Positions 1 through 29,856 of a DNA stretch of 29,856 bases are shown here, piece after piece (position 1 is the first letter of the stretch; the number at the start of each line of letters is the position of its first letter). The translations under genes and the position numbers were made by a program. Location of the stretch: assembly GCA_054661495.1 (NCBI GenBank), contig BAAFSQ010000111.1, positions 1 through 29,856 of the forward strand, in the 5' to 3' direction. Source of the DNA: Zygophlyctis sp. KS116. Taxonomy: Eukaryota; Fungi; Chytridiomycota. The notes below the pieces were generated by a model. It had not been told where the DNA came from, did no database searches, and saw only the letters and a list, made by a program, of their open reading frames with translations.

Positions 1-60
1 ATAGTCTATAAGTCTATAAGTAGTAAAAGTAATTTAGTGGTTAGGAACAGAGTTGTGAAA

Positions 61-1530
61 ATGAATGAAAGTTTCTTGATTTCTTCACATAATGACTATC
101 TCTCTTCTCAACTCTTACAAATTGCATCAAGAACAGTTCCATGTACTTTTCTAGACTTATACTAGGGGAAGGATACGAAAGAGCATCTTTACTCTCTGAG
201 AATGAACGGATTTTGATTAGAAACTTTGAACAATCCAATGCAATTAATGGAAATATTATTCAAGTGTTTTTCAGACTTTTGCAAAAGTTGAATAGAATTG
301 ATACTTGTCAACAATTGCTCGTTTGGTTGAATAATTTACTGGAAAATTCTGAAAACTTTTGTGCAATTGTTTTCGAGTCGAGTAATGATAAAAACTTGCC
401 ATTTACTGTCCTATTCAATTTACTCTCAAAAGAGGATGATTTGACTCAAGTTTTGGCTGCAAAAATATCTGCAGGATTGTTATTAAACTGGAAAGGAGAT
501 GTAGATTTAACTCCTTTATTGAATTGGTGTACAAATAATTTACGTAATAGTAATCCTCAAATTGTGGATTTGGTAATTCAATTTATACAGATATTGTTGT
601 GGGTTCCAAGTAGAAAAATTCTGATTTATCAGAGTATTGGGTTGATGTCTTTGTATTTTACAATTTATAAATTATAGAATAATTGAGACTTTAATCAAGG
701 CTAATTCTCAAATGCAGTATCAGATTATCTATATATTTTGGTTATTAAGTTTTGAACAAGATATTAGTGGTTTGTTTGATAGGTATAAAGTTTTAATGTC
801 TAAATTAATAGACAATATAATCTTACACCAATTTTAATTGATATTGCACAGAATTCTATAAAGGAAAAGGTGGTTAGAGTTATTGCGAGTACTTTCAAGG
901 TACTAAACTAGAGATTTTTTAAAATATTTAGAATATGATTGTAAAGGCTCCTTCAATGACGGTAGTCTCATTGTTGAGTCATAATGTATATTCTTTAGTA
1001 GAGAACCTTCTAGTCAAGAAATGGAGTGATACAGAAATAGCAGAGGATTTAGAGTTTATAAAGGAAGAGTTGGGGAAAAGTTTGGCTAATTTGACGTATT
1101 TAAATTGTATTTTAAAGAATTAGGACTTTTGATGTGTATGAAGCAGAAGTTGGTTCAGGGAATTTAGAATGGTCACCTCCGCATTTATCTGATAATTTTT
1201 GGAAGTCTAATGCTTCAAGACTGAATGAGAATGAATATGATTTGCTAAGGTAAGAGTGTTTAAAGTTTACTTTAAAGAAAATTAACAAAAATTCTCTTGG
1301 AATCAAAAAATCCAAAAATATTGGCTGTTGCTGCTAGTGATGTGGGTCAATATGTCAAGTTTTGTCCTCTAGGGAAAAAGTAAAAGTTTTTATATACTGA
1401 ATATAGGTATTTGCAATTAGTCGGAGGAAAGACGGCTGTTATGCAGCTTATGACGCATGAAAATGCAGACGTTCGCTATCATGCTCTAATAGCTGTGCAA
1501 AAATGCATGACAAATGCTTGGGAATTTTAA
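61..1530 (+). CDS. VMA13: V-type ATPase V1 subunit H (~425 aa, 7 introns)
   Basis: Manual splicing of GT-AG introns 143-165, 653-677, 783-811, 900-931, 1096-1123, 1250-1277 and 1380-1406 gives one frame. Motifs [74 protein letters not shown]. Confidence 0.95.
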
Positions 1531-1560
1531 AGCTTGAAAATATATTTACAAAAATTAGCT

Positions 1561-2908
1561 TTAAAACATTGTTTTATCCATTGCTTTTTTGAGATTAAGT
1601 TGGTAGTTTTCAAGCGCAGATTTTAGATTATCAGAGTCTTGAGTTAGTAGAGACACTTCACTCTCTAGTTGCTTATTTAGATCTAGCATCTATTTTTGTT
1701 TAATTTTTAGAAAATACCTTTTTTTCAATTTGCAAACTAAGCTTATCATTTTCTTCCACCTTTTTCAAAGTCTCTTGACTTTCTTTCGTAGCGATTTCAT
1801 AGTCCTTTTTCAACTGATTCAACTTGTTCTCATTTATAGATTGTTTAGACTCTTGATGCTTGGATAATCTGTCGAGTTTTTCAGTAGAATTTGCCAATTG
1901 CCTTTTTGCCAATCCTTCTCTAATTTCTAAATCCTTAATTTCTTGTTTTTTAGAGTCTAAAACATCCTTTTCTCCTTCATATTTCTTTAGTATATCAAGA
2001 GACTTTTGTTTTGCACCTTGAACCACTTGTAAACTTTCAATACAAGTTTTCAAATCTTGTTCAACAGATGCCATAACTCCCATTCTTGAAATTATTTCTC
2101 TAGATTTCTTTTCTGACTGCTGTAGAGTACTTTTATCTTCCTTTAAAGAAGTATGCATATCTTTTATAGCCATTTTTAATTTGTCCGGATTTCGAACAAT
2201 TTTAGAAGATAACCTTGAACAATCTTGTTTTAGATTATTTAGTAAAAATTGTGTATTTTTAACTTTTTCCATTAATTCCCTTTCATGCAACAAGAGTCCT
2301 TCATTTTCAGATTCCAATTTCGAGGTATTTTTTTTCAATTCACGATTTTCTGATCCAATTTTTATTGTAAAATTTCTAATTTCCTGAACTTTTTCTTCTT
2401 CTTCCTTCAATTTCCCTTTAATCTGTGAAATTTTTTCCAATATTGTAGATTTTTTTTGAGATAAATTATCCTTGAGTCCTAAAAATTCTTCACCTCTTGC
2501 AGCACAATTTTGAAACAATTGTAATTTTTCCTGTCTAAATTTAGAAAAATTAATTAGTCCAGAGAGAATATAGACTAATCTTTTCCTGTCTGGATTTAAA
2601 AATTCATTAAAATTAAAATCTAGAATTCCAACTTCTCCCAATAATTTGAAAACTTTTCTATAAAAAGACATTAAATATAGCGATTCTGAATGTAAATTAG
2701 GAGCTTCCAATTCCTGTAAAATATCAAAATTCAATTCAAACGATTCAATAGAAATTCCCAATAATTGATTCAAGAAATTAGCAAAAATCCTTAGCGTAGT
2801 TGTCAGAGTTGGTTTAACCAATTCTTCCCTAGAGACTGGAATTTCCAAGTCACACATGTCCTTGATTAGAACAGCCAGTTCAAGAATAGGAAACGAATGT
2901 TCTTCCAT
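1561..2908 (-). CDS. NUF2: Kinetochore Ndc80-complex subunit Nuf2 (~439 aa, 1 intron)
   Basis: N-terminal SFPIL...LVKP...DRKRLVYILSGLINFSKFR calponin-homology region, long coiled coil and SKIVRNPDKLK motif. Intron 1690-1717 adds the last exon. Confidence 0.92.
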
Positions 2909-2912
2909 TGAT

Positions 2913-2934
2913 TTTCGGACAAATTTCGGACAAA
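2913..2934. repeat. Perfect tandem 11-mer TTTCGGACAAA x2 immediately upstream of the NUF2 ATG
   Basis: Directly visible at 2913-2923 and 2924-2934. Confidence 0.8.
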
Positions 2935-3052
2935 AACTTTAAAACACGAACCTCAAACCTAGGGCTATTAAGACTATCTAGGGTGTGCACTATATGTTAT
3001 AGACTTGTTTATAGACTTGTTAATTTTAATATTCTGGGAGTATCTTTACAGA

Positions 3053-3489
3053 CTATTCCCCTCTGTACGCTGCAGAATTATTTTCAGTCTCTTCAATCCT
3101 AATTTCATAGAGTAAATTTGGATGGGGAAGTGATTTAATCAGCTCCTTCCAAATATAAACTGTGAGATTTTCTACAGTGCTAACAATTTTAAATATAAAA
3201 ATTACCTAGGAATTTTTTTAAAATATTCTACATCTAAATCAAGATTAGCATGATCTAATTTTATAATAACATTTCCTAAAATGTCCTTTAGCAGTGATAA
3301 ATTCATAATCATTCCAGTTTCTGGATCAATTTCTCCTTTTAGAGTTACAAATGTTTTATAATTATGTCCATGAAAATTCTCATGATTACATTTTCCATAA
3401 ATGGTTTTATTTTCCTCCCGTGTCTTAAATGGGGAGTCTAGTCTATGAGCAGAAGAAAAGTGAACGGTGCGCGTAATGTATCCAATCAT
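3053..3489 (-). CDS. PTS: 6-pyruvoyl tetrahydropterin synthase (eukaryotic type, ~136 aa, 1 intron)
   Basis: FSSAHRL, YGKCNHENFHGHNY, GEIDPETGMIMN, LDHANLDLDV. After intron 3180-3205: STVENLTVYIW...EETENNSAAYRGE*. Confidence 0.93.
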
Positions 3490-3520
3490 ACCACAACCCT
3501 TCAACTGTGATTTTAGGTTT

Positions 3521-5178
3521 TCAGTTGAACTCCTTCTTTAGGGTTTTATAGATTTGAGAATTTAGGGTTAATAGATTTTCCCATTGACGACTTGAAAGCG
3601 CATTTTTAGACTTTAAAATATTAGTCCTTAATTCATCTTCAACTTTTAGAAGTTCAGTTTCTAAAGTTGGATAATCACTTGATAATTTTTCCAAAAAAAG
3701 TCTAGTAAATTCTACAGATCCATACAATTTAATCTATTTTTAAGTTTATAAAAAATACTTTTTTAGACAAGATTTCAATCGCAAAATTGAAATCTTGTTT
3801 TAATGTCCAAACAAGTACAGAATTCATGGAATTTTCTAAAGGAATTGAAATGAAATTCTTTTTTATCCACAAGAGAATCTATAATTTATAAATAAAAACA
3901 TACATTAAAATCATTGAGGATGCAAGTTGCTGATAAAGGGGGTAATTGGCTAGAATTTGATATTAAGCACTGATTAAATTTAGGAATACTGATTTTGGTT
4001 CTATATATTTCAGGTTTTTGATAAAAGTCATAGAGTGCTGTTAATTGTATTTCTCCTTGTCTATTCCAAATCAAGTTTAGAGGGATTTGAAATTCTGTTC
4101 CTTTAGCAAATATAAAACACGGTTCTAACAATATTGTAGACTCTACAAGGATTTTCCTAACTAATAGATTAAAAGTAAGCTCTAGAATGACTTTATAGTC
4201 TTTAGTCAAGATTATCCTTTCTTTAAGAACTAGAGGAGACTCTAATTCTCTTTCTAAAGGATCAAGTTCAAGTGCAGAATTTAGAGATGATTTCTTGATG
4301 GTGTCATCTTTTATAGATATTTTCTTGATGGCATCTTCTTTAAGAGATTTAGGATTACGAGCATTTTTCAAATTTTCTACGGCTCTTTCAGATAACTTTA
4401 TATCAGATGAAATCTCTGAAATTTCTTGATCACCAAACAAGACAAGAATTTTAGATTCCCTTGTACAAAAAACGTCCAAAATCTCTTTTGAGAATTTTAT
4501 AGAATCTACTAAATCTCCATTTTCTTCCTTTGCAATGACAAGTCTATTTCCACCTTGTACTAGATAAATCAACCCCTTGAAATATCTTGAAAGAGTAATA
4601 TTTGTAAATTGTTTCGTCCAAACCCTTTGATTTTTCTCATAAATCCCCAGGTAATCTCTAGTAACCACTATAAATTTCCATCCTTTAATTCCAATCAACC
4701 ATTGAGGAATCTGCGTCAAACATAATTCACCAACAACTAAATCTCGTTGGTAAAACCGCACATCACAGTCCTGACCACAAACCAGAAAGTATTTCCCATC
4801 AAGCCCTAAAAAAGATGTTGGAATCCCCCCAGCTACAGTCCAGAACCTGTTCCGCCCTTTAGAGTCAAAGACTACGATTTCTAAACCTAGACTAACTAGA
4901 ATCAGCTTTTTACTGAGTTGAAAAGTCTGAATTTCATCTTCTAATTCTAGGGTCAATTCAAGGTTAAAAGAATGTAAATCCCAAAGCTTTAGGGTCTTTT
5001 GCACTGAAAGAGAAAGAAAATTGTTTGAAAGAGTAAAATGACTTATATTTTCTAAGCTTTCCACCTGTTTTTTGAGTTTTTCCATCCCTTTAACACTAGG
5101 AGTAATCCATAGTCTTGAATTTTTGAGAAATACTGCAATGTTTTCTTTAGAGTCTAACTGATGCAAGACTCCAATCAT
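3521..5178 (-). CDS. Divergent BBSome subunit BBS2-like beta-propeller protein (~535 aa, 2 introns)
   Basis: FWTVAGG...FLVCGQDCDVRFYQRDLVVGE resembles the BBS2 FWTVTGD...[21 protein letters not shown] segment. Introns 3879-3903 and 3734-3758 join the 430-aa and 68-aa ORFs through a 40-aa exon. Confidence 0.65.
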
Positions 5179-5234
5179 AAAGGTGATTTATTTTCTCTAA
5201 TTTCTACAGTCATAAATTCCGAACAACAAGAGAA

Positions 5235-7118
5235 ATGGTGGAGAAACTCTTGTCTATAATTGACAAGACGATTTCTCTCTTAAACTCAAAAAACTCTCTG
5301 CAAGTGTTGGAATCAGATAAAACATGCAAACATTTACTAAATATCTCTTACAGACTAGAAAACTCCAAAAAATGTAGTCTAATGATTGTTGGAGATTTAA
5401 ATTCTGGAAAATCTACTCTAGTTAATGCTCTATCAAGAGAAAAAATAGTTCCAATGGATCAACAGCCGTGTACTTGTTTATTTATGGAATTATCAGCTTC
5501 ACTTTCCAAGGAAATTCATCTCTTGGATTCTCTATTGAAATATTCTTCAAATGATTCTAGCACTTTTACGAAATTTGAATTGGAAGAATTACAACGGTTG
5601 AATTCTACATTCACTCAAGAATCATTTTTAAAAGTTCTTCATTCAGATTTGAAGGGGATTTTCTTAAAATTACAAGATATTTCAATTATTGATTCTCCGG
5701 GACTAAACATAGATTCGTGGACAACAATGAAATTAGTACAAAAACATCAGGAAATTGATGTATTGGTTTATGTAATTTCTGCAGAAAATCATTTGACACA
5801 GTCTGGAAAGGAATTTTTGGAAATGGCAGTCAAGGAAAAATTACATATATTCATCATTATCAATAGATTTGATCAAATATCTCAAAAGGAAAAGTGTAAA
5901 TCTGAAATTCTTAAACAGATTCAAGAAGTTTTGCCAAATACTTTCTCAATAGGACAGGAACTGATACATTTTATAAGCGCAAAAGAATTTTTAGATCAAA
6001 ATTCATGTAATTCTAAAGATTCGAGTGATTTAAGCAATTTTAGGAAAATGGAAGAAAGTCTTGTAGATTTTCTGAAAAAAAGAAATCTATCTAAATTATT
6101 ACCTGCAAAAACATTTCTTCAAAATGTCTACAAGGATTCAAAAACTAGGATTAATCAAAAAATTACAAATTTACAAAATCAAAAAGAGGAATTAACAATA
6201 GAAATCAATCAAAATCATCCAACATATATAAAAATGGTTCTATTAAAGTCACAGTTTTTGGATAATGTCGATTCTAAAATTGAAGAAATTGCAAAATCTG
6301 TTCAAATTTATTCAAAAAATTCAATGAATGAACTGTTACAAGATTTCGAATTACTTTTTGAATCTGTAGAATTTGAAGGGATCGTCTATACTTGGTATTA
6401 TGCAAATAGGTTGTGTAGATTATCCGGACTCTTGTCAAGGAAACGTATCAAACATTGCCTTTTATATGCTAAACAAGAGTCTATCAAATATATTGAACCT
6501 CTGTATTCTTCTGTACAGATAATAATCCCAGATATAACAATTGATATGGATCTGGTGGTGATTGATGAAACGCTTACAAATGATGATATAATTATTCCAC
6601 AAATTGATTTAAGCTACTATGATGTACTTGCTTTGGATCGGATGGGATCTATATTTCTTCCTCTAGTTGGTGTCTTCAGTTCTGGCCTTTATACTTTGAA
6701 TCACACCATCAAGAATTCTTTCATTTATCATGGGTCTATAGGAGGCATGAAATCAATAGCAGCTTCTATTTCTATCGCTGGCGCGGGAGTTTTGTTATTT
6801 ATAGCATTTTATGATATAAAGGGAAGGCTGCAAAGGAAGATTAAGGAAAAAATATCGGTAGAGTATGGTCAGTCACGATTTATTGAAGATTCTGCTGAAG
6901 ACGTTGCAATGAAAACTAGAAAAGTCTTACGTTCATCTCTATGGGCACTCCAATCGCAATATACCACATGTTATGCTAAAAACTCGACGCTATTGGAATC
7001 TTTGAAGCATAAACATACTCTGGTTCAAAAAAATTTAGATGTATGCATGGAAATTTTAAATCAAGTAACTGCTTTGGAAAGGAGTCTGGAAGATGTAATT
7101 CTTGATCTTGAATTTTAA
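5235..7118 (+). CDS. FZO1: Mitofusin, dynamin-related transmembrane GTPase (627 aa, intronless)
   Basis: G1 GDLNSGKSTLVNAL, PMDQQPCT, G3 IDSPGLN, QEIDVLVYVISAENHLTQSGKEFL, G4 INRFD. Two hydrophobic segments and a C-terminal heptad region. Confidence 0.92.
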   Translation: MVEKLLSIIDKTISLLNSKNSLQVLESDKTCKHLLNISYRLENSKKCSLMIVGDLNSGKSTLVNALSREKIVPMDQQPCTCLFMELSASLSKEIHLLDSLLKYSSNDSSTFTKFELEELQRLNSTFTQESFLKVLHSDLKGIFLKLQDISIIDSPGLNIDSWTTMKLVQKHQEIDVLVYVISAENHLTQSGKEFLEMAVKEKLHIFIIINRFDQISQKEKCKSEILKQIQEVLPNTFSIGQELIHFISAKEFLDQNSCNSKDSSDLSNFRKMEESLVDFLKKRNLSKLLPAKTFLQNVYKDSKTRINQKITNLQNQKEELTIEINQNHPTYIKMVLLKSQFLDNVDSKIEEIAKSVQIYSKNSMNELLQDFELLFESVEFEGIVYTWYYANRLCRLSGLLSRKRIKHCLLYAKQESIKYIEPLYSSVQIIIPDITIDMDLVVIDETLTNDDIIIPQIDLSYYDVLALDRMGSIFLPLVGVFSSGLYTLNHTIKNSFIYHGSIGGMKSIAASISIAGAGVLLFIAFYDIKGRLQRKIKEKISVEYGQSRFIEDSAEDVAMKTRKVLRSSLWALQSQYTTCYAKNSTLLESLKHKHTLVQKNLDVCMEILNQVTALERSLEDVILDLEF

Positions 7119-7585
7119 ATATTTGTACGTAACAAAAGAATTATTTATTGAAATAAATAGGATTTTGTGCGCTATTACACATTGGGCATTCTTTCTCACT
7201 CAAAACATATTTGTTCCAGTCATCCCTATTTGCAGATCCATTACAACAATCGCAAGAAACACTGTTTGCTGAGATTGGATAGCCTATTATAAACTAAAAT
7301 TTATGATTTTTACCTGTCACAATGCAGGGTGGCTCGATTGTCTTGCAATTGATGCATAAAAGCGAGGCGCTATATACCTTTGAGTTGCATTGCATGCATG
7401 TCCTGAGGTCCACTTCTTGATTCAGTTTTTGATCTAAGGACATTTGCAGCACCCAGTCTCGTACTTCCTGGCGATACTTTTCCTAAATATAAATTATAAG
7501 ATGCGTACTGATATATTTTCTTTGGGAAGCACAACGTCAAAAGGTACATCAGTATTTGCAAAATCCGAATTTTCCAAAATCCCTA
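6987..7585. repeat. Direct repeat copy 1 (599 bp): real FZO1 3' end plus duplicated IFT172 3' end
   Basis: Matches 9171-9769 at offset 2184, with one mismatch found by eye (C7566 vs T9750). Confidence 0.97.
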
Positions 7586-7637
7586 TGGAAAATCCCTTTG
7601 TTAACTCTGGATTTCGTAAAAGATTAATCTTATTCAT
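7141..7637 (-). CDS. Putative chimeric ORF (146 aa): insert-derived N-terminus fused in frame to the duplicated IFT172 C-terminal Cys-rich domain (may be a non-expressed fragment)
   Basis: ATG at 7637 in AAAAAAATG context reads [33 protein letters not shown]. Exons 7637-7509, 7482-7314 and 7283-7141 total 441 nt with no internal stop. Confidence 0.4.
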
Positions 7638-9170
7638 TTTTTATACTAATTAACTGCATATCATTCACAGCTCCGCATTAGGACTTGCACAGTTTCCTTG
7701 ATGTCAGAAGTATATTTCTCCAAGTCATTAATAAAGTTAATTAGGCTAGAATTACGTGAAATTAGCTGATCAACATCTTGCTTCACAATGCTAATATTTT
7801 CCAGGAGATTCCAGTCATTCAAGGACTGTTTTAAAATCTGAAGCTTTTCATTTTGGGACAATTGAATGGTTTGTGCCATCAACCCTGTATAATTAAATTC
7901 ACCATTTCCTGCATAAAACCTTTGCAAAATGTCTGATTTTACATATGAATTCTGACTCTGAATCCGAAAATCAATTATCATTGGTTTATCACCCACTTGA
8001 CCACAATTATCCGGATTAGATGTAGAGTCTTGAATGCATAAAATTCTAGAGATCAAATCCAGCTGGACAAGTCCTGTAAGATTATATGTATCCAGATCCA
8101 GCTTGGACAGTAATGTAATAGGACACTCGGTAGATGCAAAATACACAGACATTTTAGAACCAGGAAATGGGATCATAATATGTACTTCCGGGCCAAGTCC
8201 AATAGAATACAGCAACTTGTACACAAATATTTCTTTCAAGTCTGGAGGAAATAAACTCTTGATATTCGTTTCTGTAGGACCATTTTGGTGCGTCTTTATG
8301 TAATATCGAGTCTTTTCATATCCGTTGAATACTGTACAGATAAATCCAGTCTGAACACCGTTATTCTTTGGAGAAAATGAAATATGAAACGTTGAATAAT
8401 CATACTGATTACTGCAGTGCCGGGATAAAAAGTACATTTGTGTCACATACTTAATGACGGTAGCATTCCCATCCAGCCATGCAGCTATTTTTTCGAGTAG
8501 AGTTTCAAAAATCCTGAAGCGCTCTTCAGAATTTCGAATATACCCACTTTTTCTCAGATCATGAACTATTTCTAAAGCCTCATGTGCCAATTCTTCACGC
8601 TCTATACCTTTCTTTTTGTGAATATTATTTCCAATTTCCTGAAACTTGTCCCATTTCTTCTCAAGCTCTTTCGGATCAATATATACAAAGCCGGTACCAG
8701 AAGAAGCAACCCAATTTTCGTCATTGTTAAGTCGAAGATTCCTGAATGGACCAGGAATACCGCTCTGAAACTCTGTACTAAAATGTAGTGGAACAGCAAC
8801 AATCAGAGCATCTTTTAATGACATTCCAAGATCCTTCACAGGAGAATCCTCTACTAATGGATATTCCTATGATAAGATTCTAATAAATTACCTTGTGCTC
8901 TTCTAAATTTCTCTTGTCAAATGATTGCTTGTTCTTAAAGACCAAGAGATCACCAGCATCAATAGAAGAGAGTTTATTACTACACTCGGCTTTTACAGCT
9001 TTTCTAAACTGAGCAATAATAGCAGATGGAGGTAGAGTCACATAATCAGCGGTTGTTCCCATGTATGGAAGACCATTAGCAGAGTCATAGAGATGAAACC
9101 AAATCATAACATCAGAATTTGACATTTTAATTTCGCAACAAGCGCCTCACCTAGAATCTACAGCGCAGGA
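7586..9170 (-). mobile_element. 1585-bp inserted segment carrying one Crinkler-like gene, bounded by a 599-bp host duplication; no transposase or TIRs seen
   Basis: Unique sequence between two near-identical host repeats. Removing the insert plus one repeat restores a simple convergent FZO1/IFT172 locus. Confidence 0.75.
7661..9125 (-). CDS. Crinkler (CRN)-like effector: Ubl-type header domain plus atypical PI3K/HipA-like kinase domain (~479 aa, 1 intron)
   Basis: Exon 1 (9125-8892) IWFHLYDS..G.PY.GTTADYV...QFRKAVKAE.SNKLSSIDAGDLLVFKNK. A 25-nt intron (8867-8891) precedes EYPLVEDSPVKDLGMSLKDALIVAVP, the header end. Kinase-like motifs YYIKTH, KEIFVYKLLYSIGLGP, DLISRILCIQDSTSNPDN, MIIDF. Confidence 0.8.
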
Positions 9171-9302
9171 ACGCTATTGGAATCTTTGAAGCATAAACAT
9201 ACTCTGGTTCAAAAAAATTTAGATGTATGCATGGAAATTTTAAATCAAGTAACTGCTTTGGAAAGGAGTCTGGAAGATGTAATTCTTGATCTTGAATTTT
9301 AA
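9171..9302 (+). pseudogene. Orphan duplicated fragment of the last 43 codons of FZO1 plus stop
   Basis: TLLESLKHKH...VILDLEF* is identical to 6987-7118. No in-frame ATG occurs in the adjoining insert before an upstream stop. Confidence 0.85.
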
Positions 9303-9769
9303 ATATTTGTACGTAACAAAAGAATTATTTATTGAAATAAATAGGATTTTGTGCGCTATTACACATTGGGCATTCTTTCTCACTCAAAACATATTTGTTC
9401 CAGTCATCCCTATTTGCAGATCCATTACAACAATCGCAAGAAACACTGTTTGCTGAGATTGGATAGCCTATTATAAACTAAAATTTATGATTTTTACCTG
9501 TCACAATGCAGGGTGGCTCGATTGTCTTGCAATTGATGCATAAAAGCGAGGCGCTATATACCTTTGAGTTGCATTGCATGCATGTCCTGAGGTCCACTTC
9601 TTGATTCAGTTTTTGATCTAAGGACATTTGCAGCACCCAGTCTCGTACTTCCTGGCGATACTTTTCCTAAATATAAATTATAAGATGCGTACTGATATAT
9701 TTTCTTTGGGAAGCACAACGTCAAAAGGTACATCAGTATTTGCAAAATCTGAATTTTCCAAAATCCCTA
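9171..9769. repeat. Direct repeat copy 2 (599 bp): duplicated FZO1 3' fragment plus real IFT172 3' end
   Basis: Matches 6987-7585. Confidence 0.97.
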
Positions 9770-12700
9770 GGGAACCATCTTCAATTGCATCAACCAAATC
9801 AAGAAAGCGATTCCAACAAACAAAAGCCATATTTAGCATTCCCGCATTCTATTGAATTTAAGACTATTGAAATACCTTGGCTGCCTGGCCTGCCTCAAAA
9901 AATGCAATATCAGGCCGAATTTCATTGGTATATCTCAGAAGAGAAATAGATTGTTTTGCAACCAACAAAGCCAGCTCAGATTTCCCTTTCAGTTTTTCTT
10001 TCAGACACTTCAGATGGGAAATATACAAATATTTCTCCAATTTAGTTTGGATTGTCCCATTACCTGATATTCTCTTTGAATTTAAAATAAAAAAGTTTAC
10101 AAGTTTGAGTAACATCTCTTTTAAAGATATCATTGAATCATTAGATGGGCTGTTTTGAAGAATCGATCTAGCCAAAGTATCATAAAATTCAAAATTGCTA
10201 GATATATTGGGAGTGCCATGTTTGGCAAATTGCCTAACTGCAGTTTCTGGACGCCCTTCTTTATGTAGCTGCTTTGCAAGCAAAGTAAGGTAATTTCCTA
10301 GTGAGTCTAGTTTCTAGCTATTTATAAAAAAAATGTACCTGAGAAGAAGCAATCTCTACACACGTTGCCCAATCACCTCTTTGAGCGAATTCTTCAACGT
10401 TGGCTATGACTTCAGAGGCTGGTCCTTTTTTTTCTGGAGAATCAAAAGTATGCTGCTTCTTGTATATTGTGTCAAAATACTCCGCATATTTTGGAGCTTT
10501 TTGTAGAACATCTTTTGCTTTATCCCATAATTTTCCTTCAATATATGCATCTATAGCATCTTTGTACATTTCAACTGCAAAAAATAGATCTCCCGCCAAT
10601 TGATATTTTCGAATTTCAATCAATTTTTCACATGTTATTCTGGCTACCTCTGCAATCCTCTCCGGAAGGAACTTAACCGCAAGTTTGAATGCATACTCCC
10701 AATTTTCGGCCAAGAAATTCAGATCATTTGTATGACTAGTATTCAGCCGAAGATACATATCTATAGAGAATGAATAATCTTTTTGCTGTTCATAAGATTT
10801 GGCGTTTGCGATAATTTCATCTTTTCCAGAACCAAAAGACGATGAAAGATGCTTTTGATATTCTTGATTAATTTCTCCTAATTTGGTCGGAACATATTCT
10901 TTGGTAAATCTAAGAGCTTCTTTCCAAAGACTTGCTTCTTTATAAAACTTTATGGCGAGTTCCGGTCTTTGAGCCCGTAAGATTAGACCTTCTCCTTTGG
11001 AATAATCCTTCTTATCAAATGCAACTTTTGCCTGGCCCACAAGTACTTCATTCATACTTTGAGGATCATATTTCTCCGCGATTTCTAGTGCGGAAACCCA
11101 GTCTTCATTATGAACATACATGAGAATAGCTTCACGCGGTTTACCCGACGCAATAAATGCAGCCTCTGCATCTTTATATCGCCCCTCATCCTCTAAATGC
11201 ATGGCTAAGGAGTCATATTTAATGAGAATTACCGTATTTATAATTGATTTCAGCAAATTTATATTTGTCAGCATATTTGCTCAGCTCAAATGCAAAGTCA
11301 AATGCATTATTCTCGGCTGCAAATTCCAATGCGGCATCCAAAAGTCCAAATTTAGTTAAAAGTTTTACCGCAGACTCACCTCCGAGTGATCTTGCCCATA
11401 AGTAGGCAACTTGTTTTGATGCGTTTGGACCTCCATGATTTTTTGCAATCTGTAAGTTGAAATGCTTCGATATATTACCCTGTAGGCATCCTCAAACATA
11501 TTGCTGGCACAATACATATTAATCGCAGCCTTAAAATCCAGACCTTCTAGATAATGATGTTCTGCTAATCTGAAGCTTCCCTCCGTTTCCAAACTCTTTC
11601 CGAGATACAGATGTGTATCGGCTAAATATTACAAATTTTTAACCCACCAAGAAGATCCTTATGATATACACTGACTAGTTTTATCATTTGATCATATTGT
11701 CGATTGTTTTTATACATAGCTATAGCCAAATCATGCTCCTTTATAGTTAAATAAAGCTTTTCGGCATCTTTTAGTTGTCCCATAGCTTCAAACTCCTTAG
11801 CTTGCTTAATATAAGTCTCTGAGACCTCTTTTGGGCTCATAAATGTGCATGCGACTTTATGAGCACGCTCCCATTGATGCACTTTTGAGTACATTACTAC
11901 CGCTTCATTTGGTTTTTTAGCCTCAATATAGAATTTTTCAGCCATGGAGTAATCTTCGACATCTCTAAAGTGATCAGCCAACGGAACAAAATATTTTTTG
12001 ATTAAATCATAATTTTGGACTGACTCGATTATAGAGACTGCCTTCTTCCACTAAAGATTAAATATAAATTTAAAAACTAACCTGTTTAGATCCAATAGCA
12101 GCCTCAATCGCTTTAATCATATTCCCTGACTCAATAAAATGATTAATTGAAGAATCTAACTGCCTGTTGGAGGCAAGGTAATCTCCCCATTGTTCCTCTA
12201 ATTTGATGACTTCCTCCGGGTAAGAAACGCGAGCTAATTCAACAGCAGAACTGTATACATTTCCTTTTTTAAAGGCATCCATGGCTTTATCAACTAATTT
12301 AACCCGCTGGAACAATTCTCCGGCCTTTTCATATTGACCACTAGCATACAAAGAAGTAGCGATTCGTTCAGTTAGATCCAAATTGTGATCCAATCCACGA
12401 TGAGCTAATAAATTGGCTGCTTTTAAAGGGGCACCTAGTGCATTAATGGTTTAAATTCGCTACCTCCTTTTAAATAGAGAGAAATAGCTGTTGAAAAATC
12501 ACCCTCCTCTGATTTAAAGTCCCCTAATAATCAGTACCAGTTGTGCAAAAATACCAGCCTTTCCTTCTTGTCCTGAATCAATAAGCCATTGCAAATAATT
12601 TCGCTTTAATGTCTCCAGCTCAGGGTGATTTTTAACTTCTGCAATTTTGATGGATTTGTCCCATTTATGAAGCTCTTGGTACATGTCCATCGCCTCTTCA

Positions 12701-15054
12701 ATTTTCCCCTAATAATAATAACAGTCTAAAGATACATTTTCAATATAGATATTTTCAGCTATCTGAAATTGTTTTTCGAGAATATGAAGTTTTGCTTGGA
12801 CTACATAATTGCGATTATCAATCTTGTATTTAGTTGACTAAGAATACTTACTCCAAAATCATGCTCATCTTGCAAAATTTCATTTAAACTATGAAGATAT
12901 CTTGTTCGACTGATATCCCCCGTTGCAGCAGCACAGCGCTCAGCTATAATAAGCTTACGATCTTTCAGTGCTAAGTCGCTTAATGTTTTCCACATTGCTG
13001 CTGTCTCTGGAGTCATTTCAAGATTTTCTAACAAGCGAATTCCTCTGTCGTAATCATGATTCTCAAGGGCTGCACCAAACTCTATAAGCCCTTCATCCAA
13101 AGTATAAGTCACCGTGTTAACGCCTTCATCTACTACCACATCTGTTTTTCCATCAACTCTTTCAATAGTTTCAATTTCACCCTTGATAGGAAATGTCGTA
13201 ACCCTATCAGGAGAGTTGATGGTGTACCAGATACATAAATCATTTCTACTTTGAGCAACCACTACATCACTACCAGGAACCCACTGAACATAAGAGCAAA
13301 AAGAAAGAAGCGTGACTCGTCTCTGGGATTGAACATTATACAAATGCAGCTGCTTTTTTTTGTCCCTGTACAAAAGCATATCACCTTTAGTTGAAAGTTC
13401 AAGCCAGTCAATTTTGTAATCATGATTAATCGTTCCAATAACCGTATTCGTTATTATATCCAAAATATTGATTGTCTGAAGATCCACGAGGTATGCTATT
13501 TTTCTAACAGGGTCCATACCGACTTTACTATCATAATATCGTAAGCTAAAATCAATAACAATTTAAGCCTACCTTAATAAATGTGGGCTCATGTATTCGG
13601 TGCGACATGATCCAATAACTTCATTCACCCCACTATAGTTAAAACTGATCAAGCATACTATTCTATAATTGATAACTCTCCGGCATTAAATACCATGCAT
13701 AAGTTTGCATTATCGAAGAAAAACTTTTCGTTACCACCACCAGACCAAGGTATCTAATGATTAATCTATAACAATAGCTCACTTCACTTAGTTTACATGA
13801 CACCAAATCTCCTATCAAAAGAGTCTCTGGTGTAGACGCTATCAAATATTGATCCTGAAAAATATTGATCTTTTGTACTTCATAATTATAGTGAGATTTT
13901 AAGACTATTCTTGAACCTGTAGAAAGTCTTTTGACAATAACTTGAGTAGAAGAAATATAATTGAATTCAAATTTTTTCTTATATGTCGTTCTCTTCAAGC
14001 AACAGTCAAACATCTCTGCAGCACCACACATATTTCCAATAACAAGTCTTGATCCATCCTTTTTCCATGAGAGACTTGTAAGCTCCAGAAAGTTTTCAAA
14101 AGCTTTATGAGGCCCCTCTTCCCATTGATTGTTTATAGTACTGTAATTATAAACATTTAACTTGTTAAAAGATCCAATGACACAGCTTTGCCCAGTTGGA
14201 CTAGATTCAATAACACTGAAAGTTTTTTGATTGGCTTCACGGCTATAATCAAACTTTTGAATTATTTTCCCTTTTTATTTAGATTCAAGATCACAAATTA
14301 CCATGATTATCATAAAAACACACAATATCATCAGATCCTGCCGCAACAATACTCTGATTCCAAGCAAGACAGATTGGAGGAACTGTATGGGTAGCAAATT
14401 TACCTTGAGAAGCTCCAGCAACATTATCATCAAAATAAAAACGATAAATTGCCCCATCAAAGTGACCACTGATGATGGCTGATCCTTCTAAATTGGAAGA
14501 AATCGAAACTACACATGAATCAGTCTCATATAAAGTGGCAGATTTGTTTGTCTTGAGATTACCGATCCGAACCTAAAAAATAAATATTAATATCTGAAAC
14601 CTTTCCATCAATCAATCCAAATACCACCGAGTTTGGTTGTTCTTGAGGCCAAACAAGACACGTAACTTCAGTGTGTTGGATCAATTTGTTACAAATGGAT
14701 TTTTTCTCTCCCCATTCTAGACCAAGTTTATATACAAAAACTACAGAATCTGACTGACAAACTGCTAAGCGCGTAGAGTCTGGCGACCACGCCAACGAAA
14801 CAATTGAATAATTCCTCGTCTAAAAATGAATGCAAAGTATAGAACCTTTGGATCAGCTGGTTTTGTAGGAAATTTGTCTTTACGTTCTCCCATCTCATCA
14901 AAGAGATGAACGACACGGTCCGCCGTAGCTATAGCTATCCTCTGATTATTTGGAGACCAAGCTATTGCCATGACTCTTCCCGGCTCATTTAAAGAATTTA
15001 AAATGGATTTCAAGTGTCTAAAATTAAGAAATAAGAATCATACCTGATTTGCAT
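9325..15054 (-). CDS. IFT172: Intraflagellar transport protein 172 (WD40 + TPR-like solenoid + C-terminal Cys-rich domain), many short introns
   Basis: Starts MQIRHLKS...AWSPNN...[13 protein letters not shown]. Contains [84 protein letters not shown]. Confidence 0.97.
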
Positions 15055-15301
15055 TTGATATTTTCTATGAATCAACGGAATATTCTCCCTTGACTTTGGA
15101 CAAAATTTCCTTCCCATCACAGTTTTAACTGATTGCATTATACAATTACACAACACAAACTATCATTACAGCCATTAGAAATCTTTGATCGTAAAAAGCC
15201 CAATCAATATAAACATGTCGATCATCAAAGAACATGTGAAGGTACGTGTCTAGACAAATATGGACCTTCTGTAAAACAAATTTGAATGCAGTTCTCTAAA
15301 A

Positions 15302-15316
15302 AGAAAAAAGCAAAAA
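15302..15316 (-). terminator. Pol III oligo-T terminator of tRNA-Tyr
   Basis: TTTTTGCTTTTTTCTT immediately follows the discriminator base on the minus strand. Confidence 0.8.
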
Positions 15317-15399
15317 TCCGATCACCCGGGATCGAACCGGGGACACCGAGATAACTATTGAATTACAGTCTCGTGCTCTTCCAACTGAGCTATGATCGG
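15317..15399 (-). tRNA. tRNA-Tyr(GTA) with 10-nt intron
   Basis: CCGATCA/TGATCGG acceptor stem with C1-G72 and A73. D arm TAGCTCAGTTGGAAGAGC; anticodon arm CGAGA-CTGTAA-[TTCAATAGTT]-A-TCTCG; T arm GGTTCGATCC. Confidence 0.96.
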
Positions 15400-15415
15400 T
15401 TGATTTCAGAAAATT

Positions 15416-15475
15416 CGACGGAACGGGGGTCGCCGAGCTTACTATTGTTTACAGTCGGGTTCTTCTAATGATCAG
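15416..15475 (-). pseudogene. Degenerate tRNA-Tyr copy retaining an intron remnant
   Basis: Minus strand CTGATCAT-TAGAAGAACCC-GACTGTAA-ACAATAGTAAG-CTCGGCGACCCCCGTTCC aligns with tRNA CCGATCAT...TGGAAGAGCACGA-GACTGTAA-TTCAATAGTTAT-CTCGGTGTCCCCGGTTCG. Confidence 0.75.
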
Positions 15476-15738
15476 TTCCTAGACCAGTTAACCTCGGCTT
15501 ATTAATTACCCTGAGAATAGAACAATAGAAATTGAACGGCGCAAAAACAAATTTAAAAACATTGCTGAACGCTATGATTTATAATCGAAACACATGATTG
15601 AAATGGCAGTTCTATGGCATATTTTGACGATCAAGAATCACGATATGTGCTGTCTATACATCAAACTGTTGGTGGATTTTGGGACTGGATTATACTGACG
15701 TTGAATTAGATGGGATTTTATAAATGAATTAAACTACT

Positions 15739-16715
15739 CTATAATACTTGTGCCAGAAAAGGATGCTCTAATGCCTCTTGTGCACTAATCCTCTTTTCTG
15801 GAACAAAATTGATCATTTTTCCTAATAAATCTAATCCTTCGGAATCAAGTTTCGGTAGTAATGAATCTAGAGCAATTGCAGAATATATAGGTGTATCATC
15901 CTAGAAATTTAAGAATAGAAAGAATATACTTTATATTCAGGTAATGTAGACAACCCAGGCCAAATTTCTTCATTTGGAGTTCCTAAAATCTTAAATATAC
16001 GTAACAATTGATCCTTGACTGAACTTCCAGGAAATAATGGTCTCCCACTTGCCATCTCTGCTAATATACATCCAATACTCCAAATATCAATAGAAGTAGA
16101 ATAGTTTCGTGATCCCATGAGAACATCTGGAGCACGGTACCATAAAGTAACAACCTCATGAGAATAAGATCTAACTGGAATTCCAAACGCTCTTGCTAAT
16201 CCAAAATCTGCCAATTTTAATTCACACTTCTTATTTATAAGTAAATTTTGTGGTTTTAGATCTCTATGAAGTACTCTATGCTCATGACAATATGCAACAC
16301 CTATATATTAAAATGATTTTTAATTTACCTCTTAGTAATTGTGCTTGTAAATTTTTTATAGTAGGCACATCCAGATCCCCATTATTAGTATCTAAAAATT
16401 TCTTTAAATCAGTGTCTATAAACTCAAAAACCAGAGTCAACTTCTTTTCTGTATGAATCACATCAAACAATTTAACAATATTCTGATGCTTTAATTCCTT
16501 TAAAAGAGAAATTTCACGAATCGCAGTGCATGGAACTCCTTCTTCCTCATTGTCCTAACATGAATTTATACTGATTATACCAGTCTTATTCTCTTTAGAG
16601 CAACCATTTCTCCAGAGTCTTTATTTTGAGCTTTATATACTATTCCATATGTTCCTTCTCCTAATTTTTCTATTTTCTTGGATGAGTCATTGTCTCATAC
16701 CTGATATTTCTCCAT
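15739..16715 (-). CDS. Cyclin-dependent kinase, CDK5/Pho85 family with PCTAIRE helix (~289 aa, 4 introns)
   Basis: [77 protein letters not shown]. Introns 16677-16700, 16555-16580, 16301-16328, 15901-15929. Confidence 0.93.
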
Positions 16716-16978
16716 TTTGCAGCACAAGAATTTGAATTACTTCAAATGTAAAACCTACCAGCCAACCTCATACATTCTGTTAATCTCTAGAGTAATTGGA
16801 CAAATTGTAATGGTTGAAAATAATTACATCATTCTTCTTCCACAGCCACAGACAAGCAAAGAACTCATCTCATTTACAATTCCACATGGTGGCTGATCGT
16901 ATCCAGGAAAATTGTAATGCAGATCCTTGAAAATTCTTCCGTCTAGTCTTGTGGCTGCCCCAAAACTTGACGCAAAAA

Positions 16979-19900
16979 ATGTCGAGTGGTGCACTAGTAC
17001 TTCAGGACGGTAGTTTTATACTTGGAGAGAGTTTTGGAGCTGATAAATGCATCTCGGGAGAATTAGTATTTCAAACTGGTACATTTAGTCTCTAAAATTA
17101 GGAATGGTTGGTTATCCAGAATCATTAACTGATCCTTCTTACGCTGGTCAGGTTCTAGTCCTGACTTTTCCTCTCATTGGTAATTATGGAGTGCCGGATT
17201 TTAGTGCATTGGATGAATTTGGTACAAAAATATATTTTGAATCTGAAAAAATTCATATAGCTGGATTAATTGTTGGAATTTATTCTAAAGATTATTCTCA
17301 TTATTTAGCTAAAAGTTCTCTAGGGACTTGGCTAAAGGAAAATGGGATTCCTGCAATTTCGGGAATAGATACAAGAGCGTTAACTATAAAAATTAGAAAT
17401 AATGGATCTCAATTAGTTAAAATTTTATCTGGAAAGATTCCAAACGCGAAAATTTTATCAGATTTTGGAGATGTGGAATGGTGTGATCCAAATTCTTGTC
17501 ATTTGGTGGCAAATGTTTCTAGAAAGAAAATTCAGGTTTATTCTCCAAAAAATCCAGTTTTAAATTCTAAAACTGGTAAACCTTTAATGGTTTTAGCAGT
17601 GGATCTAGGAATGAAGAATAATCAAATTAGATGTTTCTTGAAAAGGGGAATTACTCTAAAAGTTGTGCCTCATGATTATGATTTCACTCATGACTCAGAT
17701 TTTGATGGTCTTTTTCTATCAAATGGTCCTGGGGATCCTCAAATGTGTCGAGAAGCCATAAAGAATGTCAAGAAACAGTTGGAATTGGGAAATAAACCAA
17801 TTTTTGGGATTTGTTTAGGTCATCAAATATTAGCAATTGCATCAGGGGCTTCAACAAAGAAATTACTGTTTGGAAATAGAGGTCAAAATATTCCTTGCAC
17901 TGATTTAGAGACTGGGAGATGTTATATTACTTCTCAAAACCATGGCTACGCAGTGGATGTAGAGACTCTGACTAAAGGTTGGAAAGAATATTTTGTAAAT
18001 GCAAACGATGGATCAAATGAAGGGATACTGCATACCACATTACCTTACTTTAGTGTTCAATTTCATCCAGAATCCTCACCTGGTCCATGGGACACGGAAT
18101 ACCTATTTGACAAATTTATTTCTGCTATAGAGCTCTGCGTTCAAATGGGTAAATTGGTTTCATTAGAATCATCTGGGGGACCTCCTGACTCTAAGAAAGT
18201 TCAAATGAGAAAGGTTTTAGTTCTGGGCTCAGGAGGACTATCTATTGGACAAGCTGGTGAGTTTGATTACTCTGGTTCCCAAGCTATAAAAGCCCTCAAG
18301 GAAGAAAAAATATACACAATTCTAATTAACCCAAATATTGCTACAATTCAAACTTCAAAGGGATTGGCAGATAAAGTTTACTTTTTGCCTGTCACCCCCG
18401 ATTTTGTTAGAAAGGTTATTAAGCACGAGAAACCAGATGGTAATTAATAATAGACTCATCACAGGTATATATTGCACATTTGGAGGGCAGACTGCTTTAA
18501 ATGTTGGGGTGAAATTAAAGTCTGAATTCGAAGCTTTGGGTGTCAAGGTTCTAGGTACTCCAATAGAGACTATTGAGATCACCGAAGATCGAGAGCTTTT
18601 CGCTCAACATATGTCTCAAATCGGAGAAAAATGTGCAAATTCTTCCTCTGCGACAAATATAGAAGATGCTTTAAAAGCCGGAAGACGCATTGGGTTCCCT
18701 TTAATTATAAGAGCAGCTTATGCCTTGGGCGGCCTAGGTTCTGGATTTGCCGAAAATGAGAAGCAACTAGTAGAGATTTGCACTAGGGCCTTTGCAATTT
18801 CCCCTCAAGTTCTTGTGGAAAAGTCAATGAAAGGATGGAAAGAAATAGAATACGAAGTTGTACGCGACGCATATGATAATTGCATTACGGTTTGTAATAT
18901 GGAGGTATAGTTTGAATTATAATATGATAGAATTTTGATCCACTGGGGATTCATACTGGTGATAGTATTGTTGTTGCACCTTCTCAGACGCTTTCTGATG
19001 ATGATTATATGATGCTTCGCAAGACTGCAGTTAACGTTATCCGCCATCTCGGAGTGATTGGAGAATGCAACATACAATATGCTTTAAATCCTAATTCGAG
19101 AGAGTATTGTATAATTGAAGTCAATGCTCGATTGTCTCGAAGTTCTGCTTTGGCTTCAAAAGCCACAGGCTACCCCTTGGTATTTTTAGATAGTGTAACT
19201 AGATAAGGCATTCGTAGCAGCAAAATTGGGATTGGGTATAGCTTTAACGGAAGTTAAAAATTCTGTAACAAAGAAAACAATCGCTTGCTTTGAACCTAGT
19301 CTAGATTATGTGGTGGTAAAAATGCCACGATGGGACTTGAAAAAATTCAACAGAGTCAGCACAAAAATAAGCTCAGCTATGAAAAGTGTCGGCGAGGTCA
19401 TGGCAATAGGAAAAACGTTTGAAGAAACAATCCAAAAGGCTATTCGTTCTGTAGAATATAGCTTCATTGGATTTTCTGAAACTGTATGATTGATCAATAT
19501 ATTTAATTTTTAGGAAGGCTTTAATATGCATAAATTGGAGGAGGAATTGGCCAATCCCTCTGATGAACGCTTATTTGCAATTGCAAATGCATTACATGCT
19601 GGTTACTCCGTAGAACGCATTTGGGAATTGACTAGAATTGATAAATGGTTCTTGAATCGATTAAAAAATATCGTTGATTTTGAAAAAGAATTATCAAATT
19701 TCAGCTTGAATACTTTAACTAGCGAGACGCTTATGGATGCAAAAAAGCTTGGGTTCTCAGATCGTCAAATTGCTCATTCTGTCTCCACTACCGAACTGGC
19801 AGTTCGCAAAATACGAAAAGAAATGGGTGTCACTCCTTTTGTGAAGCAAATTGACACGGTAGCAGCTGAATTTCCTTGTTTTACCAATTATCTGTATTGG

Positions 19901-22900
19901 ACATATCACGCCTCTTGTCATGATATAGTTTTTTCCGATCAGGGAGTAATGGTTCTTGGAAGCGGGGTATACCGAATCGGAAGCAGTGTAGAATTCGATT
20001 GGTGCGCTGTTCGCTGTATTCGCACCCTTAGATCAAGTGGATATAAGACCGTCATGGTTAATTACAATCCTGAAACTGTTTCTACAGATTACGATGAAGC
20101 TGATCGCTTGTATTTTGAAAATCTTACTTTGGAAACTATTCTGGATATTTACGAAGTAGAAAATTCCGTGGGAGTTGTCGTCTCAATGGGCGGACAAACC
20201 CCTAATAATATAGCTTTGTCTTTATACAGAGAAAATGTGAAGATTCTCGGAACCTCACCGGAAATGATAGACGGTGCTGAAAATAGATATAAGTTTTCTA
20301 GAATGCTGGACAAGATCGGTGTTGATCAACCGTTATGGAAAGAGCTGACATCTAATGAAGAAGCTGCTAAGTTTTGCAACACTGTTGGATATCCAGTCCT
20401 AGTACGTCCTTCCTATGTACTGTCTGGTGCTGCCATGAATGTGGTTTATACACAAAATGATTTATTCAATTATTTAGCCATGGCTGTAAATGTTTCTAAA
20501 GAATATCCTGTTGTAATTTCCAAGTTTATTGAAGAAGCAAAAGAGATCGAATTGGATGCAGTTGCTTTGAATGGACAAGTTATTGCTCATGTAATCTCTG
20601 AGCACGTTGAAAATGCAGGAGTTCATTCCGGAGATGCTACATTGATTCTTCCACCTCAAGATCTAGATCCAGAAACAGTTCGCAAGATTGAAGACGCAAC
20701 AAGAAAGATAGGTCTCTCTCTGAATGTAACTGGGCCTTTTAATATTCAATTTATTGCTAAAAACAATGAAATCAAAGTGATAGAGTGTAATGTCAGAGCA
20801 TCCAGATCTTTCCCTTTTGTATCAAAGGTTCTTGGAAATGATTTGATTGAATTGGCTACAAAAGCAATTATGGGCATTCCTTTTGAACTTCCCACTTTGG
20901 ATGTACCTCCAAACTATGTAGCCGTTAAAGTTCCTCAGTTTAGTTTCGGCCGATTATCTGGCGCAGACCCTGTACTAGGAGTTGAAATGGCATCCACTGG
21001 TGAAGTTGCATGTTTCGGGCATGACAAGTACGAAGCGTATATGAAGGCATTATTAGCAACTGGATTTATTATGCCCCAAAAAAATATTTTGCTATCTATT
21101 GGCTCATATAAGGAAAAACTAGAATTTTTACCGTCAGTGAAAAAGTTGCATCAAATGGGCTATAATATATTCGCTACTTCTGGTACGGCAGACTTTATTC
21201 AAGAATATAATATTCCGGTGAAACTCCTGGAAGCATTGGATGAAAATGGATCTGATAATTATCAAAAGCTTGAATACAGTCTTCATCAGCATATTTCGAA
21301 TAACCTTATTGATCTATACATTAATTTGCCGTCAAAGAACCGCTACCGCCGACCCGCTAGTTACATGTCGCGTGGTTACAGAAGCAGAAGAATGGCAGTC
21401 GATTTTGATATCCCATTAATAACGAACATAAAATGCGCTAAATTGTTGGTGGAAGCTCTTAGTCGAAAAATAGATCTGTCAGTCAGTGCAATTGATTATA
21501 AGACGTCTCACAGCATAGTGACACTTCCTGGATTGGTCTGCTTACAAACATTTGTAAAGGATATAGGGGAGCCCGATTGCGACTTTTCTAAAATTAGCAA
21601 GGCTGCGATAGCTGGAGGATTCACATCCGTCTACATTTGTCCTGTCGGTTTAACAGAGAGTATTAAAGACAAGGCTACTCTGGATATAGCACGAAAATCA
21701 TGCTTAAATCAGTCTATTTGTGACTTTTCTCTTTCGGTAGCAGCAACTGATATAAATTCTGGGATGCTTCCTCCAATTGTGGGAGACGCAGCAGCCTTGT
21801 TTTGCAGCTTCCAAAAGTCTTCAACTGCATTTATTAGTTCTCTCAATTCGATTTCTGAACATGTCAAATCTTGGCCTGAGGAGGGGCGAATAATCACCGA
21901 TGCAAAGTCTGCCGATCTTGCCTCTATTTTATTCTTTTGCAGTCTCAAGAAAAGATCAATCCATGTGACAAATGTTTTATCAAAGGAGGATATTCAATTA
22001 ATTGCCATCAGCAAGGAAAATGGAGTTGCAGTAACTTGTGATGTTAATGTTTACAATATGTTTTTCTCAAAGCTGGCATTTAATTCCCCATCACTTGGAA
22101 GCGTTGGGGACATTCAAGAGCTATGGAAAAATTTGTCCGTTATTGACTGTTTTTCGGTTGGTCCTACCCCATATTTAGTTGGGAAATCATTGGGCCATTC
22201 TGTTTCATCCGCTATAGGAATCGAGGAAGCTCTGCCGTTATTGTTGATGGCAGTTGAAGAAGGGAAACTAACCATGGAAGATATAAGAGAAAAGCTTCAT
22301 GACAACCCAATTAGTATATTTGGACTTCCAGATCAACCTGATACTTACATTGAGGTTGAAGTTGATCGCAAGCAAGTTGTTCCTGACACAGGATTTGAAA
22401 ATGCGCTTTCAGCATGGAGCCCAGTTGCTCAAAAGTTTCTGGGTGGATTTATCCATAGAGTAGTGATTCGTGGAGAAACAGTCTATCTTGATGGCTCGTT
22501 CTTTGGAGACAATAATGGAAGAGATGTTTCAAGTGTTGCCAATTTGATATCCCGAACAAATAGAATATCTTCGCCAGCTCGCCGACCTGCTTCATTCATT
22601 TCGGATTTCAAAGAAAGAAATCAATCACCAGGAACTCGTAGCTCTATTCTTGAATTTCTTAACCCAACCACTGAAGGGGACTCTTCTGAGTTGATGGAGA
22701 TTCATCAAAAGCCAAAATTCAAATTTCATGAATCAGCAGACACAAGAGGTCAATCAGAGTCTCTCTATTCCAAGACTTTGCCAATTGCCATGTCTAATTC
22801 TGTGTTTTTCAGAAAACACATTGTAAGTGTGAAAGCCTTTTCCCGCTCAGACCTCCACTTATTATTCAGTGTTGCACAAGAAATGAAAACATTGATTGGA

Positions 22901-23798
22901 CGAGGAGGCAAAATTGATTATCTTGGAGGAAAAGTGATGTGCTCTGCGTTTTGGGAACCATCTACCCGTACTTCAAGCTCTTTTGAATCTGCCATGTATC
23001 GTTTGGGTGGGAGTGTAGTTTCAATTAATCAAATAACTAGCTCTATAACCAAGGGAGAATCTATGGCTGACACTGGTAATTATCTTTTAAATTAATATGC
23101 ATTAGTTAAGACACTTTCTTGCTATGGGGACTTAATTGTTATGCGCCACCCTGAAGCTGGCTCTGCTGCTACAGCTTCCAAGTATGCACTAGTTCCAGTT
23201 ATAAATGCTGGAGATGGAATCGGTGAACATCCTACTCAGGTAATTCTATTTTATTTATTCCTAGGCCTTTCTAGATATTTTCACTATTAGAGAAGAATTA
23301 GGAACAGTCAATGGTCTAACTGTAACCATTGTAGGTGACTTGAAACACGGTCGAACTGTTCATTCTCTAGTCAAACTTTTATCTAATTATCAGATAAAAC
23401 TGAATTATGTATCTCCCAAAAGTCTCCAGATGCCTTTAGAAGTCAAAAATGAATTGTCCTCACTTGGAATTTTCCAGTATGAAACCTCTAGTTTGGAAGA
23501 AGTTATTGGTCAAACTGACGTACTTTATGTGACTCGTATTCAAAAAGAGCGTTTTTCATCCCTTGAAGAATATAATACTGTTGCAAATTCTTATATTGTA
23601 ACAAACAAGGTTTTACAGAATGCCAAACCACAAATGATTGTTATGCATCCACTCCCTCGAGTGAATGAAATTGATCCTGAAGTTGATTTTGATCAACGAG
23701 CAGCTTATTTCAGACAAATCAAGTATGGTCTCTATGTCCGAATGGCATTATTATTATTGGTATTGGGTGAAACTCAACATTTAAAATCAATAAAGTAA
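16979..23798 (+). CDS. URA2: Multifunctional pyrimidine synthesis protein: GATase + carbamoyl-phosphate synthetase + pseudo-dihydroorotase + aspartate transcarbamylase (~2210 aa, 7 introns)
   Basis: [48 protein letters not shown]. Introns 17079-17101, 18440-18464, 18905-18930, 19180-19207, 19484-19513, 23076-23105, 23240-23264. Confidence 0.97.
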
Positions 23799-23832
23799 TA
23801 GATTGACGACACGAACCGTTATAAAATTTTAA

Positions 23833-25512
23833 ATGTCGCAAGAACGACAAGAACTCATTGACAAGGGAAAACAGCTCTTCAAGAGTAAATTATCAGATGA
23901 ATCTCAAGTCTGGAAAGAATCCAGTTTGAAATTTCAGACGAAATATCAAGAGTCAGTTCTAGTGAATCAGGAACTTAAATTGTTGTTGGAAAGTTGTCTG
24001 AATGCAAAACAAGATTTGATCAAAGACTTGTCGTCTGCCAATGAATTATTATTCCAAAAAGACTCAAAGAATGGTATCTCTAGTGTTTGTTCTCGGGAAA
24101 CTCAAACATTTAAAATGTATGAATCTCACTCAACTCAAACTCATGCCGACAATGTCAAAGAGCCGGAAATTTCAAGCTCATTCTCTCAAACAGAGACTAA
24201 AACAGAGAGTACAGAATCATTACCGGAATCAAATGATAGTGTTAAAAATCAATTAACACATATTAGAGATGCATATGAAAGAGCTCAGTCTCAAATGCAA
24301 TTGTTGGGGAATGCAAATGCGCAGCTAAAGGTAGATTTGGAAAATGAAAAGAAAATTAGTGCATTATTAGAAGGTAAATTATGAAATTTTGAATAAATTT
24401 TAGCTGAAGTTAATACTCTACCTGATTATATACAAAAATATCATTCAGAAAGAAAAACTCTACTAGAAAAATTAATGTTGGAAAGAGAAAAAGTTGCAAA
24501 ATTAAATAGGAAAATTCATGAAATTAATAATTCTGGGGAAAAAAATGAGAGTGGGCAATTGGGAATGGGAAATTTAATTGAATTTAATGATGAAGATTTA
24601 AAGACTGGGATGAATATTTCACCTATTTCAAGAAAAAGTGTTTCTCCTAGTCTAAAGGAAAATGTTTCACAGGTTTCAAATAAGGAATCTCCTATCTCGC
24701 AAAGAAATGATTCGCCCATTTTAAAAGAAAATACGTTTCCCGTTGCAAAAGAAAATACGTCTCCCAAGAAGGAAGTTGATATATCTCCCAGGACAGAAGT
24801 GGATATATCGCCCAAAAAGGAAGTTGATATTTCTCCCAATACAGAAGGGGGTAAGTCTCCAGATCTGAAAGCTTTGGAGCGTTCAAATATCTCAGAATCA
24901 TCCCAAATATTGTCTATTCAAGAGGAAAATCAAAAAATATTAACTGAAAAAGTGATTGTAGACAGCCCTCCTAACCAAAATAATTTTTTAAAAGATAAAG
25001 TTCTTTTGGAGCCGCTCATGACAGTATCTCCAGAAAACATATCATTTCAGACTCTGAAAAATGATGCTACTCAAAAGAAAACTGTTTCGTCTGGAGATAA
25101 AGATAGTACTTCTTTATCTATACAATCACCAAAACAAGAAAGCTTCACTGACAAATTACCAGCTACACTTACTGGGGAAACTATTCAAGACAATCCTCTC
25201 GGTAATGTTGAATTACGTGTCGAAACTATGGATAATATTCCATCTGATTCTGCTAAATCTCCTGCAGAATACATAGATACACAAAGTAATACTGCATACA
25301 ATGATAAAAATGATCATTTAAAGGTAGACACAATAACATTTAAATCAGACAAGCTTGTTTCTGCAACAAGTCCTCCTGAAATCAAGCCTTCTTCTGCAAC
25401 AGTAAATCATACAGATCTCGAATCTACTGCGAGTGAAAATATACCTTTGGGAATGATTCATGATCAGTCAATCTGCTATAATTGTCAGTATTATAAAGAT
25501 ATTAATTTGTAA
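23833..25512 (+). CDS. Coiled-coil protein, GM130/Golgin-45-like (~549 aa, 1 intron)
   Basis: Intron 24374-24403 joins the 183-aa and 345-aa ORFs. Coiled coil, TLPDYIQKYHSER (resembles GM130 TIGEYIALYQSQR), a long disordered Ser/Pro region, and C-terminal CYNC...DINL. Confidence 0.55.
24760..24846 (+). repeat. Coding minisatellite, 24-bp unit x ~3.6 (SPxxEVDI)
   Basis: SPKKEVDI-SPRTEVDI-SPKKEVDI-SPNTE. Confidence 0.9.
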
Positions 25513-25543
25513 ATTCTTTCAGTCAAAATTTAAAAACCTTGAG

Positions 25544-27716
25544 ATGGATGATTGTTTAATTATTAATGATTTATGTGTATCTGCGATCAATGGTGTAGAT
25601 GGATGGGAAAGAACTAAAGCACAGCCTTTAATGATTTCTCTAAACTTGGGATTACGAATAGATCCGGCCGATCAGATGGAGTTGAACTATTCGACTGTTG
25701 CAAAACAAGTGATTGAATTCACTTCTAAATCAAAATATAAATCAATGCTAGAGCTTGCAGTTGCAATCGCTGATCTATGTTTACAGAAAACCGATTGGGT
25801 AAAAGTGCGGCTAGAAAAGCCCAAGGCCTTACTTCATGCCGATGCAGCTGGTGTATTTATAACTAGACCAGCAAATGATCGGGAGCCAGATCAGCTATAT
25901 ATTAAGAATCTACAGGTTAATGCTATTCTTGGAATCAATCCTTGGGAAAGGGAATCTAAACAAAAGATCATGTTGAATTTAACTATATATGATATTGCAG
26001 ATGCTTTTAGCTATAGAACTATTGCAAGATTGTTGGATGAATATGTTCAAAAATCATGTTTTAAAACTGTTGAAGCATTGGTATCTGAAGTTGCAAGAGT
26101 TGTAGTGCAGGAATGTGGAGTAAGAAAGGTTACAGTTAAGTTGGAAAAACCGAGCGCTTTATTATTTGCTAAAGGTAATTTTTAAAATTTATTCACATTT
26201 CAGCTGCGGGAGTACAAATTACAAGAGATCTTTCTTTTTATGATATAGATCGCTCTAATTTAGGTAACCATTCAGAAAATATAGTATATTTGGCTTTAGG
26301 ATCAAATCAAGGGAATAGAATTGCAGCGATAGAAGATGCATTAGAAATGCTAGAGTCCGAGAATGTGTGTATTCTTGATTCTTCATTTTTGTACGAAACG
26401 GTCCCAATGTATGTGTCTGATCAGCCAAATTTTTTGAACGCAGTCATCAAAATATCAACTACTCTTGAACCTCACCAGCTAATTAAACTACTTAAAAGAA
26501 TTGAACTTTCGCTTGGGAGGGCTTTGAATGGAATTAGAAATGGACCCCGAATCATAGATTTAGATATACTATTTTTTAATGATTTAGATCTATCCGATGA
26601 AGAATTAATTATTCCTCATCCAAGAATGCAAGAGAGGGAATTTGTACTAAGGCCTCTATGCGAGTAATAGTTTTACGGTTAATCAATAGTATCGCATCTA
26701 AAAAAGAGCACCCAAAGCTCTTTCGGACGTGTCAACAACTACTAAATCAGCTGATGCATAGACAAGCAGATCAGGAAATAAAGCAGTTGGCAAAAAAAGT
26801 TGTTTGTATTCGTGGTAAAACATGGATATGGGATGAAAAAACATGGATAATGGGAATCTTAAATGTCACCCCAGACTCATTTAGCGATGGTGGATTATAT
26901 AACAACGATCCAGTTGGGCGTGCTCTTAAATTAAGTGAAGAGGGTGCAGATATTATTGATATTGGCGGAATGTCTACTAGACCAGGGTCAGATCCTATAC
27001 CGATCGATGATGAGCTCAATCGCTGTATTCCTCCAATGAAAGAAATTAGAGCGAATAACAATGATTTAGTCATTTCAATTGACACATACCGGTCAGCCGT
27101 TGCCCAAGAAGCTATAAAAGCTGGTGCTGACCTAATCAATGATGTATCTGGTGGATTGCTTGATTCGGACATGCTCGCAACAATGGCGAAAGCAAAAGTC
27201 CCCGTCGTAATTATGCATCTTAGAGGGAGTAATTTCATTTTAACTAACCATGCATAGCCCCTAAAACCATGTCTCAGCTCGTAGAGTATAAAAATGATGA
27301 CGTGATTGCAGGTATTATAGAGGCTTTAGATGAGAGAGTAATAAAAGCCATTTCGACTGGTGTAAGAAGATGGAATATTATATTGGACCCTGGAATCGGT
27401 AAGAAAAATATTTTTAACAATTAAAAAAGGATTTGCAAAGAATTCATTACAAAATTTTGAGATCATAAAAAATATGGGGAAAATTAACAGTTCAGGCAGC
27501 CCCCTATCTGGCTTTCCTCTGCTAGCTGGACCATCAAGAAAAGGTTTCATTGGTTCCGCAACGTTCAAAAGTGACCCTAAAGACAGATCATATGGTACTG
27601 CAGCAGCTGTTACATCATGTATTTTTAGCGGGGCTCATATGGTTCGCGTTCATGATGTTTCAGAAATGATAGATGTCGTCCGAGTAGCTGATAAATGTAA
27701 TAAAAATACATCTTGA
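25544..27716 (+). CDS. FOL1: Trifunctional folate synthesis protein: DHNA x2 + HPPK + DHPS (~685 aa, 4 introns)
   Basis: Two FolB-like repeats (GVDGWER / GINPWER, LEKP.AL), ALGSNQG...GPRIIDLDIL...IPHPRMQER, MGILNVTPDSFSDGG, STRPG, SRKGF, RVHDV. Introns 26175-26203, 26664-26689, 27229-27257, 27399-27429. Confidence 0.96.
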
Positions 27717-27724
27717 TTGTCTTT

Positions 27725-29856
27725 TCAATTGACCTTATAGTTTTCGATTATTTTCCAAGTAAAATCATCAAATATCATCTTATCAAACAAGACTTCCTGA
27801 ATAAACTTACGTGCAGGTAAACGAAAATGATAATTTTCAAACATTTTAAAAACTTCCATGAAGAGTCGAGGATCAGTGAAAAGGTCAGGATTTGACATTC
27901 GCATCCTAATGAGCTTTTTTGAACTTGCATTTGACAAAATATGATTGCTAAGGTTGTTAACATTTTCAAGAATTTCACTGAATTCAATAATATCTTTTGA
28001 TGATATATAGTTTTTCTCTGATATTTCGTAATTATTGTTTAAATTCTTTTAGTTTAACGTTACCAAATTACCTTCAAAAACAATTTCAAATCAGTAGGAA
28101 AGGAAAAGCGTTTAGCATGAGACACAGAAACCCAGCCAAATTCTTCAAGGGATAGTGATCCTTCTTCAGTTTGACCAATTAAGCCGATGACATAAAAACA
28201 CGTACTAGATGTAAAAAAAATTTCCAAAAATACCCTCTAATAGATAGGCAACTGTGTTCACGGACGATGAGAGTTAATTCCTTAAGAGTCTCGGGATAAT
28301 GGCGTACAAAGTGAGATCCAGTACGACTACTTAAAATATAGCCCTAAAGTAATTACAAAGAATCAAAATACCAAAGCCCATAACGCTGCTTTGAACTCAA
28401 TAGATTTTATCGGTTTCGTCTTCCAATCTCTAATAATATATATCAATTCTGTAATATATCCCTTCTTTTTCAACAAATTACAACCTTCAGGTGTTTGACA
28501 TAGCTCTCCATAAAAATGAGCCGGCATCTTTGATAGGTATGGCATAAATTTCGACTTTCCAATCGATGAGAAAGAACTTGAAACTAAAAGCTCTTCGAGA
28601 TAAAGCTCAATACAGACGACAAACCGAACGTTACCTGCCTAAATATGTTAAAATTATCGGAAACTTACTTTATGCCATTCAACAACTTCAGCTTCAATGA
28701 AACCCATTTTACTCAAAAACTCAAATCCTGATGATGCACCTAGAAGTCTAAATATTTAGCACTAAAAAATAAATACCTGGTTTTTAAAGAAAATGAAAAT
28801 TCCTCTACATTAGAAAAAATGGGCCGTAAATTGATTATAACGTCGATTATCTTGTAATCCCTTTGACACAAATTGTCTAATATAAGAACTGCGTATCTAG
28901 CTATTTCAGAGTCTGCATCATAGATCTTTGGATTATAATTCAAAAACATACAAGTGTTACTAGCATATAAATAGCCCAATCCAGCTTAAATTTTGAATTC
29001 ATACAAAGTCGGCCTAGATATTCCATCGCATATTTTCGAATCGACTTTCAGTTAATTTGAATTAATTATACCTTATTTCCGCTGGACAAATATCGTGTCA
29101 ACAGAAGGCGAGAATGACCATCACTTTTGTTAGAAAATATAACAAAACTATACTTAAAACAGTCCATTTTAGAAATTATCAGCATGGCCACATCGTCTCT
29201 ATTTTTCGAGAATGTTAGCGAGTAAAGAACATTGATAAGACGAGTTTCTTCTAAAACTCTACAAAATAAAAAAATTCACAATTACCTAGATCCAACTGGA
29301 TGACTTAATACTTTTCCAAGTATAGTAAAATATTCGGCAGAAAGTGTCTTTTTTAATCGCTCTATTGAGAAGAACGAAGCCAAACTCGAGGAGCTAGCAC
29401 TTCCGGACTAAGTTTAGAAATTAAAAAATGTACCTGAATTATTTGAACTAAACAATCACCAATTTCAGGGAATAATCGATGCTCTTCAAGTAATTTTAAG
29501 CCTTCACCATTCTGAAAGAGTAACTCTAGTATTTCCAATAGAACCGTCACATGGATAGACATGGAACCGTCATTCTGCTATCTATTTTAGAAGTGATTTT
29601 CTTACATTAGGAATCTCCGAGAATTGCAGACTCAATGGTCGGTAGTAACTTAAAACCCTGCGAAAGAATTTTGTCAATTTAAAGACTTCATCTAATCTTC
29701 TTGGGTTCATTTGAAGGGTTTTAATGAGTTCATAGATTGAGTCCCAATTCCATGTTTCGTGGCTTGATGATTGTTCTAGTACCTGAATGTTAAGAAATAA
29801 GTCACATACTTTTGTTTCATTTAAAAGATTTTTAATTAAGAATTCATCTGCATTCT
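27725..29856 (-). CDS. TORC2 subunit RICTOR/Avo3, C-terminal part (5' end outside the window)
   Basis: WNWDSIYELI...KFFRRVLSYYRP, MPAHFYGELCQTPEGCNLL, KAALWALG, LSIRGTCFYVIGLI, YHFRLPARKFIQEVLF. Many short introns. Confidence 0.9.

Follow-up and report, generated by a model that had tools for sequence, protein, structure and literature searches.

A Crinkler-like gene between gene-sparing 599-bp direct repeats in the genome of a freshwater chytrid, and a candidate duplicate-and-insert origin

Layout of the locus

The window, that is, the whole stretch of 29,856 nucleotides of Zygophlyctis sp. KS116 DNA analyzed here, carries convergent mitofusin (FZO1) and IFT172 genes with a single-gene insert (X) between them, and X is flanked by two direct copies (R1 and R2) of a repeat (R). 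We denote the mitofusin-side flank A and the IFT172-side flank B. The features of the locus, in positions of the window, are the following:

5235-7118, plus strand: mitofusin (FZO1) gene, complete, read as a 627-aa ORF; its last 44 codons lie inside R1
6987-7585, no strand: R1, 599 bp, from repeat comparison; it reaches 7590 in the diverged strain L013
7141-7585, minus strand: duplicate fragment of the IFT172 3' end in R1, 5'-truncated; Cys-rich tail with introns
7586-9170, minus strand: insert X, 1585 bp, one gene bordered by 75 nt on its 3' side and 45 nt on its 5' side
7661-8866, minus strand: exon 2 of the X gene, with the end of the Crinkler N-terminal module (...ALIVAVPL) and a predicted atypical kinase-like domain; stop codon at 7661-7663
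8867-8891, minus strand: intron of 25 nt (GT..AG), read from the sequence with the exons in frame; position as in paralogs
8892-9125, minus strand: exon 1, Crinkler-like ubiquitin-like header, from sequence and paralog comparison
9171-9769, no strand: R2, 599 bp, from repeat comparison
9171-9302, plus strand: duplicate fragment of the mitofusin 3' end in R2, 5'-truncated
9325-11274, minus strand: functional IFT172, 3' part, with its tail from R2; the gene runs past 11274

In the self-comparison, R1 and R2 matched as direct repeats at an offset of 2184 with a sole mismatch (7566 C vs. 9750 T), and the stop codons of mitofusin and IFT172 were 22 nt apart (the IFT172 stop codon being at 7141-7143 and 9325-9327), which reproduces the repeat pair, the one mismatch and the 22-bp gap that a first-pass annotation of this DNA had described. 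The left edge of the homology is abrupt (6986/6987); the right edge lies at 7585/7586 and is followed by four further matching bases at 7587-7590. R was present at these two places only in the 12.7-Mb assembly. The earlier claim that FZO1 is completed by the first copy and IFT172 by the second also holds, with the mitofusin ORF ending in R1 and the IFT172 tail coming from R2; the translation of the IFT172 fragment in R1 is identical to that tail. Both gene names stand as well, FZO1 based on a Pfam Dynamin_N match (E 2.7e-18) and on chytrid mitofusins being the best named matches of the protein.

Transposons duplicate their target sites over a length that the enzyme fixes, ranging from a few bp to tens of bp. 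The duplication measured 599-604 bp here and at least 103 bp at a second locus (C86, see below), i.e., there was no fixed short target-site duplication (TSD). Further, X contained no terminal inverted repeat, long terminal repeat, direct terminal repeat, poly(A) tail or 3' A-run, and no transposase, integrase or reverse transcriptase (in Pfam, neither a transposase nor a reverse transcriptase matched). The lack of transposon hallmarks asserted at first pass, in terms of both an element enzyme and defined ends, was thus confirmed for X. Retroposition of a spliced mRNA, which had been doubted earlier because of the retained intron, is rejected, the intron being kept and a poly(A) tail being absent. 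The donor of 7586-9170 that was suspected elsewhere in the genome was searched for in the 12.7-Mb assembly; only paralogs of the header module matched, there was no second copy of X, and 7586-8788 was unique.

The gene in the insert

The only gene in X consists of two exons on the minus strand, and its header module (8789-9128) is common to at least 55 paralogs; identities over the module were 67-85% in the 12.7-Mb assembly. Homology to at least 46 paralogs stops at 8789, directly after ...ALIVAVPL. The gene therefore has the Crinkler (CRN) feature of an N-terminal module that extends to an HVLVxxP-like junction (here ALIVAVP) and is followed by variable C-terminal domains; the Crinkler paralog at C86, for instance, has the same motif and then a P-loop NTPase. 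The Pfam model of the Crinkler header (PF20147) matched weakly, with E 0.083 and 14.1 bits relative to a cut-off of 24.6 bits (E 0.013 for a paralog), and 29 of the 30 nearest named clusters in an Atlas feature search with the header were PF20147, at 0.93. The earlier CRN-like label is hence supported for the header by a sub-cut-off score together with the Atlas neighbors.

Kinase domains are known cargo of CRN proteins; toxin domains of the nuclease and kinase types are typical of these families. Sequence searches of Pfam and PDB with the C-terminal domain of the X gene yielded no named family. Its AF2 model (pLDDT 84) has a bilobal kinase fold; Foldseek with this model returned VPS34 (E 3e-5, probability 1.0, TM only 0.34), and VIA-align gave Z-scores of 10.5 for 1cja, 10.1 for 4yc4, 9.9 for 3akk and 9.7 for 3hzi. 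On the basis of the model, we predict that the domain is an atypical kinase-like fold, similar to those of actin-fragmin kinase, PI3/4K, HipA and CtkA. Across 33 homologs, K182, E203 and D290-F291 showed no variation and D271, N275 and N278 almost none; these are candidate catalytic residues, matched to kinase motifs from where they lie in the model rather than from a structural superposition. The genome has one distant paralog of the domain, at C63 (41-49% identical). Comparison of the X gene between strains gave a pN/pS of 0.29 with a pS of 4%, indicating purifying selection. Overall, the gene reads as a putative effector that couples a Crinkler-like header to an atypical kinase-like domain.

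Junctions and depth in other samples

Sequences spanning the junctions, which had been proposed as the safeguard against misassembly, do recur in metagenome contigs and in a JGI contig (L013). Specifically, the R1|X junction was bridged in all four freshwater metagenome runs, which came from different studies, R|B in three of the four, and X|R2 and A|R in two each. L013, which is ~3% diverged, was colinear over the end of R1, X, the whole of R2 and B at 97.2% identity, with X, all of R2 and 246 nt of B (the IFT172 side) on this one contig. No single read or contig covered A-R1-X-R2-B whole, and consequently both the number of units and full integration next to A depend on graph-based assemblies. 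A 34-nt pattern taken from R had no exact match, and a mitofusin-based search for the locus found nothing, in the JGI metagenome contigs; exact protein look-up gave no record of the mitofusin; and neighbor searches with mitofusin and IFT172 returned other species only (at most 54% and 79% identity, respectively) and no same-species contig joining A through R.

The X contig was deeper than the R-to-IFT172 contig, by 1.4- to 3-fold, in all four runs. When the R+X unit was compared to the flanks, depth was 18-23 vs. 4-6 in X4 and 1.4- to 2.5-fold higher in X2 and X3; in X4, the unit also differed by 1.4-2% from the reference and the flanks by 0.3-1.3%. The excess depth suggests a tandem array or circles, both of which fit the contig graph and the depth equally well. 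The first-pass proposal that recombination between the repeats excises a circle or amplifies the unit gains plausibility from the greater depth of the unit relative to its flanks; as for the excised product, no circle was observed.

Alternatively, it could be that the chromosome is empty at this site (A-R-B) and that R+X is present only as a free circle or in some other context, its loop having been threaded into the contig by the assemblers. All of the data are de Bruijn-graph assemblies, the graph of A-R-B plus an R-X loop is the same as that of A-R-X-R-B, and R+X is deeper than its flanks. Further, the A+R contig continued unbroken through 6987 in X2 and X3, where no X|R2 junction was detected, possibly as a result of graph clean-up beside the very deep header repeats. 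However, the junctions were recovered in six data sets, which stem from different studies and strains, and L013 carries the insert through R2 into B. In addition, the exits from R in X2 (126 to X and 73 to B) far exceed the depth of the A+R contig (51), meaning that inflow from X to R is needed, and an acentric circle is unlikely to be inherited stably in strains that have diverged. We consider this artefact quite improbable.

Ancestral state and age

The empty site that the first-pass annotation had suggested seeking in relatives was found in two related species, in whose contigs (L041 and L043) mitofusin and IFT172 are convergent with nothing between them. Hence, X and the second R copy are derived. 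On the other hand, the description of the event as very recent is not supported: the insertion is common to strains that are 1.4-3% diverged, with 4% synonymous divergence in X, and it predates the divergence of the lake strains. The single mismatch between R1 and R2 sets only a minimum, since short-read assembly merges the inner part of a repeat as long as 599 bp. The near-identity of the copies reflects gene conversion, which we infer, assembler collapse, or both; the R copies co-vary between strains at 7518/9702. As a caution, near-identical long flanking repeats in a short-read assembly should not be used to date an event.

Other loci in the genome

Examination of other CRN loci for flanking host duplications, another suggestion made at first pass, gave a mixed outcome. 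At C86, a second Crinkler gene lies between 103-nt direct repeats (97% identical); 18 of 20 other Crinkler loci examined had no flanking duplication, many of them being at contig ends. The repeat at C426 (UTP21/EEP) was only 43 nt (91%), and a search of the genome for Pfam HNH (PF01844) gave no match. The C86 repeat joins a sirtuin 3' end to 26 nt that belong to an older insert, and it crosses the older insertion junction; its copies are only local and it has no sequence in common with R.

Layouts of this kind might also be generated in trans, by a mobile system whose nuclease or nickase, encoded at another locus, nicks DNA at widely offset positions and mobilizes gene cassettes, and the nuclease cargo typical of Crinkler families (above) is in line with this idea. 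Yet X has no nuclease, terminal repeats or second copy, the duplications differ greatly in length, and those at the X locus and C86 are unrelated in sequence. To us, a system of this kind has little probability.

Proposed mechanism

We favor, with slightly better than even confidence, a real chromosomal gene insertion through duplicate-and-insert repair, as opposed to a transposon or an assembly chimera. The ancestral state would be convergent mitofusin and IFT172 genes whose stop codons lay 22 nt apart, and a single repair event would have duplicated ~600 bp over both 3' ends and put a 1.6-kb gene-bearing piece between the copies. This could have involved two breaks on opposite strands ~600 bp apart, with the ends filled in and a captured fragment ligated to them, or, alternatively, replication that switched template to the gene and then returned to where R begins. 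The insertion would be tolerated in a genome with almost no spacers because the duplication gives each gene a full 3' end. The duplicated stretch is arbitrary local sequence, namely two coding 3' ends here and a sirtuin 3' end at C86. A 7-nt local repeat at the left junction, scored without the donor sequence and with a background rate of 2.9%, is only a hint, and no local repeat was found at the right junction. Later recombination between R1 and R2 would keep the copies alike, and probably also alters the number of R+X units or frees circles.

A Campbell-type event, in which a circle carrying X and an R copy integrates by one crossover into a single-copy R, is the other chromosomal route to consider; the unit may then pop out, reintegrate and spread between genomes via host recombination alone. 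Ends-in integration, as of yeast integrative plasmids, leaves the cargo between direct copies of the homology, which is exactly the arrangement found here. The higher depth of R+X relative to the flanks in X2, X3 and X4, the greater divergence of the X4 unit than of its flanks from the reference, and the co-variation of the R copies at 7518/9702 are all compatible with such an event. Nevertheless, the first gathering of X and a host segment on one circle is left unexplained, and the circle has never been observed. The C86 duplication, which crosses an older insertion junction, is better accounted for by arbitrary local breaks than by an attachment segment, and a 2.2-kb circle in which neither an origin nor a centromere is visible would probably not last over 4% synonymous divergence. 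Thus, we view integration of a circle as rather unlikely.

In compact genomes any insertion breaks a gene, and in the duplicate-and-insert scenario favored here the duplication is long enough to rebuild both neighbors. If this layout is common in this chytrid, it would represent a main entry route of effector-like genes into a compact eukaryotic genome as well as a source of repeat-flanked units open to amplification or loss. A bolder extension, which we offer as doubtful speculation, is that the 2184-bp R+X unit exemplifies a genome-wide, transposase-free mode of gene gain, with effector-like cargo, gene-sparing duplications, and units that can be amplified or excised, reintegrate, and move between strains.

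Comparison with known systems

The TSD of the rotifer element R9 was reportedly put at ~126 bp by Gladyshev and Arkhipova in 2009. Transposon TSDs, including the long R9 TSD listed in PMC6895275, resemble the present case in being direct target duplications around inserted DNA; the differences are the 599-bp size, the locus-dependent length, the lack of an element enzyme and of defined ends in X, and the single copy. In Campbell-type integration (phage lambda, yeast integrative plasmids), cargo similarly lies between direct copies of homology and the state is reversible by recombination and amplifiable, whereas no circle, attachment site or integrase was seen here and the duplicated segment differs per locus. 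With respect to the cargo, the X gene shares with the CRN families of oomycetes, Batrachochytrium and Rhizophagus, as portrayed in PMC3161006, PMC5364385 and PMC6131194, a common header with an HVLVxxP-like end and unrelated C-termini. In contrast to these families, its header scores under the Pfam cut-off, its host is a freshwater chytrid, and its C-terminal domain otherwise occurs as a stand-alone protein of ~338 aa in chytrids and aphelids.

The closest precedents for the proposed mechanism come from break repair. At inversion breakpoints of Drosophila, staggered breaks that are filled in give rise to gene-sparing duplications (Ranz et al. 2007, in PMC7487137), and the same source indicates that longer breakpoint duplications survive selection better. 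In both systems, the stretch between the breaks is duplicated and the genes spanning the breakpoint keep an intact copy (PMC7487137), but the Drosophila duplications are inverted and flank an inversion, whereas those reported here are direct, surround a gene foreign to the site and involve no inversion. Finally, paired nicks offset on opposite strands lead, upon fill-in, to tandem duplications that often contain inserted DNA (PMC11081867). The offsets in that case are at most ~100 bp and the inserts short (PMC11081867), as opposed to the ~600 bp, the whole gene, and the fixation in nature observed at the present locus.

A duplicated gene end on both sides of a single-gene insert

Compared base by base (offset 2184 nt), the two copies of the 599-bp direct repeat R, R1 (6987-7585) and R2 (9171-9769), differ at a single position, 7566 (C) vs. 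9750 (T), and the homology ends abruptly at 6986/6987 and 7585/7586, with four more matching bases at 7587-7590. R was found at these two sites only in the organism's own assembly (12.7 Mb, 1175 contigs), and the 1585-bp insert X (7586-9170) between the copies contains one gene.

Features of the locus
5235-7118: mitofusin, ORF of 627 aa, stop at 7116-7118; Dynamin_N E 2.7e-18, best named relatives chytrid mitofusins
Exons right of R2, minus strand: IFT172; matches to TPR_IF140-IFT172 and related families
9125-8892, minus strand: insert gene, exon 1
8891-8867, minus strand: intron, 25 nt, GT..AG
8866-7664, minus strand: exon 2, stop codon at 7661-7663
8789-9128: header module (exon 1, intron and first 26 codons of exon 2)

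The IFT172 exons also match proteins named intraflagellar transport protein 172 by their sources. The 3' ends of both host genes lie within R, together with two small IFT172 introns, and the genes are convergent with a 22-nt gap, since their stops are at 7116-7118 and 7141-7143 (the latter in R1; 9325-9327 in R2). The first-pass annotation, which had described one-mismatch direct repeats including introns and gap, with R1 completing mitofusin and R2 completing IFT172, agrees with the comparison and with the ORF and stop positions. A putative minus-strand ORF at 7141-7637 would start from an ATG near 7637, 24 nt beyond the stop of the Crinkler gene, and run in frame into the duplicated Cys-rich tail fragment of IFT172 in R1.

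The junctions are natural

Four freshwater metagenome runs (X2, X3, X4 and X6), each of a different study, were compared with 5700-11100 by way of their Logan contigs (31-letter words); all population evidence is at the contig level. The R1-insert junction (7585/7586) is bridged in four of four runs, the insert-R2 junction (9170/9171) in X4 (record 21, 9076-9767) and X6 (record 30), the junction of R with the mitofusin-side flank A (6986/6987) in X2 and X3, and that with the IFT172-side flank B (9769/9770) in X2, X3 and X4. Further, L013, a 2517-nt contig of JGI metagenome sample 3300046808 reached via a 97%-identical protein, is colinear with 7499-10015 at 97.2% identity and unites in one contig the end of R1, the complete insert, the complete R2 and, beyond it, 246 nt of IFT172 flank. 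Both insert junctions were thus found in several samples and strains and are therefore natural; the metagenome-run contigs and L013 rule out a chimeric assembly at either. Because the end of R precedes the insert and the start of R comes after it, only a duplicated R, a tandem array or a circle is possible. No single record among the four runs and L013 crosses the full span from A to B, and a loop-only assembly artefact is, in our judgment, improbable.

The contig leaving R toward the insert was deeper than that leaving R toward B in all four runs (126 vs. 73 in X2; 139 vs. 99 in X3; 18 vs. 6 in X4, where contigs of insert and R reach 18-23 and flanks 4-6; and, in X6, 4.2 for the contig across R to the insert vs. 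0.1-1.8 in bins just past R toward B), an excess that is only suggestive since mean depths of metagenome contigs are noisy. It is the opposite of the expectation for a mixture with empty alleles, and fits a tandem array arising by unequal crossing-over between R copies, or excised circles. A Campbell-type origin, i.e., integration of a circle, would give the same product as break repair and would account for the excess, but the presence of host DNA in the first circle is left unexplained, and we consider this origin unlikely. In X2 and X3, the insert-R2 junction was not seen and the A+R contig is continuous through 6987; one possibility is that a short link was lost in graph simplification beside the very deep header repeats, whose summed depth is in the thousands. 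Inflow from insert to R is required in X2, because the two exits from R together (126 + 73) come to about 4x the mean depth (51) of the A+R contig.

In two related species, represented by L041 (Logan contig, SRR29492106; mitofusin 54% identical) and L043 (ENA contig, ERZ27280207), mitofusin and IFT172 are convergent and directly adjacent, with a gap of ~8-35 nt. The empty site is therefore ancestral, the insert and the second R being derived. In a third relative (L042, Logan SRR30127100), a PTPS gene, not mitofusin, comes after IFT172, so this synteny is not universal among relatives.

A Crinkler-like header joined to a kinase-like domain

The exons of the insert gene are in frame and give a predicted product of 479 aa; each exon was queried on its own, not as the joined protein. 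The header has at least 46 paralogs in the genome at the DNA level (67-85% nucleotide identity) and at least 55 at the protein level, with homology stopping right after the motif ALIVAVPL. A similar junction, HVLVxxP, marks the point where oomycete Crinklers, effectors with a shared N-terminal header, switch C-terminal domains. Against Pfam Crinkler (PF20147), the header scored below cut-off (E 0.083; one paralog E 0.013), and in a language-model feature search with the header, 29 of the 30 nearest named clusters were PF20147, at 0.93. Many headers are at contig ends; hence, the family breaks assembly. Paired header exons in tandem, ~400 nt apart, at contigs C398 (5448-6189; 89% identical), C892, C887, C15 and C685 may represent alternative first exons or duplicates of the header alone. 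In the header exon, the stretch 8934-9044 has 33 differences in 111 nt (30%) between the reference and L013, vs. ~1.5% in its surroundings, and the L013 patch is closer to the C892 paralog (86.5% over 141 nt) than to its own orthologue, a pattern suggestive of conversion among header paralogs.

Exon 2 beyond the header gave no Pfam match and no PDB sequence match. This C-terminal domain has ~80 homologs, mostly stand-alone proteins of ~338 aa at ~50% identity, from the chytrids Globomyces, Homolaphlyctis, Batrachochytrium, Obelidium and Coelomomyces and one aphelid; a 50%-identical homolog filed under a 'Proteobacteria bacterium' MAG (hit P0017) probably stems from chytrid sequence misplaced in binning, or else is a cross-domain occurrence. 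As modelled by AlphaFold (pLDDT 84), the domain is an atypical kinase-like fold, with VPS34 as the best Foldseek match (E 3e-5, probability 1.0, TM 0.34) and VIA-align matches to actin-fragmin kinase (Z 10.5), PI4KII-alpha (Z 10.1), CtkA (Z 9.9) and 3hzi (Z 9.7), which we take to be HipA; Lys, Glu and Asp are invariant at positions expected of kinase motifs.

A donor search found no second copy of the insert in the organism's assembly, the sole relative of the kinase-like part being a paralog on contig C63 (41-49% identical). Transposase, terminal inverted repeats, LTRs and a poly(A) tail were looked for in the insert and none was found, as already noted from the sequence around the CRN-like gene. 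Across the genome, 71 retropepsin (PF13975) matches lie on many contigs of 2-9 kb, many within open frames of 1100-1560 aa, numerous apparently intact LTR-retrotransposon-like polyproteins despite the compact genome.

The near-identity of the repeats does not date the insertion

From the single mismatch, the event had been called very recent. That dating fails, in that the insertion is common to strains 1.4-2% (X4, X6) and 2.8% (L013) diverged from the reference. The kinase-like exon differs between the reference and L013 by 4% at synonymous and 1.2% at non-synonymous sites, and this pN/pS of 0.29 indicates purifying selection on the insert gene. R2 differs by 1.67% between strains, and R1 and R2 would, without homogenisation, be expected to differ by at least 1.67% (~10 sites) vs. 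the one difference observed. Assembler collapse and/or gene conversion, which are compatible, remain as explanations. Under collapse, the interior of the 599-bp repeat would be held once in the de Bruijn graph and written out twice, with phasing possible only for differences near a repeat end; the only mismatches seen, at 7566 in the reference and at 7545 in L013, lie 20 nt and 41-46 nt, respectively, from the right end. As to gene conversion, R1 and R2 co-vary between strains at one site phasable in both assemblies, 7518/9702, with T,T in the reference but G,G in L013. Both reference copies also have AT (7121-7122 and 9305-9306) where all four runs and L013 have TG, a strain-specific change that the two copies share.

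A second locus with the same layout

We read 20 other loci with Crinkler headers, ~180 kb in all. The idea that other CRN genes might be flanked by host duplications held for one locus, on contig C86, whereas 18 of the 20, many of them at contig ends, were without flanking duplication.

Features of the C86 locus
462-2517, minus strand: Crinkler gene, header + P-loop NTPase
1-103 and 2625-2727: direct repeats, 97% identical, from the 3' end of the adjoining sirtuin gene
3056-3149: third copy, the genuine sirtuin gene end

No fourth copy of this repeat is present in the genome. A 330-nt remnant between copies 2 and 3 resembles part of a PD-(D/E)XK nuclease, its ORF reading …GHGRYDVRIEF…K…. Because the repeat common to copies 1 and 2 contains 26 nt of this older insert, the second event duplicated a stretch across the first junction, which suggests serial insertions at one site. 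On contig C426, an EEP gene adjoining UTP21 is flanked by a 43-nt, 91% repeat only.

Mechanism and comparison with known systems

Transposon target duplications have a fixed short length; here, the duplicated length is long and differs between loci, and the cargo is a single copy without an enzyme or defined ends, so a transposon insertion does not fit. Among transposon target duplications known to us, rotifer R9 elements have the longest (Gladyshev and Arkhipova 2009, listed in PMC6895275). An unrecognised mobile system acting in trans on such a cargo is as improbable as the loop-only artefact, and both rank below a Campbell-type origin. We lean, somewhat beyond even chances, toward break repair or template switch. 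That is, two breaks would be offset on opposite strands and fill-in would duplicate the stretch between them; alternatively, replication would have switched template out to the gene and then returned, with the same outcome. What was duplicated is arbitrary local sequence that varies in length and content by locus and covers coding 3' ends. With 22-nt spacers, only insertions bringing such a duplication would survive, a possible reason why neighbouring genes are spared in all the examples seen. Drosophila inversion breakpoints carry duplications from fill-in between offset breaks, and selection there favours the longer duplications, which leave genes intact (PMC7487137); paired nicks yield tandem duplications together with templated insertions (PMC11081867).
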